Part shown: positions 1-64,000 of the stretch, in pieces | Position numbering within the stretch: the first letter of the stretch is position 1 | How the letters are laid out: each line of letters starts with the position of its first letter | NCBI RefSeq assembly: GCF_006345805.1 | Contig: NC_043012.1 | Location: 17,670,001 to 17,734,000, forward strand | From: Octopus sinensis | Taxonomy: Eukaryota | Length of the DNA: 64,000 nt | Direction of reading: 5' to 3' | Position numbers and translations under genes: made by a program | The notes under the pieces: generated by a model | Database searches by the model: none | Seen by the model: the letters and a program-made list of their open reading frames with translations, nothing else | Told to the model about the DNA's origin: nothing

Positions 1-845
1 GCTTTCATTGATTAACGTGTATCACGTGAATCCTGTATAAAGAAACCGTAGAAGATTTTTAAAACGTATATACTGGAAGGTCAAATTACGTTTCCAGATT
101 GAATTCATCGCGTTAAAGAACAAATAAAGGATGCTTTTATTAAAATCTGTGAGTATATTATCGTTTCTACCCAGTTAGAATAGTTGAAGATTAAAAAAAT
201 ATTAGAAATAGTGCTAGCACTTCCCACCCCCAAATCCTTTTCTATCACCTTTACGCAATTTCTTTGCCTCTTAAAACTTCTATAAAAAATTGTACATTTG
301 AAAATTTATGTAGCGTACTCGGCTTTCAATGTTTTGATTTTCGGTTGATTTATCTATTGCAATGTGACGCCATCGATAATCAAATTCCTTTCAACAACAT
401 TAGAAGCTTTAGAAAAGGTGGCAAAAAAATTCTGGAAGCACGTATTCATACATTTTCTAGAATTCTTTTATTCTATGTATGTATAAATCTCTCTGATTGA
501 TTGGTGGAATAAATGAATGAATGAAGAAATTATCAAAGATGTCATAATATGAAAGTTTATGTTGATGTATGTGCACATGTTAACCAGCAGTTTTGAATAA
601 AGACAATATTTGACATTTATATGACATTTATAAGTCGTTCTCCAGGCGTTATTTAATAGTGTTTTAATTCGTAAATAACCTGTTGCTCATCGAAGTAGGC
701 ATTACCCTCGTGGAGATCTACACGTTTATCTCTTCCTTCTAAAAATCTCTATTTCTCTTTGAGTCTGCATGTCTTTTCACCATTACTCCCCTTCTCTCGC
801 TCTCTCTGATATACATACATACATACATATATATATATATTATAT

Positions 846-883
<38 letters not shown>

Positions 884-935
884 AACACGCATAAATACAT
901 ACATATAAACACACAGACACGCGCATTTAAAAGTA

Positions 936-983
<48 letters not shown>

Positions 984-1199
984 GTATGTATGTATGTATA
1001 TAAAGAGAGAAGTGCCTTGAGAACTTTATCATGGATAAAAGAATGAAATTATTTACATTTTCATCAAAATATGCTGCCGATCGATTTTAAGAGAGTTTCA
1101 TTATGTCGCAGAAGAAAGGGAAATAAATTAAAATAAATAAAATGAAATTGTTCATGATATCAGTTCTTGAGAGTGAAGTGTTTTTACTAAACTCTCATG

Positions 1200-2118
1200 G
1201 TGCTGGTAGTTAGCCTCGATCTGATGTCTGAGTCGTCATGTGGCAGCCGTCGTCGTCGTTGTCCTCGTAGTAGTAGTTATAAAAGAAGCTGTTGTCTTTT
1301 GTTCCTTACGGGCAATGTTGGCATGAAGGTGCAGCTCGGTGGTAGCCGAAGCTACAGTTGTGGCCGTAGTATTAGTGGTTGTACCAGTCTCACGAGTTGA
1401 AGCAACAATATTAGCTTAAGCAAGAGTCGTAGTGGTATTGGATTAGTAACTGGTAAAGACCGTAGAATTAGTGGGGGGTCGTGTATTCCTATCATTTCAT
1501 AGTGACGGTCGGGCTACTAGCTCTGGCAGTATTAGTGTCAGTTATATCAGAAATAGCAGAGGCTTCAGTGCTAGTAGCACCAGAATCAGAAATAGTAATC
1601 TGAGTGTTTGTCATCTTTCCCATCCGCATTTTCTTGATGCCTTGTTATTGCTATGGGCAATCAGCAAATTTATATAAGGAATACATCATAAAAGATTTGG
1701 CCCCTATGTCTGTATGTTCACTGATTCTTATTTGCCTGTATTCGTGTAATTTGAATTGTGATCTATGCTGAGTTATGCTTTATCTTATGAACGTTCCAGG
1801 TTGCCCTATGTAGTTATTTCTACAACCTAGCATGTAATTGCATACAGTAAGATTTCAAATACACATGTGAATATATTTATTGTCAGTGTTGATTGCTTAC
1901 AATAGATCTCCGATTCTACTGAGGTATTTAAAACATACTACATTTGGATAGTGCCCATTGCTTTTAATGTTCTCACTACTTCAATAGTGTGGGCTTTTCC
2001 ATTAATTTCCTTTTTATGTTGTTGTGATAGGAGTTGCTTTCTGGGTTGCTTTCTCTGAGTTATTATATTTTTAAGTACTATTGCAGTTTGTATTATAATG
2101 TAGAATTTGATATATATT

Positions 2119-2174
<56 letters not shown>

Positions 2175-2270
2175 TATATATATATGGAATAAGGTACCTA
2201 TACTCATTCCTCAACACATCTCTCGAAATCGTCCCAGAGTCTGCTGTGATGATTCTCAAATACAACACTT
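1200..2270 (-). mobile_element. Possible decayed LINE ORF1 (gag-like zinc-knuckle region followed by Thr/Ala-rich low-complexity tail)
   Basis: Minus strand gives broken frames with ...HRGQ...ADCP near 1655-1720, followed by Thr/Ala/Ser-rich codons at 1200-1640. Many stops and frameshifts; a (TA)n tract interrupts at ~2120-2185. Confidence 0.3.
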
Positions 2271-2465
2271 CAAAACATAATGGTATACCTTTTCTCTACC
2301 CCTGTTATGAGATTTTTCCTAATATAATAATTTTATTAATTACTTTTTAATTAATTATTATTTTACCATCTGTAAATGAAAACATGTCTGGAGTTTGCAG
2401 CTAATGATTTTTTATGACATGTTATATCTGCATTTTCTTACTTTCTTTTGAATGATTATCAACCA

Positions 2466-2498
<33 letters not shown>

Positions 2499-2719
2499 GA
2501 ACAAAAACAAAACTGACATTAGATCATTTGGACGATACAAATGCAGACAAGAGAAAAACAATTAGAAGGACTGTCACAAAAAGACGGGTTACGCGTGGCT
2601 TTCTTTCCTCAGTCAAGTTCCAGAAATCACGACAATTTCGGACAATATATATATATATTATATACATGCATATATATATATTATACATATACATACATAT
2701 ATATATGTATATGAATTTG

Positions 2720-2837
2720 AGCAACGTGAAATACAGTGTCTTGCTCAAGAACATAACACGCAGCCCAGTCCGGAATTTGAACTCAGTACCTCATAATTTT
2801 GAGCCCGTCATTCTGACCAGTGGCCCATGCACCTTCA
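2720..2837 (-). mobile_element. tRNA-derived SINE 5' fragment (V/Meta/CORE-like body)
   Basis: Minus strand reads GTGAAGGTGCATGGGCCACTGGTCAGAAT...GAGTTCAAATTCC (A/B-box-like), then GTGTTATGTTCTTGAGCAAGACAC. Confidence 0.65.
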
Positions 2838-3181
2838 CATCACACACACAAATGTGTATATTTATAATTATATGTATTTATATATATATACATGCACACA
2901 CACACGCACGCACACACACACACACTACCAATGCATTCCGCAGTTGCCCGTGTGTTATGACCTACAGCCGCATTGTATTATTTGTTCCTCTCTTATGGGC
3001 AGAATCAATACAGCTGATATATAGTGAACTGAATTACAGGCGTAATGGAAGTTATTGCTTATTGAAAAGGGAAGCTGGGTGGGTACAATTTGCATGGCGT
3101 GCAGGAAAGTACTTTCTGTTCCTAACAAGGACCACAAACTATGTATTGTTTCATCGTATAAAAGGGGGTTAATACGATTTT

Positions 3182-3620
3182 GACCAGAAATCCCCTTTTG
3201 AAAAGTTTAGTTTCCCCATGTCCTCACCGCATTTCTTAATTTCTAACTTTTTCGAATATTCTTTTTATCCATGTAGAAATATATATATTTTAAAGTTAAA
3301 TTTTTCTTAAAGTAGCAGTCAATATCCCATCCCCCAACTCGTCCACCCATCACCTATCTGCCTTCGAAAAGGTAAAACCTCCCAATGTTTCACTTTCGTC
3401 TGATGTTGAACTCATTCGTAGAGTTGCGCTGAAATAACAGACGTAAAAAAATACTACACCACCACAAGAAACCCGACATGCTAGAAACAACAGGTAAATG
3501 ACATTTGTGAACAAACTTCCCTGTTTGCTAAAACTCTAAAAGTGAAACATTGGGAGTTTATAGCTTTTTGAAAATGGTGAGGAGATGGTTGGAATTTTTG
3601 GAAAGGAGATTTTAGTGTTT
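3182..3620. mobile_element. Foldback/MITE-like inverted-repeat element
   Basis: Perfect 18-bp inverted repeat CTCCCAATGTTTCACTTT (3379-3396 / 3539-3556), with imperfect outer inverted similarity (CCATGTCCTCACC vs GGTGAGGAGATGG). Confidence 0.5.
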
Positions 3621-3888
3621 CTTTAAGAAAGTGTGAAACTTTCATTTTGAATTTCACTTTGTAATGAAACGTGGTTGTTGTAAAGCATTGTCTTTCAAAT
3701 AACTAGAGCTGGTTAATGAGATAACGTAGAAAATATATAATTAAAAATAGTTTGTTGGGAAGCCGAAAGATTACTGAATCTTTTCATATCCATACGTCAA
3801 ATCGGCAACTCAGTATTCCGATGCATTAGGAACCTAGGCACTCATGCACCCCCTCACCAAAACACACACAAACACACACATAAACTCT

Positions 3889-3940
<52 letters not shown>

Positions 3941-3946
<6 letters not shown>

Positions 3947-4061
3947 TGAGTTGTGGGGTATCGCACGAGTGGAATTATATATGAAAGAAGGTTTGAAAAT
4001 GCAATTTAAAATATGTTTATTTACTAAACATCTTTTAAATTGCATTTTCAAACCTTCTTTC

Positions 4062-4067
<6 letters not shown>
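3941..4067. repeat. Long hairpin repeat, copy 1 (35-bp perfect inverted repeat plus 7-bp inner stem) with left flank
   Basis: ATATATGAAAGAAGGTTTGAAAATGCAATTTAAAA (3977-4011) and its exact reverse complement (4033-4067). Second copy at 62452-62580. Confidence 0.85.
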
Positions 4068-4096
<29 letters not shown>

Positions 4097-4098
4097 AC

Positions 4099-4130
<32 letters not shown>

Positions 4131-4400
4131 TGCTGACGATTCAGAGTATCGCTAATAAAGATTTTGTCATTATGAGCAAAAAGTAATGTATTAGATGGCG
4201 AAGAATTGCAGATGTTAACGGGGACATAATTGGAAGTTATTAACTGCTTCGATGAAATTATTATCTCCAACATCAAAATCTGAGTAAACATTTTCAGATT
4301 TCTACATTGAAGTCTATACATACATACATACATACATCGTTATATTCATAATATATGCATACGTACGTGCACGCATATATACATATGCATACACATATAT

Positions 4401-4440
<40 letters not shown>

Positions 4441-4959
4441 ACATATACACACATATATATATATATTGATACAGGCATGCATACGTACATATAAGCATAT
4501 ATGTCTCTTTCTTCTTTCTCTACCCCTCTCGCTCTTCCTGTGTGTATGTGTGTATTGATATATGTGTATATATATTTTCTTTGTATATGCATATGCAGCT
4601 GTGTATCACATTGTGTGTGAGGTTGGAATTAATATAAGCACAAAGCAGTGGAAATTGGAGATTTTAAAGAAAGTATCATATTTTGCAGCACTCCTGAAGC
4701 ACTCCCGCCAGTAATTGAAAAATGAGAGTCTCAGAAAGCCATAACCGCAATATAATCGGTTCAATCATTTACATACCCACAATGTTAGATTGAATATTGC
4801 CAAGTTACTTCCTGATCGTAACCTGCAAGAATATCCCCACAGGATACAATCCAATTTATTTAACCGGCAAAACTGAAATGTGCACTATAAATGCATGACA
4901 AATATATGAAAAACTATCGCGGATTGATGGCGGCACAAGCGACCTAATAGTAGTATGAA

Positions 4960-5270
4960 TCAGTGAGACCGTTGACTAAAATTTTTGAAGATGACAGAAC
5001 GTTCTCATCGATACTCACTATAACAAAGGAGATAACTAGAGCTATCAACAGAAAGAAAAAAAAAAAACATCTACCGTCTGGCGCATATCACCTGGATTTG
5101 AAATATATGTTAATCGTTTGGGAAATTTGTGCAAAGACACGTATCACCCTTACTGGGGTACATGACAAACTAAAGTATTTCTCATAAGGTTCAAGAGCCT
5201 GTATTTCAGCCCTGTGTCCAGGTTTATGAATGTAGAAAAACAAGGAGCACTTCATTATGAGAAATAATAA
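4960..5270 (+). mobile_element. Highly degenerate mariner-like transposase C-terminal remnant
   Basis: HLPSGAYHLDL resembles the LPHPPYSPDL motif; downstream residues weakly resemble the terminal ...G.Y.E segment. Confidence 0.3.
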
Positions 5271-5694
5271 TATAGACGAAATTAATAAGACCTAGTGTAA
5301 TCTGTGCTCCCAGGTTGCTTTGCGAATTAATGTGACCTCTGAAATGGTAATACCGACTTCAACAACACGAAAACTGTAGAAAACTTTAAACATGAAGAGC
5401 GAGAATTTCGACGTTCTTGTATGAGAACACAATCATATTTCATAAGTCAGCAAAAATGTTGAACTTGAACAAAGAACTTTTGTATATCACAGACTTTAAA
5501 AGAGACAGGAGTATGCTTATATAAATCAATTTCCCTGTCACCATATATGATTGTCTATAAAAGAGACGTAGGAAGCTGTCAGATACGGAATAATTTTAGC
5601 TAACAACTCTTTAATAATATTCTCCACTAAATAATTATTCCACACACACTTCAAAGCGATCTTTTACTATTTATCTTGTCTGTCTATGTATCTG

Positions 5695-5703
5695 TCTACC
5701 GAC

Positions 5704-5775
<72 letters not shown>

Positions 5776-5776
5776 A

Positions 5777-5825
<49 letters not shown>
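5695..5825. repeat. (TATC)n microsatellite
   Basis: Direct inspection; many similar tracts occur across the window. Confidence 0.98.
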
Positions 5826-5826
<1 letters not shown>

Positions 5827-5850
5827 CCTATCTGTTTATGTAAATATATA

Positions 5851-6174
5851 CAGGCGTGGCTGTGTGGTAATTTCGTCTGTCTTTACGTTCTGAGTTCAAA
5901 TTCCGCCGTGGTTGACTTTGCCTTTCATCCTTTCGGGGTCGATAAATTAAGTACCAATTGCATACTGGAATCGATCTAATCGACTGGACCCCTCCTCAAA
6001 AATTTCGGGCCTTGTGCCTAGAGTAGAAAAAAAAACCCTTGCTTCTCAACCACATGGTTCCGGGTTTAATTCTATTGCGTGACAACCTCAGAAGGTGTCT
6101 GCAAGTATATCCGCGGGCGAACAAAAGCCTTGTGTTTGGATTTGATAGACGGAAACTTGATGAAGCACGTCGTA
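5851..6174 (+). mobile_element. CORE-like tRNA SINE interrupted by a 5'-truncated Deu/Nin-like SINE (5870-6037)
   Basis: Head CAGGCGTGGCTGTGTGGTAA (5851-5870) resumes as TTGCTTCTCAACCACATGGTTCCGGG at 6039. The insert carries GAGTTCAAATTCCGCC and TTTGCCTTTCATCCTTTCGGGGTCGATAAA and ends in an A-rich tail. Confidence 0.8.
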
Positions 6175-6186
6175 CACACAGAGACA

Positions 6187-6259
<73 letters not shown>

Positions 6260-7388
6260 ACACACACCCACATTCACACACACGTACACACACTCACATA
6301 TATAAAGAGAGATAAAGAGGTAGATAGATAAATAAAAAAGATAGATTGATAGCTACCTTTGTATTCAAGGCTGTTGGATAAGACCTGCAAAGCTTAATAT
6401 CTTCACGACATATATATAAGGCACGCCCGATTGTCCGGGTGCGGTGATGATAATTCAATTCAACAGGAAGTTTACAGCCCGTTTTGCAACTCTCATCCTC
6501 AGAAATGCAATGGTCCATTGATTGGTGAAAAGGGGTCCTTCGACGAAAATGGCAATTGTTTAAACATTGCACTATAAAATAAATATAAGAGACAGAATTT
6601 GTGAGTCGTGAACAAAACAATTTCTAGCATGTAATGAATCGATTTTACTTTCTGTTTTCAGTATGTATATACATATATATCTTCACCATTACCATAACAT
6701 CTATGAAAACTGCACCAGCATACATTCCATTGATTCAACACCAAAATACCACTGTCCTGATAAATGTCATGCACTTCCGATAAATTAAATAAAATATTTA
6801 GGTTTTACTTACCTCGTATTTACAACAGGATGTTTCTGCCAATCGTGTGTTGTTGAAAACTAATTAAATCTAATTTACATGTCTTTTTTTTTATGACATT
6901 ATATATTTATTTAATTGAATAAAACTAGATAATGTCGTTGACTTTGAATCTAACTCAATGCACCGAAAATTTACCGTTGATTCACATGTTATAAAATGTG
7001 CATTGAATAATAAATGGTTGTATTTCCTAGAATAATACACAATGGTAATCAAAGCATTGTTATCGACGTTTGCTGAGAAAACGCAATTCAATCTGCTTCC
7101 CTGTTGCATTGTTACTAGATAACATAGATGTAAATTATCAGAGTAGTTTGTATTTATGTGTTATCATGCGTGTGAAAGTAAACAATAGATATAATGCAGT
7201 CATGCTTTCAAAATGTTTAGATGTCATCTATAATGATTTAGACTTGAAATAAGATATAAGATGCTTATAGCAATTTCTCATGAAACAACATTTTATATGT
7301 GGCTTAAATATCATTCTTGAAATAAAGTTCCATTCATACATACACACTCACGTATAAATATAAATATAAATATATATTTATATATGTA

Positions 7389-7422
<34 letters not shown>

Positions 7423-7458
7423 CATATACATAAATACATACATACACACACATATATA

Positions 7459-7498
<40 letters not shown>

Positions 7499-10211
7499 AA
7501 TAAATGCATAAACATCAAACATTCAAATATGTCGCTGTCACTTTTATCAGATGTGTCGAAATAAAAGATAGTACAACTTGAGGCAGCTTTCATTCCTTCC
7601 ATATCTGTAGGTAATATATGTAAAGAAATATTTGATTATCTCTAAATGCGGCATTATATTCTAACTCTCCAAAGATTGTTGACTACGCTGCAGTCAGCAT
7701 TGATATTCTTTCATACTAAACTAAAACCTAAATGAATTCTAAAATAACTTTAATTTTAAAGAATCAAACATGCTTATTTATATCGAAATATATATGTTGT
7801 TTAGGCACATCTTCAAAAGAAATCATTCACGAAAGAAGAACGAATTACTACAATGAAATTGTTGGTATGATTAAGATGTTTCATAATTGAGTGAGTACTG
7901 TGTAAGCGTAGTACATTTAAGTTGATGCTGGAGACATTAGAAAGTGCAACCAAACCTTCCTGAAGCACTGTTCAAATATATTTAAAAGAGAGGACACCTT
8001 TAATAATTTAATCCTTGATACACAACAGAGGAGGCTGAAAAGGCTTTCACTACGATTCTACGAGATGAGGTTGACCGAGGGTTATGAAACAACGAGCGAG
8101 ATAAGAAACATAAACATCATTCTTACTAATATAGTAAATCAAATCTCAAATACTTTAAATTAGAAGAATGTAATGATTTTATAATGAGATGCATTGGATT
8201 GTTATGGCAGATCCCAACTGCAGTATCAATCATTCGCTTAATTGATCTACACTTTCTTATATCATGCATGTATGGTACGTAGCATTAATACTGAGACATT
8301 TATAATAAGACTCATATACACTAACATACATTCTACTACAAATGTGAAGCGTTAATGGTCCTGAGGGGCTTTTAATAACGAGTGAACAAAAGCGTCTCCG
8401 TGTCGTTGCTTAGTATTCTGAACTATAAAATTTCCATAAGATTTCATTACCTGGCAATATTCATTTATGAATTTCAATTATTGTGTAAGAGAAAGGTCAG
8501 TAAATGAGGCGATCAAACTTGTACAAAACGATTGACAACGTCATCGAAACGAATCTGTTTCAACTGATATTTGAACCTGCTTCTCTTCTAGGGTCATCCA
8601 AGGACATACGCGGCTGTGGCACACTCGACATGTATTTACCAATGCTTGAAACATATAATTTACAAGCTAACACATCACTTGACCCTTCACTTTAGTTTAT
8701 TTAAGGATGTCAGCTTTCGAAGAAATGATAATTTAAAATGACATTTAGACCAAGAAGCTCTATTGAGAATTTTAATCATATTAATAAAAAAAGAGATTTT
8801 ATGCTCCGATTACACAAAAACGCTTTCTTGGATGCTTTTAACACAATTTGAATCTGTTGGCTGATTGCGCTATTTGATTTCGTTTGAGAAGAGAATATCT
8901 GAGCATTGGTTTCAAATGTCACTACGCTTTTACAATCTTATTGCAGGATGTGCTGCATGTGTGTATTGATAAAGGTTATCAGGAATAGCTTTTAATGCCT
9001 GTGTTTGGAATTTGTTAAAGGAAATATGATATAATGAAATCAATATAATCGTTAATTCATGTCCTACAAAACATCACCTTCCTATTCTCAAACGAAACCA
9101 TTATTCACAGTCTTCACGGTGGCGAGCCATTTGTGATGGTAGACCACATGATTGAATACTTTACAGTGTTTAGTTTAAATCCAGTGCGATCTGATTTCAA
9201 CTAATGGCATGACATTTTGCAATTCATCTCTTTGAGGTCAAGAAAATTAATCACCTACTAGGACGATTAAACAACTGATTAATGATAATCTATTGTTTAG
9301 ACCAAGGTCATCACTAATCGGGTACATTGAAGATAAGTGGCATCCTAGCCATGAGTAGCCAGTTGCTACGACACCGTCACTTTTCGTTGGGTACAATGAA
9401 CCAATGTTTACGTTAATCAGTATATTCTTTTTGTTTTAGAGAGATTTAACTGCTAAACGGAGCACGTTGAACCATCACGTAGAGGTTCCTTTGTAGGTCT
9501 GTCAATAAACATTAGTATTACACTGAGGAAATATAATTTCGATTGCTTTATAATCAGCTACGTTCCTTCATATTTTAATAACGTCGCTGCACAAAGAAAC
9601 AAACACACACACACACACCCCCCCCCACACACATATATATATATATACATAAAACCATGCCGATAAACTATAGACGCGTGAATAGTTCGTTCGTATCCTG
9701 CAGATAGTATTTTGAACTCATTAAGTCCAAAATGCGAAATGCTTTGTGAATGTGCAAAAAGCGTCGTAGAACTGACGAGTGTCAATAAGTTAACTTCTCT
9801 AAATGAACATAATCACAAGTTGCTCCAGTTGTTGATGGTCTCAGATTTAAGCTCAGAAGTATCAGGAACGTAGTCGCAATATCAGACCTTGATATATATT
9901 AAATAAAAACAAGTTCGTATCTTTGTTTTATAACAGAGTAAGAGGAAACATTGTTAAATTGAATTTAAGTTGTAGCTTTGATTCACAATGAAAGTTCGTA
10001 TATTTTTCAGACAGACCCTTTTCATTACGATAATGGCAATGAAAATGCCCCTGAGAGAAACGGAAAACCCACATTTATTGTTCACACATTTCTTCAAGTA
10101 AAATGTGCTCCGTGTGAAAGTAAATTAATGTTTATTATACTATTAAAAGTCAGTAAATCAACAGAAACATTAGGGTGCCGAAATAACGAATTACAGTATT
10201 TAGTTTGTGCA

Positions 10212-10428
10212 AGGTACCGAATTGTCAGAATCGTCAGCGCGCTGACAAAATAATTGGCGGCATTTCGGTCGTCTTTATGTTTTGTGTTCAAATTTCGGCG
10301 AGCTCTACTTCGTCTTTCATCTTTTCGTAATCGATAAAATAAGTAGCAGTTGAGTACTGGGGTCGATTGACCTCTACCCTCCCCTAAAAGTGCTGGCGTT
10401 GTGCAAATATTTGAAACCTATATTAAAT
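10212..10428 (+). mobile_element. Deu/Nin-like SINE, diverged copy
   Basis: Degenerate head, GTGTTCAAATTTC B-box, TCTTTCATCTTTTCGTAATCGATAAAATAAGTA core. Confidence 0.65.
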
Positions 10429-10844
10429 TGGTTTATTTATTGTTTAGATTTGAATTATGTCAATATCAGTTTTAAATTCAATCGTTTTAGCGTTAATAAT
10501 TGGTGTTTGGTTTGAGTGAGTATATTGAATACACTAAATCTCACACAGCTGAGGCTACGTTCAATTTCCGTGTAGCAAGCCAATTAAACTTGGAAGATAT
10601 ACACTATAACAAATATAAAAATATGATCTTTGAACCTACATTGTAAACACTGCTCAATTGCAATAAAAAAAATTGAATTTCTATTCGAGTGTCGTATTGG
10701 GTGCAAGATCTCTCCGCCTTCAAAACTGTAGTCTGGATATCTGGATAACTTTCCATCTCAAAAGCTATCAAATTTACTTTCTGTTTTGTTTCCAACCTCT
10801 TCCTGAATACAAACAATCCAACTTCTAGCCAACGATTCTTCTGT

Positions 10845-11785
10845 AGTTAGTTAGTTAGTTAGTTAGTTAATTTGGCTCAAAAGCAAATAGCAAGGCCATG
10901 TAGGGGGACATGGAGTTAGGTACAGGGTGCTGTTCATGTAAAGAGTTCAGGCCACTTGAGGTCAAGGGAGGCTTTGAACAAAGCGGTCGTCAGCATCTTC
11001 ACCATCTCGTCTGGCAGCTTGTTCCACGGATCCGGAACCCGGACGGAGAAAGCTCCTCTCCTTCGATTAAGATGAAATCGTCGCAGGTAGAGCTTTTCGG
11101 AATGACCCCGCAGCCGACGCTCCGGAGCAGGAGTGAAGAACAGCTCTTTCGAGAGGTTACACTTTCCGCTTATGATGTTGTGGGCGAGAATGAGATCACC
11201 ACGGCGGCGGCGTTTTTCAAGAGAATAAAGGTCGAGCGTCCTCAGCCTTTCTTCGTAGGACAAATTTTTGAGACCATGAACCATGCGGGTAGCCAGCTTC
11301 TGGACTCTTTCGAGATGCTGTATGTCTTTGAGGAGATAAGGAGAAGAGGCTTGAATCCCATACTCCAATATGGGTCTCACCAGCGTGACATAGAGTGGTA
11401 GGAATATGGCTGCTGTGAGCATTCCGAATGACCGTCGAATCAAGAACAGAATTCCGCGTGCTTTGTTGGCAGCATGGACGCACTGGGCCGAAGGCGAAAA
11501 GGAGGAATCCACCAAGATACCTAGGTCCTTTACCTGATCGGTCCTCTCCAGCAGCAGACGACCCGGCTCGAAATCAAGTTGAGTTGCAGGAGTAGAGCCG
11601 ACAGACAGATGACAGCACTTTGACACGTTCAGACACAGGTCCCAATGTTAGACCACTTCCAAATTTGGTGGAGGCATCGACGAAGATCCTCTATATTACC
11701 GCGAGGATCGACCAGTTTGATATCGTCGGCAAATAGAAGGGTGTGTTGCGTGAGGTCGTCGGGCAAGTCCGCTCTAGCCGAGAAT
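10845..11785 (-). mobile_element. 5'-truncated CR1-group LINE (RT C-terminus, short 3'UTR, (CTAA)n tail)
   Basis: FADD motif encoded at 11722-11733. After one frameshift a 230-aa ORF follows (VKDLGILVD, LVRPILEYG, LERVQKLATR, YEERL, RGH, FSVRV..WNKLP). The tail is (AGTT)6 on + at 10845-10868. Confidence 0.93.
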
Positions 11786-12352
11786 ATCGACGTGGGCCAA
11801 AATTTAAAAAATAATTGTTTCTTTTAAGTTTTTACAATGTGAAAAAACCAGACCTATAATTTCAGGAAAACAGCTTCTGCTGTGTCCACCACCAGAAACT
11901 AAGGTTTTACTGGAAGAAATTGGACACTGGGAAATATGCAAGGGCAATATTCTGTTATTGACGCAATGCAATCTGAACTGTCATTTAGTGTTTATGAGAG
12001 GTTTTTGTATTATGTTATGTCGACCGGTTTAAGTAGCGGAGGAATGATGAAATTGGCAAAGCGGTCCTGTGGATTGCAGCTAGCTTGTAAAGCCTTGAAC
12101 CGTATCTGGCAGAAGAAATACATTACCTGATTTCTAACATGGAGTCTATTCGCGCCTGTGTTCTTTTAGCGGAAGGTCTTAGTCAGTCTACAATCTATCA
12201 AATCAATGCTACATTTAGATTAATTTTTCTCTGCGACTTCTATTTTGTTGTTGCAGCAACATCAAATGTAGAAATACGATGCGATTCTTCATTCCTTCTT
12301 AACTTTTCGAACACATATTACACACACACACACACACACAAAGGCGCGCGTG

Positions 12353-12420
<68 letters not shown>

Positions 12421-13012
12421 CACGCACACACGCACACACACGCACAGAAACACATATCCTGTTAAAGTCTAATGAGAGTTTTATAAAAAAACAGTATCTA
12501 AGTTTCTCCAAAACACTCGCAACCGATTTAAAAATGGATGAGCTCATATGAGTAATCGGAGCCCTAAAAATAGAAAAGAACAGATTGGTTGGTCACGGTC
12601 TGGACGATGTTTCTACTGTAATTATCAGTTCCACTCAAACAAAACTGATTTCTAGATAAAGAAAAGTTTTCTCACGGGCGCCTGCTGATATTCCTCGAAG
12701 GGAACCTGAAATGAGAAAATATCAACTTTGTTACCTTTAAAAAGTTACTGTTCCTATACATACACGGAAAATAATCTGACTCTACTTTCACTACCGTTTA
12801 CACAAACAACGTCCTCTAAAATAGTATGAAATCCCATTTTCAGAATCTCTGACGAATTTGCATAGCAATCGGACGGCTATAACTGCTAAAATAATATTGA
12901 AGCTCAGATCAGTTTTTGAAAGTCTATAAGACTCAAAAATTTGGAAGGTTTCATACATAAAATTCCAACGAAATGACCATGCAGTTTTGAATAATTATGC
13001 ATAGAGGGGAAG

Positions 13013-13175
13013 AGATTGCTGTGTGGTTACGAAGCTTGCTTCGCAAGTGTGTTTCTTCTTGTTCAGTCCGATTGAGCGGTACGTTCGACAAGTTTCTTCT
13101 ATTATAACTCTGGGACAACCAATTCCTTCTGAGTGAATTTAGTTGATGGATATCGTGTGGAAGCTCGTCATATCA
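13013..13175 (+). mobile_element. CORE-like tRNA SINE, diverged
   Basis: GCTGTGTGGTTACGAAGCTTGCTTC...GTTCAGTCC...CAAGTTTCTTCTATTATA, matching the family at 5851. Confidence 0.65.
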
Positions 13176-14329
13176 GTGTGTGTATGTGTGTGTTTGTGTG
13201 TGTGCATGTGTTCGTGTGTGCGTGTGACTTTGCGCCTCTGTTTGTAAGTCCCATTACATCAGAACACCTGATTTATTAACGTTTCCGCAAATTTACGGTT
13301 CAGAAAACTGACCCATATAATGTATAGGAGAGTTACAAAATATGCACCGGGAGCGATTCCTGCGACTAGAACCTTTCGAGACGTTGTCCCAGGGTGGCCG
13401 CAGTCCGATAAAATAAACAAATAAAAGATAACAGTTATTACATTTCTGTCACTCACACATATCCTTGTTGATTCTGTGTGTCTTTTCTTTTTCTTTCACT
13501 GGCATTCATTTATACTGGTTTACAGTAAAATGTGCAAAGACTTCCGCTGTTCTATATGTTGATGTATCTACTAACAAACATCAACTGATGTTTTACATTC
13601 TCACATTATCCCTACTTTGATTGATTATTCCAGACCTTAAACTAGAGCTATTTTCAGGCAATTTCTTTTTCACATAGAACCACGGCTCTCCCAGCTGATG
13701 TCTTCCCAATACGCATAAATCTTTTCGACGTTGAAACTGAACATTAACCGCATCAATAACACGAGAGGGAGGCTGAAAATATTCCGTACGTCAACACGCC
13801 TAAACCAATTAATTTTTTTAAAAATAGGAAAACAAATAAATTTTTTGTTTTCTTTAAGAGAAAATCAATTCCTCGATAAGGCCGTTATGATAGACTTTCG
13901 TGATTGTATGAAAACTGCATAATTGGATAATTTCCCTTGTGCTAACTATTATATTTATAAGAGGAGTTTATTAATATAATTTCCCTTGTGATAAATATAT
14001 TATCGATATGAAGTGCTGCTTGTGTATATACATAGAGAGTTCACTTTCTCTATGATTAATATATGATACGTAAAATATTTGCATAATAATTGTGCAAAGT
14101 CTTTATAATAATTTGAAATTAGAAACATCTAATTAATGATATTTGCATAGCTTCGATAGACAGATAAGTCGATAAATAGATATATATCAAAAATATTTAG
14201 TTTTGTTATTCCAAATTCATCAACTTAAAAATTTTTAGCATTGTTTTGACATGTAGATACAAATTTCCCCATATTTTACCGCACACATACATGCAGGCTA
14301 ATATTCAAAGAAATACACGTCAACACACG

Positions 14330-14470
14330 TTTATATTATTTACATTTGACGGATATTTGTCCTCATCTTGTTTGTTGTTGACACAACGTTTCGGTTGCTA
14401 TACCTCCAGCCTTCATCCGGTGTCTTGGGGAAATTTCGAACCTAGGTTCTTATTCCTAAGGTATTTTTCC
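14330..14470 (-). mobile_element. Penelope-like pLTR fragment containing a minimal hammerhead motif
   Basis: Contains the motif at 14380-14424 and abuts an (ATT)n tract. Confidence 0.6.
14380..14424 (-). ncRNA. Minimal type I hammerhead ribozyme motif (core variant CGGAUGA)
   Basis: GACAC-CGGATGA-A-GGCTG..CAACC-GAAA-CG-TT-GTGTC: 5-bp stem I, palindromic ACGT stem III, U4G deviation. Confidence 0.7.
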
Positions 14471-14471
14471 A

Positions 14472-14482
14472 TGTTATTATTA

Positions 14483-14556
<74 letters not shown>

Positions 14557-14578
14557 GTTGTTGTTGTTGTTGTTGTTG

Positions 14579-14638
<60 letters not shown>
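14472..14638. repeat. (ATT)n/(GTT)n microsatellite
   Basis: Direct inspection. Confidence 0.98.
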
Positions 14639-14639
<1 letters not shown>

Positions 14640-14650
14640 ATCAAACTTAA

Positions 14651-14980
14651 ATGAAGAGTGCCATTGTCATCTAGGAACGATATTTCGACATCTTGTGTGT
14701 CTTCAACAGGTTCAAAAAATAGTATTGTCAATCTACTTTATTTTGGTTAATATCGTTCACTAGATTACAATGGCATTCTTCTTATAATTTTGACTCTATA
14801 TTTTCTGGAGAAGTTACCTCAACACTCTATATATTTTACCCAAATGAAGCAGATTGACAAAATCTTTCTTTGAACCTGTTGAAGAAACACAAGATGTGGA
14901 AATATCGTTCACTAGAAGACAATGGCACTCTTCTTTTAATTGTGACTCCATACCTTCTGGAGGAGTTACCTCAATTCTAT
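14651..14980. mobile_element. Inverted plus tandem repeat unit with Penelope pLTR-like architecture and hammerhead-like folds
   Basis: 14651-14746 is the reverse complement of ~14839-14933, and 14749-14830 is a direct copy of ~14901-14980. Same family at 51842-52098. Confidence 0.65.
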
Positions 14981-15066
14981 CTTCTTCTTCTTCTTCTTCT
15001 TCTTCTTCTTCTTCTTCTTCTTCTTCTTCTTCTTCTTCTTCTTCTTCTTCTTCTTCTTCTTCTTCT
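14980..15066. repeat. (CTT)n microsatellite
   Basis: Direct inspection. Confidence 0.98.
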
Positions 15067-15587
15067 ATTCGAAGACGATAAATCCAATCCGTCACTGGAA
15101 CTGTAAAAATCTGTAAAACATTCCAGAAGTTTAGCATTTGAGTATATATGAGCATACCTAAATATGCAACTAGACATGCATGAGACTACATACGTAAAAC
15201 ATACAAATCTGCACACATACATACATACATACATACATACATACATACATACATACATACATACATACATACATACATACAAATTCAAATGAAAATACCG
15301 GTTGTTTCTCTATTAGCAAGGAATTTTGAAATAAACTGAATAACTACAGTCATACATACATACATGCATACAAACATACATATATGCACACATACATGCA
15401 TGCATAAACGCATAATAAATAAATGCATACATACATACATGCTAGGATCTTCAGCTCCTATAAATATCAATGTAACTCATAATTTCTTTGTACACGACCT
15501 GAAGATTTATGCTTAAAATTATTAACAATGCAAAAAAAAAAAAAAATGAAAAAAATAACTGGAATTAATACTCACAATTCCAGCTCA

Positions 15588-16095
15588 TATAGGCATGGAT
15601 TTTAGCTAAAAGAAATATGAATATTTGGTTATAGAACGAGGAAAGTCAGTCGCCCAAACCCAAAACTTGTGCATCAACGTCCACTCTATCTCCCTCGTTC
15701 CACACAAAGAATGTTACAAGTACCTAGGCATAGACGAAAATATATTATATGAAGGCACTGTGAATAAAACTAGAGTGGCCCGAGAATATTACATCTGGCT
15801 TAGGAAAATGCATTTGTACTACCAGTGCTGATCCCGACATTTGGGACACTTGATTGGTCCGTACAGGAAATCCACTTCATAGATATCCAAAACCCGCAAA
15901 ATCCTGATAATAATTGGGAACTTCCACAGAAACAGTGATGTTGACAGGCTCCACCTAACCAGAAATGAAAATGCTAGAGACCTGGCATTAATGTAGACGG
16001 TCTTCGAATGTCGTCTGGTATCATTCAGGCAGCGCCTGCTAAACAACAGCAACAAAAATAAATATATCAATGCAGTCCTGAAAAGTGAAGTGAGC
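15588..16095 (+). mobile_element. R4/Dong-clade non-LTR retrotransposon RT remnant
   Basis: Across frameshifts: IGMDF..YLVIERGK, YKYLGIDEN, FVLPVLIPTFGTLDW, KTRKIL...NFHRNSDVDRLHL. Confidence 0.8.
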
Positions 16096-16679
16096 AGTGA
16101 GCTCCTCAAGATTACATACATAGACTTCTACATAAATACTTTCATACATACATATATTAATACATCCATCCATCCATCCATCCATCCATCTATCCATACA
16201 TCCATCCATCCATACATACATACATACATACATACATACATACATACATACATACATACATACATACATACATACATACATACATACATACATACGTACA
16301 TACATGCATACATACATAAACACATGCGTATATAAATACATAGGCATCTGCGTTAAATTAAGAAACGCAAATGAAGGAACATTCTATAAACTAGAATTGA
16401 GCGCTCCCTGTGTATTGGGTTTAGAAATTAGTCTAGTATTGGCGCATAGGAGCTATCGACAGAAAAATGGTCACAAGCACATAGAAATCGGTGTTAGGAC
16501 ATTTATTTATTATTTATATAAATACATACACATACACACACACACACGACGCGCACATACACACACATACACCAGAAGATCTGGAAGCATCATTTCTCAT
16601 TGGTAAAAATGGAAACGTACAAAAATATCGATGTGAGTCCGAATGCAGGAAGATCTAGCAAAGGAAGGCTAATGTAGCA

Positions 16680-16945
16680 CTGAAAACTCGAAAAGGAATA
16701 TGGATAAGCCGACATTTTTAAGGAAGCCAACGTTCTGTATTACACACAGGGATTTGACCTGTAATTCACAGAAGAGGTGGAAGGGAGAATGCCCTAAAAA
16801 CAACCGGCGGTGGAATACTGATGTAGATCTGAAAAAAAGCAAGGATTCAGCTGGAGAGAAGCAGAAAAAACAGCCCCAAATCGAAACGAATGGAATAGGG
16901 TCTTCGATGTCCTATGCTCCTTATTAGGGCAAGGGCTTAAGAGAA
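16680..16945 (+). mobile_element. RTE-clade LINE 3' end remnant
   Basis: LRKPTFCITHRDLTCNSQ..KGECPKN and FSWREAEKTAPNRNEWNRVFDVLCS match the RTE C-terminal pattern (LRKP..ITRQAL.WNPQG.R.RGRPK; SW.E....AQ.R..W......LC). Confidence 0.75.
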
Positions 16946-19900
16946 ATACACGCGTGTGTATTTGTGGATGCTTCTGTGAGTGTATGTATGCTTATATCAA
17001 ATTGGCGTCATCCCAATATGCAATATAGACTTCGTGTTCAACTCTAACTTCAGAATAGTTTGGTAGATTAGTTTGCCTTCTCTTTTGTATGCTACTCTAT
17101 AAACCACATTAACGTTTAGCGTTACAAACATCTTGGCTATATTAAAATGTGTACTTGACTAAATAAGTCAAAATTACAGACATAGTTTACTTGTAATTCC
17201 CCGAAACTTAAACTTCTTTATAGCAAAGCTAGCGTGTCCTTCCTCGCCTACTCTTAGAAGAAATTCTTGGCAACGTTATTGTGAAGTATCTTTGAGACGC
17301 CGTCCATTGAAAGAAGACAATTATTCATAGTTTTATGCTCCAAGTTGACAATCCGGATTTATTCCTCACCGACCGACATTACGCCATTAAATACAACGTA
17401 GAATCTATTGTTATGTTTACATCTACTTTCCATCTCTCTTAAAGCAGTCGAAACCTTCTGAACCGTCACAAATAAATAATAAATAACTGCATGTGAGATT
17501 AACGAGATAGAAGAAAGACAGAGCCGAGAAGAAATACTATCCTTCTTTTTTTTTGTTCTTATTATGTATAAGAAATAAAAACAATGTATATAAAACTGGT
17601 GTAGTTTTGAGATGTTAGTAGAAGATTACGAAATATTATAAATTTACGATGGTCAGACACGATATATAGGAAAGGCTGTATTGTTGGTGATGTGAGAAAA
17701 AGATAGGTGTATGCATATTCAGGAAATATCTTTATAACAGGAAATAAACTAAAATTTAGCTGCAGTGTTCATAAAATATTTGACTCCTTTATTGAGAGAT
17801 ACGCCAACACATACACATATACGAGCATCTATTTCTGCATATGTGTGTGCTTTAAACAGTGACAGCCATTATAGCATCCCTTTCTCTGTATTTAGCAATC
17901 TGTTTTTGCACAGAACGCACATACATACACTCACATTCTTACTCGCACATAAATATAGTGCGTATGTGTATTTGAAACAGTACCAGACGATAAAGCAATT
18001 ATATATGTATCTCACCATCTATTTATCTGTATATCTATATATTAATCGATATAATACAACTACTGCCATACACACAACCGCACATACGCAGATACATATA
18101 GTTGGCTTTATGATTGTTCAAAGAACAAAGCAAGCCACAAACTCTGTTAAGGACTCAACGCTGGGAGTTATATAATTTCTTCACATGTACACACGTTACA
18201 CTCACCGCCGTGGGAGATTCTGAGGAATTGAACAAGTTTGGTCAATTGTTTCCGTATAAAGTTTACAGTATCCCCAAACAAAAGGGAAGCTGTCAGATGG
18301 TGATAGTAGGAATAAGTGAAGTATGTAACAATAGACATTAGAAAGAAAGATTACGCGACAAAAGAATGAAAAAGGAGGGAAACAAATTATATTTTGCTAA
18401 TTCATTGTCATGTATTCTTCAGTAGACAGATTATTTGAAAGTTCGGTTCCTAGTATCACCAGCCTTTAAGGAAATCATTTGAAATATGCATTTTCTGTGC
18501 GTTTAGATATAAATTTGAACAACTTAAAAATTTTATTTAGATATTGTGATATCAAAATAATATCAGCGTTATATATATCAATATATTATTTATATAATAT
18601 AAGCATGATAAAAATAATATAGTATTTCGGATTTCTTGTCTAAATGTGGAGCCTAAGATTATAGTTACGGCCTAAGAATATAATGCTTCTCGAAGGATGA
18701 GAGCCGAACACTTAGAATATTCATGAAACAATTGACTGGTAAGCTCAGGGGCAAAGAAATAAGATAAATCACATGGATACAACATTTGTATAGATTATAA
18801 TTATGCATTATATTATACAATGGAAAATATATATTTTAGATCAAGTTAAACACACACACAGACATATATGTAAGCGTGTGCGTGTGTCTGTATGTGTATG
18901 TGTATGCATACAAAGAGAGGTTAATAGGGGATGCCAACGATTTCGTTATATAATTAGGATTTTTTAAGGCATTATGGATTATGTAGAGAATGTCTGTCAC
19001 TATAGCGTATCAGAGAACAGTAACTATTGTATTACTATTGATACGGTAAATTCTTTATAACCAGAATATGTGAATGATCATGCCCTATGCACTATATTAT
19101 AGAATGTGCAGGCCATTGTCTATGGCTTTATAACGCCTGGTCAACGTCAGAGAGCAGACATTAGGGAAGTGTTTTTTTAAATATTTTCGTGAATCTACTA
19201 GCTAGTTTTGGCTTATGCGTGTTGGGGATATTGGCGGGAGGAAATGTGTAGGCAAATTGGGTAGACGTTAAATAGGAGAGCTTTATAGTGTTGTAAGAAA
19301 ATGTTTTATTTCATTTAGCCTTGGTGAAATTGTTTTCTTTCAAAACAATTTCAGCTGTTGATGTTGCCACTACATTAAGTCCCTATTTGTGATTTTGTTC
19401 AGATTTCTCTTGACATCGTCTACATGTGTGGTGTTTCCCTTGGTATACAGCTTTTCTCAATGCAATTTTCTAATATATTGCATAATCTTAGAATGTGCTA
19501 ACACTCTAATATCTTGTACATTGAAACGGTTACTGAAAATGAATAAATATATAGAAACACATTCTGGTTTTCCTTTATAGAAAATCAATTCCTCCACTAT
19601 GCTGTTATATTGGGTTTTCATGTTTTTATCCCCTCTAGGTGATGTTATAAGCGGCAGATGTAATGTAGTCTTTTATCAGGTTTAAGTTGATGACAGTACA
19701 TATTGTTGCTTAAATTACTCCAACAAAATATGATTCTCAATGCTGCGTTTATTGTTTGTTTCTATGCTGAGTCGGTTAAAGAACAAAATGCAATATTTTG
19801 TAAATAGTTTGATATGTCTTAGAAGTTAGATTGAAGCTATTTTATAATTAACAGTCCGTCGTCCCGATAAATCTCTCCTTCAATCTCTGGAAATTCATTC

Positions 19901-21187
19901 TGTCATTGGGAATTGAATATAATTCACTACAATATCTTTTAAATTAGCTTTGTAGCACACATACTTACGACAAGGAATGTACGGGAAAACTTCTTAAAAG
20001 GCGTTTTCGTATCCTAGTATTATCTTTACAGCAAACATTATTATTTCTAAAAACCACTACATTAAGGTAAATCTAGCAAACAAGACACAACAAAGAAGCA
20101 CCTAAATTTAATTTAATATTATAACCTTGCCTTTATTTTTATATCTGTTATCATATGAACTTCTCTTCGTTCATTCTCTTGGAGACGATAAACTATGTAG
20201 AAGAAAAATTGGTTTAATTTTTGAATGCTTTACAATCTTTCACTCTCTTGGAGATTCTGAAATATTAGACAAATAAGTTGCTAATTATAATCATCTACTT
20301 TGCATAACATTGCAAACGCTGAAAACGTGGAGAATTAATTGAGAAACCAATTTCTTCGTGGTCCCGTGGTGAATATCTTGTATCACATTTCATATTTCCA
20401 TCGCTGTGTACAGTGCATCATTAATTGATTATCCACGTTACCTGATCATTCATTATTATGCAAATTAGATGCTCTAATTTAGGTGTGTTTGCGTTTGTAA
20501 ACAATAACTAGCTATATGCCACTAATCTCTCCGTGCAGAGAAAATGAAATTTATTTCACCTATAAAGTTCGTAGAAGACAATAGACTATTCAGATTATTG
20601 TCAGGTTCCTGGCATTTCAAAAGATGCTCTGTAATCAGTTAGACTTTTCCTGATAAAGCTAATATGTTATGCTTATTAAAAACAGTATACTTTACATTTT
20701 ACATTTCATATTATCCAAAGCATAGTGTATGTAGCGCATTATTAACTAATTGCAATCTCTGCATTTATGTAATTTTTGACGACTTTGCTGTCTCTTCGAT
20801 AAGGAAATGCGTGTGCTAATCAATGTGGCAAATATATGAGAAAGATTAGTAGATTGTGTTTGGTAATTCAGTCACTAAATATGACCAATAAGCCTTTACA
20901 CAGACTCCAAAAATCTCAAATTATGTAAAGAGCTAACTAGTAGGTTAGGTATTATTTGGTCTGGGCCGTTTTGTATAGTTCAAAATTATATCCAGAGCTA
21001 TGTTCATATAGGGAGCAACATTGTGAAGTATTTTATCTGAGGATAAGTTAGATATGTGGTATGTAATGTGTTGTAAAATTGCATTTGGATGTGTTTGATT
21101 TCATATATATTTATGTATGTATATATGTATATATGTATGTATCATCTATTTATCTATCTATGTGCATATATCCACACACACACACAC

Positions 21188-21237
<50 letters not shown>

Positions 21238-21603
21238 TTAAGGGCATAAACATATCCAATGAATTACTGGTTCATTGCCTGTATTGTTTGTGAATAGTAA
21301 TATTAATAAAATGATAGGTTTAAGTATAAATCTTGGTTTATAAATATTCAAATTAAAATTCTCATGTCTATTGAGACGATTTGGAAACAAACCATCTAAC
21401 AACCTAACGGTATGTCTTTCTATTTCTCCGATGACATTTTGCTAAATGCGATGATTTAATTACTGAATTTAATCCTTTGGGCAAAATCGAAACAGCTGTA
21501 AGAGAATATGTTGAATTTTTGCAGTTAAAATAGTTTATTAATGCTACATCTCCATTTTCTGAATTTTAATTTGAATATTTCTACTTAATATTTATGCTTA
21601 AAC

Positions 21604-21717
<114 letters not shown>

Positions 21718-21725
21718 ATCTATCC

Positions 21726-21789
<64 letters not shown>

Positions 21790-21889
21790 GTCTATTTGTC
21801 TGACTGTCTCTGCCTCTCTCTCCGTCACTCTCTCTCTCTCTCTCTCTCTGCGTGTATATGTATACTCCGGCAGCTCTAAATACATTTCC

Positions 21890-22693
21890 CTAAAATCAAG
21901 GGAAGCATCTAGAGAGATGACACCTTGCTAGTCATTAAAAGCGTAAATAAATCCTCTTTAGAACTAGGTAGGAAAGATCTGCACAAATTTTTCTCTAGCC
22001 TCATCTCATCTATTACTTTTGAAAATTCCCACCGAATCATTGATTTTTTAGACGTAGCTTTAAGCTTAGAAACCTCCCAATACTCCCCATATCCCAAACC
22101 TAACCAATACCTTAAGTACTTAAAAATGAATTCTAATCACCACAAATCCACCTTTGATAACATAATGAAGGGTATCTTAATTCGTATATCTGACATTACG
22201 TATATCTGCGTAAATAGTCAATAACCACGCCCCATATTACAACAAAGCGATTGCTGCCAGCGGCTTCTCCCAACAAATAGAATACATCCCTAATACTAGG
22301 CTCAAACAACGTATATCTGAGATCATATCATAACGACATGCCAACCACCAGAATCACAACAGACCACACATACACAATACTAGAACCCCGGGAAAACCCA
22401 GATTTAGAATAACTTAGACCCCACACGCACACGTATAACATTAGGTCAAAAGCTAAAACAGGTAACAATAACGGACCATGTTACCCGACTGTAATTTCTA
22501 CAAATATAGATAACACTAACCCTAAGCAACCCCCACAAAAAACGGCTGTGGACGCTCTATTTTATGGTATACACATCCCTTCTCACTAAACGTTAAGAAA
22601 TTAGTAAATTCTTTTTACATATATTGGACTCCAACTTCCCTTGTAAACATAAACATTACTCTATATTTAATAGATCTACATTAAAGCTATCCT
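21890..22693 (+). mobile_element. Penelope-like element RT/thumb-linker remnant
   Basis: RKDLHKFF..ITFENSHRIIDFLDVAL..YSPYPKPN..NSNHH; APYYNKAIAASGF; RSILWYTHPFSLNVK; KFFLHILDSNFP.KHK..IFNRSTLKLS. Confidence 0.85.
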
Positions 22694-22754
22694 TTGTGCG
22701 CGGGTGTGGATGTGTGCGTGTGTGCGGGTATCTGCGTATACAGATGTGTGCGTG

Positions 22755-22980
22755 TGTGCGTGCATGCGTGTATGTGCGTATATAAACGTGTTTTACTCAA
22801 CTCATTGTTTTTTTACACATTTTCCTGTATTTTTGCCTTTAGCCCTGTTTTTATCTTCGAAGACATTAATCGGACCAAGGCTATAGAAGAAAACACTTGC
22901 CGTAGGTGCCGTTGAATGGGATTGAACTTGAATCCTCGCCTTTGCAGAGGCGAGTTTCTTAACCGCATTGTCGTGTCAGC
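22755..22980 (-). mobile_element. CORE-like tRNA SINE, diverged
   Basis: ATAGAAGAAAACACTTGCCGTAGGTGCC...GGGATTGAAC is the reverse complement of the family head and core. Confidence 0.6.
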
Positions 22981-23544
22981 TCCTATAGTTATATTAAGAT
23001 CGGATGACATTGACGGAAATGAATTTAAGTATATTCTTGATTAAGAATAAACGTTCTCTCCGAGGTGCTATAGAAACCCCGTTATTGGTTCTGTGCGCAC
23101 AGTTCTGCCTGTAGCACAAACATTTTCAGCTGCCTTGTAAACAATCCGTATCTGTGAGTCAGTTATCTTTATTCTCCTCTCACTCACACTACAATGATAA
23201 TATTTTGTTATTCTATGACTAGGAAAGTTTAAATTCTTCGCATCGCATCCTTTTGTTGGCGACATATTTATTTCATGTGGAATCCAAGACACTAAATTTT
23301 CTTTCCTAAGGCTTTATATCTAATGAATTGTTATGCATTCAATGATGCTATTGTTTTCGATTGCAATTATCGAGTTTTAAAGAAAGTAGAGACAGAGACA
23401 AATATACACCTAACGTATCTGATGTAAATATGCGCTCTCTTTATCAATATAGTTTATTGAAGAATCTCATTGAGCGAACAAAGAAAACCAAAGCAACGAC
23501 TTAGTCTTTGTGTATTTCAATGAATATTACGAAGCGTCTTAAGA

Positions 23545-24130
23545 GTGTGCGAGTCAATAGAGCGTCCAATAATGTGGCGTAGACTATTTAATTACTTGCT
23601 TATACGTTTCAGTTTCAAATCCCACCGCTGCTAAGTCTTACCTTCAATATCCAGGGCCCGTCAAATAGCATAACTTCCCCGAAATTGCTAGCTTTGTGTC
23701 AAAATTTAAAATCAGTATTACAAACTTATTTAAGGTAGAGAGATTGCAAAACTATTGGGGCATCGAAATATTGTTTTTTGCGATTTCTTCCCTAATGTTC
23801 AGAGTCCAAAGTCCGCTGTGGCCACTTCGCCTTCGGTCCTTTCGAGTTTGATCAAAATAAAGTAAAGTCGATACCGGTAAAATACTTGGTATCGACTAAT
23901 CCCTTCCTGTAAAATTGACAAGTTTTGAGCCAGAGTTTGAAATCAATATTCCTGGATGAGTGCAACGTAGTTAGCTGTAAGAATCAGCGCGGCGAACAAA
24001 GTGCTTCGCAGCATTTCCTCCATTTTTACTTTCTTTTTGTTCATCTTTACGTTCAAATTATTACTAGCTGATTGAAAGATGATAGAGGAGCGTATTCAGT
24101 ACTTGGTTGTCACTGTGTATTGTTAGTTCA
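23545..24130 (+). mobile_element. Cluster of about three old Deu/Nin-like SINE remnants
   Basis: Repeated degenerate B-box (TTCAAATCCC / GTCCAAAGTCC / GTTCAAATT) and GCCTTCGGTCCTTTCGAGTTTGATCAAAATAA core. Confidence 0.5.
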
Positions 24131-24473
24131 AATCCCACTGATGTCGTCATTATGCCATTCTTAAATTATGGGTAGTTTAGTACATGGGTTGAAAGACAAA
24201 ACCAGTGGTCACGTGCTAATACTACAAAGACATAATACTATTTTACTGTCATTAGGTTTTGAATTCCGATCATAACGTAGTCAACATTGACGTTCGTCTC
24301 TCAAGTCTTGATAAATCAACTCAGCTCCCTTTGAAGCGTCGATGTAATATATTGCTGTCTCTCTGCAAATCTTTGGATTATGCCTACACCCGAAATGCTT
24401 ATTATGATAGGTCTATATTAATTCTTACATCTGTGGTTTGAATTGCATGTATGCCACTGGTAATATTATTGCC

Positions 24474-24570
<97 letters not shown>

Positions 24571-24604
24571 TTTATCCCTTTATATACATACATAATTATA
24601 TATA

Positions 24605-24656
<52 letters not shown>

Positions 24657-24658
<2 letters not shown>

Positions 24659-24890
24659 AGGCGCAATGGCCTAGTGGTTAGGGCAGCGGACTCGCGGTTG
24701 TAGGATCGCGGTTACGATTCCCAGACCGGGTGTTGTGAGTGTTTATTGAGCGAAAACACCTAAAGCTCCACGAGCTCCGGCAGGGGGTGGTGGCGATCCC
24801 TGCTGTACTCTTTCGCCACTTTCTGTAGCTCTTTCTTCTGTTGGCGTCATTTGAAGGCTAGAATAATGCGAAGCGCATTGTGACCATTGT
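24657..24890 (+). mobile_element. tRNA-derived SINE, third family
   Basis: GGAGGCGCAATGGCCTAGTGGTTAGGGCAGCGGACTCGC...GGTTACGATTCCC head. The body GGTGGCGATCCCTGCTGTACTC...AATGCGAAGCGCATTGTGACC is shared with 33563-33829. Confidence 0.8.
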
Positions 24891-26544
24891 GAAATCATTC
24901 ATCGGTGAAGAGACAGAAATATTGCAGCGATGTACTACACACCGCAGCACTTCAATATCACACACCACAGGAAACGACTATTATTAATTATTACTGCAAT
25001 ACAAAGTATAACATATTTACCTGCAATACACGTGATGATTCGGCTGAATCAATTATATTCTTGAATGGGAAGTTTATACAAGAATTGGAATTTTTTTACT
25101 GCAATGGACGGGCGCAACATTTTGGTTTCATTTCGTAGGATTTTGTTTTCCATTATTCTGAACGAAGTCATCGCTGCTGTTCAGTAATCGGAAGCCAATA
25201 AAATGAGCAAAAATAACTGATTCTAGGTCGAAAATCCGCGTTCTTTTGTGAGTTTTAGTAATCCTTATCGCACCACATAATCGTCATCTCGATCGTTGGC
25301 GTCGTGTCATCGGCGTTGTAGATGTCACCGCCATTTTATTTTTAGCAACTTCAAATAAGTGTTTGATATAACACACATACACACACACACATACACACAC
25401 ATACACACACACGCACATATAGATGCATATTTGTTAGTGAACGTTTCATTTGCTTCTGTCTCTACATACATTTTTTTATGGTAAGATGCCTCCTTTGAAC
25501 GTGTGATATGCGTAGTCATGCTATTTTGAAAATTTGAAAAGAATACGGGAAATTCTTTGTAAAATATCATCAATTTCACAGGAATAAGCAATAGTTATGT
25601 TTAACTTTTGAACCGAAAGCGTATGTAATTTCATGGAGCTCGTCGTTTATTTGATGATATAAAGAGAACTCCCGCTTGATAGAAAAAAAAAAAGAAACAA
25701 CAGAAAGGCGAGTAAATAAAAATATGCGAAAAGGAATAAGAGTTTGCAGAGAATAATATAAATCTGTATAAAAGTGAGATAAAAGTTTAAAGTAACACGT
25801 TCGAACATTGACAAACAAATACTAGATTCTGATCTTTGCAAATAAATACTCAAAAAGAAGCAATAAACAAGTAAACACAATCTAAACAAGCCAAAAAAAA
25901 AATTATAAAATAAAATAGAAACAAAAACAACTTAGCAAAGTCATCATCATCATCATCGTCATCATCGTCATCAATAACAACAAAAACAACAAAAAATTTA
26001 AATACTGAAAACAAAGAGAGAGAGAGAGAGAGAAATAATGGTAAACAGTTGAAATAAATAAATAAATAAAAAATGTGAAAAAATATATATATAAATAAAA
26101 AAAAGCTTGAGTTTAACTCGATTTGGATAAAGAAATGCAAACACACAAATGAAAAATATAAGAAAAAAAAAATATTTCCCGTCCAAGACATGATATTGTC
26201 TTATCACTGGAAACGTCAAAGCTGAATAAAGAAGTTAGAATGGGCGACAGGTTGACGCATCTTGCAGTTGTTAACTGAGAAATCCATTTCAATAACTATT
26301 TTATCGCATTTTATATGTATTTTATCGTATTGTATATGTAATCACATTAGTTAACGTCGTTTTTCTTTCCTTCACTAACTTGTACAATTTCTGATCTAAA
26401 TTTCGTGTGTTCGTATCTCCAGTGCATATATAATTATGAATGCTTGATTTTGATAATAGTAATATCTTTTTGTTGTTGTTGTAAGTGTTTATCTCCCCCT
26501 GTTCCTTTCATACCTGACTTCCTTACATTTACTATCGCTCTGTT

Positions 26545-26575
<31 letters not shown>

Positions 26576-26759
26576 TTCTCTCTCTCTAACTCTCTCGGTC
26601 TCGGTAGCTATCCAATACTTTCTCATCAATTTATGACAGATAACCTAGCTTAACCGATGAACACGTCTGATATTTGCATGCGTAGATTATTTCAGTAAAC
26701 AAACATATTCGTAGATAGCGTCCTGATGCGAAAAGTAAACAATTTCTCTCATTTATAGG

Positions 26760-26945
26760 CGCAGACATGGGCATGTCGTTACGAAACTCACTTTTCAGCC
26801 ATGTGGGCTTCAAGTTCAGTCCTATTGCGTGGTACCTCAGGCAATTGTCTTCTACTACAGGCCAACGAAGTCTTGTGGATGGAATTGGCTGACTGAAAGA
26901 AGCCTGTCACTGAAAGGAACTGAAACTGGAAGAAGCCTGTCACAC
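26760..26945 (+). mobile_element. CORE-like tRNA SINE, diverged
   Basis: GTTCAGTCCTATTGCGTGGTACCTCAGGCAATTGTCTTCTACTA...GAAAGAAGCCTGTC. Confidence 0.65.
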
Positions 26946-27531
26946 ACATGCACGCATACACAAACACGCACATGCATGTATATAAGACAGGTACTGCGTC
27001 GTTTTCGACGATGCGTGTTCCAGTTCACAAACAATCAAACCTGTGCATGACATTAAATTGCATGTGACTAAACACTCTACAGGTAAGCCTATCCTTAAAA
27101 TAGTTCTCAAGGAGACTCAGTATGGCACACAGTGTGACAAGACTGTGCCTCTGAAATACGGAGACTACGTTGAAATATACCTGAGTGGACGTGAGCAACG
27201 TGGAATAAAATCACTTGATCGAGGACTTAATGCGCCACACAAACATGCACACACAAATATACACATATTCAGAAACATACACATACACACACATACATAT
27301 ACGTACACACATGTATGTGGGTTTCTTTGTGTTTGTAGTTGTCCATTCTCCCCACCACTACCACGTGACAACTAATGTTGGTTTGCCGATATCCCACATA
27401 ACTTAGTGGTTCGGCAATAAGACTCCAGTGTAATAAGCATTAGGTTTATAAAAAAATAGTACTGGAGTTGATTTGATCGACTAAAACCCTTCAAGGGGTT
27501 GCCCCAGCATCGCCGCCACCCGAGACACAAA

Positions 27532-28044
27532 TCTATATATATAAAACTGTAGTTGTGTGAGTGTCTGTCCCCTTCGATTTAGATTCCTACCTACTCCCAC
27601 ATTTTGCGGTGCAGTTTAACCAAATTCGGGTATCTTATAGTCGTGATTCATATCAAGCTCGTCTGAGTATTAGCGCGCGTTTACGATGAGTCTACAATTT
27701 TAAAAATAATTTAACATCATCTTTTATTCCATTTTAATGCATAATTTTTCGTGTGTCGATGGCGGCGGAGTTGGCGCCCATGGTCACACCTGCACCTGTT
27801 TGCTTCTCCCCCTTCTTCCCTCCCTCGTGAAGCTGTGGGGAAGGGAGTTTAAGGAAATCAACGTCGTAATGCGTTGTCAAGGAGACCAGCGTTCTTTTAG
27901 AACAACGACTTCATGGCTTGAAGACACCAAAACAGAAATGGCTAAGAAAGCCCGAATTGGCATCTATAAGGGAAGTAACTCTCTAAAAATGCTTATATAG
28001 TTATTTCCCTTACAAACCCGAGCAACGCCGGGCGATACTGCTAG
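27532..28044 (+). mobile_element. Non-autonomous Helitron (~513 bp)
   Basis: Starts A|TCTATATATATAAAA; subterminal hairpin CCCG-AGCAACGC-CGGG at 28017-28032; ends CTAG|T; no TSD. These are canonical Helitron termini. Confidence 0.88.
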
Positions 28045-28477
28045 TAAAATATAAAATATATGTAAGACAAAAAGAACAAGAAAGGGGAAAGGCGATGAAT
28101 TGGCAGAAACAGAAAAGGACTGATAGAAGTACAAAAATCGCTCGCTTAATAAGTTGGGTTGAAGACCGGTTAGGGACAACTTTGCATTTCAGATTTATAG
28201 GCCATTGGTATAAAGCACTGATTAATTACTCGGCCCTGATCCTATATATATATATATATGTGTGTCTTCCCCTCATTATAACCTCGTGGTAATTTATTTA
28301 TATCAAATATCAATCTAAGACTGATATATCCAATTCCTTCCTTAACCAACGACCTGTATTTGAACTGCATTTATAGAGTAGGTCGTATAATTCGCATGGA
28401 TTACAATCAATTTGATATGTACTTAAAAGCAGAATGCTAACAAAGATACGAATGTAACGAAATGGCTTTGGATTTAT

Positions 28478-29056
28478 TGTTTTACTCTAAGCACAAGGCC
28501 CGACATTTTTGGGGAGGAAGCTAATCAATTAGATGGACCCCAGTACGCAACTGGCACTTAAGTTATCGACCCCGAAAGGAGGAAAGGCAAAGTCGACCTC
28601 GGCGGAATTTGAACACAGAACGTAAAGACATAAGAAATACCTATTTCTTTACAACCCACAAGGGGCTAAACACAGAGGGGACAAACAAGGACAGAGAAAC
28701 GGATTAAGTCGATTTTATCGATCCAGTGCGTAACTGCTACTTATTTAATCGACCCCGAAAGTATGAAAGGCAAAGTCAACTTCGGCGGAATTTGAACTCA
28801 GAACGTAGCGGCAAACTAAATACCTATTTCTTTATTACCCACAAGGGGCTAAACACAGAGGGGACAAACAAGGACAGACATAGGTATTAAGTCGATTTTA
28901 TCGACCCCAGTGCGTAACTGGTACTTATTTAATTGACCCCGAAAGGATGAAAGGCAAAGTCAACTTCGGCAGAATTTGAACTCAGAACGTGGCGGCAGAC
29001 GAAATTCCGCTAGGCATTTCACCCAGCGTGCCAACGTTTCTGCCAGCTCGCCGCCT
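28478..29056 (-). mobile_element. Head-to-tail trimer of the Deu/Nin-like SINE
   Basis: One full head (29056-28825), then two units beginning at GGTATTT (junctions 28824/5 and 28641/2). The last unit has the short-tail variant. Confidence 0.9.
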
Positions 29057-29365
29057 GAAAATGGCTTTCATTGTTGAGTCAACACTGATGAGGAAATATT
29101 ATTTTCGTAGCAGAAGAGAAAAATTTAAAAACAAAAGTAGGAATTCTATAACTTCTTGAGAAAAATGGGCACAAAATAAGTTGAACAACTTTCATACTAG
29201 GAAGACATTTAAAATTCACAACATCGGTTGTGATGATCAGGACAAAGAAACGAATTGCAATAATGCTTTTGAGCATATCGTCCATACGTATGTACAGCTG
29301 GCCTTTGTGAAATTTAATTTAATCCTAAATCTAATTTTCCCCTGTAAGTTTGGAGCCATACTCCC

Positions 29366-29426
<61 letters not shown>

Positions 29427-29980
29427 GAGTGAGAGAGCAGTGCATGCCATCAAAGTGACACTGGGGTAAAATATACGAAGCCCAATATACCCATCATGAC
29501 TACCCGTCTGATAAAGGTACACCAGGCACATGCATCACAACCATATGTGCGCGACATGGTGATTTTATATCAAGATAAACAGCACATGACCTTGCAGGTG
29601 GGGCCCAGTTAGAATTTTCTTCAGGTTGAGTAGCCCATCCCGCTCAAAAGGTCCCTGAATAAGGGTTGTTTAAGGATGTTGAAAGAACCACCCATGTTTC
29701 CAGAGGTGAATTATTCAAACCCCAAAGAATCCCTCTCAACACATGGCTATGATGCTCCCCCACTACTTCTGCTCGTGATCAGAGATGCACATATCGTCAG
29801 CCACTAAGGGACATGCTCAACTGGTTAAGGTCAAACATCTGACAAGCAAATCTGTGGTATTGAGCAGAATATTTGCTGTAGCCCATCTTTTATACCAAGA
29901 CAAAACAATGTACATGATAACACTTCCAATCAGTTAAGATCAGAAGCCATGAGAGCCACTGCCTGGTACTGTATCAGGGC
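29427..29980 (+). mobile_element. ~554-bp (TAA)n-embedded non-coding interspersed element, copy 1
   Basis: GAGTGAGAGAGCAG...GGTACTGTATCAGGGC, flanked by (ATT)n on both sides; nearly identical to the copies at 50174, 50988 and 55251. Confidence 0.92.
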
Positions 29981-30023
<43 letters not shown>

Positions 30024-30032
30024 GTAATTATT

Positions 30033-30078
<46 letters not shown>

Positions 30079-30971
30079 CATATATACGCATACACACCAG
30101 ATGTATACCATACGATTTATTGTCCAATATTATCTATTTGTGTGTGTGTGTGTACGTATATGGCGTTATCTATTTACTGTCACTTCTTTAATCTATCTCC
30201 ATCTCTATTCGATTTAGAACGATCTCTACGGTTTATTTATATTTCAACGAATCAATCTATTACGCTATAGTAGTGAAGCCCAAAAGCATAGATACAAACA
30301 CTTTTGCGATATATAGATATATAAGATTAAAAATATCAAATATGAAACGCGCTGCGTTTAATTATATAAACTTAACATCTTGAGTCAATAGAGAGGAAGA
30401 TAGAGAAAAGATAAAGACAATATGACTCACTTCTTTAATTACTTGTTCAGGCAAGATCAATTCAATGGAGGGAGTGAGCTAATGCAATGAAGGTACATTT
30501 GATCCTTATAGACTAATCATTTGTGGTGGTTATTTAGCAAGAATTTGTAGAGCTGTCTTTTTTGGTCACACGAGACTCTACAGTAAGAGTGACGAAGCGG
30601 AATATTGAACGCTACTCTAGCCTTTTTCTTCTACTTTGCTTCAATAATAATGATAATTCGGTGAGTATTATTAATAATTGCTTTGATCAATATCAATATG
30701 TTAACGATGCATTTGTTAATATTCAAATACCGAGGGATGAAAGACCAAAGTTGAATTCAGCGAGATTTGAAATTTGAAAATAAAATAAATACATCAAACT
30801 TAACTCTATAATGTATTTTGTACTGCATTCCCTATTCCTTACCACTCAGTCTCATTCTCTAAAACAAATATAACAACTCGATTAAAGTATAACGTTTCAG
30901 TAATTCACTTTAATAAATTAAATTTAACAGCAGCAAAGAGAGTTAGTGTATCGCAATCCTATCCTATCATT

Positions 30972-31203
30972 GGCGGCGAGCTGGCAGAGACGTTAGCACA
31001 CCGGGCGAAGTGCTTCGCGGTATCTCGCCTGTCGCTACGTTCTGAGTTCAAATCCCGCCGAGGTCGACTTTGCCGTTCATCATTTCGGGGTCGATAAATT
31101 AAGTACCAGTTACGCACTGGGGGTCGATGTAATCGACTTAATCCGTTTGTCTGTCCTTGTTTGTCCCCTCTATGTTTAGCCCCTTGTGGGTAATAAAGAA
31201 ACA
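30972..31203 (+). mobile_element. Full-length Deu/Nin-like SINE (long tail)
   Basis: GGCGGCGAGCTGGCAGA head, GAGTTCAAATCCC B-box, tail ending GTGGGTAATAAAGAAA. AATCCTATCCT is repeated at 30955 and 31205 (probable TSD). Confidence 0.9.
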
Positions 31204-31989
31204 AAATCCTATCCTTCAGCTATAATATGACTAAATAAGATCAAGTATACATCGGATTATTGGCCAAAGACATAACGCAGGGCAAGTGGTTTAATAATGC
31301 CTAATCAGGATGTTGCCTACATTTTTAGACTCGCTTAGTATAACATTACATGAACAACTCCCCAAACTGTTAATCTTCATTTCATTATGATTTTTCAAGT
31401 AATTCTATGGCAATGTAAATCATACGTAATTAACAAGTACCGAAAGCAATTTTAAGGACGTTATACCAACTGAGTTCTTACATTTCATTATTTTTTTTTC
31501 TGCCGAGAGCGATGATGGCACAAATTAATGTTGACAAGCAAGTAATAGAAATATAGAAACTCGTATTAAGTAAGGTTTCGATTTAATCAGGAATGTACTT
31601 TAGAATAACTTAATGAACCATAGGAAATAGTAGAAACCTGATGCAAAAATTCAATGTGGTTATTTTCAAGCAGACACTAAGCTGGAACAAGACCATTTCA
31701 ATGAGAGAAGAGCAATTTGGTGGAAAAAAAGTACAATTCTTAGTTGCTTCTCCAAATACCCATTCAAGTGAGAGGAAAGAAAATGTAGATTTGATTAATA
31801 AAAAAAATAAGCTCATCATTGTACACCTGATATAAACAGTTTGATTTTGGCTGATTGTTCCTGTTCGGTGTTGTGGAGCTTTCGGCGAAGTAAGGCAATG
31901 GTAAGAAAAAAATAATTATAGTAGACACACCTTTCTTCGTCCTCTCTGCCGAAGTCAAGACGGATAATCCTCTTAACATACACAATTGA

Positions 31990-32197
31990 ACATAATCATC
32001 ATCATCACCATCATCATAACCATCACCACCAACATTATCATTATTATGATGATGATGATGATGATCAACATCATCATCATCGTCGGCGTCGTCGTCGTCG
32101 TCGTCGTCATCCTTATCATCATCATCATAAACATCATCACCATCATCACCACCATCACCACTACCATCATCATCACCATCACCACCATCACCACTAC

Positions 32198-32251
<54 letters not shown>

Positions 32252-32335
32252 CATCTTCATCATCATATTCATCATCATCATCATCATCGTCGTCATCATC
32301 ATCATCATCATCACCATCACCACCATCACCACTAC

Positions 32336-32381
<46 letters not shown>

Positions 32382-32490
32382 TTCATCATCATCATCATCA
32401 TCATCATCATCGTCATCATCATCATCATCATCATCATCACCACCACCACCATCACCACTACCATCATCATCATCATCATCATCATCATAG
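31990..32490. repeat. Imperfect (ATC/ACC/GTC)n triplet tract
   Basis: Direct inspection; source of the poly-Ile and poly-Met ORFs. Confidence 0.95.
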
Positions 32491-32505
32491 TCGTCATCAT
32501 TGTAT

Positions 32506-32720
32506 TAAGGATGGCAAGTTGGTGGAGTCGTTAGTACATCGGGCAAAATGCTTAGCGGCATTTCGTTTGTGCTTATGTGCTGAGTTCAAATTCTGCTGAT
32601 CTCGACTTTGCATTGCATCATTGCGGGGTCCATAGAATAAGTATCAGTCGAGTACAGGTGGGTCGATGTAATCGACTGACCCCTTAACCCTGACTCCTTG
32701 TGCCAAAATCAGAAATCATT
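32506..32720 (+). mobile_element. Deu/Nin-like SINE, diverged
   Basis: AAAATGCTTAGCGGCATTTCG...GAGTTCAAATTC...GGTCGATGTAATCGACT. Confidence 0.8.
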
Positions 32721-32729
32721 ATCAATAGT

Positions 32730-32743
32730 AGTAGCATTAGCAT

Positions 32744-32779
<36 letters not shown>

Positions 32780-32922
32780 CAGAATTAGCATTATGATTCT
32801 TAGCAGAAGTAATTGCAGCAGCAGCATTATTATTATCTTTATCATTATTATTAATAGTAGTAGTTATAGTAGCAATATCACTACTACTACTACTATTACT
32901 ACTACTACTACTGCTACTACTA

Positions 32923-32955
<33 letters not shown>

Positions 32956-33012
32956 TTACTGCTGCTGCTGCTACTACTACTATTGCTGCTACGACTACTA
33001 CTACTACTATTG

Positions 33013-33063
<51 letters not shown>

Positions 33064-33115
33064 TACTACTATTGCTACTACTTCTACTACTATTGCTACT
33101 ACTTCTACTACTACT
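32730..33115. repeat. (AGT)n then (ACT/GCT)n triplet tracts
   Basis: Direct inspection. Confidence 0.95.
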
Positions 33116-33562
33116 AAAATCGTAATCAGTACTGTATATGCTTTATATATAATATACACGTGTTTCAGTAAGTCAACAGTGGTTGTTATGTAGTTTGGAT
33201 GTTCCTATTGTGCAACGCAATTTAGTCGATTACTTCCTCAGAATTTACATCAAAAATATGAAATAATGAAAATTGTCAGCCGCTGTCTAGAACAGTACAC
33301 CATTGAAATATTATCTCCTCATTACATAAGAATAAAGAGTGAATTATGCGAGAATGTAAGACTGCATATGAGCAAGCATAAGAGTGGAGGGTGAAATGAT
33401 GGTACTCTGACCAATCCGTTTTGTAACGTGGCCGCACATTCGGTGCAACTATTACACGGCATGTACGAACATATAAGCATACACAGCTAAATAAAGTTGA
33501 CGCATATACACATACGCACACACACACGTACACACACAGACACAGATATATGTATGCATATA

Positions 33563-33829
33563 AATCACCGTGGTCACCGTGACCCACCAGGCAATCAGAT
33601 GTTGCTACACATCGCTGGTCACAATGCGCTTCGCATTGTTTTAGCCTTCAAATGACGCCACACCGCTGGTTAAACGAGCATGCCAACAGAAAAAAGAGTG
33701 AGAGAGAGTTGTGGCGAATGAGTACAGCAGGGATCGCCACCACCACCACTCACAATGCCCGGTCTGGAATCGAAGCCACGATCCTACGATCGCGAGTCCG
33801 CTGCCCTAAACATAGAGCTATTGCGCCTC
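33563..33829 (-). mobile_element. tRNA-derived SINE, third family, copy 2
   Basis: Reverse-complement match to 24657-24890, with different internal deletions. Confidence 0.8.
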
Positions 33830-33900
33830 TACAGACACACACACACACACACCACACACACACACACACACAACACACACACAAACACACGTACACAAAT

Positions 33901-33931
<31 letters not shown>

Positions 33932-34399
33932 CACTGAATTGGTGTCCATGCTGTTTAACACCCGTATCTATGAAAATTTCTGCTTTTTAATATGGCACAT
34001 ATCATCCTTAAACCCGTAGCCATTAAATTCTGGAATTCTCACAACACGTCTCTTGTTTTCGTATTTTTTAAAATTCACTAACTGTAGACCAAAAACATCC
34101 ATCATTGATATTTTGTGACCAGATATATTCACGAATGAGCGATGACTTAAAGTGACTTGAAAATGAAACCCAATTCCTCTGGCATTCTTTAAAGAAGTGA
34201 AACCCGGCTGCTATCAGACAAGTTTCAATCTGATGCTGTTACCTCTGCTCCTATTGTTGCATTTTTGGCGACTTGTTCTTATTTGCAGACTGGCCCACAC
34301 AGGAGTTAGGTATCCTGCCGGTGATAAGATACGAGCTATTGAATTCTATATGGTGTATTGTAGAAGTTTTCAAATTTTTTCTGAAGAGACATTTCTTAA

Positions 34400-35170
34400 A
34401 TTCAAAGAAATACAAATTCCTAATCACGTTCAGAGTAGGGTCCCATGATTTTAATGCGCTTGTAGTACTGCAACTACTTAGTGAAGGCTCTGTGGAATTC
34501 TACCAATGTCACGGTGTCCACAACCCTTATCACGACCTCGTCATTTTCCCCTCAGTTTGGAGTACAACCAAAAATTACAGAGATACAGAGAGCAAGGTCT
34601 GAATTGTAGGGAGACTGAGAGATAGTTTTGCCACCCATCTCTGTGAAACGGTTGGTTACCAGGATGAAATTTTGAACTGGTGTATGGTCTTTGGCCCTTT
34701 GCGATGACATCTCTCTCTGAACTCCCTCAAAACTTCCACGAAGGACAACTTTTTGACACCTTAGCGAGGGAAAACCCAGTTGCTGTAGATGATGCCCTTG
34801 CAAGCGAAAAACAAGACTGTCATGTGCTTTCTGGTGTACTTGCTTTGGCTGGTCTCTTGCGCCTGTAAAAATTAAATATTTGCTTCATACAAATTAATCA
34901 TAAACATTCTGGAGCATTTCATAAGATTCTGTAGCGATTTTTGCCCTGATTCATACAAATATTTATTGCATCGCGAGCTTCCAAATTTTCACGACCCGAT
35001 TGCATTCTGCAAGCTTGTCTGCTGTGACAAACAGTATTTTGGAGGGTGTTTTAAAAGTGCTGTTACAGCCATCTCTTTCAATATGGAATTTGAACATTTG
35101 GCCGGTCAGCTTATTATATGTTTAGTAATGATATAAAATTACAATAATTTCTGATGGATACAACTGCCTC
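34400..35170 (-). mobile_element. Degenerate mariner-like transposon, internally deleted
   Basis: HMTVLFFACKGIIYSNWV..VEVLREFRERCHRKGP (cf. MLIVFFD.KGIVH.EFV..EVL.RLRE.VRRKRP) and TISQSPYNSDLALC (cf. HPPYSPDLAPC). Confidence 0.75.
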
Positions 35171-35312
35171 TCCTAAGACTCTCGAACATTCTGAAATTAA
35201 CCTCGGAATTGAGCAACAAAATACTCTTTCCTCTTGATAACATGTTTTCTTGGTTACTGTTTTTTATGTTTTTAGATCGAAGTTGTTATGATTCTTTTTT
35301 ATTAAACTGCAA

Positions 35313-35520
35313 AAGGACGACGAGCTGGTAGAACGTTTAGATCGTCGCAATAGTGTTTTACCGTATTTGATCCGGCTCTTTATATGGTAAACTGAAATGT
35401 CGCCATAGTCAACTTCACATTTCATCCATTCGGAGTTGATGAAATAAAGTCTGAGTCGACGACATCATCATGTTCCCGCCAATCAAAATTTTTGACTTTC
35501 TAACTAAAGCAGAAATTATC
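35313..35520 (+). mobile_element. Deu/Nin-like SINE, old copy
   Basis: GACGAGCTGGTAGAA head; GTCAACTTCACATTTCATCCATTCGGAGTTGATGAAATAA core. Confidence 0.6.
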
Positions 35521-36130
35521 ATTTAACCGCATTGTTTTAGTTGAATCTGTGGCCGTTCCTAGTCAAGCAGACCCACGATAACAGACATTCCAAAACGTGG
35601 CAATTCTATTTCATTTTCAAACAACATATCGGCAAATATCTCTGATTACATTGTTGAATGATTCTTTCATTTTTTACGAGTGCTTATTATTATTTAAGGA
35701 ATTGAGATGCTCTTTCAAAAAGGTGGAAAGACAGCGTAAAGTTTCTTTCACTGGCTCCATATACTCTAATTGTGGTGTCAGGTCGCGCTTACAGGCTGCT
35801 ATGCAATGCATCATTTCGCTTCACATCACCAGAGAGAAGCTGCTGTAACCATTAGTTCACATTCAATTCCATGCAATGTGTATCATACTCGGCATAAAGC
35901 GTTTGAAGCAAAGCGAGTAATGTCTACGTAAAACAGCAAACGGTTTTGATGACAAATTATGTGATTAAATAAAAAGTTGATCCTCGGTCGATTGAGCTGA
36001 CTAGTGTCTAAGAGATCAGTCTGTTCTCCTAGCCTTGATTTGACTGGACAGAGCGTTTTGAGGGAGTTTGGGGAGAGGCTCCCTACTTTCGATTATGTGT
36101 ATGATACACACACATACACATACATATACG

Positions 36131-36213
<83 letters not shown>

Positions 36214-36233
36214 TTATCTGTCTATCTATTGTA

Positions 36234-36305
36234 GCTCTGATCACCTAGTAGTTAGGAACGCACATTGTGGCAGAAGTAAACCAAGTTTGCATCCTGGTTA
36301 CGGCA
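36234..36305 (+). pseudogene. tRNA-His(GUG) pseudogene or tRNA-His-derived repeat head
   Basis: 72 nt colinear without gaps with the invertebrate tRNA-His as I recall it (~16 substitutions). Anticodon loop TTGTGGC is intact, but acceptor stem, D-loop GG and TTCG are mutated. Confidence 0.8.
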
Positions 36306-36841
36306 GGATTCTGTATCAGGCGGTGCTATGAAGTTAGACGTGGCCTGGACCAATCTTTGGTCGAAACATATCTAAGTTATACATACATACATGTATACAT
36401 ACATAGATACATACACACACACACACGACATTCGTACGATTTAAACCTCAGGAGGACACCTCCTCAAACAACTTGCTCGATGCAACCGGGGAGTGAACGC
36501 CCGCCATCTTCCAGCCACGAGACCAACAGGCTGTACGGTTTTGAACTCTTTATGCTCAACAACGGTGGTGGATACTCGTCCGATAAATACTAGTAGTTCA
36601 CACCAACTCGCAATATATAGAAAATAAGTGACATCCAATGACATATCATGCAATAAGTAAATTACCTAATTGGAAAATTTCAATAAGAGATGAAAGCTGT
36701 TATCATACTGAGAAGTAATGATTACGGCCACTTAAACATGGTTTAGTAACGTCTGTGTCTACGGAACGGCCATGTTTAAGTGGCGTTAACCATTGCTACA
36801 CACACATACATATATATGTACATGAATATATGTACGTATAT

Positions 36842-36888
<47 letters not shown>

Positions 36889-36892
36889 CACA

Positions 36893-36945
<53 letters not shown>

Positions 36946-37696
36946 ACGTGTGTATCTTTGATTCTTTTGCAGATGTATCGATAAACACTCGAACAAGATG
37001 GGTGGAACTACCTTATCATTCCTGTCTTTAAAATGCGAACCAGTGTTCGTCTTTTGGGAAATGTGCAACGAATGGAGCTAGTGTTTAGGAATTTCTCCAT
37101 AAATATATAATCAAATAGGCTCGATAGTTTAAACGTTTCGACTCTTGTCAAAGAACGTTTGTTAAATAATTACTGGCGCATGACTATGTGTAGTCATCCA
37201 TGTGTGATTATGCTTGTTATAAAATATATTTTTTCCGCTCCACATCCTGTCATTTACGGATGACTGCGCTGTAAAACAACGAAAGAATTTTTTTTTTTAC
37301 TGTACGAAATTCTGTTTGTGTAAACCTATAATCATTTATTTATATTATGGCTTAGTCTGTAGGAAAAGGTATTGCCCGTTGCTTTTGCAGGCTTCTTTAG
37401 TATCTGGTCAGATCATTGACTTTTACTTCCCTCTTCATCATTTGTAATGAGAAGACAATAGATAAAACAGAAAAAAAACTCAAAAAGAAAAAAAAAATGC
37501 AATGAGACACTTCTAGAAGACCGAGGTTGCGGAGGGTAAAGATTGTGGAGGGTTTAAACTTGACGGAAAGGAGGACTGAGTTTAAGAAGTTAGTGCGGTA
37601 TCTATGAAATGTGGGAGGGGACGCACAGGCGCACTCACAGGCATACGCGCACACACACACATATACGCATACATATACATATATATATATATATAT

Positions 37697-37777
37697 TTAT
37701 TTCATAGAAGGAGCTTCCTGATGATTTCTTTTGAATGAAACAGTTCTAGTCCTGTAGAAGCTCCTTCTATAAAATAA
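37697..37777 (+). ncRNA. Complete type I hammerhead ribozyme
   Basis: Stem I 21 bp with one mismatch (37697-37717 / 37757-37777), CUGAUGA 37718-37724, stem II UUC-UUUU-GAA, GAAA 37737-37740, stem III ACAG/CUGU, cleavage triplet GUA ending at 37756. Confidence 0.85.
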
Positions 37778-37844
37778 ATTAATTTACTCTGCTATGTATT
37801 GAGTAGCTTATTTACTGTGGTTAACCCCGACTCAACCCGGGACC

Positions 37845-37895
<51 letters not shown>

Positions 37896-37919
37896 TATAT
37901 ATATTATATATATATATAT

Positions 37920-37987
<68 letters not shown>

Positions 37988-38355
37988 TCAGCCAATTCAA
38001 GGATATCTTCTCCTCATTAGGGATTAATTAATCCAAAATTTCACTGGTTTATTCTCTATCACATGAGTAGAAAATTTTCCCGATGCGTTAGGGATTATTA
38101 TAATAGGTCAAATTGATAACGGAAGAAAACGGTGTATTGAGGATGTATAGTTAATTTATTTGTATCATAGTTTGTTGTTAAGATACAAATATTAAAAAAA
38201 AAAACAATTAAAGATTCAAAGCATATGAATCGCAACATATGTAGATTTTGTGAGTCTTCTATTGTGTTTTTAAAAAAAATTACTATGATACAAATAAGTT
38301 AACTATACATCCTCAACACTCCGTTTTCTTACATTATTAATTTTACCTGTAATAT

Positions 38356-38434
<79 letters not shown>

Positions 38435-40153
38435 GCATATCTATCTATCTATCTATATATATTTATGCATACATGCATATATATATTTAAACAACACACA
38501 CATACACATATATGTTACACAAATGATTACAGACAACAACCAGTATTTTATTGGTGATTTATGATATAATATAATATAATGTAAGGTGTTTCTGTTACCC
38601 TTCTGTCATTATTACGTTGGCCAGTTGGCACCGTATCGTAACACAATATAGTCGACCGACTTCCAAAGAAGTATCGGCAAAAAATACAACGTAAAAATGC
38701 ATAGACTTATATACACCCGTATGCAAATTAAGACTCATCTGGCCTTTAGAGGAAAATAGAGACTGAGAGAATTATGAGGCCTGGGTGCAACGAAGAAGAA
38801 AAGGGTGTATTTGTTAGTGCAAGATCTAAAGGTCTTGAAGAGAAAAGACAGGCTGTAATTTTATGTGCATTGTTTTAGGAGGAAAGACTGGGTAGAATGG
38901 TTTTTATAACCAGGAAAGAAAGTAAGAGTGAATCATGAACCTTCGACTGTTGGAGGATACGAAATAGAATGAAAGAGTGACTTTCCACCTTTCCGGATAC
39001 ATTTTATATCAGAATACTTGATCCAGTATTTCCTTGTAGTGGGGTGTTATTTCTAGCAGTTGGAAAGAACATGTAATGGCTTCCATAATTTCAAGGTATG
39101 GTGGCTGTTTATTAACCTGAACGTTTTACTAATATCGTAACTACAAACTTTATGACACTCTATTTTTCACCTAAGCGGACCGATATATTTATAGACTCGA
39201 TCATTCCTGGCTCTCAAAGACGATAAAACGATTTATTTCCTAATAAGCAAAATGCAATAAATGTATTAACTGCTTCAAATAGTAATAAAGCTTAATATAG
39301 AGTTATGACATAGACTATTATCGAAATATAATATAACTCACCGCCATGATAATGTCATCAGTATATAGAGTTAAAGATAAATTTAATTGCTATATTCAAT
39401 TTACATTTGAGAAAAATTATTAGTAAAACAAAAAATGTTTTCCTTTTCTCAGCCGTGTTCGAGCAATTTGTTGATGTTCGACCAAATCAATTATTTGAAT
39501 CTTCGTGACCAGAGATAAATAATTCGCTGAAATGATTTCGAAATGAGACGTATTACTATGCTAAGCACAAAGGAATATTCGTTGTAACACCGCCAAAAGG
39601 TTAAATGTGCAGTGCTGTCGCAACCGATGAAGTTTTTATCAGTCAGATGTTCCTACCATATAGTAGTTATATAAAATTAACAGGACTGGATTATTTGAGG
39701 GTTAGGTGCTTTAGTTTTGAAAAGAGTTTACCTTGGGTTATAGAATACAATTAGAATTCAGAAATAGTAGTTCGCTTTTAAATACTCTCTCCGCTAGGTT
39801 AGCTACACTTTCTAGATCTTGCTTTTGATTAGCCCCAGATTAACCTCATTCTGAAACAGGCCTATGTGAAAATGTATTCCAATCATAATTATCCCATCAT
39901 AGTGTATCTAGGACTGTATTATCCACAATCTTCCAGTTGAAGACGTCGCATTGTGATTAAAGGTAAATTTGACTGGTACGTCCATCTAGTCATGTAACTG
40001 TATAGTTATAGCTTTTCACGGTTTACCGTTGCTTTAACGTAACTCATGGTAAGTATGATATCCAGGACTGCATATACTCACTCTCACTAAAGCTTTTCTC
40101 GTCCTCAGAGGATTTCAGTAAAATAATTTAGCTACGAATATTATGCAGTACCC

Positions 40154-40330
40154 AAAGGCGACAAGATGGCAGAATCGTTAGCAAGCCGGACAAAATGCTT
40201 AGCAGCATTTCATCCGTCTTTACGTTCTGATTTCAAATATCGCCGAAGTCGACTTTGCCTTTCATCCTTTCGTGATCGATAAAATATGTACCAGTTGACA
40301 ACCTGTGTTAGGTTATTTACTTCCCCCTAA
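40154..40330 (+). mobile_element. Deu/Nin-like SINE
   Basis: AAGGCGACAAGATGGCAGAATCGTTAGC head and intact core. Confidence 0.85.
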
Positions 40331-40380
40331 CATAGTAGTGCGGCAAAAGTGAACGATACTATAACTACCAGGCGTGTTAT

Positions 40381-40600
40381 AAGGCCGCGAGTTGGCAGAA
40401 TCGTTAGCACGCCGGGTAAAATGTTTACCGGTATTTCGTCTGTCTCTAGGTTCTGAGTTCAAATTACGCCGAAATCAACTGTGCCTTTCAACCTATCGGG
40501 GTTGGTAAATTACGTATCAGTTGCCTAATGGGGTCGATCTAATGGATTGCCCTCCCCACCCCAAAATTTCGAGCCTTGTGCCTAGAGTAGAAAAGGATAT
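40381..40600 (+). mobile_element. Deu/Nin-like SINE (short tail) inserted in the tail of another SINE
   Basis: Flanking direct repeat TATAACT(A/C)CCAGG at 40360-40372 and 40601-40613. Confidence 0.85.
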
Positions 40601-40973
40601 TATAACTCCCAGGTTTAAAATATTAGAACGAAAACCAACATGTTCGACTAAATCCCTTCATGGCAGTGCTCGAGCACGACCACCCTCTAATGACTGAAAC
40701 AGGTGAAGGGGTAGCAGGATAAAATTAAAGTCGAGCTTATGAATGGGATTGTAAAATACTGAATCATTCATATAAATTTGAAGATATTTCACTTCCTGAA
40801 AAGAAAGCAATAAAATGTGGTGTCTTTTAGACTATTTCGTATGCCTATGATTATGGTATATATATATATATATATATATTTCGGTGACGTGAGTTACAGA
40901 AAGAAATCATTCTCGTTAGCAAATCCAATATTTCTTATCTAATAAACAGTTTTAGAGATTTAATAAGATCAAA

Positions 40974-41128
40974 GCAGACATGGATTTGTGGTTAAGAAGC
41001 TTGCTTGACAAACTCGCGACTTTGGGTTCAGTACTTTGCGCGGCACGTGTATGGGACTGTTTCACGGGTCAAACACTACCTCTTCACTTACTTTGGATGA
41101 TGGAAGCTGTGTAGAAGCCTGCCGTATA
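40974..41128 (+). mobile_element. CORE-like tRNA SINE, diverged
   Basis: GTGGTTAAGAAGCTTGCTT...GGGTTCAGTAC...AGAAGCCTGCCGTATA. Confidence 0.6.
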
Positions 41129-41148
41129 TCTATATCTATAGCAATCAC

Positions 41149-41237
<89 letters not shown>

Positions 41238-41773
41238 ATATCTATCTATCTATGTATCTAAAATGTGGGTGTATGTGTGTGTTTGTCTGTATTTGTGGCC
41301 TGCCACCGCTTGGCAACCGCTGTTCATTTGTCTATATCTCCGTATCTTAAGCACTATAACACAAGAAATAAATAGAAAAAGCACCACACTTAAACAAGCA
41401 TGCTTACTGTTGTTGATCTCTTCGTGGCTAAAATCCTTCAAATCGTTGCCTTAGTACGACCGTATGCCAATGATTGCAATAAATGAAAGATAAAAGAGAG
41501 GCAAGAAAATACGACTACATTTATGCGTGAAATTAAAAAGGAATTATCAGTTTCTAAGGAGAAAAAATGCAATCGTGGCGAAGACATAAAAAATGGGCCG
41601 GCGATTCAAAAAGAGTTATCGAAGACTTTATAAATCGAAATTCATTTATTTTGCCAAACTTTACAACGACTATTGTAAGGTTAGCAATGGGTATATTAAA
41701 TAAATTATAAATATATTTTAAAATATATGGGTAGTTTACGGAGTGCTCATAGAGAGCCAAGGCGAAAAAATAT

Positions 41774-42461
41774 AGAGTAGAGAAAATTGAAAACGCAAAG
41801 TTTAGGCAGTCAGACAAGTTCCAGAACGCATAAGCGAAATCATTCAACCACAGTAATTGACGTATATATATATTTAAACATATCAGCATAAATCATGAAT
41901 GTACAGGCATAAAGATTCTCGAAGGGAATAAAGAATATAGAACCAAACATACATAAAAATATGTGAGAAATATAAAAATATATAAAAATAGATATAAAAC
42001 TACATATAAATAAAAATTACGTATAAGCAGTTATAAATATAGGAGGTGGAAAACGAATGAGAAGTTGATACATATAAGAATAAAAAAGTCAATTTAAAAA
42101 TGGTAAACCGCCTGAATCGTCTAAAAAACACTTATACATAAAAATTATAAGACAAAAAATTACGTGATAAAAGATGTTCGAGGTGAAACTTCTCAAATAA
42201 GTGAGGGCTAATTTTCGAGGTTAAAAATACATAATTAAAAAAAGGTCTCTAAATTGGAGGATGTCCCATCTACGGCCGTTCAAGTGTGTTAGGTTTTATA
42301 TTCTTTATACCACTGAAGAATCTTTATGCCTGTACATGCATGATTTATGCTGATGTGTAAAATATATATATGCTTCAACTACTGTGGTTCAATGATTTCA
42401 TTTATGCGTTAGGGAATCTGTTTAACTGCCTGAACTTTGCGTTTTCAATATTATCTACTCT
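41774..42461. mobile_element. ~690-bp element with ~170-bp imperfect inverted repeats
   Basis: 41774-41944 is the reverse complement of 42292-42461 with scattered mismatches. Confidence 0.8.
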
Positions 42462-42473
42462 CACTCACTCTCT

Positions 42474-42539
<66 letters not shown>

Positions 42540-43766
42540 AATGTATATTTGTGTCCATGTATGTGTGTGTGTTGGGGCTTCCTCGTATCAGTAAGATGTA
42601 AAATATTTATTTTATGCCAAGTCTACCTCTTTAAGATAAACGTGCACTGAGTCGTCTGATCGACTTATTTACAAGCGGTATTCAGACACTGTAAACAAAT
42701 CTTTCAGACTTACTGCAACGTTCGGGTGTGCATTCATTCGAAATTGTACATTTGTAAGAATCACAGTCACGGGTGTGATGGAGAAATCATACAGCTCTAC
42801 TTTCGTTTCGTATTTACCACGGATAACGAAAACATGAGTGCTGTACAATAGGACACTTTAATGGATTTTTTTCTTGAAAGTTCTTGTAATAACTGCAAGC
42901 GGAGAACTGTTTTGCAAAAGTTAAAAGAATATTTTTATTGCAGAAAAATGCACGTTGAGAGGGGGATTAAACAAATTTATTCATGTTTTTCTATATATTC
43001 TTTTTATTTCGGATTTATGATATTTCATCTGATATATTTAATCTCTAAATGCAGGCATTTTAGCACAGAAATAATTTACCTGTCCATATCTTTCTCAGCC
43101 TTGTTAGTAGATGCATTAAATTTGCCAAAAATATTTCTATTACTATTTTTAGAATTGACATTATTATACTCGCTAGGAAATATATATTTTATGAAAATAT
43201 TACACGGATAAAATAACCTCCAAAACTATTAAATATTTATCTCGATGCCACTATAATCATATATATATATATAATGAAAAAATTATACAAAATGTATAAA
43301 TATATGAAGCACCGGCACAGTTTCGATTACCTGTTGTTATCCGTAGATTTATTGCAGAAACTTCGTAATGGCGGTTGGGGTAACAGTATTAATAGAATAG
43401 GAGATTGAATGAGTAATAGACTTTATTGTGTACAGCACTTTTCGATCCGTCCTGGGTCTCTTTGTGTACATCAAAAAAAATCTCAGAGATTCCTTGAGAT
43501 AAATGGGTAGATCGAGGCAACAAAATATATAAGATATACAATGGAACAGTTGCTGAGTTGTTTTCTTATTTAGATGCAGGTTAAGGCAGTTCGAGAAGAC
43601 CGTTTATCAAAGGAGATGAAGCAGTAAACCATCTGCTTTATTTTCTATGTCTAGCGTAACTGAAAAACGATAGGAAATGGTGGCCATTGCTTTAAGATCT
43701 GAAGAGGCCATATGCAATGTTATATATTTATTTCTATTATAGACAGAATACCTGAAAAATTGTATC

Positions 43767-43955
43767 GGGAGTAGGGGTGGTAGTGGCTAGTCTATTACAT
43801 TGACCCCAGTGCTTAACTGGTACTTATTTCATCGACCCCGGAAAGATAAAAGGCAAGGTCGACTTCGGCGCTCTTTGACCTCAGGACGAAAAGACGGACG
43901 AAATGCCACGAAGCTTTTTGTCCAGCGTCCTAACGAGTCTGCCAGCTCGCCACCT
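43767..43955 (-). mobile_element. Deu/Nin-like SINE
   Basis: Reverse complement of head (CTGCCAGCTCGCC) and core (ATCGACCCCGGAAAGATAAAAGGCAAGGTCGAC). Confidence 0.85.
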
Positions 43956-45120
43956 ATTCACATTCTATATGATGGATACCCACGCATTTTAATATAGGGT
44001 AATAACCTCTCAACTACATCGATGTCTACGACAGAAGTTATTAGAACGTGATTTTGAAGCTAGTTGGACATGAAGATTCTTGGTACAGCTTTGTGAAATT
44101 AATATCGGTTATGACCACTGGAAAACGTGGGCATAGCTACATCTGCAATGCAGAATGTCGCAGTATATCCTTCCTTTTGTAAAACGAAAGGTTTAAATTT
44201 CAAGGTGATTTGCCTGCCATTTATAGAGGGCAGCGCAACCATGTTGTTGGTTCCAAAGTTTTATCGCAAATGATATGAAACTGTAAGAGATGGGCACCAA
44301 TGAATAAATGATTCGAAATCTCATGAAACGAAGCGAAATGATATACCACGCATGGTGTCAAAGCAAAAATATAACTCTCACACGGATTTGAATAAAGCGG
44401 TTGTTACTCCTGTGAAAGGAATGCATCGAATTTAAATTGACCTTACAAAATAGCAAACTGTCTACAAAGTGATGTTATAATTATTACATTTAACCTTATA
44501 GCCTTCTTTCTGATAACATCGATCGTTGCTTGGAAAGCCAAAGAGAGTAGAATGAGGGTGATGAGGAAAGAGAGTTAAAGAGAGTGAGAGAGGAAGAGGA
44601 AAATTGAGAGAGAGAGAGAGATACGAGGATTGTCAAAGGCAGAGGAGAAAGCGACATATTTGTAAGTCGAAGTATCAGTGAACACAGATTCTCAATCAAC
44701 ACAAATCTTCAATTACGCTCTGTAATTAGAGTAACGGCACTCATTAGCCCGTTTCCCTATTATCTTAATGAAGCCCTCTGATTTACATTGTCTTGCTAAA
44801 TTCAATTTCCCTTTAATCGCCCTTACACACGATACTTGGTGGAAAGCTTGTCACGAAAGCAGTAATCGCAACTTATATGGAATGTTAACAACCAAACAAG
44901 CTCCATATATACACACACACACACACATTTATGCATATATACATATAAACATGCACTCACACACATAATACATACACACATAACTACATACATATATATT
45001 TATTACCTATATTTCATTTATTATATAATACATATATACATATGCACATATACATTCACACACACATATAGATACACACATACATATATATGTACGTGTA
45101 TATAGATATGTATATATACA

Positions 45121-45223
<103 letters not shown>

Positions 45224-45338
45224 TTATATGTCGATATAGGTATGCATAAGTACCTACATACTTAAGATATGTATGTATGTGTATATATATCCACACATAC
45301 ATATGTACATACATACATATATATGTACATATATATAT

Positions 45339-45388
<50 letters not shown>

Positions 45389-45968
45389 ATGTATATGTAG
45401 CTATAAGCATATATTTATATATACATATACGTATATATAGGTATATGAATATATTTTTTTTACATACATATATGTATATATGTGTGCATAATAATATATA
45501 TATATATATAACTATATATATATGCATAAACACTCACACACACACACATATATGAATGTGTGTGAATAGACTTTCACACGCACACTCATACACAGACACA
45601 CACACACACGCACACGCACACACACACACGCACACATACACACTTCCATCAATAGAGCCAGCTAAGACCGAGCCAACAACCAGCTAAGCAAGTTCAACAG
45701 TAGTTCTTTCCACCGATTCCAGCGCCAACGATTGGTATTCGCTGTTTGCTATTTGTTGCATCGCAAGCGACGCTACTCGTACTACGGCTAGCTGCTACAG
45801 CTTCTTCACCTTGGAGACGATCACTATGAACGTTCGTGATTAAGTACTAACAACTTTAACAGTGATTATTACAACTACCAACTATACTTCAACTACTACT
45901 GCTCCTGCTACAAAACTGATACTGTCGTCATCGTCGTCGTCATCACCATGCACCTCATCGTCATCAGC

Positions 45969-46004
<36 letters not shown>

Positions 46005-46106
46005 TTTTTTTTTTTTTTCTTCTTCTTTCAAATTTGCTTCCATTTCTTGCCGAGGGTCTTCCCGACTCCTAGGGCAAAGAAACTCATAGTATACATTGGT
46101 AGGCCA

Positions 46107-46181
<75 letters not shown>

Positions 46182-46225
46182 CATTATTATATTATTATTA
46201 TATTATTATTATTATTATAATTATT

Positions 46226-46264
<39 letters not shown>

Positions 46265-46288
46265 ATTATTATTATCATTATTGTTTTT

Positions 46289-46665
46289 AAGGCGGTGAGC
46301 TGGCTGAATCGTTAGCACGGCAGGTGAAAGCTTTTTTGGGGCTTTTCGTCCGTCTAAACATTCTGAGTTCAAATTCCGCCGTGGTCGACTTTACATTTTA
46401 TTCTTTCGGGGTCGACTTACCGCCTCCTCACAAATTCCAGGGCTTATATCTACATCAGAAGGGATTACTTACAGGGAGGCGAGCTGGCAGAACCGTTACC
46501 GCGCCTGATAAATTGGTTAGTGTCAAATTCCATCACGGTCGACTTGGCCTTTCATCTTTTCGGTGTCGCTAAATTAAGTACCAGTCATGTACTGGATTCG
46601 ATAATCGAGTAGCCCCCCCACCCCGACAAAAAAAAATTCACGCCTTGTTCCTATAGTAAAAAAGA
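46289..46665 (+). mobile_element. Two adjacent Deu/Nin-like SINE copies, internally deleted
   Basis: Heads at 46289 (AAGGCGGTGAGCTGGC) and ~46476 (GGCGAGCTGGCAGAA); core motifs in both. Confidence 0.8.
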
Positions 46666-46878
46666 TTGCAGGTGGGGCTCAGTTAGAATTTTCTTCTGAG
46701 TAGCCCATCCCGCTGAAAAGGTCCCTGAATAAGGGATGTTTAAGGATGTTAAAAGAAAAACCCATGTTTCCAGAGGTGAATTATTCAAACCACAAAGAAT
46801 CCAGAAGCAAAACAATGTATATGATAACACTTCCAATCAGTTAACAAAGTTCAAGAGAGCTAATGCCTGGTACTGCAT
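46666..46878 (+). mobile_element. ~554-bp element, truncated and internally deleted copy
   Basis: Begins at TTGCAGGTGGGG, lacks the middle segment after CAAAGAATCC, ends GGTACTGCAT followed by (TAT)n. Confidence 0.85.
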
Positions 46879-46911
46879 TATTATTATTATTGTTATTATT
46901 ATTATCATCAT

Positions 46912-47022
<111 letters not shown>

Positions 47023-47082
47023 GTTATTATTATTATCATTATTATTATTATTATTATTATCATCATTATTATTATTATTATT

Positions 47083-47603
47083 GAGTGAGAGAACAGAGAT
47101 TGCCATCAAAGTGACACTGGGGTACAAATATACGGATCCCAGTATACCCATCATGACTACCTGTCAGACAAATATACACCAGACACAAGCATCACAACCA
47201 TACGTACGCGACATATCAAAATAAACAGCGCATGACCATGTAGGCGGGGTTCAATTCGAGTAGCCAAGCCTGCTCAATTGGTCCTTGAATAAGGGCTTTT
47301 TGAGGATGTTGCAAGAAACATGTTCCAAGAGACAAATTTTCCAAACCCCAAAGAATTCTTCTCAACATATGACTATGATGCTCCCTCACTTTCTTATGCT
47401 CATGATCAGAGATGAACATATCTCCATCCCCTAAGGGACATGCTCAACTGGTTATGGTCAAACAACTGTCAGGCAAATCTGTGGTATTGAGCAGAATAAT
47501 TGTTATAATCGATCTTCTATACCAAGACAAAACAATGTACATGATAACACTTCCAGTCAGTTAAGATCATCAGCCATGAGAGCCACTGTCTAGTTCTGCA
47601 TCA
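47083..47603 (+). mobile_element. ~554-bp element, older diverged copy
   Basis: (ATT)n-GAGTGAGAGAACAG...TAGTTCTGCATCA; colinear with 29427-29980, with more substitutions and small deletions. Confidence 0.88.
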
Positions 47604-47605
47604 AT

Positions 47606-47636
<31 letters not shown>

Positions 47637-48089
47637 CCTTCTTCATCTTCCTCCTCCTCCCCCTCATCATCATCATCATCATCATCCCCTTCATCCTCCT
47701 CCTCCTCATCATCATCATCATCCTCCCCTCCCCATCCCCTTCATCCTCCCCTCCTCCTCCTCCTCATCATCATCATCCCCTTCTCATCCCCTTCCTCCTC
47801 CTCCCCTCATCATCATCATCATCATCATCCTCTTCCTCCACCTCCTCCTCCTCATCATCCTCCCCTTCTCATCCCCTTCCTCCTCCTCCTCCTCCTCCTC
47901 ATCATCATCATTATCATCATCATCCTCATCACTATTATTACCTTGATACCAAATTTCTGCCTCGTGACATAGAGCAGGCACTGTAGCCTAATATCATTGT
48001 TTAACTCATCTCCGATTCTGTTCGTTTTCCATTTTTGTATCGATTAATAATAAATAGAGAGAGAAAATAAAAGTGTTCAGAATGCAGAT

Positions 48090-49030
48090 TATATGGAAAA
48101 GAACTTACATAGCGTATGACCGTTATTTTTTAGTACTTGTTTCTGGCTTTCGTATATGCTAGATTCTCCCTGGATTTCTTGAAAGAAGCCATTGACTGCT
48201 TAGTTTATGACCCCCGGTGCTCCTGTCACAAGTGATATTGCCTCCGTCTTCAAGTGTCACATCATGCTTATTTCAGCATCAAGGTATTTGTAGTTGGAAA
48301 GTTTGTCATATACCTTGGCAAGTGCAGTTTTGTCAAATGGCATTGTGATTCGCAAAAGTAGGCAGGCCTACCTAATGTTGGTGCCATTTATAATAATAAT
48401 CTCTGAGGTTGATACTAATTATTCGATTAGTATGTGCCTCAAATTCTCAAGGTATTTTGATATCGTTACTTTCAACTGTTGGTTTGGATTGGTGTTCAGA
48501 CCAGCTTTTCGCATGTTCAGCACTATGGCTTTTGCACGTTGTCCAGTAACGAACACTGTCGTGTCTAAGTTTATATTCTGTGTCAGCTAGGGATGCGCAT
48601 ACAAATACTATATACTCAATTGTTTTATGGGCATCACAGGCGCTGCATTTAGGGCCGGTTCAGTTTTTGAGGACGTGAATTTGATAATTCATTGCGCCAA
48701 GGCTCTGCTACATGCAGCAAGAACAAATCCTTTTTCTTTCTGCCTTCAGCCTTGAACTTTACCGCTACTCATGATTTTGTGATACGACTGCAAGCGGTTC
48801 CCTGATATGGAGTGCGTGCTACCCATGAAGAGTCTTCTGTTACCATCTGTGTTTCCACGTTTTAAGTCCTCCCGCTGTTGAGTTCATCGCCAACATTTTT
48901 ACTACCTTTGCTGGTATTAGGTCAGGTTCGCTAGCGTTTTCTATTTCTGTTATATGTGTTGCTCTGATTTATATTTTTCAGTCCCGTTCTTTACAGAATG
49001 AGTTTCTTGAATTTATTTTCAGTCACCGAG
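48090..49030 (-). mobile_element. R4/Dong-clade retrotransposon C-terminal remnant (zinc finger plus restriction-like endonuclease)
   Basis: KTLHG; RLKAE..GFVLAA; PKCSAC..KTIEYIV..C.SLA.TEY.LRHDSV; WSEH; HTNRII; DKLSNYKYL..EI; LVTGAPG; ...GHTLCKFFSI*. Confidence 0.88.
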
Positions 49031-49039
49031 ATCATCATC

Positions 49040-49160
49040 AAATCAAATGTCTTGCTTTATTGTGGTCTTTAAATTAGGTACCAGTTGAGCACTGGGGTCG
49101 ATGCAATCGACTTAACCCCTTCCCCGAAATTACTCGCCTTGTGTCTAACTTTAAAACAGC
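49040..49160 (+). mobile_element. Deu/Nin-like SINE 3' half
   Basis: TAGGTACCAGTTGAGCACTGGGGTCGATGCAATCGACTT...CCCCGAAATT..GCCTTGTG. Confidence 0.75.
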
Positions 49161-49162
49161 TA

Positions 49163-49211
<49 letters not shown>

Positions 49212-49274
49212 TATTATTATTATTGTTATCGTAATCGTTATCGTCATCGTCATCGTCATCTTCGTCGTCGTTAC

Positions 49275-49351
<77 letters not shown>

Positions 49352-49366
49352 GTAGTAGTAGTAGTT

Positions 49367-49400
<34 letters not shown>

Positions 49401-49449
49401 AAGTAGTAGTAGTAGTAGTAGTAGAAGTAGTAGTAGTAGTAGTAGTAGT

Positions 49450-49497
<48 letters not shown>

Positions 49498-50094
49498 TCG
49501 TTTCTAGTGGATTACGTCGTGTCAGCTCGCATGGGTTGGAAATTAATTACTTGCTCTTATCAAATTTTGTTAAAAATTTGCATAGGAACCGCTGCTTTAC
49601 TGGATGACGAGAGGTCAGACAAAATGTGCCACGAAGAGCAAAAGTTGAGCAATTTGTCTTTTAAATTTGTACTCGTCTTTTTTTCTGTTTTCGAATTATT
49701 GCATCAATATAACCTACGACCTCGATTAAACGAGGAGCGTGCAGCAGGAATGATTGATACCACTGCTCGATCTCACCTATGTTCGAATACAAGCGCTGTT
49801 AGGGGTGGATGTAAGAAGCAGTATATGCACGAGAACCGCAACATTAACAATAAAACAACAATAACAGAAAATGGTAACAATAGGAAAGGCAAAGTTCTAA
49901 CGAGAGTACCGACACAGGTAACAACGCTACTAACAACAGCAGCAACAGCAACTAAAAAAAACAAACAACAAATTACGAAAAGGCACCAACACCAACGACG
50001 TAAAGAGCTAAAGCAACAAAAACAACACAACAACAACAATAACAATAATATTAATAATAATAATAATAATAATAACAACAACAACAACAACAAC

Positions 50095-50131
<37 letters not shown>

Positions 50132-50173
50132 TAATAATAATATAATAATGATAATAATAATAATAATAATAAT

Positions 50174-50718
50174 ATGCAGTACCAGGCAGTGGCTCTCATG
50201 GCTTCTGATCTTAACTGATTGGAAGTGTTATCATGTACATTGTTTTGTCTTGGTATAAAAGATGGATACAGCAAATATTCTGCTCAATACCACAGATTTG
50301 CTTGTCTGTTGTTTGACCTTAACCAGTTGAGCATGTCCCTAGGGCTGACGATATGTGCATCTCTGATCACGAGCAGAAGTAGTGGGGGAGCATCATAGCC
50401 ATGTGTTGAGAGGGATTCTTTGGGGTTTGAATAATTCACCTCTGGAAACATGGGTGGTTCTTTCAACATCCTTAAACAACCCTGATTCAGGGACCGTTTG
50501 AGCGGGATGGGCTACTCAACCTGAAGAAAATTCTAACTGGGCCCCACCTGCAAGGTCATGTGCTGTTTATCTAGATATGAGATCACCATGTCGCGCACAT
50601 ATGGTTGTGATGCATGTGCCTGGTGTACCCTTATCAGACGGGTAGTCATGATGGGTATATTGGGCTTCGTATATTTTACCCCAGTGTCACTTTGATGGCA
50701 TGAACTGCTCTCTCACTC
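50174..50718 (-). mobile_element. ~554-bp element, copy in opposite orientation
   Basis: Reverse complement of 29427-29980; (AAT)n on both sides. Confidence 0.92.
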
Positions 50719-50739
50719 AATAATAATAATAATAATAAT

Positions 50740-50986
50740 AGCCCTGATGCAGTATAATAGCCCTGATGCAGTACCATAGCCCTGATGCAGTACCATAGCC
50801 CTGATGCAGTATAATAGCCCTGATGCAGTACCATAGCCCTGATTCAGTACCATAGCCCTGATGCAGTACCATAGCCCTGATGCAGTATAATAGCCCTGAT
50901 GCAGTACCATAGCCCTGATGCAGTACCATAGCCCTGATGCAGCACCATAGCCCTGATGCAGTACCATAGCTCTGATGCAGTATAAT
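50740..50986 (+). repeat. 13 x 19-bp tandem array made of the element terminus
   Basis: Units AGCCCTGATGCAGTACCAT (A) and AGCCCTGATGCAGTATAAT (B) in the order B A A B A A A B A A A A B. Confidence 0.97.
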
Positions 50987-50987
50987 A

Positions 50988-51540
50988 GCCATGATGCAGT
51001 ACCAGGCAGTGGCTCTCATAGCTTCTGATCTTAACTGATTGGAAGTGTTATCATGTACATTGTTTTGTCTTGGTATAAAAGATGGGCCACAGCAAATATT
51101 CTGCTCAATACCACAGATTTGCTTGTCAGTTGTTTGACCATAACCAGTTGAGCATGTCCCTTAGTGGCTGACGATATGTGCATCTCTGATCACGAGCAGA
51201 AGTAGTGGGGCAGCATCATAGCCATGTGTTGAGAGGGATTTTTGGGGTTTGAATAATTCACCTCTGGAAACATGGGTGGTTTTTTCAACATCCTTAAACA
51301 ACCCTTATTCAGGGACCTTTTGAGCGGGATGGGCTACTCAACCTGAAGAAAATTCTAACTGGGCCCCACCTGCAAGGTCATGTGCTGTTTATCTTGATAT
51401 GAGATCACTATGTCGCGCACATTTGGTTGTGATGCATGTGCCTGGTGTACCCTTATCAGACGGGTAGTCATGATGGGTATATTGGGCTTCGCATATTTTA
51501 CCCCAGTGTCACTTTGATGGCATGAACTGCTCTCTCACTC
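50988..51540 (-). mobile_element. ~554-bp element, tandem partner of the 50174-50718 copy
   Basis: Same orientation as the 50174 copy; continuous with the 19-bp array; ends CTCTCACTC-(AAT)n. Confidence 0.92.
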
Positions 51541-51573
<33 letters not shown>

Positions 51574-51574
51574 C

Positions 51575-51668
<94 letters not shown>

Positions 51669-51689
51669 TATTATTATTTCAAATTTTTG

Positions 51690-51816
51690 CCACATGGGAG
51701 CTTAGGGAAAGGGATTAAGTCGATTACATAGACCCCAGTGCGTAACTAGTACTTATTTAATCGACCCCGAAATGCCGCTAAGCATTTCGCCATGCGTGGT
51801 AACGATTCTGCTAGCC
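51690..51816 (-). mobile_element. Deu/Nin-like SINE, internally deleted
   Basis: GATTAAGTCGATTACATAGACCCCAGTGCGTAACT joined directly to head sequence GAAATGCCGCTAAGCATTTCG. Confidence 0.75.
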
Positions 51817-51841
51817 ATAAAAACACCAGCTTGCCACCATA

Positions 51842-52098
51842 ATTCAAAAAATAAATTTGTCAATTTACTTCATTTTGGTTAATATATAAAGAATTGTGGT
51901 AACGCCTCCCCAATCTCAATCCTTTATATATTAACTTCAATCCTTCATATATTAATCAAAATGAAGTAGATTGACAAATTCATTTTTTGAACCGGTTGAA
52001 GACACATAAGATGGTGAAATATCGTTCACTTGATGATAATGGCACTCTTCATTAAATTTTGACACTATATCTTCGGGAGGAGTTACCTCAATCCTTTA
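51842..52098. mobile_element. Second copy of the Penelope pLTR-like unit with an inverted head
   Basis: 51842-51889 is inverted relative to ~51945-51990. The body matches 14839-14980 and ends GAGGAGTTACCTCAAT. Confidence 0.7.
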
Positions 52099-52114
52099 TA
52101 TATTATTATTATTA

Positions 52115-52197
<83 letters not shown>

Positions 52198-52231
52198 TAA
52201 TAATAATAACAATAATAATAATAATAATAAT

Positions 52232-52298
<67 letters not shown>

Positions 52299-52439
52299 TC
52301 AGCTACAAAAAGCAAGTTAGTAACAATAACAACAACAGAAACAGCAGCAGTAACAAGGACAACGAAGACGACAATCAAAGTAGTGATGGTCACTCCATAG
52401 GCAGGCAATTTTTGCTACGATAAGGGTGAAATAATTTCG

Positions 52440-52626
52440 TTGCTTCTCACATTCCCTAAACGGCAATGAAGCATGTCTTGCAGCACAACTTGTAAAAGTG
52501 AATGAGAGAGGACCAAATTTTGCAAAATTTGCAGAATTTTGCAATGCCGCTGCATGCTTTGGCAACAGCTGTCCGGAGGAATTTTCTTATCGCTGTGTGT
52601 CGCAAACAAATCGATACCTAGAAGCC

Positions 52627-52674
<48 letters not shown>

Positions 52675-53400
52675 ACACACACACACACACACATACACAT
52701 ATGTGGAAAGAATCCTTAAAGAAATATGGATCTTTAACTGGGACAAGGTGCCAAAGCTCCATAGTTTCTCGTAAGTCTCTAGGAACTAACCTTTCATCCA
52801 AAATATTTAGCGAGATGGACGTCCTACCTCTACTTTATGTGTGGTAGATAGTGATTTATGTTGTCTTCAACGGCAGTGTCACCCACCCCGAAGTAAAGTG
52901 AAGAGAGTGGGTACTTTGGTTTGAGATCACAGTGGAGGTCCTCGTTCAGATCAAAGGCATGATGTAGAAATAATCCTCTAAGCGGACAGGATTTGCGTGT
53001 TGCAGTTGAGGGCAGACGGCAAACGTGTTATTTGCGTGTTACTGAAGATCACTGAAGTACTTCTGTCCTCAATTAAATACGTCGCAGAGGAGCCTCCTTC
53101 CACTGTCCATCCACCCACAGAACACTGTCCCAACAAAATCAGCGGCGTACATTAATAACATGACAGCAGCAGCAGTGATGAGAATAAGTGCAATTTCAAC
53201 AACACCAACATCAACAATGGTAGTAACAGAAGCTGCAATCGTAGCAGCAGAAACAGCGACAGCAGCACAAGGATCTGCAGCTGCAGTTATGACAATGGCG
53301 TCCATGCCAACATTAGTAGCAACAAGAGCAAAAACGACACTCACTGCAACAGACCCGAAGCCATCGATCAAACTCCCTCTGTCTTCCCTTGTCAAACACA
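52440..53400 (+). mobile_element. Possible decayed LINE ORF1 (gag-like)
   Basis: VAVEGRRQTCY...EDH* resembles a degenerate VEGR..C..C...GH knuckle, followed by a Thr/Ala-rich frame (53160-53408); interrupted by (CA)n. Confidence 0.4.
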
Positions 53401-54734
53401 AACCTTAATTACATCCTAACTCGAAAAGAAAGGTGAGTTATTGGAATTCAATGATAAACACATTGCCAACGACAAGTTGTCGAATGAAGCGATATTTTCT
53501 CAAAGGCTAAAACGGACGAGTAATACAGATGGAACTGGAGTCTTCTAAGAGCCCTGCAATACATTCGCATGTGACATTCTGATGAGCCCAGGTCACTAAA
53601 TATTGACGTGGGAATCACAAGGAAGACCAGAATTTTTGTGACACGCTCGACTACTCTGTTTTCCTGATTCGAGATGTAGGCCTTGTGAGAAGAATGGCAA
53701 TCGAATGGTGTAAAAGTGCTTGTTTGGAAATGTAGATAAATATACAAAATTAAGGAAGTTCTTCACAGATCCAGATGTTAGGCGATTCCACGAGAGAATT
53801 GCTAGAACTTTTAATCTGGTGGAATTGCTAGAACTTTGAATCTGGTGGCCGCTTACGATTGGACGATGGGGGGTAAAATACTCGCCAAATTGCCCAGACA
53901 GTTGCAAGTATGTGAAAACTATTCTCTGTATTTCTAGAATGCATTAAAATAACTTGATCAAACCTCAGTTCATACACAGATTATATATTAGTCGAAGGGA
54001 TAAGGAGGGTGTCTTACAAGATGTAAATAGTTTTAGGTTGGATGCATAGTGTACAAATTTGTGCTCTGTTCATTGAACATAACGAAGAATAAGGAAGACG
54101 GCCCCAAGGGAATGAATCTTCCTACGCAAAGAAATGTTCTAATCAACAGATTAGCAAATTAGTCAGGCATCAATTGACAGATGCAATTATTAATAATCTA
54201 TTGTTGATATCGTTAGTTACATCACCGTTTTACATACGGGTTATTGTCATTACTATATTGCACTTTACCAACTGGACAATATAAAGTGTGGCTTGATTAC
54301 GCAATTCGCAGAACTTTCAGGTAGAGGTTTAATGACAATTTTCAATTTCCTTTCGTCAGGCACAGTCTACAGGAATGGGTGGGTTGCTTCTTTGCAATAA
54401 ATTTTTCAGGCAAAGCCAATTTGATTGTGTTAGCAACCGAATCTTTTGATACTCAAGTGCAGAACAAATCCGTAGGTATAATTATACTTATCGGGAAGCT
54501 CCATAATCCAACTGGACTTCCTTCCCTGAAGGATATGACCAATGACTTTGTGTATTAGAAAAATTGAAGTCATGTTGAAGTTAAAGAAAAATCTGAGAAT
54601 TGAAAGAAGGTGAAGTCCTCCAATAAGTTTCAAGAGCGGTGGGGTAAGTGACCATATTACTGCAAGTAAATGAGCCTATTCTAAATATGCAATGGCAACT
54701 GCTCCTTGTATGATACATATTTGAAGAGAAAGCC

Positions 54735-54880
54735 AGTTACATCGACCCCCACTACATGAATCATGCTTATATTATCGACCCCGAATGGTTGAAGGACAAT
54801 TTGAACTCGGAACGCAAGGACGGAAGAAATACCTCTAAGTTAGACGACTGGTGCGCTAATGATTCTGCCACCTAACCACT
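54735..54880 (-). mobile_element. Deu/Nin-like SINE, diverged and deleted
   Basis: ATCGACCCCGAATGG...AATTTGAACTCGGAACG...GATTCTGCCA. Confidence 0.7.
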
Positions 54881-54881
54881 T

Positions 54882-54914
<33 letters not shown>

Positions 54915-54952
54915 AATATAATAATAATAATAATAATAATATAATAATAATA

Positions 54953-55003
<51 letters not shown>

Positions 55004-55212
55004 TTAATAACAATAATTATAATAACAACAATAATAATCCCTTCTATTGTATGTAACGTCCACATTTTTTACTATCGTAGTGATGTTCCCTCATCTATGC
55101 CCCTGTGGAAAATAAAAGATTACCACCCACATCATCCTCGTGAAATCCCTATCATCATCATCTTTATTATTAATATTAATATCATTATTATTATTATCAT
55201 TATCCTTTATTA

Positions 55213-55250
<38 letters not shown>

Positions 55251-55803
55251 GAGTGAGAGAGCAGTTCATGCCATCAAAGTGACACTGGGGTAAAATATAC
55301 GAAGCCCAATATACCCATCATGACTACCCGTCTGATAAAGGTACACCAGGCACATGCATCACAACCATATGTGCGCGACATGGTGATCTCATATCAAGAT
55401 AAACAGCACATGACCTTGCAGGTGGGGCCCAGTTAGAATTTTCTTCAGGTTGAGTAGCCCATCCCGCTCAAACGGTCCCTGAATAAGGGTTGTTTAAGGA
55501 TGTTGAAAGAACCACCCATGTTTCCAGAGGTGAACTATTCAAACCCCAAAGAATCCCTCTCAACACATGGCTATGATGCTCCCCCACTACTTCTGCTCGT
55601 GATCAGAGATGCAATATCGTCAGCCACTAAGGGACATGCTCAACTGGTTAAGGTCAAACAACTGACAAGCAAATCTGTGGTATTGAGCAGAATATTTGCT
55701 GTAGCCCATCTTTTATACCAAGACAAAACAATGTACATGATAACACTTCCAATCAGTTAAGATCAGAAGCCATGAGAGCCACTGCCTGGTACTTCATCAG
55801 GGC
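55251..55803 (+). mobile_element. ~554-bp element, copy 6
   Basis: (ATT)n-GAGTGAGAGAGCAG...GGTACTTCATCAGGGC-(ATT)n. Confidence 0.92.
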
Positions 55804-55839
55804 ATTATTATTATTATTATATTATTATTATTATTATTA

Positions 55840-55889
<50 letters not shown>

Positions 55890-55996
55890 TATTATTATCA
55901 TTATTATTATTATTATCATCATTATCATTATCATCTTCTTTATTATTATTATTATTATCATTATTATTATTATTATCATCATCATCATCATTATTA

Positions 55997-56036
<40 letters not shown>

Positions 56037-56176
56037 TATTATTATTATTATATTATTATTATTATTATTTTATTATCATTATTATTATTATTATCATCAT
56101 TATCATTATCATCTTCTTTATTATTATTATTATTATTATCATTATTATTATTATATCATCATCATCATCATTATTA

Positions 56177-56231
<55 letters not shown>

Positions 56232-56503
56232 TATTATTATTATTATTATTATCATTATTATTATTATTATTATTATTACTATTATTATTATTATTATTAT
56301 CATTATTATTATTATTATTATCATCATTATCATCATTATTACTATTATTATTATTATTATTTTTATTACTATTATTATTATTATTATTACTATTATTATT
56401 TATTATATTATTATTATTATTATTATTATCATTATTATTATTATTATCATTATTATCATCATTATTATTATAATTATTATTATTATTATTATTATTATTA
56501 TCA

Positions 56504-56586
<83 letters not shown>
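55804..56586. repeat. ~780-bp imperfect (ATT/ATC)n tract
   Basis: Direct inspection. Confidence 0.97.
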
Positions 56587-56588
<2 letters not shown>

Positions 56589-56939
56589 ATCATCATCATA
56601 GACACACCAGCCTCTAGCAGAACAGAATATAATTACTCTCCGTCTCCACTACAGTATTTTTCCGTGTGATTCCTACAGTAGAAAAAAAAACAAATCTACC
56701 TCATAGCTGTAGCAGTAACAACAGCAGCGGTAGCAGCAGGAGCAGAATCAGCAGCAACAACAACAACAACAATAGTGGTGTTGGTAACGTTAGTTTAAGT
56801 AATAGAACTGGAGCCGTTCATCTTGAAACGATATTTAGAACCAGCAGTGTTTCAGATGTTTCTGTTACGACATATGTTTATGAAGGCTGCCGCCGTAGTT
56901 GCTAGCATCAATACTTCCTAGAACCTGCTGCTGCTGCTG

Positions 56940-57015
56940 CTGATTATGATAATGATGATGATGATGGTGATGATGATGATGATGGTGACGACGACAACAA
57001 CGATAATGATGGTGG

Positions 57016-57053
<38 letters not shown>

Positions 57054-57207
57054 GTGACGACAACAACAATAATGATGGTGGAGATGATGATGATGATGAT
57101 GATAATGATGATGATGGTGATGATGATGGTGACGACGACAACGATAATGACGGTGGGGATGATGATGATGATGATGACGACGACGACGACAACGATAATG
57201 ATGGTGG

Positions 57208-57241
<34 letters not shown>

Positions 57242-58180
57242 GATGATGATGATGATGATGGTGATGATCATGATGATGGTGATGCTAATGATGGTGATGA
57301 TGATGTTGAAGATAGTGCTGATGATGTTCATCTTCTTGAGGAAAATAATAATGATAACAATGAGGACGATGATGATGATGATGATAATGATGACGGTGAT
57401 GACGATGACGTCGATGATAATAATGAGGATGCTGCTTCTGCTGTTGCACGTGATGACGACGACAATGATGTTGATGATGATGTTGATGGTGGTGATGGTA
57501 CTGCTGCTGCTGATGATGATGAGGCGGAGGAGGAGAGGAGGACGATGATAATGAGGACGATGATAATGAGGACGATGATAATGAGGACGATGAAGAAAAT
57601 GAAAAAAATGAGGACTGTGACGATTATGATGGTGATGATGAAGAGGTAGGTGAGGCGGGGATGAGGATGCAGTTGACGAAAAGAATGATGACTACAAGGA
57701 AACTATGACGGGATTGATGGCGATTTTGGTGTTGGCGGGGGCAACCAAGAAAGTAGCGATTAAATCTGTTGACGAGAACGAGAATCATCACATTTGTCGT
57801 CATCAAAGCCGTCTTCATCTTCATGGTCATCGTCATTATCATGATGAGGGCATGATCATCATCACTTTCATTAAGAGCGTCATCATTGCTTCGATCATCA
57901 TCATCAACAGCAGCACCACCACCACCACCAACAACACCGTTACTACTTCCACGTCTGCATCATTATCATCATCATCGTCGTCATCGCCGTCGTCGTCATA
58001 GTCTTCCGTGGTCGTCGTCATCATCATCATCATCATCATCATTTTGAGCGTCATAATTCTTATCCTCATCCTCATCTTCATCATAGTCATCAACATCACC
58101 GTCACCCTCATCAGCATCGTCGTCGTCATCACCATCGTCATCATCATCATCATCATCATCATTATCATCCTCATTATCCA
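56940..58180. repeat. (GAT/GGT/GAC)n tract followed by (ATC)n tract, with higher-order units
   Basis: Direct inspection; source of the poly-Met, poly-Asp and poly-Ile ORFs. Confidence 0.95.
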
Positions 58181-58194
58181 ACGCGAGAAATATT

Positions 58195-58345
58195 GATTTG
58201 AAATTTTGGTACAAGTCCAGCAATATCTGGATAGGGGATAAGTCGATGGCATCGGCCCCAGCTCTCAACTGGAACTTATTTCATCGAATTCCAAGGTATG
58301 AAAGGCAAAATCGGCCTCGGCGAAAATTTCAAGTCGAAATTTCCA
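58195..58345 (-). mobile_element. Deu/Nin-like SINE 3' part
   Basis: ACTTATTTCATCGAATTCCAAGGTATGAAAGGCAAAATCGGCCTCGGCG is the reverse complement of the core. Confidence 0.7.
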
Positions 58346-59392
58346 AGATTTTAACATGGATGGTCGGCCTGTTACAAACACCCACCATATACTTTTGAAA
58401 TTCAACACCAACACCATCACCATCACCTACAACCAATTGCTCTATCGTTATTGCTGATATCATAATGCTGTTGCCGTTGTTCTTCTTGGTATTGTTGTAC
58501 TTTTGTGAATGGTAGATATTATTTCAGTTCCTGCTTCAGATCATGTTGATCTAGAAAATCTGTAACTGTATAATTAAAGATAAATCCTATAATAACCATC
58601 TAACCTGTTTGTAAGTCATTATAGATTAATGTGGTAGCATCTGTACAGTCACTCAAGCTACTAGAAATAGCTGCTGAATGGTAATGCTGGGAAAGCGTAC
58701 TCTCTTGTTGGTCGTATCACTCTTTAAATCTTGAAGGATTTTTCGTTTTACCCTTGGCGTATCCCATAAAGATTCCACGATAACTTGAGTCTGATAACCT
58801 TTCGTTATCATATTTCTCTAGAAATGCATGTCATTTGTTCAATAATTTTGGAAATAATACAGAATTTATCCAGTAACTGCCGCCATTACGCTGATATTTT
58901 CGGAAAGTAACTTAACATAGAATTTCGATGAAAGTCTTAATTTAGAAGCATTACGTTTTTATCATTGAACGATGGTCGGCCTCTGGTGGACCAGAGAAAC
59001 ATAAAGTTTCTTGCCTGTGGATATATTCACTGTTACCCACTCTCTTGAATCAGTCTCACTAAATAATGATTACGAGCCGAAATGCCTAGCTACTTGCAAA
59101 ATCAGAAACAACAGCCAGAAGTTTCAATTTAAGAACATTCTAACGCCCTTTTGGTACTGAGAAGTTAGGCTTGATTTGCGCCGATAAAATGAATTAAAAT
59201 TGGTATCAACGCATCTCAGTACTAGGTCTTTCTTCGTGAGTCACGTTCAGTAAATGCTATGAGGCCGTTAAACAAGCACGAAGCAAATTTCAAGGCATGA
59301 TAGCCAATGACCACAACACAGCAGGTAATAAGTTAACAGTTACCCTCTACCATGAATATTTATATACAGATGTTAATAGAGATGTATAGGTG

Positions 59393-59437
<45 letters not shown>

Positions 59438-59478
59438 GTATCTATCTATCTAACTATATATCAATCAGTCTATCTATC

Positions 59479-59510
<32 letters not shown>

Positions 59511-59847
59511 CCTCACCTGTCCTCCCCTTTACACTTCATATTGACATTTCTGTGATAACGATCCCTATGATCATATTTTTTCCACTCCCCCCCCCCTTTT
59601 TTTTTTTTTTAACCCCCTTATTTTGTCCTCTTTCTCTCCTTTACGATCCCTTTTGATCGAACCTCCCCCTTCCTTTTTCTTTTTTTTTTTTTTAATACCT
59701 TCAAAAGAAAAGCTCTACCTGTAATTGTTCTATCTGTGTGCAGCCCTGTGTGGCTAATAAAGAAACATATCTATCTAACTATCTATCAATCAATCTATCT
59801 ATCTATCTATCTATCAACTTATCTACCTATGTATGTATGTAGGTAGG

Positions 59848-59917
<70 letters not shown>

Positions 59918-61469
59918 CACACGCAAATATCTAAAGGTCTTTGATTTGGCTGAGTTCATCTTCCCTTTGACAGCTTTTGATTTTCATCCTGTTGTATATT
60001 TCTAAATCCATCTGTTCCCCGAGCAAACATGATGGGGTTGCTAGTTTAATCACCGACGACCCGATTATGCAATACGCTATATTGGGTTACATGTTAACTG
60101 TGGCGCTCCCGATTGACGAAACACAGACATTCATACAACGTCACTTACTTTCACTCTTGCATCCATACAATGCATGAAACACACACATATTTATCCGTTC
60201 GTCCATCTCTCAATCAATCTATTTATAACAATCCAGGAGCCTGTTACTTTGCATATCTACTTCTCTAATATTCTCTATGCCTGTCATTCATAACTACGTA
60301 CAGCTATGCAAAATATACTTTCAACCGCCATTTCGTTACCTTCCTTTATATTGCTACCTATCTATGTACATATCTCTCGATTATATAAGTATTGTAATGT
60401 GGAATATGTTGGTACAAAGACAGCAAGGGCTGTAAAGGTCAATATGAGAATGAGAATAAAATTGTAAAGACAAAATAAAATGGAAGCAGATAAGGATGAG
60501 AGTTACAAAATACAAATGTGAAAAGATTAAACTAATATTAAGATTAAGTCTATAATATAGAAATAAAATTGGAAATAACATGGAAACATGAAATATAAAT
60601 ACCACAAGTTATACAGAAATAGGAAAAAAATAGAGAAACATATACGACAGAGAAAATATGATTGTGTGTGTGTGAGTCTGTATGTTTATGTGTGTGTAAA
60701 TATTTTATGAACGCTTAAACGGAAGCCTCTGCAGCCATGATTGCAATTCTCTTTCTCCTTCACCTTCTCCCTATTATTCTCTCACACTTGCACATACATA
60801 CACACACACTTACACACACAGACATACAAATACACACACATAAATACACAAAGCCACACACTTATACATAGTATATACTGAATGTTCTGGTTAAATTTGA
60901 CGATTTTTTAATGTCCCCTAATTTCTTATCATAGTAGCTTAATTACTGATGTCTAGTCAACGGCGTTGGAGAGTATAAAGAGGGTGATTGTACTTTCGTA
61001 AAATTTAGCCAACATGAATGACTATAAAACCATCTGAATATTGGAAAAGAATTACTTGTATCGTGATGATTCGTGCCGGGTGTCAATAAGCCGATATGTC
61101 TGCTGCTCGATATTCTGGGAACATTGTAAGGGCGGTAAAACGTAACAGGGATAGCTACAACTGAGATTGTGAAGCTGTGACCATCGGGAACAAGCACAGT
61201 AATTCCCAGGACAAGATTCATCTCCACATCTTTGAGCCAGGGCTCAATCGAAACTGATTTGTGAAACTGTTGCAGACTCATCAATCTCTGGCTGGAGATG
61301 GTAGTTGCTAGAAGACCAAATGTGTGGGAGTACGATTCAGCTCCTTGGCAGACATCCAGATAGAGTGAAGAATTGATGTCGAAAAAATTTCTACCACCCA
61401 ATTACCATTCTTATTGACTGTTATGAGTGGGACACGGTCGAGAAACAACCTAAGCTCTCAGCCTGCAAT

Positions 61470-61668
61470 ATCAAGGGCAAGAGAGTGACCAAATCAGACG
61501 AAATGCTGTTAAGTATTCCGTTCTGAAATCAAATTTCGCCGAGGTACACTTTGCATTTCATCCTTTCAGGGTCGACAAATTAAGTACCAGTTGCGTACTG
61601 GGGTCAATCTAACCGACTGGACACCTCCCCCAAAATTTCGGGCCTTGTGCCTAGAATAGAAAAAAAAA
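61470..61668 (+). mobile_element. Deu/Nin-like SINE (short tail)
   Basis: Intact core; tail CCCCAAAATTTCGGGCCTTGTGCCTAGAATAGAAAA. Confidence 0.85.
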
Positions 61669-61811
61669 TTATTGATTTTGTAAAATACTCTTATTGCTGG
61701 GTGAGATATTGTGGTTTTGTTTTCTTTTAAGCTGACTGTCAAATATAGCCTGAACACCATCTATGTAAGTATGTATGTATGTATGAATGTAAGTGTGTGT
61801 ATGCATATATA

Positions 61812-61861
<50 letters not shown>

Positions 61862-62072
61862 GAATCATGATATAAGGTTAACTGCCATTCCTTTCGAAAT
61901 TTTGTAGATGTGAAATACAATTCTTATTCACTTAGTTTTTTTCCACCATACCTGTAAAAATTTAATGAAACTTCTTGTGGCTTCGGAGTTTTTATGACTA
62001 TGGTTTTTAACAAAGCTGGTTATCCTCTTCAGTACCCTAATTATATATTACTTCTATATATTTACTAATATA

Positions 62073-62304
62073 AGGCGGCGAGCTGGTAGAAACGTTAGCA
62101 CGCCGGGCGAGATTCGTAGCCGTATTTCGTCTGTCGTTACGTTCCGAGTTCAAATTCCGCCGAGGTCGACTTTGCCTTTCATCCTTTCGGGGTCGATAAA
62201 TTAAGTACCAGTTACGCACTGGGGTCGATGTAGTCGACTTAATCCCTTTGTCTGTCCTTGTTTGTCCCCTCTGTGTTTAGCCCCTTGTGGGTAGTAAAGA
62301 AATA
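62073..62304 (+). mobile_element. Full-length young Deu/Nin-like SINE (long tail) with 17-bp TSD
   Basis: TATATATTTACTAATAT at 62055-62071 and 62305-62321. Confidence 0.93.
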
Positions 62305-62380
62305 TATATATTTACTAATATGCCTCTACGGTTTTTTATGCTGGCGGACACTGATATCATAATTTATTATTAATAATGTT

Positions 62381-62433
<53 letters not shown>

Positions 62434-62451
62434 TAGATAGATAGATAGATA

Positions 62452-62580
62452 CGAAAGATGGTTTGAAAATGCAATTTTAAAATATGTTTATTTACTTTAA
62501 TAAACATCTTTTAACATAGCATTTTCAAACCTTCTTTCGTATATAATTCCACTCGTGCGTTACCCTACAACTCCACTTAG
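62452..62580. repeat. Long hairpin repeat, copy 2, with right flank
   Basis: Same arms as 3977-4067. The flank AATTCCACTCGTGCG..CAACTC is the reverse complement of 3946-3975. Confidence 0.85.
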
Positions 62581-62615
62581 TTATATATATACATACATAC
62601 ATACATATATATATT

Positions 62616-62703
<88 letters not shown>

Positions 62704-62789
62704 GTTTGTGTGTGTTTGTGAAGACACCCACCCTTGATCCACGCATACATTTTTCATACGAAACGCGCATGTACATTGTTAATATCAAG

Positions 62790-63130
62790 CTGTAGAATTC
62801 AGTAGGAAATGTCTTTCACAAGAGGTTTCTTGTTCTCTCGTTCTAGATGTTCTAAGGATCGACTCGGCCAAACGTCTGCATTATGCCAACTTAGTAGTAT
62901 GCGCCTGGAAAAATGCATCTTTATTCATGCCAATAGCCAGACCACGCATTGATTTTCATTCAGGGATTGCAATCTCTCCTTAGCCAGTCTATCCTGTATG
63001 CTTTGCATTCAGCTTCATGTTGGTAGCGCAAGGCTTGGAATTTTCCAGCATTACATTTCATGTAATTTTCCTCAGCCAACACGTATAGTGCATCCAACTC
63101 CTGTTGCGGATGAGTAACATCTCCAGTGTT
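62790..63130 (-). mobile_element. CR1/L2-group LINE RT C-terminal remnant
   Basis: QQELDALYVLAEENYMKCNAGKFQALRY; SMRGLAIGMNKDAFFQAH; CRRLAESILRTSRTR (cf. LQ.DL..IY.WA..N.M.FN..KF; VRDLGI; GWILRTF.TR). Confidence 0.75.
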
Positions 63131-63244
63131 CTATATATATATAATTCAAATTTGCAGAAAGCGAATGACGGAGGTATGTGTAGGAACAATAAGCAGGTGT
63201 ATCAGTTGAACGTTCGGGAAGAATGGAAAAGTCATATATACAGT

Positions 63245-63275
<31 letters not shown>

Positions 63276-63310
63276 GAAGAGGGAGGGAGAGAATTTGTCA
63301 GATCGGAAGA

Positions 63311-64000
63311 TACGAAGTGTGTTAATTAAAGAATTCCTCAGATCCAGTTCCCAAGGACTGGAATAAACGAAAGTTGACATAATTATTAGTCCTTCCCTAC
63401 ATAGCCACCACCAATGGTGACACTCTTCTGCAATCGCTTTATGCAGCTGGGAGAACCTCGTCTGTAGATGTCGGTAGGTTGTATGTGGAGCCAATGTTTT
63501 ATCTCGAAAATAAGTTTATCATCATCCGAAAAGTTCTTCCCCTTCAAAAAAAAAAGACTTCATGGCTGGAAAGAGTTGGAAGTCAGATGGTGAGAGGTCG
63601 AGGAGTTAGGGGGATGAGGAAAGATTTCATGGCCACAGGAGTGTGCTTTCATTTGAGCAACATAATACGCATTGTGAACTGGGGAAGACACTTTTGGTCA
63701 GCATGTCACGCCTCTCTTCTTTCATAGCGTCTCGCAATTTAAACAGCAGCGATGCGTAATGTGCCTCGTTAATTGTGGTACCGTTTCCAAGAATATCCAT
63801 CATCACTATTCCACTCTGGTCCCAAAAGACTGTGAACATTACCTAGCCTGCTGAGGTTGGAAACGGTCCGTTTTTAGAGGTAGCGACTTATCATACTTTC
63901 ATTGCTTCTCAGGATCGTATTGATGGACCCATGTTTCGTCCATGTGATAAGTCTGCCAAAAAATCCTCCTCGTTTTCTTTACATATTGCCAAAAGTGCCT
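63311..64000 (-). mobile_element. Mariner (DD34D-type) transposon remnant running off the window end
   Basis: RLIT.DETWVHQYDPE; VFWDQSGIVMMDILGNGTTINEAHYASLL.KLRDAMKEERR; DLSPSDFQLFP; YRRG....GGYV; TIR-like end TACGAAGTGTGTTAATTAA at 63311. Confidence 0.9.

What the first reader, a model, noticed from the sequence alone, without database searches (positions are those of the whole stretch)
50740..50986. Telomerase-like reiteration of an element terminus: 13 x 19 nt in a B-A2-B-A3-B-A4-B pattern
Each unit is the first 15 nt (B) or 18 nt (A) of the adjoining terminus, counting the flanking A, followed by TAAT or T from the TAA flank; the 14th start continues into the full element. This is what repeated abortive synthesis with realignment onto the TAA repeat would give, either at first-strand initiation or at second-strand priming. 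A-run lengths increase 2, 3, 4. It may be a fossil of reiterative copying by a retroelement RT. Ordinary post-insertion minisatellite slippage is the null explanation.
Basis: partly seen in the sequence, partly recalled or inferred. Interest (0 to 1): 0.75.

Follow-up and report, generated by a model that had tools for sequence, protein, structure and literature searches.

The report
Minisatellite at a retroelement's 5' junction
A 13-unit, 19-base tandem repeat sits where a short octopus retroelement joins its (TAA)n target; it is real, but it looks like an old minisatellite built by ordinary in-register DNA repair or exchange, not a trace of telomerase-like copying.

Summary
Window 50740-50986 holds 13 head-to-tail 19-nt units with no indels, in the order B-A2-B-A3-B-A4-B. 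A 14th start runs into a ~555-bp non-coding element.

That element is one of six copies in the window. All have the same 3' end followed by (TAA)n. Five of six also lie in (TAA)n upstream, and 5' ends vary. This is the signature of a (TAA)n-targeting, Dong/R4-type non-autonomous non-LTR retroelement, in an Octopus genome.

The repeat unit spans the flank/element junction, so it arose at such a junction. None of the other five copies has a reiteration.

Against the telomerase-like reading:
- All 13 units are exactly 19 nt, although the TAA flank offers realignment registers every 3 nt.
- A and B differ only by CC/TA.
- Realignment would rest on 1 nt of homology.

The pattern fits homology-guided polar growth instead. 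Each block ([B][AAB][AAAB][AAAAB]) is a prefix of the array to its right, with its last unit overwritten by the flank's TAAT. This also explains the rising A runs.

Private mutations (3/247) are about as dense as in the element body (9/541), so the array is old and static. An RT-coupled origin of the first duplication cannot be excluded. No other genome copies could be retrieved.

The parts
50740..50986 (+). 13 x 19-nt array, units B A A B A A A B A A A A B. The unit spans the flank/element junction: flank T(A) plus the first 17-18 nt of the element for A. In B the last CCAT is replaced by the flank's TAAT.
50987..51541 (+). Element copy 2 (full length), whose 5' end is the 14th repeat start. 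It carries a private C>A at 50991 that none of the 13 units shares.
51542..51607 (+). (TAA)n tail of copy 2, followed by an inverted (TTA)n tract at 51606-51678.
50720..50739 (+). Seven TAA repeats. They are at once the tail of copy 1 and the 5' flank of the array, and the source of the TAAT seen in B units.
50174..50719 (+). Element copy 1, head-to-tail with copy 2. It starts at element nt ~8 (TAAT|ATGCAGTACC) and has no reiteration.
29426..29981 (-). Full-length family copy with 5' junction TAATAAAT|GCCCTGATACAG. It has a (TAA)19 tail at 29368-29424 and no reiteration.
55250..55804 (-). Full-length family copy with 5' junction TAATAAT|GCCCTGATGAAG. It has a (TAA)n tail and no reiteration.
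47082..47602 (-). Older (~80% identical) family copy. Its 5' end sits at element nt 7 after (GAT)n, it has a (TAA)n tail, and it has no reiteration.
46666..46881 (-). Rearranged or deleted family fragment with 5' junction (TAA)nT|GCAGTACC, where AT is shared with the flank. No reiteration.

Best explanation
This is a locus-specific, transposon-derived minisatellite. A ~555-bp non-coding, (TAA)n-tailed non-LTR retroelement integrated into a (TAA)n tract. It is most likely a non-autonomous passenger of the (TAA)n-specific Dong/R4 LINEs that are active in octopus.

A 19-bp segment spanning the junction (flank T plus the first 18 nt) was duplicated once. This gave the A unit and was then expanded in register. 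Later growth was polar and guided by homology. Breaks or nicks in the adjoining (TAA)n flank were repaired out of register on the sister or homologue, or unequal exchange took place there. Each such event copied a prefix of the array onto its flank-proximal end and left the flank's TAAT in place of CCAT at the new internal boundary, which produces a B unit.

Four such events give [B][AAB][AAAB][AAAAB]. This fixes the 19-nt register automatically, explains why B ends like the flank, and requires A runs that do not decrease toward the element.

The array then stopped changing and collected private point mutations.

Shown: the anatomy, the family, the junction-spanning unit, the constant register, the age estimate and the fit to the prefix rule. 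Inferred: the repair or exchange mechanism, the involvement of the retroelement endonuclease at the TAA flank, and the identity of the LINE partner.
For: The array is indel-free with period 19. A and B differ only at two adjacent bases, and B's last 4-5 bases equal the flank (A)TAAT.

The observed order meets the stamped-prefix rule and is rebuilt from AAAAB by k = 4, 3, 1. Only 18 of 715 orderings meet the rule in this orientation, and 35 of 715 in either orientation.

All three point variants are singletons. Their density is 3/247, against 9/541 private changes in the body of copy 2 (p = 0.76). All growth therefore predates them.

None of the five other family copies has a reiteration.

The flank is a (TAA)7 tract that is also the tail of a second family insertion (copy 1). 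The retrotransposition machinery therefore cut this same tract at least twice.

The array strand is unusually unstructured (DNA fold z = +3.7), so hairpin-driven slippage is not the cause.

Literature: 23% of human minisatellites derive from TEs. These include 136 cases of a partial Alu repeated at the 5' end of a full Alu, attributed to recombination at the adjacent endonuclease site. Minisatellite growth is usually polar (PMC3389668). Dong targets (TAA)n in molluscs (PMC7998251). Dong-R4 is among the most recently active LINE groups in O. vulgaris (PMC13282606).
Against: There is only one locus, and the prefix rule was devised after seeing the data (nominal p about 0.025-0.05).

The first duplication has only 1 nt of flanking microhomology. 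Neither classical slipped-strand initiation nor direct-repeat-mediated duplication explains it.

The B unit next to the element needs a donor or recipient allele without an array, or a separate conversion event.

No population or orthologue data were available to show polarity or length variation.

A burst of template switches within one event would give similar products, whichever polymerase made them.
Confidence: 0.55

Rival explanations
1. Integration-coupled reiteration. During the insertion of copy 2, the retroelement RT or the second-strand polymerase repeatedly copied the first 15-18 nt of the terminus, dissociated, realigned on the TAA-repeat end and restarted, before finally running through.
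For: The unit spans the flank/element junction, so the array was born at a junction. The first duplication has only 1-nt microhomology, which is typical of end-joining or template-jump junctions rather than slippage. Private-mutation density in the array equals that of the element, which is compatible with birth at insertion. LINE RTs are known to slip on 3' tail repeats, for example I element TAA and UnaL2 TGTAA (PMC3747384). RLE-type RTs add non-templated bases and jump templates at 5' junctions (PMC2718515; PMC11331408).
Against: All 13 units are exactly 19 nt even though a (TAA)7 flank offers registers every 3 nt. Two abort points must sum to the same length by coincidence. Realignment rests on 1 nt, and for B it ignores a better TA match. 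None of the five other copies shows a reiteration. [quoted passage not shown] The model gives no reason for monotonic A runs.
Confidence: 0.2
2. The array, or part of it, already existed in the source copy and was carried here by retrotransposition. This could happen from a master transcribed from upstream (TAA)n, making it a subfamily feature and not a local event.
For: Dong-type elements are co-transcribed with upstream (TAA)n (PMC3774820), so flank bases can enter a transcript. Copy 2 has 9 private differences and an A instead of T before GCCCTG, so it could come from a distinct master.
Against: None of the five other copies in the window carries even a two-unit version, including the neighbour that shares a diagnostic C with copy 2. 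The flank bases inside the units match this locus's own junction phase (TAAT|A), which differs from the two other full-length junctions.
Confidence: 0.1
3. The array is an assembly or polishing artefact, or its copy number is wrong.
For: Short tandem arrays between two near-identical elements and microsatellites are hard to assemble. No reads were available.
Against: The units carry three different private substitutions and an ordered two-variant map, with no indels. Collapse or expansion artefacts seldom produce this.
Confidence: 0.05

Closest known systems
TE-derived minisatellites, such as Alu- and B1-derived minisatellites and partial Alu repeats at the 5' end of a full Alu (Ahmed & Liang 2012, PMC3389668; Jurka & Gentles 2006 as cited in PMC6947457)
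   Same: The tandem array has a unit that is a piece of a non-autonomous retroelement and lies directly at its 5' end. It is young-family derived. The way it started is not explained by classical slippage, and growth is by local duplication.
   Different: The unit here includes 1-4 flank bases and only 15-18 nt of the element. The array also carries a legible two-variant map that records its growth. The host is a cephalopod and the element is (TAA)n-targeted.
Polar, conversion-like minisatellite mutation and DSB-induced tandem-repeat expansion (polarity noted in PMC3389668; human MVR work by Jeffreys and yeast SDSA work by Paques and Haber are from my own knowledge)
   Same: Units are added at one end next to a break-prone flank, the copying stays in register, and flank/array boundary information is transferred.
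   Different: No population data here. The polarity is inferred from one allele's internal map only.
Reiterative copying by LINE reverse transcriptases at 3' tails (I factor (TAA)n, UnaL2 (TGTAA)n, mosquito SINE 'slippage retrotransposition'; PMC3747384) and by telomerase
   Same: A short terminal template is copied many times head to tail, and the element family itself carries a (TAA)n tail of variable length.
   Different: Those repeats are 3-5 nt, lie at the 3' end where cDNA synthesis starts, and recur in every copy. Here the unit is 19 nt, lies at the 5' end and occurs in 1 of 6 copies. The alignment region would be 1 nt.
5'-junction heterogeneity of RLE-type LINEs (R2/R1: Stage & Eickbush 2009, PMC2718515; PRINT junction classes, PMC11331408) and tandem element arrays formed by re-insertion into the target
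   Same: Junctions vary by 1-2 nt, microhomology is seen at 5'-shortened copies, and head-to-tail elements share the target repeat (copy 1 and copy 2).
   Different: None of the described junction classes is a direct multi-copy reiteration of the element's own 5' end.
Dong/R4-clade (TAA)n-specific non-LTR retrotransposons and internally deleted non-autonomous derivatives (R2 'SIDE'-like elements, from my own knowledge)
   Same: (TAA)n target and tail, no ORF, constant 3' end, and a host in which Dong-R4 is active.
   Different: No partner LINE is present in the window. No HDV-like ribozyme could be found at the 5' end.

Membership tests
Minisatellite / VNTR | Head-to-tail copies of a 10-100 bp complex unit | tested here: met
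   14.1 copies, period 19, 0% indels, score 450
Minisatellite / VNTR | Length or variant-map polymorphism among individuals | not testable with these tools
   No reads, haplotypes or orthologous locus could be fetched
TE-derived tandem repeat | Unit sequence is a segment of an interspersed element present elsewhere without the array | tested here: met
   Unit positions 2-18 equal the family 5' consensus GCCCTGATGCAGTACCA. Five other copies lack the array
Non-LTR (TPRT) retroelement, non-autonomous | Constant 3' end with a simple-repeat tail of variable length; variable or shortened 5' ends with microhomology; no ORF, no TIR/LTR | tested here: met
   All six copies end CTCTCTCACTCAA(TAA)n with 5 to more than 20 repeats. 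Three of six start at nt 7-10 with A/AT/GAT shared with the flank. No ORF longer than 100 aa in any frame
Dong/R4-clade-mobilised element | Insertion into (TAA)n microsatellite | tested here: met
   Five of six copies have (TAA)n directly upstream as well as downstream. The rule for Dong in molluscs is from PMC7998251
Dong/R4-clade-mobilised element | HDV-like self-cleaving ribozyme at the exact 5' end | tested here: not met
   No Rfam hit at E<=1 or E<=10. A double-pseudoknot descriptor search found 0 hits, while 14.5% of shuffled sequences gave at least one. The descriptor demanded a perfect P1, so a divergent ribozyme is not excluded
Dong/R4-clade-mobilised element | 3' end shared with an autonomous Dong/R4 LINE of the same genome | not testable with these tools
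   No Dong-like ORF in the window. The only LINE fragment (10854-11626) is CR1-like with a (TAAC)n-type tail
SINE (pol III head) | tRNA-, 5S- or 7SL-derived 5' head | tested here: not met
   ARAGORN found 0 genes. Rfam gathering and E-value scans found 0
Telomerase-like reiterative RT product | Product 3' end realigns on a template alignment region of at least 2-3 nt | tested here: not met
   Both junctions (ACCA|TAGCC and GTA|TAATAGCC) allow 1 nt only. A better TA alignment would give 17- or 20-nt units, which are not seen
Telomerase-like reiterative RT product | Recurs at independent insertions of the same element | tested here: not met
   None of the five other copies in the window shows it. 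The sample is small, so the frequency could still be up to about 45%
Telomerase-like reiterative RT product | Made by the element's RT | not testable with these tools
   Needs biochemistry

The most novel reading that the evidence does not exclude
The array, or at least its founding duplications, was made during integration. A Dong-type RT or second-strand polymerase repeatedly copied the frayed first 15-18 nt of the template and restarted from the TAA primer. That would be a 5'-end counterpart of the known 3'-tail slippage and a natural route from a retroelement insertion to a minisatellite.
Probability: 0.15. Interest if true: 0.7.

Novelty: new member of a known kind. Interest (0 to 1): 0.3.

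Why it matters
How minisatellites are born is still poorly explained. In the human survey, established models account for only about 6% of TE-derived arrays (PMC3389668).

This locus is a clean specimen. The unit straddles a retroelement/target junction, and the two-variant map preserves the order of growth events. The flank is itself a target of the retroelement endonuclease. A genome-wide census of such junction arrays in octopus could therefore test whether endonuclease-targeted microsatellites seed and drive minisatellites.

On present evidence it is an instructive example of a known class, not a new mechanism.

Tried and rejected
(1) Finding other arrays through their minus-strand ORF. 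A protein search with the 100-aa ORF that reads through the array returned no hits, not even the query itself. The database does not call such ORFs, so this result is uninformative.

(2) A six-frame translation of the element consensus used as a protein query returned no hits.

(3) Exact DNA scans of metagenome contigs with two element motifs, and of viral contigs, returned 0 matches.

(4) Fetching octopus DNA through a LINE protein gave one 20-kb O. vulgaris locus (L001). It holds no copy of the element. The window's own ORFs are not on record.

(5) HDV-like ribozyme at the 5' end, expected for Dong/R4: not found.

(6) tRNA or other pol III head: not found.

(7) Hairpin-driven slippage: rejected. 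The array strand folds worse than all 200 shuffles, and the 5'-end RNA hairpin is no better than shuffles.

(8) Segmental duplication as the source of the copy 1/copy 2 pair: rejected. The two copies are no closer to each other (96.5%) than to the other copies.

(9) The B unit as a chance CC>TA double substitution is possible. It needs two adjacent changes that happen to recreate the flank, so conversion from the flank is preferred.

Full report
OBSERVATION

The array is real and sits exactly as described. From 50740 to 50986 there are 13 consecutive 19-nt units. B is AGCCCTGATGCAGTATAAT, at units 1, 4, 8 and 13. A is AGCCCTGATGCAGTACCAT, at the other nine. The order is B A A B A A A B A A A A B.

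Three units carry one private substitution each (50844, 50943, 50971). The 14th start at 50987 (AGCCATGATGCAGTACCAGGCAGTGGC...) runs on into a complete element.

TRF gives period 19, 14.1 copies, 0% indels and score 450. The 15-mer occurs 16 times against 0.02 expected. Nothing else in the window is a complex-sequence minisatellite.

WHAT THE ADJOINING ELEMENT IS

BLAST of the element against the window finds six copies:
- 50987-51541 (+), the copy with the array
- 50174-50719 (+)
- 29426-29981 (-)
- 55250-55804 (-)
- an ~80% identical older copy at 47082-47602 (-)
- a rearranged fragment at 46666-46881 (-)

The four young copies are 96.5-98.7% identical. All six end with the same CTCTCTCACTCAA followed by (TAA)n of variable length. 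Five of the six also have (TAA)n directly upstream.

The 5' ends vary. Three copies are full length, with junctions TAAT|GCCCTG, TAAAT|GCCCTG and, in the array copy, TAATA|GCCCTG. Three start at element nt 7-10, where A, AT or GAT could belong to either flank or element.

There is no ORF, no tRNA-like head and no Rfam match. A constant 3' end with a simple-repeat tail, shortened 5' ends with microhomology, and insertion into the tail repeat are the marks of a non-autonomous, target-specific non-LTR retroelement.

The host is an octopus. A CR1-like LINE ORF in the window is 94% identical to an O. vulgaris protein, and 97% identical at the DNA level to the O. vulgaris locus L001. Dong/R4 LINEs insert into (TAA)n in molluscs (PMC7998251). 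They are among the most recently active LINEs of O. vulgaris (PMC13282606). A Dong/R4 partner is therefore the likely mobiliser.

That assignment is an inference. No Dong ORF is in the window. The HDV-like 5' ribozyme known for Dong and R4 (PMC3774820) could not be found, either with Rfam or with a descriptor search.

WHAT THE ARRAY IS MADE OF

Family positions 2-18 (GCCCTGATGCAGTACCA) are reproduced exactly in A units. The remaining bases (..T A..) are the last bases of this locus's own flank.

Read in the phase TAGCCCTGATGCAGTACCA, an A unit is a plain tandem duplication of one flank T plus the first 18 nt, bounded by a single shared A. B differs from A only by CC>TA. Its last five bases, ATAAT, are those of the flank.

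The unit therefore straddles a flank/element junction, so the array arose at such a junction and not inside an element. None of the other five copies has even a two-unit version.

AGE

The three point variants are all singletons, a density of 3/247. The body of copy 2 has 9 private changes in 541 columns. The two rates do not differ (p = 0.76; 95% CI for the array 0.25-3.5%).

No variant is shared between a unit and the unit it would have been copied from, so all growth predates the mutations. The array is old and static, not a currently unstable VNTR.

WHY THE TELOMERASE-LIKE READING IS NOT FAVOURED

(i) It treats A and B as two abort points, 18 and 15, followed by 1 or 4 flank bases. Nothing in that model makes 18+1 equal 15+4.

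(ii) The flank is (TAA)7, so realignment 'onto the TAA repeat' has equivalent registers every 3 nt. Yet 13 of 13 units are 19 nt with no indel.

(iii) The product ends ...ACCA and ...GTA can pair with the flank by one A only. For B a two-base TA alignment is available, but it would give 17- or 20-nt units, which are absent.

(iv) Nothing similar is seen at the other five copies. The described 5'-junction classes of R1, R2 and engineered R2 insertions are microhomology joins, non-templated bases, target duplications, snap-back and extra template. They do not include direct reiteration of the template's 5' end (PMC2718515; PMC11331408).

(v) The model gives no reason for the ordered A runs.

A HOMOLOGY-GUIDED ALTERNATIVE THAT EXPLAINS MORE

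Suppose an end carrying the flank/array boundary (...TAAT|AGCC...) pairs out of register with an internal unit boundary (...CCAT|AGCC...) on the sister or homologue. All bases to the right then match. To the left, AT matches, two bases mismatch (TA against CC), and the next A matches.

Extension or exchange from there adds a copy of the first k units to the flank-proximal end. It leaves TAAT in place of CCAT in the k-th unit, which makes that unit a B.

The register is kept automatically, and B ends like the flank for that reason. The rule predicts that every block A^rB is a prefix of what lies to its right, so r cannot decrease toward the element.

The array obeys this rule. AAAAB grows with k = 4, 3 and 1 into BAABAAABAAAAB. 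Only 18 of 715 orderings of 4 B and 9 A obey it in this orientation, and 35 of 715 in either orientation. The rule was formulated after seeing the data, so this is suggestive and not decisive.

The B unit next to the element fits an event in which an array-free allele (TAAT|element) invaded an A5 allele, or a simple conversion.

Polar growth at one end is the usual behaviour of minisatellites. Recombination provoked by the endonuclease site next to a TE's 5' end has been proposed for 136 human partial-Alu repeats (PMC3389668). Here the flank is the target of the family's own endonuclease. It is also the tail of a second insertion (copy 1), only seven TAA repeats away, so the tract was cut at least twice.

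Hairpin-mediated slippage is unlikely, because the array strand is less structured than every shuffle (z = +3.7).

WHAT REMAINS OPEN

The founding duplication has 1 nt of microhomology. The slipped-strand and direct-repeat models do not explain it well (PMC3389668; PMC6947457). It could have been made during integration or during an end-joining repair.

A single burst of template switches, by any polymerase, would leave the same products as several separate events. Inheritance from a master copy, and assembly error, cannot be excluded without more of the genome or reads.

Every route to other genomic copies failed: protein searches with the array ORF and with a six-frame element query, DNA scans, and contig look-ups.

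VERDICT

This is a transposon-derived, junction-spanning minisatellite at the 5' end of a (TAA)n-targeting octopus retroelement. It is old and static. Its internal map is best read as polar, in-register repair or exchange events starting from the (TAA)n flank (confidence 0.55).

The reverse-transcriptase mechanism is possible for the first step only, and is otherwise disfavoured (0.15-0.2). The finding is a new member of a known kind and of modest interest.

Noticed in passing
window 50174-51607: Two family copies lie head to tail, separated only by (TAA)7 plus the array. They are no more alike (96.5%) than unlinked copies, so they are two independent insertions into the same (TAA)n tract. This resembles the R1 tandem arrays formed by re-insertion into the target.
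   Followed up: partly
window 50174, 46876-46881, 47602: Three of six copies begin within a 4-nt window of the element (nt 7-10), each with A/AT/GAT shared with the flank. This is either a microhomology hotspot for 5' joining or a second RNA 5' end.
   Followed up: partly
window 28536-29005: 2.6 tandem copies (period 183, 87% matches) of a cephalopod-type SINE-like repeat (GACCCCAGTGCGTAACTGGTACTTATTTAATCGACCCCGAAAGG...). Single copies of the same repeat occur at about 49064-49121, 51704-51774, 31081-31148, 62185-62249 and 43789-43843.
   Followed up: no
window 51541-51678; 46877-47082; 52096-52298: Back-to-back (TAA)n/(TTA)n tracts, that is, palindromic trinucleotide microsatellites. They could be tail-to-tail or target-to-target insertions, or snap-back products.
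   Followed up: no
window 55804-56590: A ~790-bp impure (TAA/TGA/TAG)n tract lies directly upstream of the family copy at 55804. Large trinucleotide arrays occur elsewhere in the window, for example (CAT)170 at 31991-32500, (ACT)79 at 32880-33116 and (TGA)234 at 56941-57641.
   Followed up: no
window 10854-11626 (-): A 3' fragment of a CR1-like LINE (RT C-terminal region, 230-aa ORF) with a (TAAC)n-type tail at 10844-10869. It is 97% identical to a copy on O. vulgaris chromosome OX597823.1 (L001).
   Followed up: partly
window 50987-51014: The first 28 nt of the element RNA can pair 5' AGCCCUG with CAG.GGCU (-7.6 kcal/mol), but this is no better than shuffles (z = +0.3). Array units contain only the 5' arm.
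   Followed up: yes
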